Positions 1 through 64,000 of a DNA stretch of 64,000 nucleotides are shown here, piece by piece. The position numbers and the translations under genes were made by a program. Numbering within the stretch: the stretch's first letter is position 1; each line of letters begins with the position of its first letter. The DNA is from Macrostomum lignano (Eukaryota). Where the stretch lies: the NCBI GenBank assembly GCA_002269645.1, contig NIVC01001317.1, forward strand, positions 124,001 through 188,000, in the 5' to 3' direction. The notes under the pieces were generated by a model. It ran no database searches. It was not told where the DNA came from and saw nothing but the letters and a program-made list of their open reading frames with translations.

Positions 1-3000
1 GCTCGTGCAATCCGGTCGTTTTCTAGTCGGAGTTTTCCGATCGGAATGTGACGCTAATATCCGACTAAATTACGATTAGGTTGTATTTTTCAGAATTTGC
101 TTTTGCATCGGCTAGCTTGCGTAAAAAATAAACAAATCGGTTTTCAAAGTGCTTAGCAAAATAATACATTATTTAAAATATTTTTCTGCCTGAAAAGTGA
201 AGCACAATAATGATTGGCTATTTAATTTACTCAATGCATTGTATATTATGCAATTATAAAGATTACAGTATGCAATTTCTGCACAACACGTCAAGAGAGT
301 AACTGTATTACATGTAGATGCAAGGAAACATAGAGAAAGAGCATAATAATGCAACATGCAGAAAATGAGCACCGAAACAAATAATAAGATACAGAAAACA
401 AATGCAGAATAATACGATATGATTGATGAAGAACACCTGAATGCAAAAAGCTAGCTAGCTAGATAAATGTTGTGAACCAAACGGCTGCATTATCAGTCAG
501 CAAACTTACAGCCAGAGTCAGCACATGCTTTGTCATCACAGGTGGCGGTGGCGGCAGAGGCGCAATTTCAGCTCTTCATTGTCGCGATTGCTTCCCCCAC
601 TGACACTCCACGATTGTTGGTCTGGAGCTCTTGCACTTTCAGACGCCATCGCAGAAGCTCTAAATGGCCTTTGATGCAATCCAGAGAACTCGGAGGATAT
701 GGTCCTGCATTGAGTAATTTAGAGAGTTAATGGCATGATCAGCAGACCAGTTGGGCACCTTCACTGTCATTAGAAAGATTTGGAAATAAAAAATAAGGAG
801 AATAGTTGTCTTCAGGCAAGGCAAGAAAAAACTTAACATTTGCGATCTTCTTTAAAACTGGTATGAAAGCAATTGGAATATACTATGAGAATAAAAACAC
901 AAAGAACACATACCCTTGAAGATCTCGCCAAAGTATGCTTGTACATATTCAAAGACAATTTGACCTTTGATCCTTGTTAGCTAGGCCTAGTCAGCTCTTC
1001 CAGGATCCTTTTCCCCAGTTTTGAACTGAACCTAGAGATCCCATCCATTATGTAGCAAACAGACTGTGGCACCTTTGCACTAATGCACCACATCTAGACC
1101 AGCAGTATCTGAAATAGAAGGAGAAGCCATTGATAAGATAATAATATAGAATGCTTAGTAAAGCTAGAACTAGGGGCCTAGTCTTAGTGTAACAGTGCCC
1201 TATGAAAACTAATATAAATAATATAAATAATAAAAAATTAATACTAGCATAATCTAAATGTAGAATCATATTTACTATTATAAAAAATATATTCTAAGGA
1301 CATAATGTCCTGAGTATTTTTTATCAAATTATCTCATTGACCTATTCTCTACTAGAACTTTCATTTGATATTGAGATATATAGTACTTTATTTATCTAAA
1401 TATACAAACTCTTTATATTTCTAAAGGCAAAATTAAAAGACCAAATTATTTTAAGTCTTAGCCAGGGTCCAGATTGTATAATAGTGTATGCCAGAACAAG
1501 AATCATATCTTAGCTAAATGTAGGCCAGTGTATGCCAAAAACAAAAAATTCCTTAAAAAAGTATACTAAAAAGTCACTTAAAAAGGTCATTTGGTTTTTA
1601 CAGGTTGAGTTTCCTAAGAAAAGTTTTCTTTAAAATATTATAAATATTTTCATTTTAAACAAACTTAATTATACTTAATTATTAATTTTTAATAATAATT
1701 TTACTAAATTAATTTATTTTTAATTTTAACGAAGCAAAACACTATTACTGACTTTCTTGAATATACAAATTTTCCTTTATTTTAGGCCTATATAAAAACA
1801 TAAATTTACATTGAACTTTTCATGCTCAACATGAGTTTATTCACTGAAATTTGTAGGCCAACTGCCAAAAAATATATAAGTTTGTATACCAAAATTTATA
1901 TGCAAACTTTAAAACGAGTGATTTGCATACCCAAATTTTCTGGCATATATGTAACATTCCAGAGTCAGGAGTCTTAGAGTTCTAGAGTTCTAGACATAGA
2001 AATGTTTTATAAGCAAGTGTAAATAGCTAGGCCTATTGACATGTGGCCTATATTATTTACTTATTAGTCTATAAATCATAAGTTAATAATTCTTTATTAT
2101 AGGCCTATTACTAAAAATGTCTTATCTAAAAGCAAATTATAATATACAATTGTAAACTATAGACATTATTCAATTACTTTGCTTAAATGCCTTAGCCTAA
2201 ACAAATGTCTATTGATTATTAGGTATATATTATTATAATATTGAGTAGGCCCTAAACCTAATAAGACACACTAAATGTCTAAAGTAAGTGTAACTAGGGC
2301 CTGGCCTGGCCAAGGCCCTATATTTTTAGATTCAATGGCCAAAAGCCTAAAACTAGGTAGTATTAATTTCATATATATGAAAAACAAGATATAAGTTGTA
2401 GTTGTAGTTAAAACTTAAATGAAAAAACAAAGCCAACTGCTTTAAAAACAATCTTGAGAAAAATGTGTAGCAGAATAGGCTAGGCCTAGTAAAGTAAGAA
2501 TTGCAATAGGAGTAAGCCTAGGAGTATTGCAATTAGCAATAGTTAATAAGATAGTGGCTAGGCATTAAGCAGGTTTTTAATAACTTTTTGCAGAGGCTAG
2601 TGCCAGTGGAAAGACGCTATAAGCAAATATATGTTACAATATTTCAACAAAAAGGTTATAGAGAGGATCAGGGTAAAAATAAATCGCTTTTTAAATACTT
2701 TCGATATAAATTGGATGGCCAGCATTTTATTGTAGCATCAAAACAAAAACCGAATTATTGTAGTAATTTTTTTGTATCATAAAAGTATATTCTGCACATA
2801 CTGGCAATACATAAAAGCAAGAAAACACGTTTAGTACAGCACATGCGTTATGAATATGACTGTATCGGAAACTAGGAAGAAAAATGAGTACAAATTCCGA
2901 TTGGAAGAAGAAGAGACGGTTTCCGACTAATTTCCGATTGCGCAAATATACCTCGAAAAAGATTTTCTTGAATTACTTGATACTTTTTATCATAGTAACG

Positions 3001-3109
3001 TATTATATAAAACAAAATATAGTGGTTTAAACCTTTTCCGGCAAATTCCGACTACCGATTAAATTCCGTCCAGATTCCAATCGAATTCCAACTACCCTTT
3101 TTTACTGGG
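1..3109. mobile_element. Probable right portion of a non-autonomous TIR DNA transposon ending ...TTTTTACTGGG (CCC..GGG termini, CMC/EnSpm-like); left end outside the window
   Basis: Clusters of short ccgact/ccgatt/ttccga motifs at 1-80 and 2860-3095 resemble subterminal repeats. The terminus TTTTTTACTGGG at 3098-3109 is similar in style to the element at 45035-48721. No intact ORF. Confidence 0.3.
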
Positions 3110-4202
3110 ATATAAGTTTGGAGGCTTCGAGGGTTCCATGCACTGCTCAAGGCTTCTTTAGTTGTGATGAATTTTTTTCGTTGATTGGGGTAGTACGTAC
3201 GCTTGTAATCGAATAAGTACTACGATATATTTGCGTGGATAGACGCGGGCAAAGTGGTCTACGCATTTTACGTGTTTTATGTGTAGTGTCTCAAGCTGAA
3301 TCAATTATCATCACACAATATACTAAATCTTAACTTTTTTACTTCTGTCTGTCATGATATGTCGGTCTTATTTTTTATGGCTCATTCAAAGCAGAGTCAG
3401 CTGGAACACATGCATGCGAAGTGGTGCAAGACTGACTGCTACAATCTATTAAAAATGAGTACGTCTTGTAGATCGAGCTCTTCTCGGGTGTACACTCAAG
3501 GACACTGGTATACTACTATTTGCATACTACTATACAGTTGTGATCCTTGTGTACAATGCGTATTGCTCTGAGCGAATCCCTACATTCATAAATAAAAAAA
3601 ATAATAAATAAAATAAAGGTCTCGAATTTCTACGTTCAGATATTCACTAGTTTGAGCACTTGCGTATCTTTAAAGCATGCGATCGCCTTAATTTGTAATT
3701 TAATTTGCTCAATACGACATTTGGAAAATTTCTAAACCTTTCAATAAATTTACGACCGTGTAATCTCTCTGTCAAGGAGGTATGATAAGTAAAATCCATC
3801 AGGAAACAATTTTGAGCTTCTGCTTTTGCACTCTTTTTAAGAATTAAGTAATTCTTTACAAACTACATGTATATATACTGGTCGCGCGGCCTATATACCG
3901 CTCAGACGTCGGGAACCAAGAGCAAGCGTAACACAATGGCCGTCCACACGGTGCGCGGTCATTTTGTCTGCAGCCTTTTCGTCTGCCGGCAGACAAAACG
4001 ATTAAAAGAAAAATTAAAATATAGCTGCATAACTTGTAAAACTATTTTTATAATGAGATATTGTGAGTCATGCAAAGAGTTATAGTGAGATGTCTTTTTG
4101 TATGCGTAATTTTGTTTGTCGCAACATTTGAAAGAAATATTATATTTAATTAATTTAATTTAAACATACGCATGCTAACGCCAGGTCAACACGTTAGTAG
4201 TA

Positions 4203-7200
4203 GGGCGGGTCGTTCGCAAATTCTAGGAGGAGCAAAAATTTTAACAATTTTCCGAACATTTACTATTGTTACTGCCATATTGAAAATAATAGGACACTTT
4301 TATCTGTGAATAAAGATAATTTTTGGGTTGAACTTTATCATGCAAAAGTGTTTTTAATCATCTGGAGGTATTAAGCGATAATTAGCGATGAAAAAATTCA
4401 AATTCAATCATTTTACCGATGTTAATTTTTGATTACTACAAGATGTCTGTAGCTAAAAAAAGTTGTTGTTGTGTTGAAACCTTGCTATATTACATTTAAA
4501 ATGAAAGCTTATATAAATTTAATTTAAGATTTTTTTAAAGCTTAATAAACTGCGCTATAAATTATTTTATAGACGCTTAACTGTACGCCTAGCATTTCCG
4601 GTGGGATAGCCTCTTCTCATCTCACAAAATGTATTTTTCAGCTGACGTCTAGAATGTGCGCTTAAAATGATACATTTTGATGCAGATAATTAGAAAAACA
4701 TGTCTTATTATCTTTTTGTAAAAAATTGTTATGAAATAGAGCACTATTGTTGATAAAAATAATTAAAAGCAACCATGCATCGCAATAAACTCCTACTTTG
4801 AAGCACAAAATAAATATCCTGTAACCACACTAGCATTCTCCATGGAGCACCTTTTGAGCTGAAATTTTACACAGATATCCAGTAAAGTAAACTGAGCAAA
4901 TGATTTTTTTGTTTATGAAAATACTTCAATTTGGCTATGTATCAGTTAGTTCATTGGACATATTTATTATATTTTTATTAGAATCCTTGTAACCAAGCTA
5001 CAGAGAAACATGTGCAAAACTGGACCTTGAAATTTGACCTGAATGATCAGCGAATGTGTATCTCGAAATGATTTTTTTTGTTTTCATCAAGTCATTCTAT
5101 GCTAATTTTTTCTGAAGGGAAAGATACCATATATTTAAAGTCAATAGGGGAAGCATTTAGACTTATTCAATAGTCATTAAAATTGCAACTATATTATTAT
5201 AATATAGTAATACTATTATACATGTATTATATAGTAATATTAACTTCTAAGATGCCCTTATAAATTTAATTAAAGACAACAGGCCTTAATTAATTAATCA
5301 GCATTTTGAAGAAACTGACCTTATACAGATGGGCCCCAAGCTAAGAAATGAATGTAGAGCTTATTTCGTGTAAGGTATAAAAATCAATTTATTATAATAT
5401 TAAATACTCCTAATAAATTGGTTAAATTAGTTATTTACCTTGAATTAATTTAATTTAATAATTAAATATATAAATTTGTTTCACTTCTTACTGCATTTAA
5501 ATAGAGTACCTCTCTACTATACTATAGAAGTATAGTAAAAGTATATGGTAAAAAAGTATAGTAAAAAATTTTCTTTAGTTTAATCCCAGCTTGCCTCAGT
5601 TTTTTAGTCTTAATACGAGCTAGATAGTAAGTGTTGATTAATTTGCTCCATCACCTTTTGCCACGGAAACAGCACATGTCGGACATGCAACACTCTTCCT
5701 GATCCCTGGATTCAAGATGACTGCTTCTGCTTCTTCAATGCTTGAAAACTGAGCTCATGGAGCTTTAGGTTATGCTGTCAGAGTGCTGCTGCCGGTGCTG
5801 TGTGTGTATGTGTGTGTCTTCTGCGGGTAGGTTCCCTGTCCCTCAGTTTAGCCACTGTTGTGGGCTAACTGGAGGAATTGCTGTTGTCGGTGCTGCAGGT
5901 GGCACTGCATGGTAGTATTGACGCTGTCAGTGACGCTGGCAAAGGCTTGGACAAAGCTAGGTGCCGTCATTGTCAGGAGGACATGCGTGTGCTGCTTAGA
6001 CCAGTGCGCACATTCGACTGGACTTGTATCTGGTGCAGTCTGGTGTATTCACTGAGATTGTGTGGATCTGCCTCCTCGCATCACCTCAACCAGGCTCAAT
6101 TTCTTTTGTAGAATTTTCGTGCGCTGCTTAACTGCATCTTGTGCCTGCTGAGTGATGCCAAGAATTGTGCCACACAATAATTTGGCCCATAAACTACGAG
6201 CTACTCGTATATTATACATATGTATGCACAGCACACACACACGCTGTTCATTCATATTAAATGTACTAGTTAATGGAATTCTCATCTCATGAGCTCTAGT
6301 CTATGGACAAACCTGAAATTACTAGAATATCTAGATAGATCTAAACTTCTTTGAGCAGCGCGTTGCGCTGCGAGCAAAATACATGTAGATTCCTTAGCGC
6401 AACTAATTAATAGTGTAGTACAGTCTACAGCCTGAAGTAGCCTGTGTAAGATGCGGAGGGATGATTTTTGCATAGGAAGCCACTACGGTAAGGTTGATGG
6501 AACTATGGGGAGGTGAGAGATTCAAAGCGAGGGACGGAAGCCATGCATAGTTCGATCATAAGTTTGATTATTCCATGAGTCTGGGGATGCATTAACGAGA
6601 GGCGGACGAGAGCATAGAAATAAAGCGGGCTAAATATATTAATACACAAAATTACATGTACTAGCTAGTAATTTCAGAATGGTCAGCGACTCCTCCGATT
6701 TGTATCCGCGACCGCGTGCCCACAAATCCCCCGGCAGACCCTGTCGCAGTTGGTGGTTGTGCACAGAATACAATGTTAATTTTCGAGCTTCTCTGCAAAA
6801 AATGCGTGATGCACTCAAGATGCGTGCTATAGTCTACTTCTTTGATTGATGGCTGGGTTTTGCCTTTTCGCTTGTGATCATCAAAAGCTTGGGCGTCATT
6901 GCTACTGGTGTTTCAGTGTGCGCATTATGTCTGGTTATCATATTATGTGCATGTGCAGTGTCTTTTACCTACATTTTTGTTTGTCTCTGTTTCCTGCATG
7001 CTCTTTCGCATTTTTACACCTCGCACACCCTCATTTTTCTCAATTAACAAGTGAAATCTTTTTTTAAAGACTAACTGCTATTTTAGTTAAGCTAGTAGGT
7101 TTTTGGTAATTAAATAATTCAATTTTGTCTATTTTCCAAAAAGTTTCAAAAAATGAATTGATTAAAATAAATTTGAATTATTTTAAGTTAATTGGAGTAA

Positions 7201-8015
7201 AATGTCTAATAAGTAACTATAATTTTTTATTTTAAGTACATGCAGCTTTGGTATAAGTATTAATGTAATAAGTACTTAAAGTAAAATCAAGCAAGTTATA
7301 GTTTTCAGAAATTATGCTACAAATAATCAAATATATACTAGAATCCGAATTCCTTTATTAAGGAACATGCAGTTGATATTAAATCCACAATGTGCTTTTT
7401 GGTGTTCAAGGATAGTTCCCTGACTTTTTCTATTATTAGTTAGATTTTATTATATTTAATGTAAAAATGAACAATTCTATTCACCGTAAAAATGAACATT
7501 CTTTATTTGTCGAATCATCTTGACTTTGAAAAGATACATAGTGAAAACTTGATTTTTAATTCAACTTTTCAAGACTTATTTAGACTTCTTAATTCAGTGA
7601 TTAGTTAAACTGATCGAAGTCCTTTCGAGTGCATGCTATAATAATTTCGCACTTTTTCGCACACGATAATTTTAAATGTCTGGGATTTAGAGCAGAGTAA
7701 CAAAATGCTGTGCTCAAAAACATTTCCTTTGTCAATTTCTTGTTCTTTTATTTTTGCAAAAGAAATTTAACTGCATATTTAAAATAAAAATAGAAGAAAA
7801 TTTTATTTTCTCTTTAATATTTTTGTCGTTTATTTTCCGCAACAAAGAATAACAAATAGCCTTGATTTCTTCTCAATTTCAAGTTTTCTTGTGGTTTTAG
7901 TAGCAGCTTCTTACAGAAATTGTCGAAATAATTTTTTTTGTACGATTATTGGTCGATGTATAAACTTTTTTTGCAATAACAAAAAGTTGTGACCTAGCTT
8001 TGAGAACGACCCGGG
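4203..8015. mobile_element. Possible degenerate TIR-bounded element
   Basis: gggcgggtcgttcgcaaattctagg (4203-4227) is an imperfect inverse of cctagctttgagaacgacccggg (7993-8015). A related motif ggcggggtcgttctcaaa occurs at ~47527. No TSD or transposase seen. Confidence 0.25.
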
Positions 8016-8911
8016 CTCTCGCGGATGCGGATGTATTGGTTTCGCGACAGACATTCAGACAGACATTCAGAAATCCTTCAGTAAATGTTTAAAAAAATTG
8101 TCTAGTTAGTAGTACTCAAGATAAAATGAATTTTTAGACATTTTTACGCACGTCTCTATAGTCTATTTTAAAAAGACACCTCAGACACCAACAAAGACGC
8201 CTCACAACACAAGCCGAGATATTCCCTAGCAACGGTTGTTCCGACGTTTCCCAATATACCGAATACTGTTATATAATCGTTTTTTGAGAAGCCGCTACAT
8301 CGTCGCACTTTGCTCTTTCTGTATGAAAATTGCACAACTCGCGGATAGTCTAACGAAAGAATGCCCATAAAATATATTCATTGGGCCATGTCTTTAACTT
8401 GCGCGAGTTTAAATATTTATTTGCAATAACTCAAGTCAAAGACGTCATTATTTTTTGTTAAATAATTAAATGTGCAAAACTAGAGGATTCCTAAGATTTG
8501 TATATTAAGATTTGCACATAGAACTTTTCTACCAAGATTTTCCCACAGTGCATTTGATTTTGCCTGTGAGTAGGGCCTAGGCCTAAATTGTCCATTGCCT
8601 GCCAAGAATTGCCTATTAAAATTTACCTACAGTTCATTTTGTAAGCAAGTGAATTGCCTATAACTTATAAGCAAATTGCTTGCCAAGTTTTTCTGGCATT
8701 CTTTCATTTTACAATCCCTAAGCAAGTCAAGTTTCATCTTACAATCCCCATTAAAAAAGAGTCAAAAGACACTACTTTATCAAAAAAGTATGTTTCACAT
8801 ATATTTTTTAAGAAAAATCATTGCAACTCACTTTCCAGTCAACCTAATTCATCACTACAACTTGCTTTTTAGTCAACTTGAGGATCGTGGGTATAGCAGT
8901 TATGAAAGCAT

Positions 8912-9776
8912 GTAGCTTATATTCATTTTTGTTATATGATCATTTAAATGGTGAAATTATATGTAGATGATCGCAAGACAAACCCAAAAGAGCTTGTAGG
9001 TTTTGAATTACTATTACTGCATTAGTAGAATTGTATTAGAGGGATTGTATGACGAAAGTAAATAGATTACTACGTCCTAAATTGCTGTATTAAGTAATCA
9101 TTGTCACTATATAGACAAGGAGTCCTAGTCCATGTCAAACAGCCAGTCCTTTGAGCAGTTCAAGAATTAAATTGTATTGATTATAAGGTTTGCAAGTGCC
9201 ACCCCCTTACTTTTGTCATACAATCCCCCCCAGTTCATTGGACCTATGTGTTATACATACGGGTGATCGTATGACAAAAGTGAGGGGGGGGGGCAATGCT
9301 TGCGAATCTTATAATGAATCTTATAATTTAATATGTCTGTGGACATATTAGAGGCTACAATTGATTGTTTGGTTAAAACGTTTATTATAGTGACAATTTC
9401 CTACCATTTCATCATATAATCTCTCCAATACAATTTTACTATTGGTGTGATCGTAAGTCAAAATCTATAAGCTCTTTCGGTTTCATCTTGCAATCATTTA
9501 CATATAATTTTACCATTTAAATGATCGTATGACAAAAGTGAATATAAGCTATGCCCTTCATAAATATACTATGTACGCCTATATTTCAGTGCTCTATAGT
9601 GACAATTTCAATTTAGGACACAGTAATCCAGTCAATTTTGTTATACAATCTCTCTAATACAAATCTACTACTAGTGTGATTATAATTCAAAACCTACAAG
9701 CTCTTTTGGTTTCGTCTTGGGATCATCTGCATATAAATTTACCATTTAAATGATCATATAACAAAAGTGAATATAA
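8912..9776. repeat. Foldback/palindromic element with a tandemly duplicated arm
   Basis: 8912-9112 is the reverse complement of both ~9385-9551 and ~9596-9776. An inner inverted pair lies at ~9165-9230 and ~9260-9335. Confidence 0.7.
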
Positions 9777-9889
9777 GGACAGGCTTCTAACTTCTATAAG
9801 ACACAAGATTTTATGTAAAAATGATATGCTTAGAAGTGGTAGTCATGTGACTACTATTCCGTCCAATAGTGACTTACATGTATGTGTTG

Positions 9890-10580
9890 CCAATAGAAAT
9901 GGCCAAGTGAATCCCTAGGTTGCACCCAAACATAAGTAACATGACTACAAGGGCTACTTCAGTCTAATTTTACTAGTTGTTATAGACCATGACTACTGTT
10001 TTCTCATGGTTGATATCAAAAATTGCAGTTTGTCAAATGACACCATGTCATTCCATAATTCAAAGTTTTGAATTCAACTAGAATCTAGAACATTTCCATG
10101 ATCTGAACCAAAGTTGTTAGCTGTCAGTGGTGGAGATATACCACATGTGCTCATTGGAGATAAGGCTTTTCTCTATAGGACTACCTGATAAGACCATTCC
10201 CAGGCTGAAACCTGAGTTATGAAAAGACTATCTTCAATTACCAACTGAGTCAAGCCTGAAGAGTTGTTGAGAACACTTTTAGAATTCTGGCATAGAAGTG
10301 GCAGATTTTCCAGAGACCTATCCAGCTCAGCCCAACAATAGCTGCAAGGGTTGTAAAGGTGGCTTGCATGCTATATAATTTTGTGCGGATCTACGAGGCT
10401 TCCAGACAGGAGTCCCCAATTGCTCAAGAGCTGCCGCAGCAAGTAGTCCAAAGTACATTTGCTGCAAACAATATTGATGGCTGGTGTGGCAATGTCTTAT
10501 GATCAGCAAAGGACACACAAGCCTGGTTTGTGGAATTTTTCATGTCAGATGAGGACTTTGTGCCATGGCAATGGCAAATG
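9890..10580 (+). pseudogene. PIF/Harbinger DDE transposase remnant (stops and frameshifts)
   Basis: Hand translation across frames gives HDYKGYFSLILLVVIDHDYCFLMVDI, PHVLIGDKAF, YLIRPFPG, EKTIFNYQLSQA-RVVENTFRILA-KWQIFQRPIQLSP, VACMLYNFVR and FFMSDEDFVPWQ. These match Harbinger (DDE_Tnp_4) motifs. Confidence 0.8.
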
Positions 10581-11096
10581 CAAAGTATTCATTGAGAGTG
10601 ACAATTCAAATATTTCTCTTAGGGACCATGAGAATCACTATTGCTGCGTAACAATTGTTGCAGGCAGCAATGTTTGATAATGACTAATAAATTTTGATAT
10701 TTTTTTAATTGTGAACTTTGAAGTTGGTTGGATATTTAACATACATGTGCAACCTCCAAAATTCGGTCGGCCGTGCAACTTAGTTTTAACAATAATGCGA
10801 CGTAGTTTTTTGGCCAAAAATTTGACTTACATGTAAAAGAAACCCTAAAGCAAAATTATCGCAATTTTGGGTAAACAGCAGGAGTAACTATAACTGTCTT
10901 AATAAAGGTAAATGCCTCGTCATCTACTTAGTACTACTTGGGTATTTATTTGGGTGGGCATTTTTGCAACTTACCTTGGTTGGTCACCAAATCAGTCAGC
11001 CAGATTGGCCAACTCGGCTGACTGTTGTGCATGTATCTATTTAATTGCAGTGTATTATTCTTTTTTGTGTTTTTGACTAATGGTCAAAAATGAACA

Positions 11097-11231
11097 ATTT
11101 TCTCAGAATTCAAATTTGCTATATCATTAACCCTATTTAGCATATTGCCCAAAATTCTGGGCATATGCAGATGTACTGCATACTAGGGTTAACAGGGTTA
11201 ATGATATAGCAAATTCAAATTCTGAGAAAAT
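11097..11231. mobile_element. ~135-bp MITE-like palindrome
   Basis: Near-perfect ~36-bp terminal inverted repeats: ttttctcagaattcaaatttgctatatcattaaccc ... gggttaatgatatagcaaattcaaattctgagaaaa. Confidence 0.7.
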
Positions 11232-11839
11232 GAAGAAACTACTAATTAAAAATGTTCTACTAATTAAAAATATACTATATTTAAGAACTTAAAACAAAGA
11301 AAAATACTATTCCAACTATTGCCAGTCTCTTGAAATTTAACTGACAAGTCTTTTCAATTGTATTTTGTTAAATAGACTACTTTAGTTGTGGAGTCAAATG
11401 TAGTCATAGCTAGCAGCAAGGGCTTGCCACTTCAATTGGATCCTGGCCATTGATTGAATGCTATTGATTTTGGCATTCTTCGAGTTTGTCAATAGATGCA
11501 AACAGTCCCAAGATTTTAAGTTGCATTCAAGAGCTTTGTGGACAACTCAGGCACCCCAGTTTTGCTGCAAACATGCAACCAAACAAGGCATTTTCATCAT
11601 TGGCCTCTTCACTTGCCTTGACTAGAAGTTTGGTCAGCTGTTTATCTGTCAACTTGCATTAATTTCTATCAGAACTGCTTCTTGCAAGTTGATGTTTTTT
11701 CCATGGAGATGATTCCTTTTGCTTCATTAAGATGTCTTGGGACACCTGGATAATGTCAGACTTGCAGCAGTTGCAGCAGTTGAACATTGGCCACTTGGAG
11801 TCATATACTTCTTGGCTCCCTGCGCTGCTTTTGACTATT

Positions 11840-12050
11840 TGTCAACATTTGGCCTTTTCACAATTGTAGCAATCACAAATGCTGCTTCTTCCTTGCCACA
11901 GCTTCTTGAGCTCCAGTTCATCTCTTCTAGCTCCATCTTCACCCTTCAAGGCAAGCAAAATGCTTTCCCACATTTCGTCCTTCTTCTTCGAATTTTGATA
12001 ATTTGGGTGGCCAAGGTTGTACAAAACAGGATTCTCCTAAACCTTCAATA
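11840..12050 (-). pseudogene. MADF (Myb/SANT-like) DNA-binding protein remnant, the Harbinger accessory gene
   Basis: ENPVLYNLGHPNYQNSKKKDEMWESI..LKKLW fits the MADF pattern. It is convergent with the transposase remnant, as is typical of two-gene Harbingers. Confidence 0.65.
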
Positions 12051-14212
12051 CCAATGGCTCCAGTGGCAACTAACAAGCTTGTTCCTTGTGTTCGCACTAG
12101 CTACTTGCACTACTCAATCTCAGGTGATCAAGAATAATAAAAAAGTTAATAACTTGACTCATGTGCTGACCAATCAATTTCTATGCAGCAGTCAGACTAG
12201 GGGGAGGGTTACTCAAATAGAAAGGTTTGAGTTGAGTTTTGTGCATTGCATCACTCTGTGTTATGTAAGAGAAAAGGCAGTCAATGTGCAATGCTTTTGT
12301 TGATCAACTGGCCTTTGTTTGATTATCTTTTTGTCATCAAATCAGAAATTTTGTAAGTTGGCTCAAATTTTAATTGTTAATTTCAAAATTCAGCAATTCT
12401 GTATGATCAAGTGAGTTGTGTAATTTGGTCTCTAATTTGATTGCAGTGTGAATAAGCCTTTAGTATTTTTATATAGGCTGCTCGCATTCTGAATGCCAGA
12501 TCTACCATTTTATCTGTTTCAAACTGTAGAGCACCAAGATATAGCCACTATAGCAATGGCTATAGTCAATTGCTGTCTATTGTGCAGAATTTCCTTGTCC
12601 TACTCTTATTTAACTTGAATCTTGAAAACTATTTGCCATCATTCTTATAGCCAGACAAGTAGAAGCTACAGTTTTTCCAGTCACACCTTCTTGGCTACTA
12701 ATTAAAACAGTAGTGATTGTAGCAATTTTGTCTAATGACCTGTTTTGCTATACCATATAAGGATGGACCCAGTCAAGCAAATTTTGACTATAAACTTCTT
12801 TTGAAATGTTTTGTAGCTAAAATACATTGGCTTTGCGATTACATTTTCTTGAGTAACTTTGATGAAGCCATTTTCTGCATTATTTGTATATGAGCACATT
12901 TCAATCTTGCAAATCACAAACAAATCTATTAACTGTTATCCTCTGACCTTGATTTATACTAAGCTTTTTATTTGGTGTGCCATTTTTTGCAATGGTATGC
13001 ACTCTACACAGGTTGGTAAGACTTGGCATTTTAATATAGATACAAATGGGTTCTATGAACCACCATTTTAAATATGTTTCTTAAAAAGAAGCCATTTAAG
13101 AATCTTATAATAAAGCATATTTTTATAAAAAAAATAAGAATTTTTTCCTATATTGGCAGCTTATAAAACATAAGCAATATAAAAAAATTATTTTACTTTT
13201 ACCCTATAGTAAGAGAAAACTATTAAACTGAGTAGCTCATATATATTGAGTGGGAAGGTTTTATTGTGACAGCTTTTGTGTGTCTTAAGCTAATATCACA
13301 CTTGACATTTAGTGAATTAATTAATTATTAATTGGACTAGGTGTCTCAATACCTTAAAATAGCTTCATATTTTCACTAAGCTTTAGCCCTTTGTAATATA
13401 ATTTATGTTTTAATAGGCCTATTGGCTTATGTTTTATTAACTAGATCTAAAATTAAGTTGTAGTTTATTTGGACCTAACCTTGCTAAATAGCCAAAGATA
13501 ATACAAAAGTGAAATATAGAATACTTGTTAGTAAACAACTTTTTCAGTTAGTTAAAAATGCTAGTTGCTATGTAGCCTTATAATTATTGTATCCAATTCA
13601 ATGACTATAAATCCTGTGACAAATACCCATTCTTTTGCTCTTATATTATTGCAATCAGTGAGACTATAACTATATCTATTATATTTCGACTATATTCATT
13701 GTTATATCAATATGAAATTATGACAAATAACTTCACTAAACATGAAATTTAATTGCTAGTTTCTACGAGCATAGCTACCTAACAAATGAATTGGTAGGAA
13801 TACAATAAGCCAGTCCTGACAAATTTCTATATAAAACCCTTGTAAGGTCTGTCTGTCTATCTGTATTTTTTCAATCTACTAAAGTAGGTAATTCTACTAA
13901 TAAGGTACTAAGATATTGCTGGTCCATTGTTGATAATATTTTAGTGATATTTTAGCTCCATTGGCAAGATCTTTTAGGGAAAAAATTTAATTAGAGAGGA
14001 AGAGAGGCAACTTACACAGGTGTTTTAGCATGACATTTATATGTACCACTAAACATCTCAGGTTCAAGCCCTGTGTACTGCTTACAGTAGTAATCACACA
14101 ATATTAGAAAAGTAAAACTAACCAATTTTCGCAATCTTCCTTTCTCTCTTGCAGCAGTCAAGTGCCTTGCCTTTTTCCTGTCTTAATTGATCAGCTCAAC
14201 ACACACTGGCCA

Positions 14213-17052
14213 ATGAAGGTGAAGCTGCTATTGCGCAATCCGCAGGATTATCTGCGCGAAACAGCCGACGATATTCACAAATTGGCGCGTAACCCGGCGC
14301 CAGAGCTGCACCCGATGTCAGCCGAGACTGAGTATGTTCGGGCACTGAACGCGGCCAAGCTGGAGAGGATGTTTGCCAAACCGTTTCTCGGCTGTTTCGG
14401 CGATCAGGGCGACCAGCTTAGCCGCGTGTGCATGCATCCGCGAGCGCTCAGTCTGTGCCTCAGCGGCTGCGTTGACGGGCGGGTGGCCTTCTGGAATATT
14501 CCCAGGCGGAGCCGCGTGCTGCAGCTGGATGCGCACTCCGGATGCGTGCAGGTGGGTGCTCTGCTATAGTCTACAGTTACCTCTTTGTAGCACCTAACCA
14601 ACTACTGTGTCTAATAGCTATCTTTGTTTAATAGCTATCCGTGTCTAACAGCTATCCGTGTCTAACAGCTATCTTTCTCTAACAGCCATCTTTCTCTAAC
14701 AGCTATCCGTGTATCTAACAGCTATCCGTGTGTCTAACAGCTATCCGTGTATCTAACAGCTATCCGTGTATCTAACAGCTATCCGTGTATCTAACAGCTA
14801 TCCGTGTGTCTAACAGCTATCCGTGTATCTAACAGCTATCCGTGTATCTAACAGCTATCCGTGTGTCTAACAGCTATCCGTGTATCTAACAGCTATCCGT
14901 ATCTAACAGCTATCTGTTTTAACCGTGTCTAAAGGCTATTAAGCTGTCCATAACAAACACTTACTTCCTTAAACCACCAACCACCTCGCAGGGCCTGTGC
15001 TGGCATCCCGAGCAGGACCTGTTCTATTCCTGCTGCGACACCGACCGCACCTTGAAGGCTTGGCGCGTCGGCGACGACCTCACCGAATTCAGCCGGCCAG
15101 TCAGCCAGCGGCATCTGGACTTCGCTCCCCTGAATCTGGACCACCACGTCAGCAAGGACCTGTTCGCACTGTCCGGTGACGCTGTGTACTTATACGATAG
15201 CAGGCGCTCTGATCCCGTTGGCCAATGGAAATGGGGCTCGGACTCCGTGCTGCAGGCTCGATTCAATCCTACCGAGTGGCACCTGCTGGCGGCCGTTACT
15301 AAGGACAACGCGCTGTTGCTGATTGACACCCGGCAGAGGGAGCCGTTGAGGCGAATCCGTTGCGAGTTCCGGCAGAATGCGCTGTGCTGGAACCCCCAGG
15401 TGGGTTGGGTTGGTTGCTAAGGTTGCTGCGTAGTGCTTGGGAACCAGTTACACCGCTGTCACATTCCATGGTCACAACAGACAGACGGTGACACACCACG
15501 CTCACATTATATGGTCACACTCAGGGTCACATTTAACAGGTAATTGTATTTTAAGGTCACATCAAACAGACAGTCACATTCCACGGTCACATCAGATAGA
15601 CAGTCACATTCCACGGTCACATCAGATAGACAGTCACATTCCACGGTCACATCAGATAGACAGTCACATTCCACGGTCACATCAGATAGACAGTCACATT
15701 CCACGTTCACATCAGATAGACAGTCACATTCCACGGTCACATCAGATAGACAGTCACATTCCACGGTCACATCAGACAGACAGTCACATTCCACGGTCAC
15801 ATCAGATAGACAGTCACATTCCACGGTCACATCAGATAGACAGTCACATTCCACGGTCACATCAGACAGACAGTCACATTCCACGTTCACATCAGATAGA
15901 CAGTCACATTCCACGGTCACATCAGATAGACAGTCACATTCCACGGTCACATCAGATAGACAGTCACATTCCACGGTCACATCAGATAGACAGTCACATT
16001 CCACGATCACATCAGATAGACAGTCACATTCCACGATCACATCAGATAGACAGTCACATTCCACGGTCACATCAGATAGACAGTCACATTCCACGTTCAC
16101 ATCAGATAGACAGTCACATTCCACGGTCACATCAGATAGACAGTCACATTCCACGGTCACATCAGACAGACAGTCACATTCCACGGTCACATCAGATAGA
16201 CAGTCACATTCCACGGTCACATCAGATAGATAGTCACATTCCACGGTCACATCAGATAGATAGTCACATTCCACGGTCACATCAGATAGACAGTCACATT
16301 CCACGGTCACATCAGATAGACAGTCACATTCTACGGTCACATCAGATAGATAGTCACATTCCACGGTCACATCAGATAGATAGTCACATTCTACGGTCAC
16401 ATCAGACAGTCACACTTCACAGTGACATTCTGCAACTCTCAAAGCCGATTCCAATACCCAGGAGCCGTTCGTGCTGGCCACAGCTTCAGACGACTACAAT
16501 CTGTACTCTTGGGACGCTCGCCGGCTGGCTTCGCCGGCATGCGTTTACCGCGGCCACACCAACGCAGCCATGGACGTCGATTTTGCGCCAACTGGCCGAG
16601 AGCTGGTCTCAGCTAGCTACGATTGCACCGTGCGCCTGTGGGAGTCCGGCCGGAGCCAGTCCCGCGACGTCTATCACACCAAGCGAATGTACCGAGTGTT
16701 CGCCGCTCGCTACAGCCTAGACGCTCGGTTCATTGTCACGGCTAGCGCAGATTTCAATTTGCGCCTATGGAAAGCGCGCGCCTCCGAAAAGTTAGGCGCG
16801 TTAACGCCGCGCGAACGGGCGGCAGTCAATACAGCCGAGGCTTTGAAACAGAAATACGCGCACCATCCGCAGGTGAGGCGGATTGTACAGCACAGGCACC
16901 TGCCCAAGCGGCTGTACCAGGCCCAGCTAGAAATGAAAGCGATACGCGGCAAGCAGCGCCGGAAGGAGGTGAACAGGCGCGAGCACCGCGGCGAGGACAA
17001 GGAGCCATTCGTGCCTGAGAGAGATCGACACGTTCGAGGGGTCGACGAGTAA
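14213..17052 (+). CDS. DCAF13: DDB1- and CUL4-associated factor 13 / Sof1 (WD40, SSU processome); join(14213..14551,14992..15399,16462..17052), 445 aa
   Basis: Starts MKVKLLLRNPQDYLRE, then LNAAKLERMFAKPF, WD40 repeats and a C-terminal Sof1 domain (YAHHPQVRRIVQHRHLPK). Both introns are phase-0 GT-AG and keep the frame. Confidence 0.95.
14610..14925. repeat. ~19-20-bp minisatellite (ctaacagctatccgtgtat) in DCAF13 intron 1
   Basis: Tandem copies read directly in the sequence. Confidence 0.9.
15555..16410. repeat. 30-bp minisatellite (cagtcacattccacggtcacatcagataga) in DCAF13 intron 2, ~28 copies
   Basis: Exact 30-nt period is visible in successive 60-nt lines. Confidence 0.95.
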
Positions 17053-17129
17053 ACCAATGATGCAAACTCAATGACAGATTCTAAGGGATTAGTGGCATTT
17101 TTTCAAATTAGGTCTCTGGAAAACCTTCC

Positions 17130-17640
17130 ACTCAGCACTGAGTCACTGGGAAATCTCTCAGCACTGAGTCACTGGGAAATCTCCCCTCTCAGCACTGAGT
17201 CACTGGGAAATCTCTCCATGAGTCACTGGGAAATCTCCCCTCTCAGCACTGAGTCACTGGGAAATCTCTCCATGAGTCACTGGGAAATCTCCCCTCTCAG
17301 CACTGAGGCACTGGGAAATCTGCTATTCAGCACTGAGTCACTGGGAAATCTCTCCACTCAGCACTGAGTCTCTAAGAAATATCCTATTCAGCACTGAGTC
17401 ACTGGGAAATCTGCTATTCAGCGCTGAGTCACTGGGAAATTTTATTTAGCACTGAGTCACTGGGAAATCTGCTATTCAGCGCTGAGTCACTGGGAAATTT
17501 TATTTAGCACTGAGTCACTGGGAAATATCTCCACTCAGCAATGAGTCTCTAGGAAATCTCCCCACTAAGCACTGAATCACTTAGAAATCTCCACAGTCTG
17601 CACTGAGTCTCTGGGAAATGGCCGCCCACTCAGCACTCAG
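17130..17640. repeat. Variable-length minisatellite (cagcactgagtcactgggaaatct...) downstream of the DCAF13 stop
   Basis: Repeated core cagcactgagtcactgggaaat with variable linkers. Confidence 0.85.
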
Positions 17641-18260
17641 TACTGAGTTGAAGTACTAAGTTCAATACTGCTTATAGACGTCATCTGTTCGTAATATTGT
17701 GCGAATCTGCATTTGCTAAAGCACGTTTCCCTAGCTATTGTTGTCATTAATTTCTAATGCGGTGCGTTTTTTATTGCATTGGCTAATAATGATCGAGATG
17801 ACAAATTGGTTGTAAAAATATATTCTATTCACGAGTATCAGACAGTTTGGCTTGCGATCCTGTCTGAACTGCTAGAGCACTTCAATTCAACCGACTCAAA
17901 TTACTAAGAGAAAATTTGCTATTAATATCTTTTGGTTCTGTAATTTGTTTCTAAAACTCTTTTCAACACATTTTTATATTTTTGGTAGATTATTATTCTT
18001 CGTTGGATAACCAAGCTATTTGCACTACTAAAATCCAGTTTTTAGTAGTATGTAGTAGGCACTATCTATCCAGTTATAGTAGGATCGTGTGAATTTTAAC
18101 GTTATAATCTATTATTTTGTAGATTAATGAAAACTTTAATTCTAGGTGGATTTCCTAACTACACTACTGACTGGCCTCTGACTAGTAGGATTGTAAGGCA
18201 ATCTAGTTCATTTTTCCGTAAATACGAGAAACAAAAAAAACAACACAAAAATGATTCAAG

Positions 18261-20607
18261 GATCTCGTATTCCTCGGCACCGGTTCGTCATTTCCGGCGC
18301 CTCACCGGCACACGGCCTGTCTCGCTGTCAGGTTCCACGCCGACGGCGACTGCTGGCTGGTTGACTGCGGCGAGTCCGCCCAGGTTCAACTGGTCAGATC
18401 TGGCCTGGACAGGCGGCGGGTCAGCCGCATTGCCGTCACTCACCTGCACGGCGATCACACCTACGGCCTGCCCGGCCTGCTCAGCACCGTGGCGGGACGG
18501 GCAGCTCCCGACAGCACGCTGGAGGTGGTTGGACCGTCCGGCATTCGTCAGCTGCTGCGCACCAGTCTGGCTCTGACGCGAACTGACGCCCGGAACGGCG
18601 TCCGGCTGCGCCTGCGGGAGCTGGCCGGCGTGCCGTCGCTAATGCCGCCCAGTAGCCCGGGCTCGGCCGAGCTGGAAAATTTGATCCTGCGGGCTCCCGA
18701 GTTCCCGCCTCTGCCCTACGAGGATGTGACGGAGCCTGTGAGTCTGCGGCCTGGTGCATTTCAGTCTTGTTCATTTCCATTGGCTCATCATTGGCTGATC
18801 ATTCTGAACACTAGTACGTTTATTTATCTTCTGTTTATTCACGGTCTGTTTATTCACGGTCTGTTTATTCACGGTCTGTTTATTCACGATCTGTTTTTCA
18901 AGGTCTGTTTATTCACGGTCTGTCTATTCACGGTCTGTTTATTCACGGTCTGTTTATTCACGATCTGTCTTTTCACGGTCTGTCTATTCACGGTCTGTTT
19001 ATTCACGATCTGTTTATTCACGGTCTGTCTATTCACGGTCTGTCTATTCACGGTCTGTTTATTCACGGTCTGTTTATTCACGGTCTGTTTATTCACGGTC
19101 TGTTTATTCACGGTCTGTCTGTTCACGGTCTGTCTTTTCGTGACCTATTAATTCACGGTCTGTTTATTCATGACTGTTTTTACGATCTGTTTATTCAGTC
19201 TGTCTACTCACAGTCTGTTTATTCGCCGTCTGTTTATTCACGGTCTGTTTATTCACGATCTGTCTTTTCACGGTCTGTTTATTCACGTTCTGTTTATTCA
19301 CGATCTGTCTTTTCACGGTCTGTCTATTCACGGTCTGTTTATTCACGGTCTGTTTATTCACGTTCTGTCTTTTCGTGACCTATTAATTCACGGTCTGTTT
19401 ATTCATGACTGTTTTTACGATCTGTTTATTCAGTCTGTCTACTCACAGTCTGTTTATTCGCCGTCTGTTTATTCACGGTCTGTTTATTCACGATCTGTCT
19501 TTTCACGGTCTGTTTATTCACGGTCTGTTTATTCACGGTCTGTCTATTCACGGTCTGTCTATTCACGGTCTGTCTATTCACGGTCTGTCTATTCACGGTC
19601 TGTCTATTCACGGTCTGTTTATTCACGGTCTGTTTATTCACGATCTGACTATTCACAATCTGTCTATTCACGGTCTGTTTATTCACGATCTGACTATTCA
19701 CGGTCTGTCTATTCACGGTCTGTCTATTCACGGTCTGTTTATTCACGGTCTGTTTATTCACGATCTGACTATTCACGGTCTGTTTATTCACGGTCTTTCT
19801 GTTCCTGACCTGTTTATTCACGTTCTGTCTGTTCACGGTCTGTCTTTTCGTGACCTATTCATTCACGGTCTGTTCATTCACGGTCTGTTTATTCACGGTC
19901 TGTCTATTTACGGTCTGTTTATTCACGGTCTGTTTTTACGATCTGTTTATTCAAGGTCTGTTTTTTTACAGTCTGTCTATTCACGGTCTGTTTATTCACG
20001 TTCTATTTATTTACGATCTGTTTATTCGCGTCTACTTATTCCTCTTTATATATTACTGCCCGCTAGTAGGATGTGGCTATTTAAGTAGCATACAGTTAAC
20101 TTACACATTCAAAAAATGCATCTGTTTCTCTCCAACTCGCAGATCCAATGCGCTGCACCCGACGGCGGCGGCATCTGGCGAGTTTGCGACCGCCTCAGCG
20201 CCGCCCCGCTGCGCCATCGAATCCCCTGCGTTGGCTACCGCATCGACATTGGCGGGCCAGTCCTGGCTGTTCTGGGCGACACCTGCGACTCCCAGCTAGC
20301 CGAGTCGCTCTGCCGCGGTGTCGACTGTCTTGTACACGAGGCCACGGTGGGCGAGTCGCGCCGAGATTCCTGCGTGTCCAGTGGCCATTCAACTCCGGCT
20401 ATGGCCGCTGAGTTCGCCTGCCGAGTGGGCGCCAAGGCTCTGGTGCTCAATCACTTCAGTCCGCTGCTGGACAATGCCGGCGTCGCCCGTCTGCTTGCCG
20501 AAGGTCGGGCAGCCGCGGCCGGCCGTCTGCCGGTGTTTGCGGCCGACGAGCTGCGCGTCTTCCAGCTGACTGATCAGGGAGGGCTGGTGTGCTCTGATCC
20601 GCACTGA
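18261..20607 (+). CDS. ELAC1: Short-form RNase Z (ELAC1-like metallo-beta-lactamase); join(18261..18737,20143..20607), 313 codons with no genomic start codon
   Basis: Motifs DLVFLGTGSS, LVDCGE, THLHGDH (HxHxDH), HRIP, LGDT, HEAT, HST, NHFS and AADE. Donor gtgagt at 18738; acceptor cgcag at 20142. In-frame TGA at 18252-18254 and no in-frame ATG before 18261. Confidence 0.85.
18830..20030. repeat. 15-bp minisatellite (ctgtttattcacggt) filling the RNase Z intron, with an internal ~235-bp higher-order duplication
   Basis: Tandem units read directly. A variant block near 19135-19370 recurs near 19370-19510. Confidence 0.9.
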
Positions 20608-20884
20608 TCAGGGAGGGCTGGTGTGCTCTGATCTGCACTGATCAGGAAGTGCTGGTGTGCTCTGATCCGCACTGATCAGGGAGGGCTGGTGTGCTCTGAT
20701 CCGCACTGATCAGGGAGGGCTGGTGTGCTCTGATCCGCACTGATCAGGGAGGGCTGGTGTGCTCTGATCCGCACTGATCAGGGAGGGCTGGTGTGCTCTG
20801 ATCCGCACTGATCAGGGAGGGCTGGTGTGCTCTGATCCGCACTGATCAGGGAGTGCTGGTGTGCTCTGATCCGCACTGATCAGA
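20570..20884. repeat. 34-bp tandem repeat (ctgatcagggagggctggtgtgctctgatccgca), ~9 copies, overlapping the RNase Z stop codon
   Basis: Unit starts at 20570 and 20604. The stop TGA at 20605-20607 lies at the start of unit 2. Confidence 0.95.
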
Positions 20885-21028
20885 TGGCGTAATGATGCAG
20901 TAGCAATCGCTCTGTGTATGAGCAAAAAGATGTAGATAATCAGTATGCATGAGCAGTATGTATGAGCAAATAGCTTACGAGCTCTTGCAAAGGTAATATA
21001 TTCGGCCTGTAACTTTCCAGTTCGTATT

Positions 21029-21034
21029 AATAAA
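21029..21034 (+). promoter_or_regulatory. Candidate poly(A) signal AATAAA for the RNase Z transcript
   Basis: Canonical hexamer downstream of the 3' repeat. Positional inference only. Confidence 0.3.
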
Positions 21035-21361
21035 TGTTACTTTCATTCATTAAGTCAGCTTACAGATAAACGCCTTTAACTGTACACTTACTGTATCTGA
21101 TCATTCATTCCAATTAAATGTCGAGGAGCAGTACTTATATTGATATCGTATTTATTGTACTTATTGATTTTTCCTAAGCTGATTTTCTACAGATTTCTTT
21201 CAGTATATTTAGTTCCCTCAAGTGCCTATCTTTCACATTTTTACTTCAAGCTCTACGATGTACTCATGCCAATAAATCACTTGGCCCTAATCGCAATAAA
21301 TGGTCCTCTTAATTATAAAATTTGCTTTCGGCTAGTCGTTAAAATCCTTTGTGGTATCAAC

Positions 21362-22146
21362 GTACAGTAGTACAGGCTATCAATGTACAGTAGTGTAGGC
21401 TATCAATGTACAGCAGTGCAGGCTATCAATGTACAGCAGTGCAGGCTATCAATGTACAGTAGTACAGGCTATCAATGTACAGCAGTGCAGGCTATCAATG
21501 TACAGCAGTGCAGGCTATCAATGTACAGCAGTGCAGGCTATCAATGTACAGCAGTGCAGGCTATCAATGTACAGCAGTGCAGGCTATCAATGTACAGCAG
21601 TGCAGGCTATCAATGTACAGTTCAAAGTACAGTAGTGCAGGCTATCAATGTACAGCAGTGCAGGCTATCAATGTACAGTTCAATGTACAGCAGTGCAGGC
21701 TATCAATGTACAGTAGTTCAGGCTATCAATGTACAGCAGTGCAGGCTATCAATGTACAGTAGTGCAGGCTATCAATGTACAGCAGTGCAGGCTATCAATG
21801 TACAGCAGTGCAGGCTATCAATGTACAACAGTGCAGGCTATCAATGTACAACAGTGCAGGCTATCAATGTACAGCAGTGCAGGCTATCAATGTACAACAG
21901 TGCAGGCTATCAATGTACAACAGTGCAGGCTATCAATGTACAGCAGTGCAGGCTATCAATGTACAGCAGTGCAGGCTATCAATGTACAGCAGTGCAGGCT
22001 ATCAATGTACAGCAGTGCAGGCTATCAATGTACAGCAGTACAGGCTATCAATGTACAGCAGTGCAGGCTATCAATGTACAGCAGTGCAGGCTATCAATGT
22101 ACAGCAGTACAGGCTATCAATGTACAGCAGTGCAGGCTATCAATGC
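21362..22146. repeat. 23-bp minisatellite (caggctatcaatgtacagcagtg) directly upstream of EXOSC3
   Basis: Roughly 33 tandem units ending about 10 nt before the ccgcag acceptor at 22156. Confidence 0.95.
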
Positions 22147-22165
22147 ACACCCGCAGCAATCCACA

Positions 22166-23628
22166 ATGGAAGTTGCCGACGCTAAAAAGCTCATCAATCG
22201 CGACCCCGATGAAGACTTCGGCGAGGAGTCCATGGAGGAGGGCGAAGAAGCCGACGATGCCGCCGACGGCGACGTCGAACGGCTGCTGCTGCCCGGCGAC
22301 TTGGCCTTCAGCGAGCCGGCCGGCTCCGATGCCAAGTGCGTGCTGGGCGTGGGTCTCCGGGCGCTATTAAGCAACGACGATTCTATTGAGTTCGAAGTTC
22401 GAGCCACTCGGTCAGGCTACCTGCGACAGCGCGGCCGCAGCTTCTGGCTGGACTGCCCGGGTGGTCGATATCAGCCGGCGCGCGGCGACTGCGTCATCGG
22501 TGTGGTGGCCCGCCGGTCTATGGGCGACGCAGTGCTGGTGAGTGATGGTGGTGCTGCTGCTGCTGCTGGCCTGAAGACAGCTAGGCAGACAGATAGGCAC
22601 TAAAGAAATTCATTAAAGCAGACACTGAGGCAAACACTGAGACAGGCACTGAGACAGACACTGAGACAGACACTGAGACAGACACTGAGACAGACACTGA
22701 GACAGTCACTAAAACAGGCACTGAGGCAAACACTGAGACAGGCACTGAGACAGATACTAAGACAGACACTGAGACAGACACTGAGACAAACATTGAGACA
22801 GACACTGAGACAGACACTGAGACAGACATTGAGACAGACACTGAGACAGACACTGAGACAGACATTGAGACAGACACTGAGACAGACACTGAGACAGACA
22901 TTGAGACAGACACTGAGACAGACACTGAGACAGACACTGAGACAGACACTGAGACAGACACTGAGACAGACATTGAGACAGACACTGAGACAGACACTAA
23001 GACAGACATTGAGACAGACACTGAGACAGACACTGAGACAGTCACCTTAGGCAGGCCGCACATAAGGCGGACAGACGCACACAAAGTGACTGAGTCACAT
23101 CAGACAGTCAGACAAGCAGTGAGTGAGTCATACTACAAGCTGCACGCAACCCCATCGCAGGTGGACATCGGCAGCTCTGAGCCGGCCAGCCTCAGCTTGC
23201 TCAGCTTCGAGAACGCCACCAAGCGCAACCGGGCGGATGTCCGACTTGGCGACTTGGTCTACGCCCGCCTGGCCCGCTGCGACCCCGGCCTCGAGCCCGA
23301 GCTCGTCTGCGTGGACTCGAACGGCCGGTCGGACACCCTGGGCGTTGTCGGCCGCGACTCCGGGACGCTGGTTGTTGTGCCGCCGTCGCTTGCCAGACGC
23401 CTGCTGACCGATAAGCGGCGACTGCTGGGCCTGCTGGATCAGCTGGGCAAATGCGAAGCCACCGTTGGCCTGAACGGCCGCCTGTGGCTCTGCGGCTCGT
23501 CCTGGCCGCACACAGTTGCCATGACCGGTGCAGTGGCCTCGTTTCACCAGCGCCCGGACGAGGAGTGCCAAAAATTGGTGGCCGAAATGCAGCGGACTTT
23601 GGGCCTTGGCAACGGCGTTCGGAGCTGA
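22166..23628 (+). CDS. EXOSC3: Exosome complex component RRP40; join(22166..22537,23161..23628), 279 aa
   Basis: YQPARGDCVIGVV, VDIGSSEPASLSLLSFENATKRNR, VRLGDLVYAR, EPELVC and VGLNGRLW (S1 + KH domains). Donor gtgagt at 22538; acceptor cgcag at 23160. Confidence 0.93.
22617..23045. repeat. 12-bp minisatellite (gacagacactga) in the EXOSC3 intron
   Basis: Tandem units read directly. Confidence 0.95.
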
Positions 23629-24144
23629 TCGCCTGTGAATGGTTTCCATGGTAACGCCCGTATTTCTTCGATATGTTTTGTAGGGACAGCCAGTTAGCCA
23701 ACCTGGGGGGACAGAGCAGCGACTGTCTGGCTCCGCGACTCCTGATTCGATTCCGTGCGCTATCGTCCGTCTCCATGGTAACTGCTGCCGGGATGCTGTT
23801 TCTTTTGGCAACACATTTATATTTACTGTTCCCATAGCAACGGCATTCGGTTTCTTTGGCGACTGTTTATCTGTATCAATAATTGTCATCTAGACCATCG
23901 CTGCGTTCAGCGTTTCATCTCAGCAGTTCAAGTCTGTTTTACGCTTGTATCCCATTATCAAACTTATTAAAATGCATTTCGTACGCTAGCCCAAAACACA
24001 AGTGTGAGACTGCAGCTTGCTTAATTCATTGACTTGATAAGATCACAGTGTCTAACTAAGACTGTAGCGTTTTTGTTTCATTTCAGCTGTTTATTTCGAA
24101 TTTTCTGTTTGGTTCCCAAGATTGCATTGTAGTGGAGCTGAGGT

Positions 24145-24520
24145 GTCGGAAGTTGTGACTGTTGCGGAAGTTGTGACTGTTGCGGAAGTTGTGACTGTTG
24201 CAAAAGTTGTGACTGTTGCAGAAGTTGTGACTGTTGCAGAAGTTGTGACGGTTGCGGAAGTTGTGACTGTTGCAGAAGTTGTGACTGTTGCAAAAGTTGT
24301 GACAGTTGCGGAAGTTGTGACAGTTGCGGAAGTTGTGACTGTTGTGGAAGTTGTGACTGTTGCAAAAGTTGTGACTGTTGCAAAAGTTGTGACGGTTGCG
24401 GAAGTTGTGACTGTTGTGGAAGTTGTGACTGTTGCAAAAGTTGTGACTGTTGCAAAGTTGTTCAGGTTGTGGAAGTTGCGACGGTTGCGGAATTTGTGAC
24501 GTTTGCGGAAGTGGTGTCGG
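24145..24520. repeat. 18-bp minisatellite (gttgtgactgttgcggaa) between the convergent EXOSC3 and CCDC113 3' ends
   Basis: About 20 tandem units. Confidence 0.9.
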
Positions 24521-24850
24521 TTGTTAGCTAATACGAGCTATGCTGTAAACAGTTATAAATGTTACTTGTAAACTTGTACACTTTCAAGTCCCTGAGTTTG
24601 ATCTATTAATAATGAATACAAGGAAGACGAAAGCAATGATTTAGTTGTAAATATTTTAAAAGGCTGTGCAATTTCTGTTTGGTAGTTTACATAATAGAGT
24701 ATTCTCTACACGTAACTAAAAACAGTGGCATACCATTTGTGCATAAGTCTTAGTTTACGAGCTAAAATCTGCATGATTATAGGACAATAGTTTTGGTAAT
24801 TTTAGGCTTCGCGTCTTGTCCTGAAGCTTTGTCTTCATCAGTTCAGACTA

Positions 24851-26878
24851 CTACTTCTGACTGTCCTTGGCGATCTGCTTCCAGATTCGCTGGTGCCTGT
24901 CCACAGCCATCTTGGCGATGTCTACTTTCCGGTCCCAGATGCGCTCCTTCTTCTGCAGCTCGTACAGATCGGCCATGCAGTTGACGTATTCCAGCACCTC
25001 CGGCACCTTGTAGTCCGAGAGCTGCTCGCGGAGTCGTCTGTTGATCACCTCGGCTTTGAGTCGCTCCTGTGGGTTTTCAGTATTTTTTGGTTTGCTTACG
25101 CCTAGACTGGGATGCGGTGTTTCCACTCTCTTAGATCCTCAACTCCTCAGACTTTGCCGCTAACCCCTCCCAGATCCAGAGGTTAAGCTACCAGTCTGCC
25201 AAAGCTAGTTTTGGTGAAAGCGCGCCATTTCCAACTGCTTCTCACCTCCTCGGCGATGGTCGCCTCAGCGTCCACCCTTCTAAGCAGGTCGTTGCGCTGC
25301 TGAATGTCCGCTTTGATGCGGTCCAGTTCTTTGTTAAGAAAGGCCAGCTTCTTCTTGTGCTGATTCAGCACTTGAAGCGTACGACCAGCCATGAGCTTCA
25401 GTTTGAGCAGCTCTTGATTCTTCTCGTCTATTTTGTCCATGTACTGTGAGTTCTCGATCTTCAGCTGATCGAAGTCCACCTTGGACAGGACGTCGCCCAT
25501 TTCCTCTTTCTGGCGGAGTTGTGATTTGAGTTTCCTCAGGGACACCTTCAAGGCCTGGTTCTTCAGCACCAGCTTGTTGATCAGCGCGTGCCGCTTGCCG
25601 ATCAGGTCGCGATGATGGCGCTCGAATTTCTCGCATTCAACCTTGCCAGTTCGCTTGCTGACTCCGCCAACGATGACGTCGCGATGGAATTCGTGCTCGA
25701 ACTTTTTAATCTCGATAGCCCGCACCTGCGTCTCCTCGATCATGGCCAACTTCTTGTCGATGATCTGCGTTGTGGGCAAGACGGAATGACTGCTTGTACT
25801 GCAGTATACTTCAAATATACCGAGTGAACGTATGAAATGAACGTATGGACTAATCGATCAAGCGAAACGAGTTACAAAACTAAACTCAAATACACAAAGT
25901 CACTATTATGACTATCACAATGTCAGCGTGATCTATAATACTGAAAACAAAAGGAGTATTTGAAATTAATCTATAGTACGAGCGTATTAGACACGGCAAC
26001 TGAGTATCCGACTAAAAATCTTTAATGACGTTTTGGCCCTTTGGTCCCTAGTCAGGTTGCCAAAACCAATTGTCGATCAGATGCCGTTGACATCAATATA
26101 CACCAAACAACCCAGCTTAGTGGATAAACCGGTATTAACTGTATCTGGCAGTTACGTACTATATAAACTATAGACTATGCATCTAGCAGATAAGCTAGTA
26201 CGTATCTTACAAGTAAAGATACAACAAATTTGCTACACTATGGCTCACCTTCTCGCAATCGCCTTCCATTCGCTTGAGCTCCTCTCGGAGTTCCTCAATC
26301 TCGCGCTGCGCAATGTCGCATTTCTGCTCAGCGGTCAGTCGCAGAGTCCGCTCCGAGGCGGAGCCCTTGCTTCGGCTGCGTTTGCGCACGCCGCGGGTTG
26401 GCGCCGCCTCCTGCTGCGAGGCCTGAGACGCCGTGGAGGATCCGAGCAAGCCTGCACCTCCGCCAAGCGCGTTCGGCTCCACTCGTCGAAGAAATTTCTC
26501 AAACATCTCGTTCTCCATCGTAAGCTTCTCGTTCTCTGTGCTGAGCACGTTTGAATTATTAAAAAAATATTTGCTTTCATGGTTTTGACAAATTGACGAT
26601 CATTCTGTTTCTAGTATAAATGATATTGACAAGCTTATATTTATGAACATGACCCGAAACAATTTTACAATACAGCTAGATATTTAAATTGAAAAAATAT
26701 AATAAAACATAACTTTTCAATCAAAAGAATATAAGAAAACAATTCATGTACATGTAAGACGTACATGTACTTACAGAATATTTTGCAGAAGCTCATACAG
26801 CTTTTCGTTACTTAAATTCTGGATAGGATCGTCCACAGTCTCGCTCTCGAACTCGCTAGTTGACTCGGAGTCTGCCAT
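24851..26878 (-). CDS. CCDC113: Coiled-coil domain-containing protein 113 (ciliary); complement(join(24851..25066,25246..25764,26249..26540,26775..26878)), 376 aa
   Basis: Acidic N-terminus MADSESTSEFESE, then ENEMFEKFL, LTAEQKCDIAQREIEEL, KEEMGDVLSKVDFDQLKIENSQY and LSDYKVPEVLEYV. Three GT-AG introns with consistent phases. Confidence 0.88.
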
Positions 26879-28599
26879 TAAAAAATTTCGAAAAAGAATT
26901 TGTGAAAATCAGAATGTTTCTCACATCTATAGATTTGCAGGCCTTGCCTTTGGTAATAATGTTCGATATTTCTCGATTTTACACATCTTAAAATAAGTTG
27001 CCTTGGTGACAACGAGAAAAACGAAAGTCTTTTTTACCGTCACAATATATTCACACGAAAACAATATTTAGGTAGCATAATAGGTCAAAAAAACATTTCT
27101 GATTATCCAAATTTTAGCACAAAAATATTTATTTAGTAAAGTACGAAAATTTAACTTCCTCGTCACAATAATTTTTGCCAATTATTATGCGACCTGTTTG
27201 TTTGTGTTCTACTAAGAGGTTATCTTTAACCGAATTACCAAATTCAATAGAGTATTCCCATTTGTTCTTGTTTTTGTCAGTTGATAAACCAACACAGTTC
27301 AGTAGTTGTAATGTAATCATCATATACTAATTAAGTTATAACTTATAGACTATAGTTGTAGTTCATATTCATACATTAGTTTTATACTTTAAATTTGATA
27401 CTTTTTCTGGCTGATTAAAAATTACAGGCTCTAGATTGAATTTCTAGATTTGTTTCAGATTACTAGATTTACTAGATTACAGATTACTAGATTTGTTTCT
27501 AGATTTGTCTAGAATGAATTTCTGGATTTGTTTTTTGTCCTCTGATATAATAGCAATTTAGTGATCAAGTTATCTTATTTACTTGTTAGCCTTTTATAGT
27601 GTTTTCATATCTCTTATTTTATAATGTTTTTATAATAAAGCAAAGGTTTTTTATAGTTAAAAACTTGTTTCTTTACACTGTCTTACTTTTATTTCATTAA
27701 TAAAGTTGTTCATTTGTTTTTATCTATTTTATGAGTTTTCCATATTCAAAATCAAGCTATACTATTTAATATATTGATTAAGGGCCTATCTATACCAAAT
27801 GGCTATTTTTGTATACCAATAAATGTCCTATATACTAAACTTATGCCAAAAGTTCTATATACCAAGTTGAAAGTTTATGCCGAAATTCTAAGTGAAAAAG
27901 GCAAAAAATTCTAGCATTTTTTGGCTTAAAGAATGTTTTATAATTATGATATAAAAGTTCTAATTATAAATTATTAAAGATTAAAATTGTCAGCCTAGCT
28001 AATAATTAAATTTGAAAATTATAGGCCTTAATATTAATTTTCACCCTATATTTTGAACTTTTGTTTAAAGAATTAAAAGTGTTTTATTGATTTTTATTTT
28101 TTATATAAAATATACTAGAATTCAATATTTTTTATTCATATCTAAAAAATATAGAGTTCAAATTAAGAATTTATACTGTTTAACTAGTTTAAGATATAAA
28201 CAATTGTTGACTAATAAAAACTAGTGAACAACTCATTTTATTTGAGCAGGTTGTCCAACTAATATAATAGTTATAGGTGCAAATATTGTTAACTACTTGT
28301 ATTGTTTTGGTAGTATACCTAAATAATTGAGTTAAGTCTATATTACTAGGCCCTAAGTCTACTTAAGTTATAAGTCTACTTTATAACATATTTGCCCTAT
28401 ATTGAGTCTATAAGGCTCTTTTCCTATCTTTTTAAAATACAAAATTACTAATAAGTTGTATTTATCATTGATTCCATTCTTTATATTTGTTTTTATTAAG
28501 GATTTCTCTTTTAGTCTAGAGAATACTAGGATCATAGCTTATAAGTGCCAAAAACACAACTGATATTGAAGTCAAAATGCTTGCAACAAATCTCAATTA

Positions 28600-28890
28600 A
28601 TTTCTTTTGAAATTTAATGCTGGTAGCACCAAAGTATAGAAAGCTTTATGCAAAGCTGTCCTTACATTGGTAAGACAGAACAACACTTGTTTACTAGATA
28701 ATGGAACACTGTACCAAGGCCAGCACAATTCAAGACCATCTACTCATATGCAACCAGTATGTTAATGTGAACCTTGCTCACAATTTTAAAGTGTTATCAA
28801 TTGCATTGAGCACTATAGTAAACTTTCTGTATTGGAAGCATTGCACATTAAAGATTGCAAACCCTCTCTTAATGCTCAATTAGCAGGGAG
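28600..28890 (+). pseudogene. Penelope-like element GIY-YIG endonuclease remnant
   Basis: Frame-hopping translation gives SCPYIGKTEQHLFTR, STIQDHLLIC..NFKVLS and KLSVLEALHIKDCKPSLNAQ, typical of PLE GIY-YIG C-termini. Confidence 0.7.
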
Positions 28891-29759
28891 AGGCAGCAGT
28901 GTGCACCTTAGAATTTTTTAGTTCTATCAACTGTGCAATTTTACTATTGTATAATTCTAGCTTTTTGGTACACTATGCTCTAATTGATAATATATATATT
29001 GCATCTCTCTTACCTTGTTAGTCTCACAAATATTTTATTCTACCTGACAATGCTCTATGTTCAGAGAAACATGGTACAAATAAAGTTCTTGTTTTATTTG
29101 CCATTGGTATCCACAAATACTCAAAAAAGGAAATGTTTTTTGTTGGCTTTGTCTTTGTAATCTTATTAAAGAAAAGAAGCCTGCCTCAATTATACTAATA
29201 AGTTTTATTCTGCTTGTAGCTGGTTTTTACTTCCATTTATTATTATTCATTCTATTGTAAATATTTAATCCATGATTATATTGTATATGAACTATTATTT
29301 TATTGTATTATTTAGAGTATCAATGTTGGTTATGTTATTAACATTTAAAAATACAAATATTCAACATATGAGTAAAATTACAAAAGTATCTATTTTTAGT
29401 TGGATTGATACTTTTTGTTGTCTTAAAAGTGCTATTGTTCATCATGACAATATATAATAGTCTAGTTTTTATCAATAGCATATTTTTGACCCAATAAAAG
29501 ACTTGAATTTCCATGAATCCTAATTGAAATGAAATGAAATTGATTGAAATAATATCCCAGCTTTGAAAAATGGTTTGTACTCAGGGTGCCAAAAATACAG
29601 GTTGATGTGTCATAGCAAAAATATGATTAGCTTTCATTTGTACCAATTGCTGCAGCTCTGCATGCCTAGCAACTGACGCAGGCTAAGCTAAACGGAAGCA
29701 ATCTGAGGCAGACAGAGCCAGTGCCCAACTCCAAGAGACTCCCCCCCCCACAAGCCCAG

Positions 29760-32700
29760 ATGCCCCTGCCCAGCAAGGCTCGCGTCTACGCAGACGCCAA
29801 TGCCGTTAGAGAGCGCGACTACTGGGACTACGAAGCCCTGGTAGTGGAGTGGGGCAACCAGGACGACTATCAGATTGTGCGCAAACTCGGCCGCGGCAAA
29901 TACTCGGAAGTATTCGAGGGTATTAACATATCCAACAACGAGAAGGTGGTTATCAAAGTGCTGAAGCCGGTTAAGAAGCGCAAGATTAAACGGGAAATTA
30001 AAATATTGGAGAATTTGAAAGGCGGAACAAATATCATCAGCTTGCACGGCATCGTGAAGGACCCGGTGTCCCGCACTCCAGCCCTGATATTTGAGCACGT
30101 TAACAACACGGATTTCAAGCAGCTTTACCAGACTCTGGTTGACTACGATATTCGGTACTATCTGTTCGAACTGTTGAAAGCATTAGATTATTGCCACAGC
30201 ATGGGCATCATGCATCGGGATGTGAAGCCGCACAATGTTATGATCGATCACGAGCACAGAAAGGTACCTGACAGGGGCGCGACATAAATTAGCTTAGCTG
30301 CAATTTTACTTTACAGCATGAAGCCAAGTTCAAAATCTTACCGTCAGGTTCAATGTCACTATCAATCTCAAAATCTCAGCATCAATCTCAAAATCTCATC
30401 ATCAATTTCAAAATTTCAGCATCAATCTCAAAATCTCAATAGCAATATCAAAATCTCACCATCACTCAAAATCGCACCATCAATCTTAAAATTTCAACAT
30501 CAATCTCAAAATCTCAGCTTCAGCCTCAAAATCTCATAATCAATCTCAAAATCTCACCATCAATTTAAAAACTTCAACATCAATCTCAAAATCTCAGCTT
30601 CAACCACTAAATCTCATAATCAATCTCAAAATCCCATAATCAATCTCAAAATCTCACCATCAATTTAAAAACTTCAACATCAATCTCAAAATCTCAGCTT
30701 CAACCTCAAAATCTCATAATCAATCTCAAAATCCCATAATCAATCTCAAAATCTCACCATCAATTTAAAAACTTCAACATCAATCTCAAAATCTCAGCTT
30801 CAACCTCAAAATCTCATAATCAATCTCAAAATCCCATAATCAATCTCAAAATCTCACCATCAATCTCAAAATCTCAATAGCAATATCAAAATCTCACCAT
30901 CACTCAAAATCGCACCATCAATCTTAAAATTTCAACATCAATCTCAAAATCTCATAATCAATCTCAAAATCTCACCATCAATTTAAAAACTTCAACACCA
31001 ATCTCAAAATCTCAGCTTCAACCTCAAAATCTCATAATCAATCTCAAAACCTCACCATCAATTAAAAAAATTTCAGCATCAATCTCAAAATCTCAATAGC
31101 AATATCAAAATCTCACCATCACTCAAAATCAATCTTAAAATTTCAACATCAATCTCAACATCTCAGCTTCAGCCTCAAAATCTCATAATCAATCTCAAAA
31201 TCTCATAATCAATCTCAAAATCTCACCATCAATTTAAAAATTTCAGCATCAGTCTTAAAATTTCATCATCAATTTCCAAATTTCAGCATCAATCACAAAA
31301 TCTCACCATCAATCTCACAATGATACCATGAAGCTCAAAATCTCAAAATAAAAACATCGAAATCTCAATGCTTATCTCAAAACCTCAGTAGCAATCTCAA
31401 AGTCCCAATAGCAATCTCAAAGTCTGAATATCCAAAATGTGTGAAAACTCAAAAATCGCAGCTCCGCCTGATCGACTGGGGCTTGGCCGAGTTCTACCAC
31501 GCAGGCCAAGAGTACAACGTACGGGTGGCGTCCCGCTACTTTAAAGGTCCCGAACTGCTGCTTGATTATCAGGTAGGCCCAGACTAAGGTGCAGTTTGTA
31601 TTGCGTTTGTGCCAGGATATCCTAATTTTATTATCTTGCAAAGCTCGCCATCTTAAAGAAGGTCAACTGTCACGTGTATAAAATCGGAAGATCTTTCCAT
31701 AAAAACGCTTTCGCCCTTTATACAATCGCTTCCAAGCCTTCATAAAAACCGTTTCCATGTTCCAACCCTTCAAAGAACCGTTTCCATGTTCCAACCCTTC
31801 AAAGAACCGTTTCCATGTTCCAACCCTTCATAAGAACCGTTTCCATGTTCCAACCCTTCAAAGAACCGTTTCCATGTTCCAACCCTTCATAAAAACCGTT
31901 TCCATGTTCCAACCCTTCATAAGAACCGTTTCCATGTTCCAACCCTTCATAAAAACCGTTTCCATGTTCCAACCCTTCAAAGAACCGTTTCCATGTTCCA
32001 ACCCTTCAAAGAACCGTTTCCATGTTCCAACCCTTCATAAGAACCGTTTCCATGTTCCAACCCTTCAAAGAACCGTTTCCATGTTCCAACCCTTCATAAA
32101 AACCGTTTCCATGTTCCAACCCTTCATAAGAACCGTTTCCATGTTCCAACCCTTCATAAAAACCGTTTCCATGTTCCAACCCTTCATAAAAACCGTTTCC
32201 ATGTTCCAACCCTTCATAAAAACCGTTTCCATGTTCCAACCCTTCATAAAAACCGCTTTCATGTTCCAAACCCGATTCTACTCACTCCCTCCCATAGATT
32301 TTCTTCCACCCTTCATAGAACCGCTTCCATGTTTTAACCATTGTCATATTGTCGGTTCTCACTCAATTGTAAAGTTCCGCCTCCTCGCGCCGCCCCTCCA
32401 GATGTACGACTACTCACTGGACATGTGGAGCCTCGGCTGCATGTTCGCCTCAATGATCTTCAAGAAAGAGCCGTTCTTCCACGGTCAGGACAACTACGAT
32501 CAGCTTGTCCGCATCGCCAAAGTGCTGGGCACTGACGATCTGTACGCCTACATTAACAAGTACCAGATTGTGCTGGACCCGAGATTCAACGACATCCTGG
32601 CTAAGCACAGTCGCAAGCGTTGGGAAAGATTTGTGCACAGCGGCAATCAATATCTGGTCAGTCCGGAGGCGCTGGACTTCCTTGACCGGCTGCTGCGCTA

Positions 32701-33280
32701 CGATCACAATGACCGACTAACAGCCAAGGAGGCCATGGACCACCCTTACTTTGGTGGGTTGCTGAGTACTGCTCTGACTGCTTCCAACCCTGCAAATCAG
32801 AACCGCTTCCAACCCTGCAAATCAGAACCGCTTCCAACCCTGCAAATCAGAACCGCTTCCAACCCTGCAAATCAGAACTGCTTCCAACCCTGCAAATCAG
32901 AACCGCTTCCAACCCTGCAAATCAGAACCGCTTCCAACCCTGCAAATCAGAACCGCTTCCAACCCTGCAAATCAGAACCGCTTCCAACCCTGCAAATCAG
33001 AACCGCTTCCAACCCTGCAAATCAGAACCGCTTCCAACCCTGCAAATCAGAACCGCTTCCAACCCTGCAAATCAGAACCGCTTCCAACCCTGCAAATCAG
33101 AACCGCTTCCAACCCTGCAAATCAGAACCGCTTCCAACCCTGCAAATCAGAACCGCTTCCAACCCTGCAAATCAAAACCGCTTCCAACCCTGCATTTCAG
33201 TTCCGGTGGTGTCAGCACAAGGCGGCCTGCCGCAGTCTAATCCGAGCGTTGCCGGCGCCTCAGGTAGAAACAAGAGCTAA
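29760..33280 (+). CDS. CSNK2A1: Casein kinase II catalytic subunit alpha; join(29760..30263,31462..31572,32402..32753,33201..33280), 348 aa
   Basis: [60 protein letters not shown] and DMWSLGCM. All introns are GT-AG. Confidence 0.97.
30355..31430. repeat. ~20-21-bp G-poor minisatellite (atcaatctcaaaatctcacc) in CK2 intron 1
   Basis: Diverged tandem units with higher-order blocks. Confidence 0.9.
31735..32275. repeat. 29/30-bp minisatellite (aaccgtttccatgttccaacccttca[t]aag) in CK2 intron 2
   Basis: About 18 tandem units in two length variants. Confidence 0.95.
32778..33200. repeat. 25-bp minisatellite (aaccgcttccaaccctgcaaatcag) in CK2 intron 3
   Basis: About 17 near-identical units. The last unit carries the real acceptor. 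Confidence 0.95.
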
Positions 33281-33894
33281 TAAATAATTTTACAAATAAT
33301 TCTCATTGAGATTCTCAAGCCGCAAGTTTTCACCTCGCATCGAATTTTGTAGGTGTCACTTCCGGTTAAGCTGCACGAGCCGGATAGCGACACATTACTG
33401 TGCAAATATAGCGGAACCGGCACATTATCATCACAGCCTGACTTGTCTGTTCTTATCTTAATTTCTGTCTATTTTGTACCACCGAAAGCAAAACTTTTTT
33501 TGACTAATTCCCCAGCTAGTAGCGAAATTTGAAATTGTGTTATTATTTTTAAGTGTTTTATTAAATGTACTAGTTGATCTGAATTGTCTGTTTTATTGTT
33601 TGTTTAACTAATTAATTGAAAACAATTATTGAATGCAATTATTACTTGTTTACTAGCTGTTCTCGTCTGTCAACAATGTCACTTCTCTCGCGCACCAATC
33701 CATAGCCTCATGTTTTGTATTCAACTGTCTAGATGTGAATTAATTTCTATTATTAGGAAAACATTGTTGCATGCGCTTGGTTGAGCACATTGTCTTCCCG
33801 TTGAAAACGTTACCGGGACAAGAATCGCTAAAAGAGTCATTGCAAACAACGCACTAGGGTGACCGCAGATACTAGATTAACTGGATCGGCCACT

Positions 33895-34245
33895 TAGCAC
33901 ATTTGCGTGCCAGCTACTTTCAGTTCAGTAGTAAGTTAAACTAAAGAATGTTAATGTATTTTTTGGCTCTTACCCCCCTTCTCCCCGAAGCTTCAACCCT
34001 CAAATTCTACACGGAACCTCTACTCCTGTCCCGTCACCCAATTTTTATTACCTTCCTTGCTTGTTGTTGCAGCCTAGATCTGCCTTGTACATTTCAGTGG
34101 CTAATGTACATTATGGCTGAACCAATTTACAAGCTTGGGCTTCTAAGCTTATCAAAGTCATTTTAGCTGTCTTTATTTTTATAAAATAGCTTATATATCC
34201 TTCTTTGCTACTGAACTGAAAGTAGAAACCTGTTTTGCTAAGTAT
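33895..34245. mobile_element. Small MITE-like element
   Basis: ctactttcagttcagtag (~33914-33931) is the exact inverse of ctactgaactgaaagtag (~34208-34225), with weaker matches outward. Confidence 0.4.
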
Positions 34246-36189
34246 ATGTTAAGAGATACGACTCTACGGCCGCAGACGACTTGTACCGTGACATCTCGTC
34301 GTTTTAGCGTCGTCTAGAATCACTTCTTTTCAATTTTATCTGTGCTAGAGGTGACGTTAAGTGACTCTGCGACACTTCCTTGTCTAGGCAACATTTTCAT
34401 CGGGCCTACTGTAAGTAGCTTATAGCTGGGCGCGATTTCATCAAAATAGTTCGCTTCGCTTCTATTGTGCCCATACGAAGCATATTAAACTTATAAATGT
34501 TTGTTGTACGCCTATGTAACTCAGGCTTGCGTTTCTTTATTAAATAATAAATTGTATAAATATGCTCATGAAAGTTCGGGGTCTGATGCGAATTTATGTT
34601 AAGATTCACTTTATTTTTTACTATTCAATTTTTCTAAATTGATCATATTTCCATCTATCGTTGTCTGTAGCGCGCGCGCGAGCGCGCCACATTCCACGCT
34701 CGCGCGTCATTGTCCCCCCTGTTGTCATTTTATCGTGCGACGGTTTGCATCGAAGTACAAACAGCGCATATTTAAAGTACATTTCGTACTGCATATTATT
34801 GCCGCCTGACTGAATTGGATTCAAGAAAAAAAGAATTATTCTCTGTGCGGCCCCTGCTCTAAAGTGATGAGTTTTAATTAATATAATTTCTGTTAGCTGA
34901 TTGCACACAATATGCACCAATTTATCGATTATTTGGGGGGTATTGTCGGCAAAACTGTTTTTTTTCTCTTTGTTAGATTCGTTGCTAAATGCTTGCTGTT
35001 GTTGCTTGCTGCTTGTTTCGGATGCAGTCTGCCAATTGTAGGCATGCTGCGTCTCATTGTCCCGAACGCGGAGTTTTAGTTTTCAAGAAAAAAACACGAT
35101 TGCTCCTTTTTGCGTACAAGTTTTACTATTGTATTACACTTGTGGATAAAGTAACAAAAGCGAGCGTCAATATAATCAGCAAATAAACAATTCACTTGGT
35201 TATTAAAACTGATTATTTTAACTTATTTGCGTACATTTATTGTAGTTGAATAGGCACGTCTCCAGAGAAATTATCAGCAAAGTAAACAGGATTTGAATGT
35301 TTTCTTTATTATATTCCTAGATCAGAATATCAGCTGGATAGAGTATCTTGCAACTTGCTGCGAGTTTGCTGCTTCAGTGCTTCCTCCCTAGAAAGTTTAG
35401 ACAAGCATTCAGTCATCGACCCACGAAATCATTATTTTCCTCATTTATTGTGTGCTTAATTAAGTCAGTGTCTGTTGGTAATCTGGTAGTAGTGGAAAAC
35501 CGGAGTAGATAGTCACTAACTAAATGAGCCACTTGGGTAGTAAAGCAGATTTCTACTGTACTTCCAGATCAGTAGCAGAGAATACACTGTACAAGCTATA
35601 TAAAAATAAAGCAGTTAAAATGAGTGATAGGCTGGCTAAGTTAGAAGCCAAGCTTGTACAGACCCGCATTAGCAACAACTTGCTAATTGGTTCTGTCATA
35701 ATGTACATTAGCCAGCGTCACTAAAATGTACATATAGCAGCTTTAGGCTGGAACAGAGAAGAAAGCAAATAAAAATTGGCGACGGGCGAGTGGTAGAGAT
35801 TCTGTGTTGAAAGGCCTAGTTTGAGGGTTTACTCAAGGCTTAAGCTAAGGGTGTAAGAGCCAACAAATGAGCCTTATCTTTAAAAATACATTAACATTCT
35901 TTTAACTAAAAATAGCTTACATGCAAATGTGCTGAGTTGGCCCATCAGCGAGCCATTGTGACTTGTATAGTACTATAGTTATTACTACACAGTAACTGTG
36001 ATTCGTGTTGGGAGTTAGGGCTATTTATATCAATCTGGATTGTCGAGAGTTGTTTTGTATCTAAAGAACATGTTCTGTCTACTACAGTACATATGTACGA
36101 GCGTAACATGCATCTTATACATGTTATGGCCTGGGTATATTGATTGGTATCGAGGCTCAGCTTAAGCTCAGGGACCCTAATAGAAAGTC

Positions 36190-36745
36190 ATCCAATATAC
36201 TAAAAATGAAAATCTTGCTTGCTTGTAATCGATTAGAGAAAAAATGGCTTAACCGATTTTTATGAGACTTGCACTGTTCGATCAGAAATTTTCCCGTGAC
36301 GGTACATGCATCGTGGCTAAGAAATTTCTCGATGCTAAAGGCATTAAATATTCGAAAAACATGCTTTTTTGCAAAGGTCAAGCAAACTTTTCGACTTGAA
36401 ATGCATTGTAAGAATGCTAGAGAAAAAACTGACTGGTTGAATTCTGATTCTGAAATAGATTGCATCATAACTGAATTGTAACTCCGACTTGAATTGAAAA
36501 TGCAGTGTGGAAGCGTAGCACCAGACTTGATTTAAATTGCGTAACCATATTGTTAACTGATACTGACTGACTGAGAAACTGATTATGTCATAACTGCTTC
36601 GTGTGATTTACTCTATGCTTGGATTTTAAAGTGTTGAATTATATAAGTGCAAAATTTGATGTTATCAAAACGATGAGAGCTAGCCTAGAGGTGAACAAAC
36701 TGAACTGCTAAATGCAGCGACGGTGGTTCGAATTTTCATAGAGTA
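36190..36745 (+). mobile_element. Non-autonomous Helitron/HINE-like element, copy 1
   Basis: Begins ccaatatactaaaaatg and contains aatggcttaaccgattttt..aaacttgca. Direct repeat of 39347-39895. Confidence 0.5.
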
Positions 36746-36799
36746 TAATTTTTTTAATTAAAGCTTTTCAACGTCAGGAAAACTAAAAGACTTTTTAAA

Positions 36800-37740
36800 A
36801 AGAAGCGTCATGTAAAAATCATAGAAGCGTCATGTCAAAAATCATAAAAGCGTCATGTAAAAATCATAGAAGCGTCTTTTAAAAAAATCATAGAAGCGTC
36901 ATGTAAACAATCATAGAAGCGTCATGTAAACAATCATAGAAGCGTCATGTAAAAAATCATAGAAGCGTCATGCAAACAATCATAGAAGCGTCATGTAAAA
37001 ATCAAAGAAGCGTCATGTAAACAATCATTGAAGCGTCATGTAAACAATCATAGAAGCGTCATGTAAAAATCATAAAAGCGTCATGAAAAAATCATAGAAG
37101 CGTCATATAAACAATCATAGAAGCGTCATGTAAACAATCATAGAAGCGTCATGTAAAAAATCATCGAAGCGTCATGTAAACAATTACTGAAGCGTCATGT
37201 AAACAATCATAAAAGCGTCATGTAAAAAATCATAGAACCGTCATGTAAAAAATCATAGAAGCGTCATTTAAAAAAATCATAGAAGCGTCATATAAACAAT
37301 CATTGAAGCGTCATTTAAAAAAATCATAGAAGCGTCATATAAACAATCATAGAAGCGTCATGTAAACAATCATAGAAGCGTCATGTAAAAAATCATAGAA
37401 GCGTCATGTAAACAATCATAGAAGCGTCATGTAAACAATCATAGAAGAGTCATGTAAACAATCATAGAAGCGTCATGTAAACAATCATAGAAGCATCATG
37501 TAAAATCATAGAAGCGTCATGTAAACAAGCATAGAAGCGTCATGTAAACAAGCATAGAAGCGTCATGTAAAAAATCATAAAAGCGTCATGTAAAAAATCA
37601 TAAAAGCGTCATTTAAAAAATCATAGTTGCGTCATGTAAAAATCATAGAAGCGTCATGCAAACAATAATAGAAGCGTCATGGTAAAATCATAGAAGCGTC
37701 ATGCAAACAATCATAGAAGCCTCATATAAAAACTAATGAA
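36800..37740. repeat. 22-23-bp minisatellite (aatcatagaagcgtcatgtaaa[a/c])
   Basis: About 40 tandem units. Confidence 0.95.
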
Positions 37741-38646
37741 AGTGTCATTTAAAAAATTAAGAAGAATAATGGAAGAATAAAAGAAGCGTCATGTAAAAAT
37801 CAAAAGAAGCGCCATGTCAGACATGAAAGGTGTCATATAAAAATTAAATGAAGCTATAGTACAGTGCTGTGCTGGGGAGAATTACTGAGACGTCAAGGCT
37901 CACAGAGAATAACTGAGATTACAGGTGGGGGGGGGTTTCTGAGATGTCAAAGCAAAAGTCAGAAGCTACTTCAAAGTTCATGTACTTTACTCAATTTTTA
38001 TTACATTCATTGTTGGCTCGCCACAGGGGGGCGCTGATAGAAGCAGAGTCATGTAAAAAATAAAAGTAGCACTATGTATACATATAAGAAAAGTCATGTC
38101 GAAGTTAAAAGATTCATTTGGGAATTGCTACAATGTCAAAGCTTGGTGGAAATCGTTATAGTGCTGTGATTCTTAAAGAAGGAAACACTAAAATGCCAAG
38201 GCTTAGGGGAGAAGAATTGCTGAGATTTCAAGGCTTTAGGTTGGGTTAAAGTTAGGTTTAGGTCAGGTGTGGGTTGAGGGTTATATTTTATCGGGTTTCA
38301 AGGTTAACAGGGGATTTTTTTAGATTTCAAGATTTATGGGGGGCATCGCTGACATGTCAAGGCTTACGGGGGGAATAGCTGAGATGTCAAGGCTCACGGG
38401 GGTATAAATGAGATTTCAAGGCTAAAGTCAGAAGCTACATGTAGTTTAATGAAAACTTTTTATTACATTTTTTGTTGGCTCCTCAGGGCTCACTGATAGA
38501 AAAAGCATAATGTAAAAAATAAAAGAAGCTTCATGTCGAAGCGAAGAGATTCATTTGGGAATCCCTACGATGTCGAGGCTTGCAGGGAATCGCTATAACG
38601 CTGTAGTAGTGCTATAATGACTCAGAATTACTGAAATTTCAATGCT

Positions 38647-38737
38647 TTAGGGTTAGGTTAGGGTTAGGGTTAGGGTTAGGGTTAGGGTTAGGGTTAGGCT
38701 AGGGTTAGGGTTAGGGTTAGGCTAGGGTTAGGGTTAG
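38647..38737 (+). repeat. Interstitial telomeric (TTAGGG)n, ~15 units; more degenerate tracts at ~38245-38283, ~38995-39090 and ~39220-39242
   Basis: ttagggttagggttaggg... read directly. Confidence 0.9.
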
Positions 38738-39346
38738 AAGGTTGACAGATTTTTTTAGACTTCAAGGCTTATTTGGGGCATCGCTGAGATGTCAAGGGGG
38801 GAGTTGATTTGTTAAAGCTTGTGGGGGGAATTACTGACATTTCAAGGCTTACAAGGGACTTCTGAGGTATATTGCAAAGAGATGCTACATGTAGTTTATT
38901 ACAAAACTTGTACTGTATTTTTGGCTCCCTAACGCTAAGATACTAAGCTAAAAAATACTACTAGCTCTTCACAAACTTATGCAGATGTCAGGCTGTAGGG
39001 TTAGTGTTAGGGTTGGTATTAGGGTTTAGGTTTAGGGTTAGGTTCAGGGTTATTGCGTTAAGATTCGGGTTAGGGTTAGGGTTAGGGTAGCTTATAACTT
39101 AACTCATTTAGCTTATTAAAAATGTTTATCATGGAAGCATCATGCAAAAATAATGGAAGCGTCATGCCAAAAATCATAGAAGCATCGATCATGCAAAAAC
39201 TCATGGACAAAATATTGAATTTAGGGTTTTGGTTAGGGTTAGAATTTTGACAGGAGATTTTTTAAGATTTCAAGGCTACATGTAGCTTATTAAAAATACG
39301 TGTATTGCATTTCTTTGGCTCCCCAACGGGGGGCGTAGATTGCTAG

Positions 39347-39895
39347 TCCCATATACTAAAAATGAGTTGTCTGTATCTATCTATCTAGCTATGCGATAGA
39401 TTTCAGAAAAAATGGCTCAACCGATTTTCTTCAAACTTGCACCATTCGATCAGAAATTTTCCTGGGACGGTACATGCATCTTGGCTAAGAAATTGCTCAA
39501 TATTAAAGGGATTAAATATTCGAAAAACATGCTTTTTTGCAAAGGTCAAGCAGCTCTTTCGACCTGAAATGCATTGTAAGAATGCTAGAGAAAAAACTGA
39601 CTGGCTGAATTCCGATTGTGATAAAGATTGCATCACAACCAGTTGAAAACAGTGCCGAAGAAATGCACACAAGACTTGATTTAAATTGCGTAACCATATT
39701 GCTAACTTGAATTGAGACTGATACTGGCTGACTGAGAAATTGATTATGTCATAACTTTTTACTCTAACCGACTTGCTATAAGTATTGAATTATAAGGGCC
39801 ACAAGTCATGTTCTCCAATTGAAAAGAGATAGCCGGATGCAAACAGACTGGAATGCAAATGTAGCGACCTTGGTTCGAATCTTAGTAGTGAAAAA
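39347..39895 (+). mobile_element. Non-autonomous Helitron/HINE-like element, copy 2
   Basis: cccatatactaaaaatg, a short (tatc)n microsatellite and aatggctcaaccgattttcttcaaacttgcac. Aligns with 36190-36745. Confidence 0.5.
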
Positions 39896-39939
39896 TGTTT
39901 TTTTTATTAAAACACCTTAAAAAACACAAAATTCTAAAC

Positions 39940-41125
39940 ATTAAAGAGCCACCATGTCGAACATTAAAAAGCCACCATGTCAAACATTAAAGAGCCACAA
40001 TGTCAAACATTAAAGAGTTACCATGTCAAACATTAAAGAGCCACCATGTCGAACATTAAAGAGCCACAATGTCAAACATTAAAGAGCCACCATGTCAAAC
40101 CTAAAAGAGCCACCATGTCGAACATTAAAGAGCCACCATGTCAAACATAAAAGAGCCACCATATCAAACATAAAAGAGCCACCATGTCGAACATTAAAAA
40201 GCCACCATGTCAAACATTAAAGAGCCACAATGTCAAACATTAAAGAGCCACCATTTCAAACCTAAAGGAGCCACCATGTCGAACATTAAAGAGCCACCAT
40301 GTCGAACATAAAAGAGCCACCATATCAAACATAAAAGAGTTACCATGTCAAACATTAAAGAGCCACCATGTCGAACATTAAAGAGCCGCCATGTCAAACA
40401 TTGAAGCGACACCATGTCGAACATAAAAGAGCCACCATGTCGAACATTAAAGAGCCACCATGTCGAACATAAAAGAGCTACCATGTCAAACATTAAAGAG
40501 CCACCATGTTAAACATAAAAGAGCCATCATGTCAAACATATAAGTGACTTTATGTCGAACATTAAAGAGCCACCATGTCTAACATTAAAGAGCCACCATG
40601 TCCAACATTAAAGAGCCATCATGTCAAACATTAAAGAGCTACTTTGTCTAACATTAAAGAGCCACCATGTCAAACATTAAAGAGCCACCATGTCAAACAT
40701 TAAAGAGCCACCATGTCAAACATAAAAGAGCCACCTTTTTGAACATTAAAGAACCACCATTTCGAACATTAAAGAGCCACCATGTCAAACATAATAGAGC
40801 CACCATGTCAAACATTAAAAAGCCACTTTGTCAAACATAGAAGAGCCCCCATGTCAAACATAGAAGAGCCCCCATGTCAAACATAGAAGAGCCACTATGT
40901 CAGACATTGAAAAGCCACCGTATCAAACATAAAAGAGTTACCATGTACGAGCGTAGAACAAAAAAGAGCCACAATGTATAACATAAAAGAGCCACAATGT
41001 ATAACAAAAAAGAGCCACAATATATAACATAAAAGAGCCACAATGTATAACAAAAAAGAGCCACAATGTATAACATAAAAGAGCCACAATGTATGACATA
41101 AAAGAGCCACCCTGTTAAACATAAA
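39940..41125. repeat. 23-bp minisatellite (aaagagccaccatgtcaaacatt)
   Basis: About 50 tandem units, drifting in sequence toward the 3' end. Confidence 0.95.
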
Positions 41126-41209
41126 AGATACACAATTTCAAACGTAAAAGTAAGCGAATTTTAAAGGAGCCGCTATAATGCTAAGGAAATTGTCGCACTA
41201 GCTACTTAT

Positions 41210-41795
41210 TGTCTGGTGGATGCTTGCTATCTGGGGGATGCTTGCAATCTGGGGGATGCTTGCTATCTGGGGGATGCTTGCTATCTTGGGGATGCTTGCT
41301 ATCTTGGGGATGCTTGCTATCTGGGGGATGCTTGCTATCTGGGGGATGCTTGCTATCTGGGGGATGCTTGCTATCTGGGGGATGCTTGCTATCTGAGGGA
41401 TGCTTGCTATCTTGGGGATGCTTGCTATCTGGGGGATGCTTGCTATCTGGGGGATGCTTGCTATCTGGGGGATGCTTGCTATCTGGGGGATGCTTGCTAT
41501 CTGAGGGATGCTTGCTATCTTGGGGATGCTTGCTATCTGGGGGATGCTTGCTATCTGGGGGATGCTTGCTATCTTGGGGATGCTTGCTATCTGGGGGATG
41601 CTTGCTATCTTGGGGATGCTTGCTATCTTGGGGATGCTTGCTATCTGGGGGATGCTTGCAATCTGGGGGATGCTTGCTATCTTGGGGATGCTTGCAGTCT
41701 TGGGATGCTTGCTATCTGGGGGATGCTTGCTATCTTGGGGATGCTTGCTATCTTGGGGATGCTTGCTATCTGGGGGATGCTTGCAGTCTTGGGAT
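41210..41795. repeat. 18-bp minisatellite (ctgggggatgcttgctat)
   Basis: About 32 tandem units. Confidence 0.95.
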
Positions 41796-43110
41796 GATTT
41801 CTTTTTGCAATGCACTTCATTTGAGCAGTTTGTCTGTAGTCTTTTTGAAGGATTTTTGGCTGTCTTTTTGTTACTTGTAGAAAACAGAGATTCTATCCAG
41901 ATGTCCCCCATCGGGGGGCGAAGATTGCTAGTTGTCTTCTTTTATTGTATTATTTAGTATTCATTTCCAAGGTAATTCCCCACTCCCTTTTGTCTTGTAC
42001 AAATCTGCGGAAAATTCCTGTCTGGGAAAATCGATTCGTGGATGAAACAATTGTTATTTTAAAAGTACTACGTTTCTATTGCATTGCTGACGAGCTGAAA
42101 GCCTGAAATTGACTGGGTATGCACAGCATACCCCTCCCCAGTGCTCCACTGCTCCAGATGTACATTGGCTTTATCGATGTACACTGATAGTGGCCTGATT
42201 TTACTTGTACGTAACTGGCAACCTAGACCCGTCGTCTCTCCCAACCCCTACCCCTCCTTAACTTTAAATGCTAATAAAATGAAGACAAGGGACCCCAACC
42301 ACAGCCAGACGAAGGAACAAATTAACAGCCCAATTATCGGCGCTGCAGACCTGCTGGCCTCCAGTTTAGCGGCCGCCTCGCGGTCAGACAGTTTCGCCGA
42401 CAAGATTTTATACGCAGAGCTGGGCACAAAAAATAGGCAGTTTGATTAGAATCGAAATCATTGAAATCTGATTAACTTGACTTGATTGGACTGGCGTCGT
42501 TTTTTTTACTATTACCATCATGGTAAGTTTTATAAATGTAATACAATGCACTACTGTTACTTTTCTAAGCATAACACAATTTCATTTTTTAAATTACAAA
42601 ATTGCAATACTTTCGTCTTGGCTAAAAGAGAAGTAGAATATCCTGTGCATAAGCATAGGGGGCTTACACCACCCGTGGATATCCGGGAAGCTTTTTTATG
42701 CTTGTCTTAGACTTCTATACCAAGCCAGCTGGCCCAACCAACCACTTTAAACTGTTCCTAGTTCCTAGAAATTCTTAAGTACATGTAATTCAGTAGCATT
42801 ATACGCTGGTAAGCCTCATGTGTCGTGTGAGATAAATAGGACTTGAAAATCTGTGAGCTCTTCCAACCTGTCTAGCACCTGTTCAGTTCCTATACACGTA
42901 AATGTGTACACGCAAACGTAGAAAATTGTTTCGCTACCAGATGAGACGTTAGTTGCAGTCTGTGTTGCTAATGTATTGTATAATGTACATGTATTGTGTT
43001 GCTAAGCTGTTTACCTCATTGGGGGTTCTTTTTGTCCTCAGAGCCGCAAACGACGCCGTAGTCCGCCGAGGCCGAGCGGGCGCGGCCCGCGAGCGCCTCC
43101 ACCACCAAAG

Positions 43111-46100
43111 ATGTCCACAGGCGAGCGCCGCTATCTATCCGCTAACGACGTTCTTCCGGACGAGCAACTCGAGGCCGTTGTTGAGCAGTATACGCCTGAG
43201 TGCGGCTTAACATTCATGGTCTCCATGCCGGAGCACAGGCGTGGCTACCAGCTAACATTGCAGCAAGACGACATTGCGGCCACCTACGGCGCCCTGACGC
43301 CGAAAGCATCCGATAGGATCCGCTTAACGGCCAGTTTCTACAATTCAACTGCCACTAACTTGGCTAATTGTAAGCTGCTTAGCCTGACCAGCAGGGACTC
43401 CGCGGAGTGGCTTAGCTTTGCTCGGCGGCTACTTAATATTGCCGAGAATTCGCCGCGCGGCGCCAGCGGCCACCTGCTGGCCGAACTGGGCGAGCCAAAC
43501 GTGGTCTGGCCCGCTCTGCTCCTAGGTGACTTCAACGACAGCCAGCTGAGTGGCGCCGTCTGTCGCCTGCTGACCCGGCTGACTCGCCTGCTGTCAAGTC
43601 GGAAGCGCGAGAACCTTCAAATTGTTATTGAACTGGCTAGTTCACAGGTGAGCGACCCGACTAACTGAAAAGCTTTTTCACTGTGACTTCTCTGACTCGT
43701 CCTTTGGGATCTTGGCTGTCCACGCGGCCCTTTCATGGACCCTCATGTTTCATGTTCCGGTTCTGACCGACTGCTACCCCCTATCATAGGTCTCTCAGGC
43801 CTCTCCTGCCCCTCTAAACAATAGCTACTACTTTGTACTACTTTGCAGAAGGCATTGTCTCGCCTGCTGTTGCCGCTGGTGGCAGCCGATGCAGCCCAGT
43901 CTCCAGACGCTCCGATGTCTCATCGCCGAATCGTAGTCGAATTTGCTCGAAGCCTCCTTGCCCAGGACCCCGGCTGTTTGGCTCGCCTGCTGCCGTTACT
44001 AAGGGGAGCCACTGCGCCTAGCAACAGCCTGTTGTTGGATTTGTTGACGGCGGTGGCAGAGCTCCGACCTGGTGGCCGGAGGTCCATCAGCATCGCGCCC
44101 ACCAGCGAGGAGGTGTCGGCGGGCAGGAAGTCCATGCTGACCGGTCTGCAACCTGCGAGGATCCAAGGACCGTACCAGTCCGTGGAGGACTACTTCGAGA
44201 CTATGTTCAGGTAGGCTTTTGTGGATTCAGACATTGTGGGATCAGGGTTCTTGAGATCTTGACAATCTTTTATGAGCTATTTTAAGACCAATTTCTGAGA
44301 CTTGAGAAGCTGGATACGTAGGTCTTTAAAAAGCTCTGTAATTGGACCAGAGCAGCTCAGCGGTGAACGCTGCGACACCTGGTTCAGCTGTTTAAACTCT
44401 GCGATTTCGGAATCGGGACCTATCTGTAGGCTTGGATTCCACGTTGAGTTCTGGGATTTTTAATGTATTGAGATTAGTATTTGCGAAGTGAGTGTCACAC
44501 TATTAGGTCGGAGCCTTGATCTGACTGATTAACAGTAGAACTACGAAATTCAAGGACACAGGCTAAATAATTGTTGCGCACCGTCTCAAACAACAATCAA
44601 GTCTCTGCACCGTCGAGATATTCAACGATTCTGCCCGAAAGTCGAATTTTTCCGATAAGCGCTAGTGTATTCTAGCACGGCGCCTCGGTGCGGCCTTCGA
44701 GATTTGCCCGCCGAGCTTCTACCGTTGAGATTTGGCCGAAGTGCATTTTGCCCGTGACCGAATTGCCCGCAGTGCAATTTTCCCGCAAGTGCACTTTGCC
44801 CGCGAGCGAATTGCTCACCGAGGTTTGCTCGCAATGCTTTTTTTCTACAGTGCATTTTTCCATGCGGCAGATTTTTTCTGCATTGCCTCCCCCCCCCCCC
44901 CCAATTCTTAGTACCGCGTAAGTCTTAATAAAGAGATTTGGGGGGGGGGGAAGTGACATGGCATATGCATGAACCAATAGCTCACAGATGTACAGTTCTG
45001 TATATGTATAGAACTGAATACTTACAAGAAAAACCCCTATGAAAAATTGGCCCGAATTTTCACCCTACTCTTCACCCGAAATCGTCAGCACTTTGCGGGT
45101 GTAAAAATTGCCGGGCTACTGGCCCGGAATCGTTACGAAAAGTTCGTTTTTCGGGCGATGCACCCATGCATGCACCCGCATTTATACCCGAATATTTACG
45201 GGCGATTCACCCAGAATTATTTTGCGCCGAAAAATCCGGGCCAGTTAACCGATATTTTGCTTGCAAATCCGGCCCGAAGAGCTGGTCATATTTCCTGCTT
45301 TTGGTCTTAGTGATAGTGCACGATATTATAGTAAGTTTTTAGAGGGCATAAACTTAATTACGGTGACTGCCACTTTTCATACTGTAATAAAACTTGTATC
45401 TAGTTGAATAGGAAGATTTTGCATGTACGAGCTAAATGACCCCCTCCAAGAGAGCTACATGTATCGAGAAGAAAAATAAGGCAATTCTGGAGGGATTCAA
45501 TAAGAAATCTAGATCTAGATAGAAATGTTTAAGCTTGGCCACATAATAAGAAAAAGTGTGCGCGATAGTTTATTTAAATATTTAATGTATGCATTCAATA
45601 CGTTCAGTAAGCAAAAGCATTAAAGCATTAAAGTAATAAAAGCAAAGGAGGGTTAAGAAAAGAATCGAAACAGAAACAAACAAAGTTGTAAAGAAGATAA
45701 CATGAAGGGGCTTGACGTAGAGAAATTCTGAAGAAAACCATAAAAAGGAGAAATAACTAACTATTTATAGGGCATTTGCAGCTAAGAAATAACCAAATAT
45801 ACTAGTACGTTTGCAACTGAAAAGAGGTAGATCTAAGGCACAGAGTGCAAGGAGAGGGGTGCACACAGAATGCACATGTGAAATAGCTAAGATAGGGAAA
45901 GTATTAGCGCGACCATGGAGAAAGGAGAGAAACGATGTGAGGGGGAAATAGCAACATTCGGAAGGATAGGAAGAACCGAGATCAGTAATGGGGTCTGGTG
46001 CAAATTAAGGTGACTTCGAGATCCCTCCCTCCCAGTCGCAGCCACATTACGAAGCAATGAAAAAAACAAATCAGTGTAGAACAAAAGCAAATGCGATAGA

Positions 46101-49100
46101 AATTCATAAGTTCAAAGTTTAGGTATAGATTTATAACTCAGCGAGCGACAGGATGCGATACTGCGCTTGATTGAACATGTTAGCAGTGTCACTGGTTGTG
46201 AGCCTGGTGCTGGGTGGCGTAACAGCAGATTCTGGCAGCTGAGATGCTGCAGCACCAGCTAATCGAAGCAGCGCACCTGGAGTAGAAGGGGGCACAGTTG
46301 CAGAAAAGCGTCAATAACGTTTTAAACAACACTACAATACAAAAAAATGAAAACATCACCTGGTTTGGTCTTCGTCGCCTTTCTAGCGACGCTGGTCTTT
46401 CTCGGTAGTTGGCCCTCTCGGCATTGGGAGTAGGCACGCTGCAGCTCGGATTTTGTGATTTTACATGACTTTAAAATAGACTGTTTGGGCTGGAGTATGT
46501 CGCCTAACACCAGTCCTGTAGTGCACGGCATAATCCCGGCGATGACGCTTAGCAGTCCAATGTCATCAGACATTAATGGCCAGAGGAAAACTTGGCTGAG
46601 GGGCATGTATACATAGCATAAATGACTTAGGAGCATGGTATGATGATGCTAAAATTCTGTTTATTGATCAATAAAATCTAAACCTAAATTAAAAGGCAAC
46701 AAAATTGATTATTAATAATTTTTCTTTAATTATAATGGTATAAGTACAGTGCTTGGAATGTTAAATCTGATGGTAAATGTTTATTCTACAAAACATATTC
46801 AGATTATTAGATCTAAAACATTCATATAAGAGCAAAAAGAAGGCTTATTTATAAGATATAAAGGGCCTTTATCTCTGGGAATATGTTAAATTGCAAAACT
46901 TTTTCAAGTTATTAGCTTCCTTGAAAAATGCTCAGTTCTAGGCTTTAGGTTCCCTTAGAATATAATAAGTTATCAAAATTATATTAAATAAAATACAAAA
47001 AGCATACAGATTAAAAAATAATGTGAATACATAGCTTTCTAAAAAGTACTATATAGACTATACAAACTTGAAAAAGCAAAAATTATATTAATGCTACTCA
47101 GAGTTTTACGAGCTATATTTGGACTTTATAAATGGTTTTTTAAATTGATTTGTTACTTATGTTCTAAAACTTTTTACCATTCAGCAAGCTCTCTGTGCTC
47201 ATATACAATACTATCTTCATTATAGGTGAAATATTAATCAGGATAAGTTTTCTAAATTATTTTCTATTTTTACTAACTTTAAGAAATAAATAAATAGGCT
47301 AATTACTGGACTTAATTAAATTATAATTAACTATGTGACTGCCAATTCCTGAACCAGGGCAGGGCAGGGGGTCAGTCCTTGCTATTGACTCATTTAGTGA
47401 AATAATTCACATTGACTATTTTTGAAGTTAAATAAACTTTGTCTGTTAGATTATGATAAATTAATACAAAAGTAACAAAACACGCTTCACTAGCTAGCAC
47501 ATAAAATATCGAAGTTCTGAAAACGTGGCGGGGTCGTTCTCAAAACTTCGGTTCAATGTAGTATAACAAATCTCAGCAATTTATTAGAATATTGCACTGT
47601 CCTGCGACTTTTTAGGAAATAATTGTTAACAAAAATAAATAAAAGCAAAGGTTTTATACGGGAAAAATCTAATAAAGAAGCTGTTATCAGCTTTAATATG
47701 CCAAATTGAAGTTATCGCGCTGTCTAATCATACGTTTATGTGAATGAAGCCAATCAAGTTTTTGCAAAAAGAGTCAAGTTTCTTAGCCACAGCAAAAACT
47801 TTTGCAGCAATTGTATTTTTAAGAAGTAATGCACATCCTAAATATCCATTTGGTTCCTTTTCACTGCTTAAGTTGGCTAAATAACATTAAAAATTACGAA
47901 TTTGTAAATTTCCAAATTCAGACAGCATGCGATAAACCGGTTGATAAATTAATGGAAACGAATCTTCATTGAAAATATTTTTATTAGTGAAAGCATTAGT
48001 TCAAACATTTATGCTTTCAGCCTTATTTAAAGTATAGTCTAGTGTTTAGAAAGCCTTTCATTAAAAAGTATTTTGATAATTCACAAAAAATATCCACTAT
48101 CAGAGAGCACAGTTTTTATTCTATAAGTGCACCATAACTCAGACCTCGAAAATCATTTGAAAACAAATCTTCACACACATAAGGCACCCATCCTGAGGTG
48201 GTGCAAAAGTAATAATTTTTTAAAATTTGAATAACCGTATGGGTATAGTAAGCAATAATATCAATATTTAAGCATTTTTTCATAAATTTAGTCTATAAGT
48301 GCAGTATAACTCAGACTTGGAAAAACAAAACAAGACAAAACTTCACACACATAAAGCATCCATTCTAAGGTGGTGCAAAAATCCACATTTGGATCTTGGT
48401 TGAATCTTGGAACCTGGGCACCTAGCTTCCTACTCGTTTAGCTATATTGATTTAAACCCATTTTTAATCTGCATCGTCACGTCAAAGTCCCTCAGGACAC
48501 GCTTTTAGAAAAAAACGGGCTAGAGACCCGCACGTCTGGGTTTCTGCTTTCCCCGCTTTCCGGGCGAGAGTCCCGCTTTTTCGCCCGATTTAGTTTCAAC
48601 CGTTTTGTCGGCGTGCTTTCCGGGTGAATCGACCGCTTTTTAGTTTTCACCCGCAAATTTAAAGTTCCGGGCCCAATTTCATATGTTTTCGGGCGAAAAT
48701 TCGGGCCAATTTTTCATAGGGACATAAATTTGATATGCAGTTGCTATCTAAACGTTTTCATCGGGTAAATCTCTTTATTAAGAATTACTAAACATGGGGG
48801 GTGCAGACAGAATCTGCCGCGTGGCGAAATGCAAACCTCGGCGGGCAATTCTCATGGACCCCCTAATTCAACACCGCGTCGACAGCATGTGTCTGCATCA
48901 GCTCTGACTTCGTTGGTTATTGGCATCTGGATGACGACTGAATGTCTGAGAGACTAATTGAGGATACCTAGCAGTCGAGGCTTGATCAGAGACATCACAG
49001 AAATTTGAAATATGGTGTCCATAGTCACCTGCTGCCAACTGTTGATGGTCCAGAAACTCCGTCTGGGTGAATGACTGTGGCTACTGACCAACTAAGTCAG

Positions 49101-52100
49101 CTGATGCAGACACAAGGTCGACGTTCACGAAAAATCCGACATTTTGGCAGAATCGTTGAATATCTCGACGATGCAGAGAGCTGGCGACTTGATTCTAGTT
49201 TGAGAAGGTGTGCAACATATATTTAGCCAGTTTTCTTGAATTTCGAGTGCCTTTCGTGTGTTCCGGCTCAGCAAAAATATTGTCAAGGAGCATGGTAGTT
49301 GGACGGGAAGAAAAATAGCTTGGTATTCCTACTGTTAAAATTACTAAACACCCACTTCCACTTTTCGCACCTTGTTTTCAGGCTGTTGCGAGCAGACTGC
49401 TTTGAAAAATTCTACGAGTGCATGGAGCAGGTGAAGTCGGGCAGTGAGATCCGGAATGAGGACATCAGAGTGTACTGCAACGTGAAGGTTAAATCTGTTA
49501 AGCTAAGCAAGAGTGGCTCTTGCAGCATTGGCGTAACATTTGAGCTGCGAGATTCCGACCACGCGCCTAGTAATTGGGCAAAGTCTATGCGACTAATGAC
49601 TGGTAATCTTCTGTGCCTAGCAACCAGTGAGCGATTTTCTGAGCAGTACTGGGCCACAGTAGCTGACAGGGACAGCCAGGATCTGAACAGTAGCCGGCTA
49701 GTGTGGCTCGACCTGTGCCAGTACATGTGCAGCCCGGACACCTCGGCTGGGGATGTGCTAGTCAGTCTTATGCTAAACTCAACTCGCGCTTCTAACGGTT
49801 TAATTATGCTCGAATCGCCAACTATGTTCCGCGCGTTCGAACCAGTTCTGGAGAGTCTAAAATGCTTTGACGCGGAGAGGTTTCCGTTTGCTGATTCGCT
49901 GGTGTTTGGCGAAATGACGGCGGCCGACGCTCAGCCTTTGTACGTGAAGCGGCACTATGAAGGCGATCCAGACGATGTTGACTACTGCGCTGAAAATTTG
50001 CCGTTCATTTCTACTGGCAGTCTGAAACTGGACGTGTGCCAGACCAGCGCATTTGAAAACGCTTTGCACAGGCGAATCTACGTGTGCCAGGGTCCGCCGG
50101 GCACTGGCAAGACTCTGCTTGGAGTTCTCATAGCCCGTCAGCTGCTTGAGCTCGACGTACTCAAGGATCGGCCGATTCTGGTTCTGTGCTACAAGAATCA
50201 CGCTTTGGACGAATTTCTGTCTCACCTGCTTCCAGAACACCAAGAGGACATCGTCAGAATCGGCGGTAGATGCAAGGATCTTAGGCTGGAGCATTTAAAC
50301 TTGATTGAATTGCGGCGGAAGTACCCGGATCGAGGAAGAGCAAAGTCTCTGCGAACCATCAGCTCTGAGATTGAAGAAGCTTGGGCCAAATTTAAAGACA
50401 GCGTGAAGGAGCTGGACTGCCTCTTCTCTCACCCAGCAGTAGCCATTATGGATGAATGCAACGAGACATACTTGGCTGAACTTGTCAGGTATAGAAATCG
50501 AAAATCGTCTATTAAGCAAATGACGCCAGAAGAGTTGGAGGTTGAAGAGAAATTTAAGCGTGCGTCTAAAGATGAACTGCATGATCTAATCCGCTCTGAC
50601 GCCAAAGTGCTCGCCGCTCTCGCAGCTTGCGTTGACCGTTCAATGCCTGCCATCAAGGATCAGCTGGAGGCTAACCGAAAGAAAGCACAGAAAATTTCTG
50701 TTCATACCAACATTCCAGCAGCCCCATCATGTTCTAACTCTAGTTCTCAGCCAGCAAAAACAGTTGCCAAGGCGTCTTTAGACGATGCCGAGGAGGAAGA
50801 AGTTAAGGAGAGAGAGAACCAGATTCTGGCATCATTGGCGAGCAAAGACTCTCAAACTGAGCGTGGCGGCAAGTCCAATTTAATAGACAGAATCAACCTT
50901 GACAACACCAATGGTTCCCAAATTCTTCATGATCCAGGAATTGAGAATTGTTGCAACTCTGGCGTGATTGCTCAGTTGAGCCGGCGGAATCCAACAAGGC
51001 TGTCGCCAACTGAACAGCTGCTGTACTTTCAACAGGCCCTGTACAAGGCAATCAGCAAAATCCGAAGTGACATTAAAGAGCAGTTCGACACTATTCAGCG
51101 ACTCGAAAGTGAAAAGAGACTGCTTGAAGTAAAAGCGGACGCTTCAATACTTCGGCGCAGGCGCATCATCGGCATGACCATCACGGGCGCCTCAATTCAC
51201 AGAGAGCTGCTCGATCTTGTACAGCCAGGAGTTCTGCTTGTAGAAGAGGCGGCCGAGGTATCCGAGCCGCATCTACTTGCCTGCTTTGGGCACAGAACGG
51301 AGCAACTGATTTTGATCGGGGACCACAAGCAGCTCAGGCCGCAGACTGAGAGCTACAAATTGGCAAAGGATTACCATCTAGACGTGTCGATGATGGAGCG
51401 GCTCATTGCCAATGGCATTAAGTACGACCAACTGGAGCTGCAGAGCCGCATGAAGCCGGAGCTCAGTATTCTACTAAGAGATATATATCCGAACTTGCGC
51501 GACAATCTAGAAGTTGTTTCACGAGATCTCCAGCCTAGGTGCTTCACTGTGCCCACGTTTTTCTGGACGCACCGAGAGCTTGAATCCACCTCCGGTGGCC
51601 ATGGAGCGACTAACATGGAAGAGGCGCAGCGCTGCGTCCGCCTCGCTATGTTTCTCATCCTCCAAGGCTGCGATCCCGATCGAATCACAATATTATCAGC
51701 CTACAGACGCCAAACTAGTCTAATCCGAAACCTTTTAAAAGACTTCTTAGCCAAATCCGACTTCCTGCGTATTCTAATTCAACATCGTTCGAAACGGAAC
51801 TGGGAAGATCTAGAGTTAACTGAATCGCCAACGGAACAATCCAACACTGTCGTCACTGAAGCTGACTTGTCCGTAAAGATTTTCACAATCGATCTGTATC
51901 AAGGTGACGAAAATGACATAGTTATCGTGTCACTAGTTCGCTCGAATCCTTCCAACAACATCGGCTTTCTCAAAACGCTCAATCGACGCTGCGTGGCTCA
52001 ATCCAGAGCCAGGTTGGCCATGGTCTTCATTGGCAATGCTGACTGTATCTACGACAGTCCGAATGGAAAAGTCTGGCGACCTCTAATTGATGCGATGGAG

Positions 52101-54326
52101 AGCTCGAACTGCATCGGATCAAAGATTTCACTGCGCTGCCCTAATCATGCGCAAAGTGTCGTGCAATCAGAGAGCTTCGATCAAATTCCCACTATGTCGC
52201 CATTCTGCTTGGAGGTTTGCGGCATTCAAATGTCTTGCGGCATTCATTCGTGCTTGCTTCCTTGTCAGCCACCGCACGATCAAGAGCACGACAATTGCAA
52301 GGCCGTTGTTCCATTCGTTCATCCGTTGTGCAACCATAATGATACGAAGTTTTGCAGTGAGCCAATCGGTGTGAAAACCTGCAAGACGAAAGTTTCTATG
52401 AAGTTTACCGAGTGTTCACACGAGATATTGAAGGAGTGCGGAATGCCAGATAGTTTTTATAAATGTCACGAAAAATGCGAGAGACTTTTAAACTGCGGTC
52501 ACAAATGTCTTCTGAAGTGCTTCGAGCTCTGCTCCAGTCGTCCGTGTAAGGAAAAAGTTCCGCACCGATTTCCTTGTGGGCACACAATCAATACTCAGTG
52601 TTGCGAAAACAGAGACGTAATGACATGTCAGCAACCGTGCAGCCGAAAGCTGCCATGTAATCATCCCTGCACACTGAAGTGCGGTGAAGATTGCAAGCTT
52701 AAACCGTGCTTTGTCCAAACAACTGTTAAATATCCAAACTGTGAGCATAGCATTAAAGTACCCTGCTGCATGAGCGACCAGCAATTCGTGTGCGATGCCA
52801 AGTGCGAGCGTAAACTTGCTTGCGGTCACAGCTGCCCGGGCACCTGCTCCGCTGACTGCGCGTCTATCGCTTGTCAAGTAAAAATCAAGCTTATACTGCC
52901 GTGCGCTCATCCCGCTGAAATCGAATGCTCTATCCCGGAGAGTCAAGTCAAATGCAAGAAGATTTGCAACAAGCAGCTAGAGGGATGTGGTCACAAATGT
53001 CTGCTGCAGTGCTATCAGCCGTGCAATTCAGAGAAGTGTAAAGTCTGTGCCAGTATTCAATCAGAAATCGAGAAAAAACAGCTACTTGAGCTGCAACAGG
53101 CTATTCGAAGAAACGCTTTTGAAGAGCTGAAAAAAATCAGAGCGATGAAAGACTTACCTTCAAGTGTTAAGACTATAAGCTGCGATGGTGATTACTGCGA
53201 TGAGTACCTTGATGTGCACGATCGAGTTATGAAGTTCATTCAGTCAGAGCACGGATGGCATCCAGCTATTACGAAAATAGAGAAAATCGAAAATTCAAAG
53301 CTAACTCTGCAGTTTCTGGACTTCAAAGCCAAGTGCGCGGCTGATCCACGACGAAGCGAGAAGAAGTTTCATGGTACCTCTGCTAACGCACTGCATAGCA
53401 TTGTAACTGACGGCTTTAAACTGCCTTCCAAGGCTGGAATGTACGGTCCTGGAATTTACTTTGCCACCAATTCGTCTAAGAGCAGCCAGCAGATCTACAC
53501 GAAGGGCTCGAACATGCTACTGCTTTGTGAAGTGCTTATTGGACGAACCTTGAAAGTTACTTCGGCAACACAAATGTACAAGTCGCACGCGGATTTAAAA
53601 AAGATTGGCTACGATTCGCTCTTCGCTCCGCGCAACACCAAATCTACCGGCGGTGTCCTCTTTGATGAATACGTGATCTTTGATCCTCGTCAAGCCGTGC
53701 CTCAATACGTCATTCACTATTCAAACCTTGCAGAACTGCCTGTGATGTCTTTGCCGCCTAGCGCAGAGAATCACGTATTGAAAATCAGGCCAGACAGATA
53801 CAAGACGGACAGCGACAGCTGCAAAGCTCTTCACTTTGCCTCCGTACAGTCGGAGTACTTGCGAATCGACGGCACCATCAAATCGCTGGGCAGCATCACA
53901 GAGGTGTGGGTCAATCGAAATGCCCAGCTCGAGCAAAAGTTCAAAGCAAAGCAGGAAGAATTTCGCAATAAATACAACAGCGATTGCTGGGTGTACGCCT
54001 TTCACGGTACTAACAGGAACAGCGCCGACCAGATCTTCAAGGAGAACTTCCGTCTGGACAAGTGCACCCGCCAGGCCTACGGTAGAGGCATTTATTTCTC
54101 CGAGTTCACGCATATCTCCAAGGATTACGGAGACGCCTTGTTGCTGTGCAGAGTGCTGCCAGGTCGAGAAGTGGATTATCCTCCGCCTCCTAATAAACCG
54201 GCCGAGTACGACTGTGTCCGAGTTAGGGACAGCAGTTCCGACTACTCCAATATGCTGGTGATTTCGAATCCGGACCAAATTTTGCCTGTCTATCGAGTGT
54301 TCACGACTATAAAGTTCACGCAGTAA
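43111..54326 (+). CDS. ZNFX1: ZNFX1-like UPF1-family SF1 helicase with NF-X1 zinc fingers and two C-terminal PARP-like domains; join(43111..43647,43849..44210,49382..54326), 1947 aa (possible 23-codon extension from 43042)
   Basis: IQGPYQSVEDYFETMFR|LLRAD spans the 5.2-kb intron. Helicase motifs QGPPGTGKT, GMTITGA, VEEAAEV, LIGDHKQLRP, QSRMKPE, YQGDENDIVIVSLVRSN and NRRCVAQSRAR. Repeated C-x3-L-x-CGH-x-C fingers. Two HGT..GIYF PARP signatures. Confidence 0.9.
45035..48721. mobile_element. CMC/EnSpm-like TIR element (3.7 kb) nested in the intron
   Basis: 31-bp TIR CCCTATGAAAAATTGGCCCGAATTTTC(A/G)CCC with one mismatch, AC flanking both ends (2-bp TSD), and subterminal gcgggtg/cccga repeats. 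Confidence 0.75.
46131..46636 (-). CDS. Nested antisense two-exon ORF of unknown function; complement(join(46131..46276,46361..46636) plus G46360), 5' end uncertain
   Basis: Donor GT at 46359 and acceptor cttctactccag at 46277 join in phase 1 and read in frame to TAA at 46131-46133. GC-richer than its flanks. Confidence 0.4.
48876..49125. mobile_element. ~250-bp MITE
   Basis: cgtcgacagcatgtgtctgcatcagctctgacttcgttgg is the imperfect inverse of ccaactaagtcagctgatgcagacacaaggtcgacg. Confidence 0.6.
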
Positions 54327-55544
54327 CGGCTGTATTGTATTCGAGTTAAGGCGAGTTTTAAATAACAACAATTAAGTCAGTTTTTTTTTTAATTTGATCA
54401 TTACCAGACATTACCAGACCAGACAGAGAGCTGAAAAACTTAAGTAGTACAGAAAACTGAAATTGCGTCATTCCATTTTAGAACACCATATTTAACATTT
54501 CCATTTAGACAGGAAGGAGAAGTAAGGAATTGGGGCAAAGCTCAAATCTAAACTATACAAGCATAATACTTACTATATTACTATTTCGACAACGTAGTCA
54601 TAACACTTTTCTTTATGTACTTCTTTTTATTGAAAGCAGTCAAAATATGTACAATGGAGCAGAAATTTCTTAAAACTTATCTAATAAACAGGCCAAAAAG
54701 AGATAGGCTGAAATAAAATCAAAGAGCGAAGGCTGAAGTTGACCTAAAGTGCCAAATTGAATATTCGGTGACTGCTTGAGATTTTCACACATTAAGGTTG
54801 TCTCTTGTGTTGCGCATTAGGAAACGATACGAAAAGAACTCGACACTATAGGAGGCTTCACCGAAAAAAACACTCTTAGAGAACGCAAAGCACTGAATGG
54901 GTTTGGCCATAGACAAATTGAGACATTGACATTTGTCTCAATTTGTAGTACGAGTAACTACTCTTTAAGGACTGGTTTGCATTGGCTTGCAGTTAGTAGT
55001 ATATATCGAGAATTCGGGAGTAAAAAACGATAGTCTTGTCATTAATTTCAATTTTTGTTACTGAAAGTAGTATGGCCCGTTTTAAACATTTATTTTTTTT
55101 AAACAACAATTTTCATTCAGTTTTGGTTCGACCTTATATTTTCAATTTTCATAGTTTTGTTCTAAAAAGTGTTTTCTACGAGTATTTTACTGTGTCTATT
55201 CTTTAACCTCAACGTTTGCCATTTTTACAATTTATAGAAATGGAAGCTTCTTTAAATTATTCATCATATTTTGGTGTGTTTGATGCAAGCAAAAAATTTA
55301 GTTATAACAGTTTACTGTCAGTCTCGAAACTTCATTCTTTTTACAGTACTCGTAATTTTTTCTATCTTCTAAAGCCTAAAGTTTAAAATGATGTGAAAAT
55401 GAAAATAAAACAACGAAAAAAGCTAAATCACTTCACAAGCAATTCAATTCTAACACGTTTTTCTATTAAATTTAGCTATCAGTCTTTGCCTTTCAGTTCA
55501 TTTCATATGAGATATTCCATGTTAAACCTTTGTCACATGCTTGG

Positions 55545-55815
55545 CAGCTGAGTGATTCCCCATGACCATTGGCATCTGAGTGATTCCCCATGACCATTGG
55601 CAGTTGAGTGATTCCCCATGACCATTGGCATCTGAGTGATTCCCCATGACCATTGGCATCTGAGTGATTCCCCATGACCATTGGCAGTTGAGTGATTCCC
55701 CATGACCATTGGCATCTGAGTGATTCCCCATGACCATTGGCATCTGAGTGATTCCCCATGACCATTGGCATCTGAGTGATTCATACCCATAAGCCTTGGC
55801 ATCTGAGTGATTCCC
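55545..55815. repeat. 28-bp minisatellite (ctgagtgattccccatgaccattggcat), ~9-10 copies
   Basis: catgacc recurs at 55561, 55589 and 55617. Confidence 0.95.
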
Positions 55816-56369
55816 TGTCAGCTTAGAAGTTCTTAACAAAATAAGGTACAGCCTATTAGGAATTCCAAGAAAAACAAAGTTAGCCTCATTTAATTGACAG
55901 TTTTAGTGACAATTTTTTCTTAAATCGACCACACACATACCTACCGACAGACCATTTTTAGTGTATGGATATGTCGTCAAATTTATTGGCATTCCCCGTG
56001 CGGCCGTTTTAGTAAAGATCTCTGGGAAATTGACGACCTCAGCTGACCTTTTTATCTTAAAAGCAGTTTGTAAGGCGTACAGTGTTATGTAGTACGGTAC
56101 TAATCTCTTGCTATAGCGCAGCTAGCACCAGAGTAAGTTACCAAATACTTTAATCTTCCTCCCTCTGGGATCTTAAGTGGCAACAAAACCAAATTCGGTA
56201 TCATACCACTCGGGTTAATATTATCCCTACTCCACTAGCATCACTGGCTGGGCATGCAGGGTGTCGGTAAAAAACGTCGGAGACCCGAGCTGGCCGCGAC
56301 GCCATAAAACACTGAATTTTTACGGCGGGGTTGCCATTTTTTGAGCTTTGGATTTTACTTTGTTACTAA

Positions 56370-57948
56370 CAAGGATGGGGAACTAAACACAGATGGGGAA
56401 CTAATCAAGGATGGGGAACTAATCAAGGATGGGGAACTAAGGGTGGAGAACTAATCAAGGGTGGGGAACTAAACACAGATGGGGAACTAATCAAGGGTGG
56501 GGAGCTAATCAAGGGTGGGGAACTAATCAAGGATGGGGAACTAATCAAGGATGGGGAACTAATCAAGGGTGGGGAACTAAACACAGATGGGGAACTAATC
56601 AAGGGTGGGGAGCTAATCAAGGGTGGGGAACTAATCAAGGATGGGGAACTAATCAAGGATGGGGAACTAATCAAGGGTGGGGAACTAATCAAGGGTGGGG
56701 AACTAATCAAGGGTGGGGAACTAATCAAGGATGGGGAGCTAATCAAGGATGGGGAACTAAACACAGATGGGGAACTAATCAAGGATGGGGAACTAATCAA
56801 GGGTGGGGAACTAAACACAGATGGGGAACTAATCAAGGGTGGGGAACTAAACACAGATGGGGAACTAATCAAGGGTGGGGAGCTAATCAAGGGTGGGGAA
56901 CTAATCAAGGGTGGGGAACTAAACACAGATGGGGAACTAATCAAGGATGGGGAGCTAATCAAGGGTGGGGAACTAATCAAGGGTGGGGAACTAATCAAGG
57001 GTGGGGAACTAATCAAGGATGGGGAACTAAACACAGATGGGGAACTAATCAAGGATGGGGAGCTAATCAAGGATGGGGAACTAATCAAGGATGGGGAACT
57101 AATCAAGGATGGGGAACTAAACACAGATGGGGAACTAATCAAGGATGGGGAGCTAATCAAGGGTGGGGAACTAAACACAGGTGGGGAGCTAATCAAGGAT
57201 GGGGAACTAAACACAGGTGGGGAGCTAATCAAGGATGGGGAACTAATCAAGGATGGGGAACTAATCAAGGGTGGGGAACTAATCAAGGGTGGGGAGCTAA
57301 TCAAGGATGGGGAACTAATCAAGGATGGGGAACTAATCAAGGATGGGGAACTAAACACAGATGGGGAACTAATCAAGGATGGGGAGCTAATCAAGGGTGG
57401 GGAACTAAACACAGGTGGGGAGCTAATCAAGGATGGGGAACTAAACACAGGTGGGGAGCTAATCAAGGATGGGGAACTAATCAAGGATGGGGAACTAATC
57501 AAGGGTGGGGAACTAATCAAGGGTGGGGAGCTAATCAAGGGTGGGGAACTAATCAAGGGTGGGGAACTAAACACAGATGGGGAACTAATCAAGGGTGGGG
57601 AACTAATCAAGGGTGGGGAACTAATCAAGGGTGGGGAACTAATCAAGGGTGGGGAACTAATCAAGGGTGGGGAACTAATCAAGGGTGGGGAACTAATCAA
57701 GGGTGGGGAACTAATCAAGGGTGGGGAACTAATCAAGGGTGGGGAACTAATCAAGGGTGGGGAACTAATCAAGGGTGAGGAACTAATCAAGAGTGGGGAA
57801 CTAATCAAGGGTGAGGAACTAATCAAGAGTGGGGAACTAATCAAGGGTGGGGAACTAATCAAGGGTGGGGAACTAATCAAGGGTGGGGAACTAATCAAGG
57901 GTGGGGAACTAATCAAGGGTGGGGAACTAATCAAGGGTGGGGAACTAT
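56370..57948. repeat. 18-bp G-rich minisatellite (aactaatcaagggtgggg; variant aactaaacacagatgggg), ~88 copies
   Basis: Tandem units read directly. Confidence 0.95.
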
Positions 57949-59544
57949 CAATTATAGAAAATTTAGAACTTCACAGGACTGCAAGCATAGCAGCCTGTTC
58001 GCATACATAACATACTACTCGTATAAAAACTCTCATCTAACTGCTGTCAAATCCAATTCAGCTTGCAACTTCTTGTACCCTAAAGTACCCCGGGCTTTGA
58101 AATCTGTCTTGTGTGGAGCCGCTTACTGCCTTGCAGATCTGCGGTGAAAAGCATGCAGCAGCCTTATGGAATTTGAACAACGGCAGCAGCTGATGCCCAG
58201 TTGCGTGGAATTCTTTAAGAGAGGATTCAGATTTGGGAAGATTATCCCACATTAGCCGTGCGGGGCGCCGGCCTCCGACCTTTCCCCCTTTCTCTAATCC
58301 CCTCTCTCAGATCCCTTATACCTGAATTCCTGCGCAGTGTTAATTGATGTAAGAATTCTAGACACACGCAGCAGAGAAGCAACAGATACTTTTTTGACCA
58401 TCAAGTCATTGCTGAGGATCTCGTAGCGTCTTAGTCACCGCCAAGATTGTCTGCGCAGAGCCCCCCCCCCGCTGATGCTTTGTTACCAGGTGGGACCTTG
58501 TCATCGCTTTTGTAGCGCGGAATTTCTGCACAATAGATAAGAATTGGCGTCCACGGGGCTGAAGCCGATGCGGCAACTGATAATTGCCGGTCAGATAATC
58601 TCGATATCTGTATCCCGCCTGGACTCTCCTCTCCTGTTCTCTAATTGTATTTTTCCTCTCTCACTGATTGCCCCATCATCCCCATGAAAGTCAGGCGGTC
58701 CTGACAGAGACTAATTGGCAAACAGATCCGGTTCCATCAGGCAGAAGTTGGCGCCCAACCTTTATAGATCGGCACCCAGTCTTTGTAGATCGGCGCCAAA
58801 TCCAGGTAGATCGGCGCCCAGTTTAATTAAATCAAATCGGAGCATTTTTCAAATCAAATTGGCGTCATTCTTCAAATCAAATTGGCGCCATTCTTTAAAT
58901 TAAATCGGCGCCATTTTTAAATCCATTTAAAATTTAAAGAAGAGTTAAAGATGTAAACTTTGATTTATAAAATCGAGTCAATAAAATAGCCGAAGTTATC
59001 TGCCGGACCAGCCTGAACTCATTATTTAACTTCTCCTTCTATGCATCAAGTACACGTACGCCCTTAGTTTGGCAACATTGCTTGGATATATGAGCTCAAA
59101 GGCGAGTAAAGTGAGTAAGGTAGCCAGCCCCCCCCCCCAGTGTTTGCACTCCCGGCTGTCATGCTTGTCCAACAGAGGCCTCAGAAACGAAACACTGCAC
59201 GCAACAACTGCGGTTCAACGCTGCTGCCAAGCAGTCGGTCTGCTTGGACTGCAACCCCCCCCCCCCAGAGCCAACAGCCATTGTTTGCCGAGCAAGGAGC
59301 GGGCGGAGGGGTGGGCAGGAAGGAACCAGTGCGAGCAACTCCCGGGCTAAGGGCATTCCTGTATCAGCCACACTATTTTATCCAACTGGGAGTGAAAAAA
59401 ACTTTATTTTAATCAAATTGAAACTGCTCTCGGCTATTGTAGGCAGCTTGCTTCGAGGTGTTGCAGCCTCAGGGTTGTCAGAGTCGTGTCATTTGCAATG
59501 CTCTCGGCCTGTGAGCTTGCCTGCTCAAGTATAGGAGCGTCTCT

Positions 59545-59760
59545 TCTCTCCTCTCACCCCTGCTCTGACACATCCGGTATCTCCCTCTCACCCCTGCTCT
59601 GACACATCCACTCTTTATCTTCTCACCCCTGCTTTGACACATCTACTCACCCCTGCTCTGACACATCCACTCTTTATCTTCTCACCCCTGCTTTGACACA
59701 TCTACTCACCCTTGCTCTGACACATCCACCCTCTCTCACCCCTGCTGACACATCCACTCT
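59545..59760. repeat. Short diverged repeat (ctctcacccctgctctgacacatcc...)
   Basis: About 6 variable units. Confidence 0.75.
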
Positions 59761-61299
59761 CTCCCCTCTACCCTCTTATCTCTCCTTCTTCCCTTCTTCA
59801 AATATGCGATCCATTGTCCACATCCGTAAGGTAACTAAACCGTTGCTACACATTCAACAGGGTCACCAAGTTCAACTACTATTGATCCCAACTGAATCTG
59901 CAGAAGATTCATTCTAGAGAATTCCTATTAGATAAAGCTGAGATCCTGCTTCAGACAATCTGGGGATGAAGTTGAGGACTCGCTGTGAGCAGGGACAGGG
60001 GGCGGAGACATGCGAAGGAGCTTCACATTCTGGAATCCCGAACATCCACCCAACCCAGAAAATAGGCTGTCGAAATTGTCTGGGAATAGGCGGGGATTAG
60101 CGCTGGCAGGAAACATCTGCCGACGACCGACAGTTGAACTGAAGTGACTCCCAGCCTCTTGGGGCCCCGGCGCTGGAGGTGGCAGGCAGCTCGTCACCCG
60201 GCCGAGCAATCCTCATCTGCGTGATGATAGATTTTTCCAAATTCCATTGGGTTGGGAGCGATTCTGTCCGGCTGGGAGTCTGCGGTGATGGCATTCTTGG
60301 GGAAGTAAGGCTGAGATGAGAGATGGGATTCAGTGATGAGAATTGAGAGATGGGAATCAAGGGTGAGAGGAGAGGAGGTAAGATTAGGCGGAGAGAGATG
60401 AGATGACATTCAGGGGATCAGGGGAGAGAAAAGATGAGATGAGATTTTTGGGGAGAGAGAAGATGAGATGAGATTTAGGGGGAGAGGAGATGAGATGAAA
60501 TTCAGGGGGAGAGGAGAGGACACAAGAGATTCAGGGGTGGGAGAAGATCAGATTCATGGAGAGAGAGAGACAGACAGACAGAAATGAGATTCACCATCAG
60601 GAGATGGGAAAAGATGAGCTTCAGGAAGAATCTAAGAGGAGAGAATATGCGATAAACTGAAATTGACGTTGCAATACGAGACGCGAAGTACTCGTACAAA
60701 GAACTGATGCGGGAAGGAATTAAGACAGAGAAGAATTAAAAATAAATCAAACTTCCCTCCCACTTAGGCGCAGATTTACTCAGCCAATGCCGGTGAGCAG
60801 TTTTTCTTAGATTTTTGCCGCAATTCAGAAGCTCTGCCTAATTGAGCCGCTAGCTGGGAAGATATCCCATACCCTCCACCCTCCCCCCTATTTTCCACTT
60901 CCACGCCCGGGCTGCCATGACCGGAGGGTATTCGAGACCTCCTCAAATCGCGACTCGGGCAGATCGCCATCTCCTTTCCGCGCCCAGCCTCTCCGGATAG
61001 GGGGGGGGGGTAAAAATTGAGGACTTTGAGATGATGGAGTGCCCCGCGGGGGGGGCTGAATTGGTGGGCGGGACGGGCCAGCCTCCGGCTGCTGAAGTGT
61101 TTGAACTTTCTTCTCTCATTCTTTCTCGATTTCTCTCTGTGACGCGCCGGCTTCCGCGGTTGGGACAGGGGGGGGGGGGGACAGGGGTACTTTTCTGGTG
61201 AGGGCACCGCCGGCAACCGCTGTCTGCTGGCTCTCTTGGCCTCTGCTGCATCTCTAAATCCTCCTCTCCTTCTCCATCTCCTCTCTCTCTCTTTCTCAA

Positions 61300-62215
61300 T
61301 CTTCTCTTACCCTTATCAATCGCTATCTCCCTCTTCCCTTCCATCTCCCTCTCAACTTCAATCTCCCTCTCTCCCTCCATCTCCCTTTCACCCTCCACCT
61401 CCCTCTCACCCTCCATCTCCCTCTCACCTTCCATCTCCCTCTCACCCTCCAATCTCCCTCTCACCCTCCATCTCCCTCTCACCCTCCAATCTCCCTCTCA
61501 CCCTCCATCTCCCTCTCACCCTCCATTTCCCTCTCACCCTCCATCTCCCTCTCACCCTCCATCTCCCTCTCACCCTCCCTCTCACCCTCCATCTCCCTCT
61601 CACCCTCCCTCTCACCCTCCATCTCCCTCTCACCCTCCATCTCCCTCTCACCCTCCATCTCCCTCTCACCCTCCATCTCCCTCTCACCCTCCATCTCCCT
61701 CTCACCCTCCCTCTCACCCTCCATCTCCCTCTCACCCTCCATCTCCCTCTCACCCTCCATCTCCCTCTCACCCTCCATCTCCCTCTCACCCTCCATCTCC
61801 CTCTCACCCTCCATCTCCCTCTCACCCTCCATCTCCCTCTCACCCTCCATCTCCCTCTCACACTCCATCTCCCTCTCACCCTCCATCTCCCTCTCACCTT
61901 CCATCTCCCTCTCACCCTCCATCTCCCTCTCACCCTCCATCTCCCTCTCACCCTCCATCTCCCTCTCACCCTCCATCTCCCTCTCACACTCCATCTCCCT
62001 CTCACCCTCCATCTCCCTCTCACCTTCCATCTCCCTCTCACCCTCCATCTCCCTCTCACCCTCCATCTCCCTCTCACCCTCCATCTCCCTCTCACCCTCC
62101 ATCTCCCTCTCACCCTCCATCTCCCTCTCACCTTCCATCTCTCTCTCACCCTCCATCTCCCTCTCACCCTCCATCTCCCTCTCACCCTCCATCTCCCTCT
62201 CACCCTCCATATCCT
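61300..62215. repeat. 18-bp pyrimidine-rich minisatellite (ctccatctccctctcacc)
   Basis: About 48 tandem units, essentially G-free on the + strand. Confidence 0.95.
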
Positions 62216-63039
62216 CACTCACTCAATCTACAATGACACCACTTATTCTCTCTCTTTTTTCCCAATAACCCGTTGTATTTTGAAAGGCGGAATCTCAATA
62301 GCTATAACAGTATCATCACAGCTTCTATCCTTTCCCCGTGGCCCAATAGCCCAGAACTAACAGCTCTCACGTCTGCCCTTAGCCGCAAAAAAAGAATACT
62401 TGGAAACGTGACTTCACACAAATCACTTAATTCCCGAGTGTATCATTGGCTTACGGTAACTCTGTTGGCTATTTTACTCCGTCAAAACAAAAACCCTGTG
62501 CCATTTGATTCTATAAGAGGAATTAGTTACAGTTTTCTTAACTCTGAGTCACACCATTTTGCTTGTGTTTGCCAGGGTCTGCACTCTCACTCTGGCGATT
62601 TTGCTTTTAATGCGCTGGCGGGCGGCCCTTTCGCCGAGTACAAACACAAACTCACGCAAGCAGAAAAGCATTCGGCTTGAGTCAATATTTGAGCCATTCA
62701 TGTTCGCAGTCATGCTACCTGTCAGGTCTGGCCTACTGAACTCATTTCTCTGAGTAAGATTCTGTTTTACTTTGTTGTTGCTTGTTTCGTGCTTTTTTAT
62801 GGCCTGTTGCTAACGGATTAACACTTTGTTATTGATATTGTCGCCGTCTGTTTTGAATCGATTTCATTGGCTCGCTGACTGACTGCGAAATGCAGTCAAA
62901 GTCTAGCATTTCTAACAGAGAAGGAGCAGGGAAAGGGGATTGTTGATATACGAGAGAAGGGGATAGGGGGAGAGGAGTAGAGAACGGAGATGGGGAGGAG
63001 GGGAGAGAAGAATAAAGAGGAGAGAAGGAGACAGGAAAA

Positions 63040-64000
63040 TAGGAAAGAGAAGGAGAGGGGAGAAGGAGAGGGGAGAGGAGGAGAGGGGAGAGAAGTGGAG
63101 GGAGAGAAGTGGAGGGAGAGAAGTGGAGGGAGAGGAGGAGAGGGGAGAAGTGGAGGGAGAGAAGTGGAGGGAGAGAAGTGGAGGGAGAGAAGGAGAGGGG
63201 AGAGAAGTGGAGGGAGAGAAGGAGAGGGGAGAGAAGGAGAGGGGAGAGGAGGAGAGGGGAGAGAAGGAGAGGGGAGAGAAGGAGAGGGAAGAGAAGGAGA
63301 GGGGAGAGAAGGAGAGGGAAGAGAAGGAGAGGGGAGAGAAGGAGAGGGGAGAGAAGGAGAGGGAAGAGAAGGAGAGGGGAGAGAAGGAGAGGGGAGAGAA
63401 GGAGAGGGGAGAGGAGGAGAGGGGAGAGAAGTGGAGGGAGAGAAGGAGAGGGGAGAGAAGGAGAGGGGAGAGGAGGAGAGGGGAGAGAAGGAGAGGGGAG
63501 AGAAGGAGAGGGAAGAGAAGGAGAGGGGAGAGAAGGAGAGGGGAGAGAAGGAGAGGGGAGAGGAGGAGAGGGGAGAGAAGTGGAGGGAGAGAAGGAGAGG
63601 GGAGAGAAGGAGAGGGGAGAGAAGGAGAGGGGAGAGAAGGAGAGGGGAGAGAAGGAGAGGGGAGAGAAGGAGAGGGGAGAGAAGGAGAGGGAAGAGAAGG
63701 AGAGGGGAGAGAAGGAGAGGGGAGAGAAGGAGAGGGGAGAGAAGGAGAGGGAAGAGAAGGAGAGGGAAGAGAAGGAGAGGGGAGAGAAGGAGAGAGGAGA
63801 GAAGGAGAGGGGAGAGGAGGAGAGGGGAGAGAAGGAGAGGGGAGAGAAGGAGAGGGAAGAGAAGGAGAGGGAAGAGAAGGAGAGGGGAGAGAAGGAGAGA
63901 GGAGAGAAGGAGAGGGGAGAGGAGGAGAGGGGAGAGAAGTGGAGGGAGAGAAGGAGAGGGGAGAGAAGGAGAGGGGAGAGAAGGAGAGGGAAGAGAAGGA
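63040..64000. repeat. 15-bp polypurine minisatellite (gagaaggagagggga), continuing past the window end
   Basis: Tandem units, almost purely purine on the + strand. Confidence 0.95.

What the first reader, a model, noticed from the sequence alone, without database searches (positions are those of the whole stretch)
18240..18300. RNase Z gene has no start codon of its own: Met1 may come from a trans-spliced leader AUG
Seen: the conserved N-terminus DLVFLGTG begins at 18261, immediately after an AG (ttcaag|gatctc). An in-frame TGA sits at 18252-18254. The ATG at 18251 is out of frame and stops after ~37 codons. Established: flatworm spliced-leader exons end in AUG, which can act as the initiator, and RNase Z proteins start M-x-(L/V)-x-FLGT. 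SL-AUG + GAT gives exactly MDLVFLGTG. Inference: translation depends on trans-splicing. Alternatives are one extra G (true sequence MIQDLVFLGTG; assembly error or frameshift allele) or an unseen upstream cis micro-exon. AAG is a less common acceptor than CAG, so these remain live.
Basis: partly seen in the sequence, partly recalled or inferred. Interest (0 to 1): 0.78.

Follow-up and report, generated by a model that had tools for sequence, protein, structure and literature searches.

The report
RNase Z gene borrowing spliced-leader AUG
This flatworm (Macrostomum lignano) RNase Z gene really has no start codon of its own and almost certainly takes its first AUG from the trans-spliced leader, which is a sound example of a mechanism already known in flatworms rather than something new.

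Summary
GAT (Asp, first residue of DLVFLGTG) starts at 18261 directly after ttcaAG. An in-frame TGA lies at 18252-54. The ATG at 18251 is in the +1 frame and stops after 37 codons.

The window is Macrostomum lignano scaffold NIVC01001317.1. The gene is GenBank PAA69499.1 (Mlig031295g2, 313 aa, "partial").

Evidence for the spliced-leader (SL) AUG reading:
- The M. lignano SL ends in ATG.
- Three homeologous copies all carry AAAAATGATTCAAG|GATCTC, although they differ elsewhere.
- A 43%-identical paralogue has the same layout with a canonical CAG|GAC.
- The transcript-based annotation cuts gene models at peaks of SL reads, and its 5'-partial CDS starts exactly at these acceptors.
- Solved RNase Z chains align from their residue 2.
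- The three copies differ by 13 synonymous and 3 non-synonymous codon changes, so the frame is under selection.

The extra-G or assembly-error rival is effectively refuted. One concrete upstream cis exon candidate exists (ATG 18127..18192|GTAAGG), but it is AT-rich and expected by chance.

I could not reach SL-bearing reads directly. The mechanism is known from Schistosoma (Cheng 2006) and has been noted for Macrostomum, so interest is modest.

Side note: this RNase Z copy lacks the tRNA-binding flexible arm.

The parts
17053..18260 (+). Intercistronic region/outron between the DCAF13 stop and the RNase Z acceptor. It contains a 31/54-bp minisatellite (17131-17619) and an AT-rich unique part. 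It would be removed by trans-splicing.
   Evidence: No AATAAA or ATTAAA in it. 23 of 731 alignment columns vary among the three copies.
18251..18253 (+). Out-of-frame ATG (+1 relative to RNase Z) opening a 37-codon dead-end frame. It lies in the outron, so it is absent from the trans-spliced mRNA.
18252..18254 (+). In-frame TGA three codons upstream of Asp, which closes the RNase Z frame on the 5' side.
18259..18260 (+). AG of the inferred SL trans-splice acceptor (attcAAG|G). It is an AAG acceptor without a pyrimidine tract.
   Evidence: The annotated CDS starts at the next base in three copies. The reported motif is YTNCAG (PMC8629364).
18261..18737 (+). RNase Z exon 1, 159 codons, DLVFLGTG...EDVTEP, including THLHGDH. 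It ends before the GTGAGT donor at 18738.
18738..20142 (+). Intron (GTGAGT...CTCGCAG), mostly a 15-bp minisatellite (18830-20027).
20143..20607 (+). RNase Z exon 2 with TGA stop. The spliced product is identical to PAA69499.1 (P0122). The last ~12 residues and the stop lie in a 34-bp minisatellite (20569-20883).
18127..18192 (+). Rival only: a candidate upstream cis exon, ATG...ATT|GTAAGG. A 68-nt intron would join it in phase to 18261, adding MKTLILGGFPNYTTDWPLTSRI.
   Evidence: GC3 is 32% against 75% for the CDS. Such a candidate arises by chance with P = 0.15-0.31. It is not in the annotation.
14168..17052 (+). Upstream same-strand gene, DCAF13/Sof1 (WD40, 460 aa). In copy L001 it has the same transcriptional-unit number as the RNase Z gene.
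22157..23628 (+). Downstream same-strand gene, RRP40/EXOSC3 (282 aa). Its annotated start lies directly after cccgCAG|. The SL AUG is in frame, and its own ATG is at 22166.

Best explanation
The gene is an ELAC1-type (short) RNase Z of Macrostomum lignano. Its genomic coding sequence begins at codon 2. The pre-mRNA is probably a polycistronic unit running DCAF13 - RNase Z - RRP40. It is trans-spliced at attcAAG|GAT (18260|18261) to the 35-nt spliced leader CGGTCTCTTACTGCGAAGACTCAATTTATTGCATG. The 3'-terminal AUG of the leader is its only AUG. It lands in frame directly before GAT and acts as the initiator, giving MDLVFLGTG... (314 aa). Without trans-splicing no RNase Z can be made, because the frame is closed by TGA 18252 and the only nearby ATG (18251) is out of frame.

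Shown: the sequence anatomy, its identity in three copies, the same architecture in an old paralogue, purifying selection on the frame, and an annotated CDS start at the acceptor.

Inferred: that SL reads map here, and that the ribosome uses the SL AUG.
For: - Anatomy.
- Organism and gene identity: (PAA69499.1, NIVC01001317.1).
- SL sequence ending in ATG and the trans-acceptor motif: PMC8629364.
- No other ATG in the SL, and SL + exon translates to MDLVFLGTG.
- Three copies on separate contigs share AAAAATGATTCAAGGATCTC, while the flank differs by SNPs and indels.
- Paralogue B (43% identity) starts cccctgCAG|GACCTGATCTTC = DLIFLGT, is also 'partial', and does so at three loci.
- Annotation method: units are cut at SL-read peaks, then TransDecoder is run (PMC5730564). 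A 5'-partial ORF with an in-frame stop 9 nt upstream is only possible if the transcript model begins at 18259-18261.
- Other annotated starts also follow acceptors: RRP40 CAG| and Yippee tttCAG|.
- DCAF13 is flagged TRANSSPLICED and shares unit number 031651 with RNase Z g3.
- 13 synonymous against 3 non-synonymous codon changes among the copies.
- Query residue 1 aligns to residue 2 of 1Y44 and 3ZWF, and bacterial homologues read M-E-L-x-FLGT.
- SL AUG as initiator has been shown in Schistosoma mansoni (Cheng et al. 2006 JBC 281:733, as cited in PMC9851317 and PMC12582326). It is also noted for Macrostomum SLs (PMC10468722).
Against: - I saw no SL-bearing read or cDNA across the junction. No transcript fragment of this gene turned up in the protein collection, which includes Logan assemblies, and none in the metagenome contigs.
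- The acceptor is AAG, preceded by an A-rich stretch rather than a pyrimidine tract. It fits YTNCAG only partly.
- SL-read evidence in the annotation can multi-map among near-identical copies. L001's RRP40 has CTG in place of CAG yet the same annotated start. So the three copies are not three independent RNA observations.
- 'Partial' status alone does not prove dependence on the SL AUG. RRP40 and Yippee are also 5'-partial but have their own ATG.
- The SL AUG has U at -3, a weak Kozak context.
Confidence: 0.85

Rival explanations
1. An upstream cis exon supplies the start. ATG 18127...18192 would be spliced (donor GTAAGG, 68-nt intron, same AAG acceptor, phase 0) to 18261, giving a 22-residue extension MKTLILGGFPNYTTDWPLTSRI-DLVF...
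For: A phase-compatible ORF with a GTRAG donor exists. It is identical in all three copies. The annotation pipeline would cut at an SL peak even if some cis-splicing also occurred.
Against: GC3 is 32% against 75% for the CDS, and the candidate lies in 30%-GC non-coding-like sequence. Dinucleotide shuffles give at least one such candidate in 15-31% of trials. The RNA-seq-based annotation has no such exon at any of the three loci and calls the CDS 5'-partial. Paralogue B has no counterpart. The family's N-terminus is M-x-L-x-FLGT with no extension.
Confidence: 0.07
2. Sequencing or assembly error, or a frameshift allele. The true sequence has one G, so ATG 18251 is in frame (MIQDLVFLGTG).
For: Deleting one G gives a plausible RNase Z start in an A-rich Kozak-like context.
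Against: GG is present in three separately assembled contigs that differ at nearby positions. UniRef models from an earlier annotation start at DLVFLGTG, not MIQ. Paralogue B has no such ATG. Purifying selection acts on the downstream frame in all copies. An out-of-frame ATG within 10 nt is unremarkable in AT-rich sequence.
Confidence: 0.02
3. The gene is not translated from codon 2. It could be a decaying, non-functional copy, or translation could start at a non-AUG or internal codon.
For: There is no start codon. The protein lacks the flexible arm. The acceptor is atypical.
Against: 13 synonymous against 3 non-synonymous changes among three copies, and all catalytic motifs are intact. The only near-cognate codon after the stop is AAG, a poor initiator. 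The first internal Met lies after the HxHxDH motif.
Confidence: 0.05

Closest known systems
Flatworm SL 3'-terminal AUG used as initiator methionine (Cheng, Cohen, Ndegwa & Davis 2006, J Biol Chem 281:733; 'slORFs' of PMC9851317)
   Same: The leader exon ends in AUG. The acceptor sits directly before codon 2 of a conserved ORF that has no AUG of its own. Translation therefore depends on trans-splicing.
   Different: The mechanism was shown experimentally in Schistosoma mansoni, where more than 40 cDNAs need the SL AUG. For M. lignano I found only remarks that the SL's final ATG is a likely start codon (PMC10468722), and no paper treating this gene. Here the evidence is genomic and annotation-based only.
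ELAC1 / short-form RNase Z (PDB 3ZWF human ELAC1, 1Y44 B. subtilis, 2CBN E. coli ZiPD)
   Same: Metallo-beta-lactamase fold signature. HxHxDH, the HEAT and HST motifs and the C-terminal His are all conserved. Best PDB match is 3ZWF at E = 1.5e-39.
   Different: It lacks the ~50-residue flexible arm/exosite, which corresponds to ZiPD residues 153-201. It therefore may not process pre-tRNA like canonical RNase Z. Paralogue B (388 aa) keeps the arm.
SL-resolved operons of M. lignano (Wudarski 2017; Ustyantsev & Berezikov 2021)
   Same: Same-strand neighbours DCAF13 - RNase Z - RRP40. DCAF13 is flagged trans-spliced and shares a transcriptional-unit number with RNase Z. The repeat-adjusted spacing is below 1 kb.
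   Different: The raw spacers are long (1.2 and 1.5 kb) because of minisatellites. I did not see the polycistronic precursor itself.

Membership tests
SL-AUG-initiated ORF (flatworm type) | The organism's spliced leader exon ends in AUG | tested here: met
   The organism was identified as M. lignano. The published SL is CGGTCTCTTACTGCGAAGACTCAATTTATTGCATG (PMC8629364). It has a single ATG at positions 33-35. No SL RNA gene lies in the window.
SL-AUG-initiated ORF (flatworm type) | An AG acceptor lies immediately 5' of the ORF, so the SL AUG is in frame | tested here: met
   AG at 18259-60 and GAT at 18261. SL + exon translates to MDLVFLGTG..., 314 aa. The acceptor is AAG, a partial fit to YTNCAG.
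SL-AUG-initiated ORF (flatworm type) | No genomic in-frame AUG can start the conserved protein | tested here: met
   In-frame TGA at 18252-54. The first in-frame Met is residue 128. Homologues align from their residue 2.
SL-AUG-initiated ORF (flatworm type) | SL-bearing transcripts are joined at this acceptor | tested here: inconclusive
   The evidence is indirect only. The GenBank 5'-partial CDS starts at 18261 in an annotation whose gene boundaries come from SL-read peaks. No reads or cDNAs were reachable.
SL-AUG-initiated ORF (flatworm type) | The protein's N-terminal Met is decoded from the SL AUG | not testable with these tools
   Needs N-terminal proteomics, Ribo-seq or a reporter assay.
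RNase Z short form (ELAC1) | HxHxDH and the other metal-ligand, HEAT and HST motifs | tested here: met
   H61-L-H63-G-D65-H66, H184, D205, H224-E-A-T, H241-S-T and H263 are invariant in alignment A1. PDB hits 3ZWF, 2CBN and 1Y44.
RNase Z short form (ELAC1) | Flexible arm/exosite with GP motif that binds the tRNA | tested here: not met
   A 54-column gap (A1 columns 229-282) is unique to P0122. ZiPD residues 153-201 are unmatched. That this segment is the exosite is from my recollection of Schilling et al. 2005.
RNase Z short form (ELAC1) | Pre-tRNA 3' endonuclease activity | not testable with these tools
   Needs a biochemical assay.
SL-resolved operon | Adjacent same-strand genes in one transcriptional unit, with the downstream gene trans-spliced and repeat-adjusted spacing <1 kb | tested here: met
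   Same strand. Mlig031651.g2 (DCAF13, TRANSSPLICED) and g3 (RNase Z) share a unit number. Spacer is 1208 nt minus a 489-nt minisatellite, about 720 nt. The precursor RNA itself was not seen.

The most novel reading that the evidence does not exclude
Both ELAC1 paralogues of M. lignano (43% identical, so an old duplication) begin at the same Asp codon directly after a trans-splice acceptor. If this is inherited, RNase Z has depended on the SL AUG since before the paralogues diverged, and trans-splicing is a fixed, obligatory gate on its translation. In addition, the copy in this window has lost the tRNA-binding flexible arm yet remains under purifying selection in three copies. It sits in an operon-like unit with two other RNA-processing genes (DCAF13/Sof1 and RRP40), which suggests a re-purposed, arm-less RNase Z with a non-tRNA substrate.
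Probability: 0.4. Interest if true: 0.45.

Novelty: new member of a known kind. Interest (0 to 1): 0.3.

Why it matters
It is a clean, checkable case in which a conserved housekeeping-type enzyme cannot be translated unless its mRNA is trans-spliced.

It also explains why GenBank lists this protein, and many other M. lignano proteins, as 'partial'. Gene finders and proteome sets for flatworms should add the SL-derived Met rather than treat such genes as truncated or frameshifted.

It adds nothing new mechanistically. The SL AUG initiator has been known in flatworms since 2006.

Tried and rejected
- **Transcripts carrying the SL.** I searched for N-terminal fragments, including Logan RNA assemblies, with M + exon 1. 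Only distant ELAC1 fragments came back. An exact SL-junction 28-mer found nothing in the metagenome contigs.
- **Orthologues from other flatworms.** The nearest non-Macrostomum hits, P0004 and P0006, turned out to be ordinary genes with their own ATG and no SL. Three further protein searches with paralogue B failed on the server.
- **Per-gene TRANSSPLICED flag for the RNase Z gene.** I looked in supplementary tables of four papers. Only the DCAF13 neighbour was found.
- **SL RNA gene in the window.** None.
- **Extra-G or assembly error.** Rejected on the three copies, the earlier gene models and the paralogue.
- **Upstream cis exons.** I enumerated every phase-compatible ATG...|GT in 17053-18258. 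There are three candidates, and only one has a GTRAG donor. It is judged to be chance.
- **Non-AUG initiation.** Only AAG is available between the stop and Asp.

Full report
**Observation.**
- The sequence is ...acaacacaaaaATGattcaAG|GATCTCGTATTCCTCGGCACCGGT...
- GAT (Asp) begins at 18261, directly after the AG at 18259-60.
- In that frame the upstream codons read K-*-F-K, with TGA at 18252-54.
- The frame then runs DLVFLGTGSSFPAPHRH...THLHGDH... with no Met until residue 128.
- The ATG at 18251 is in the +1 frame and ends after 37 codons.
- GC content steps from 30% to 68% exactly at 18261.
- Of the 20 AG dinucleotides between 17900 and 18330, only this one yields the RNase Z ORF when placed after a leader ending in ATG.

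**Gene and organism.**
- Exon 1 is 18261-18737, ending before the donor GTGAGT.
- The intron is filled by a 15-bp minisatellite.
- Exon 2 is 20143-20607, after ctcgCAG.
- The 313-aa product is identical to GenBank PAA69499.1, 'hypothetical protein BOX15_Mlig031295g2, partial', from Macrostomum lignano.
- The window is NIVC01001317.1:124001-188000, so the junction is at record position 142260|142261.
- The best solved relatives are human ELAC1 (3ZWF, E = 1.5e-39), E. coli ZiPD and B. subtilis RNase Z. Query residue 1 aligns to their residue 2.
- In a nine-sequence alignment the bacterial and animal homologues read M-E/K/W-L/I-x-FLGT. The only thing missing from the window's protein is Met1.

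**Is the missing ATG an artefact?** No.
- Two further near-identical copies lie on other contigs: L001 (Mlig031651g3) and L002 (Mlig017331g1). Both carry the identical AAAAATGATTCAAGGATCTC.
- Those copies differ from the window at an A/G SNP 13 nt upstream of the ATG, in the length of an A-run, and at 23 of 731 aligned flank columns overall.
- UniRef gene models from an earlier annotation also start at DLVFLGTG, not MIQ.
- Across the three copies there are 13 synonymous and 3 non-synonymous codon changes. The frame that opens at Asp is therefore under purifying selection, and the gene is not decaying.

**Comparative test.** M. lignano has a second ELAC1 paralogue (P0003, 388 aa, 43% identity; three loci, L003-L005).
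- It is also annotated as 'partial' and begins DLIFLGT.
- Its genomic sequence is gccgcccctgCAG|GACCTGATCTTC, a canonical acceptor directly before the same Asp codon.
- Two old paralogues thus share the architecture 'acceptor, then codon 2'.
- One caveat applies. In paralogue B a 25-bp minisatellite upstream happens to place an in-frame ATG 21 codons before Asp. An unspliced B transcript could in principle start there.

**Link to the spliced leader.**
- The single M. lignano SL is CGGTCTCTTACTGCGAAGACTCAATTTATTGCATG. About 30% of genes are trans-spliced and about 15% lie in operons. The enriched trans-acceptor motif is YTNCAG (PMC8629364).
- The ATG at the 3' end is the only ATG in the leader, and SL + exon 1 translates to MDLVFLGTG.
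- The GenBank annotation comes from a pipeline (TBONE) that cuts transcriptional units at peaks of SL-containing reads and then runs TransDecoder (PMC5730564).
- A 5'-partial ORF can only be called when no in-frame stop lies upstream in the transcript. Here TGA lies 9 nt upstream, so the transcript model must start at 18259-18261, which is the acceptor.
- The same pattern holds at other annotated starts I checked. RRP40 starts right after cccgCAG|. A Yippee gene starts one base after tttCAG|. Paralogue B starts after CAG|.
- DCAF13 in the window does not start after an AG.
- That is four of five starts at an AG, far more than the 1/16 expected by chance at each start.
- A supplementary table flags the DCAF13 neighbour as 'Mlig031651.g2 {TRANSSPLICED}', and the RNase Z copy on that contig is Mlig031651g3. 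The two genes therefore carry the same transcriptional-unit number.
- One caveat applies. In L001 the RRP40 acceptor is CTG rather than CAG, yet the annotated start is unchanged. SL reads evidently multi-map among copies, so the three copies are not independent RNA evidence.

**Rivals.**
- *Extra G or assembly error.* Excluded for practical purposes, as shown above.
- *Upstream cis exon.* Enumerating every ATG-opened frame in 17053-18258 that reaches a phase-0 GT gives three candidates. Only one has a GTRAG donor: ATG 18127...18192|GTAAGG. It would use the same AAG acceptor through a 68-nt intron and add MKTLILGGFPNYTTDWPLTSRI. Its GC3 is 32% against 75% for the CDS. Dinucleotide shuffles produce at least one such candidate in 15-31% of trials. 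It is absent from the annotation and has no counterpart in paralogue B or in the family. I keep it at about 7%.
- *Non-translation or non-AUG start.* This is unlikely given the selection on the frame, and because AAG is the only near-cognate codon available.

**Weak points of the favoured model.**
- I could not reach any SL-bearing read or cDNA.
- The acceptor is AAG behind an A-rich tract rather than a pyrimidine tract.
- The SL AUG has a poor -3 base.

**Comparison with what is known.**
- The flatworm SL 3'-terminal AUG is an established initiator. [quoted passage not shown] 2006, as summarised in PMC9851317).
- All reported flatworm SLs end in ATG (PMC12582326).
- Wiberg et al. [quoted passage not shown]
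- This locus is therefore a new, well-supported member of a known kind. It is already implicit in GenBank as a 'partial' CDS.

**Seen in passing.**
- The window's RNase Z lacks the ~50-residue flexible arm/exosite. This shows as a 54-column gap unique to it, with ZiPD residues 153-201 unmatched. All catalytic motifs are kept, and paralogue B retains the arm.
- The gene sits between DCAF13/Sof1 and RRP40 on the same strand, making a trio of RNA-processing genes.
- Minisatellites fill the introns and spacers. The RNase Z stop codon and its last ~12 codons lie inside one of them.

**Verdict.** Novelty is low and interest is modest (0.3).

Noticed in passing
window 20143-20607 (deletion point near 20240-20250); compare L003: The RNase Z encoded here lacks the ~50-aa flexible arm/exosite (GP motif) that canonical RNase Z uses to bind tRNA. 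It keeps all catalytic motifs and is under purifying selection in three copies. The paralogue (P0003, 388 aa) retains the arm.
   Followed up: partly
window 14168-23628 (+): There is an operon-like same-strand trio of RNA-processing genes: DCAF13/Sof1 (14168-17052), RNase Z (18261-20607) and RRP40/EXOSC3 (22157-23628). In copy L001, DCAF13 is g2 (TRANSSPLICED) and RNase Z is g3 of the same transcriptional unit. No AATAAA or ATTAAA lies between the DCAF13 stop and the RNase Z acceptor.
   Followed up: partly
window 22150-22168; L001:8118-8130: The RRP40 annotated CDS starts right after cccgCAG| (22157). The SL AUG would be in frame three codons before RRP40's own ATG (22166), giving MQST-MEVAD. 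In homeologue L001 the acceptor reads CTG rather than CAG, yet the annotated start is the same, which suggests multi-mapped SL reads.
   Followed up: partly
window 20569-20883: A 34-bp minisatellite (9 copies) begins inside the RNase Z CDS. The last ~12 residues (TDQGGLVCSDPH) and the TGA stop are encoded by the repeat. Older gene models end 6 residues earlier.
   Followed up: no
window 14606-24516: The introns and spacers of this gene cluster are packed with minisatellites of periods 12, 15, 18, 19, 23, 30, 31 and 34 bp. Several end within a few bases of a trans-splice acceptor and contain CAG in each unit, for example the 23-bp array 21355-22149 just before the RRP40 acceptor.
   Followed up: no
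window 29755-29765: The ATG of a CK2-alpha-like kinase (29760) directly follows cccAG|. If this AG is a trans-splice acceptor, the mRNA would carry two tandem in-frame AUGs (SL AUG plus the gene's own).
   Followed up: no
window 14140-14216: DCAF13 has a strong acceptor, ctttctctcttgCAG|, at 14154/14155. The SL AUG would be out of frame there, would stop at TGA 14188, and would sit upstream of DCAF13's own ATG at 14213. The annotated 5'-partial CDS start (14168) does not follow an AG.
   Followed up: no
L003:2700-3000 (also L004, L005): Paralogue B has a 25-bp minisatellite (cctcagccaccccatgagaatcgcc) running up to 20 nt before its acceptor. One repeat places an in-frame ATG 21 codons upstream of Asp (L003:2938). 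Each unit also carries a CTCAG acceptor-like site.
   Followed up: partly
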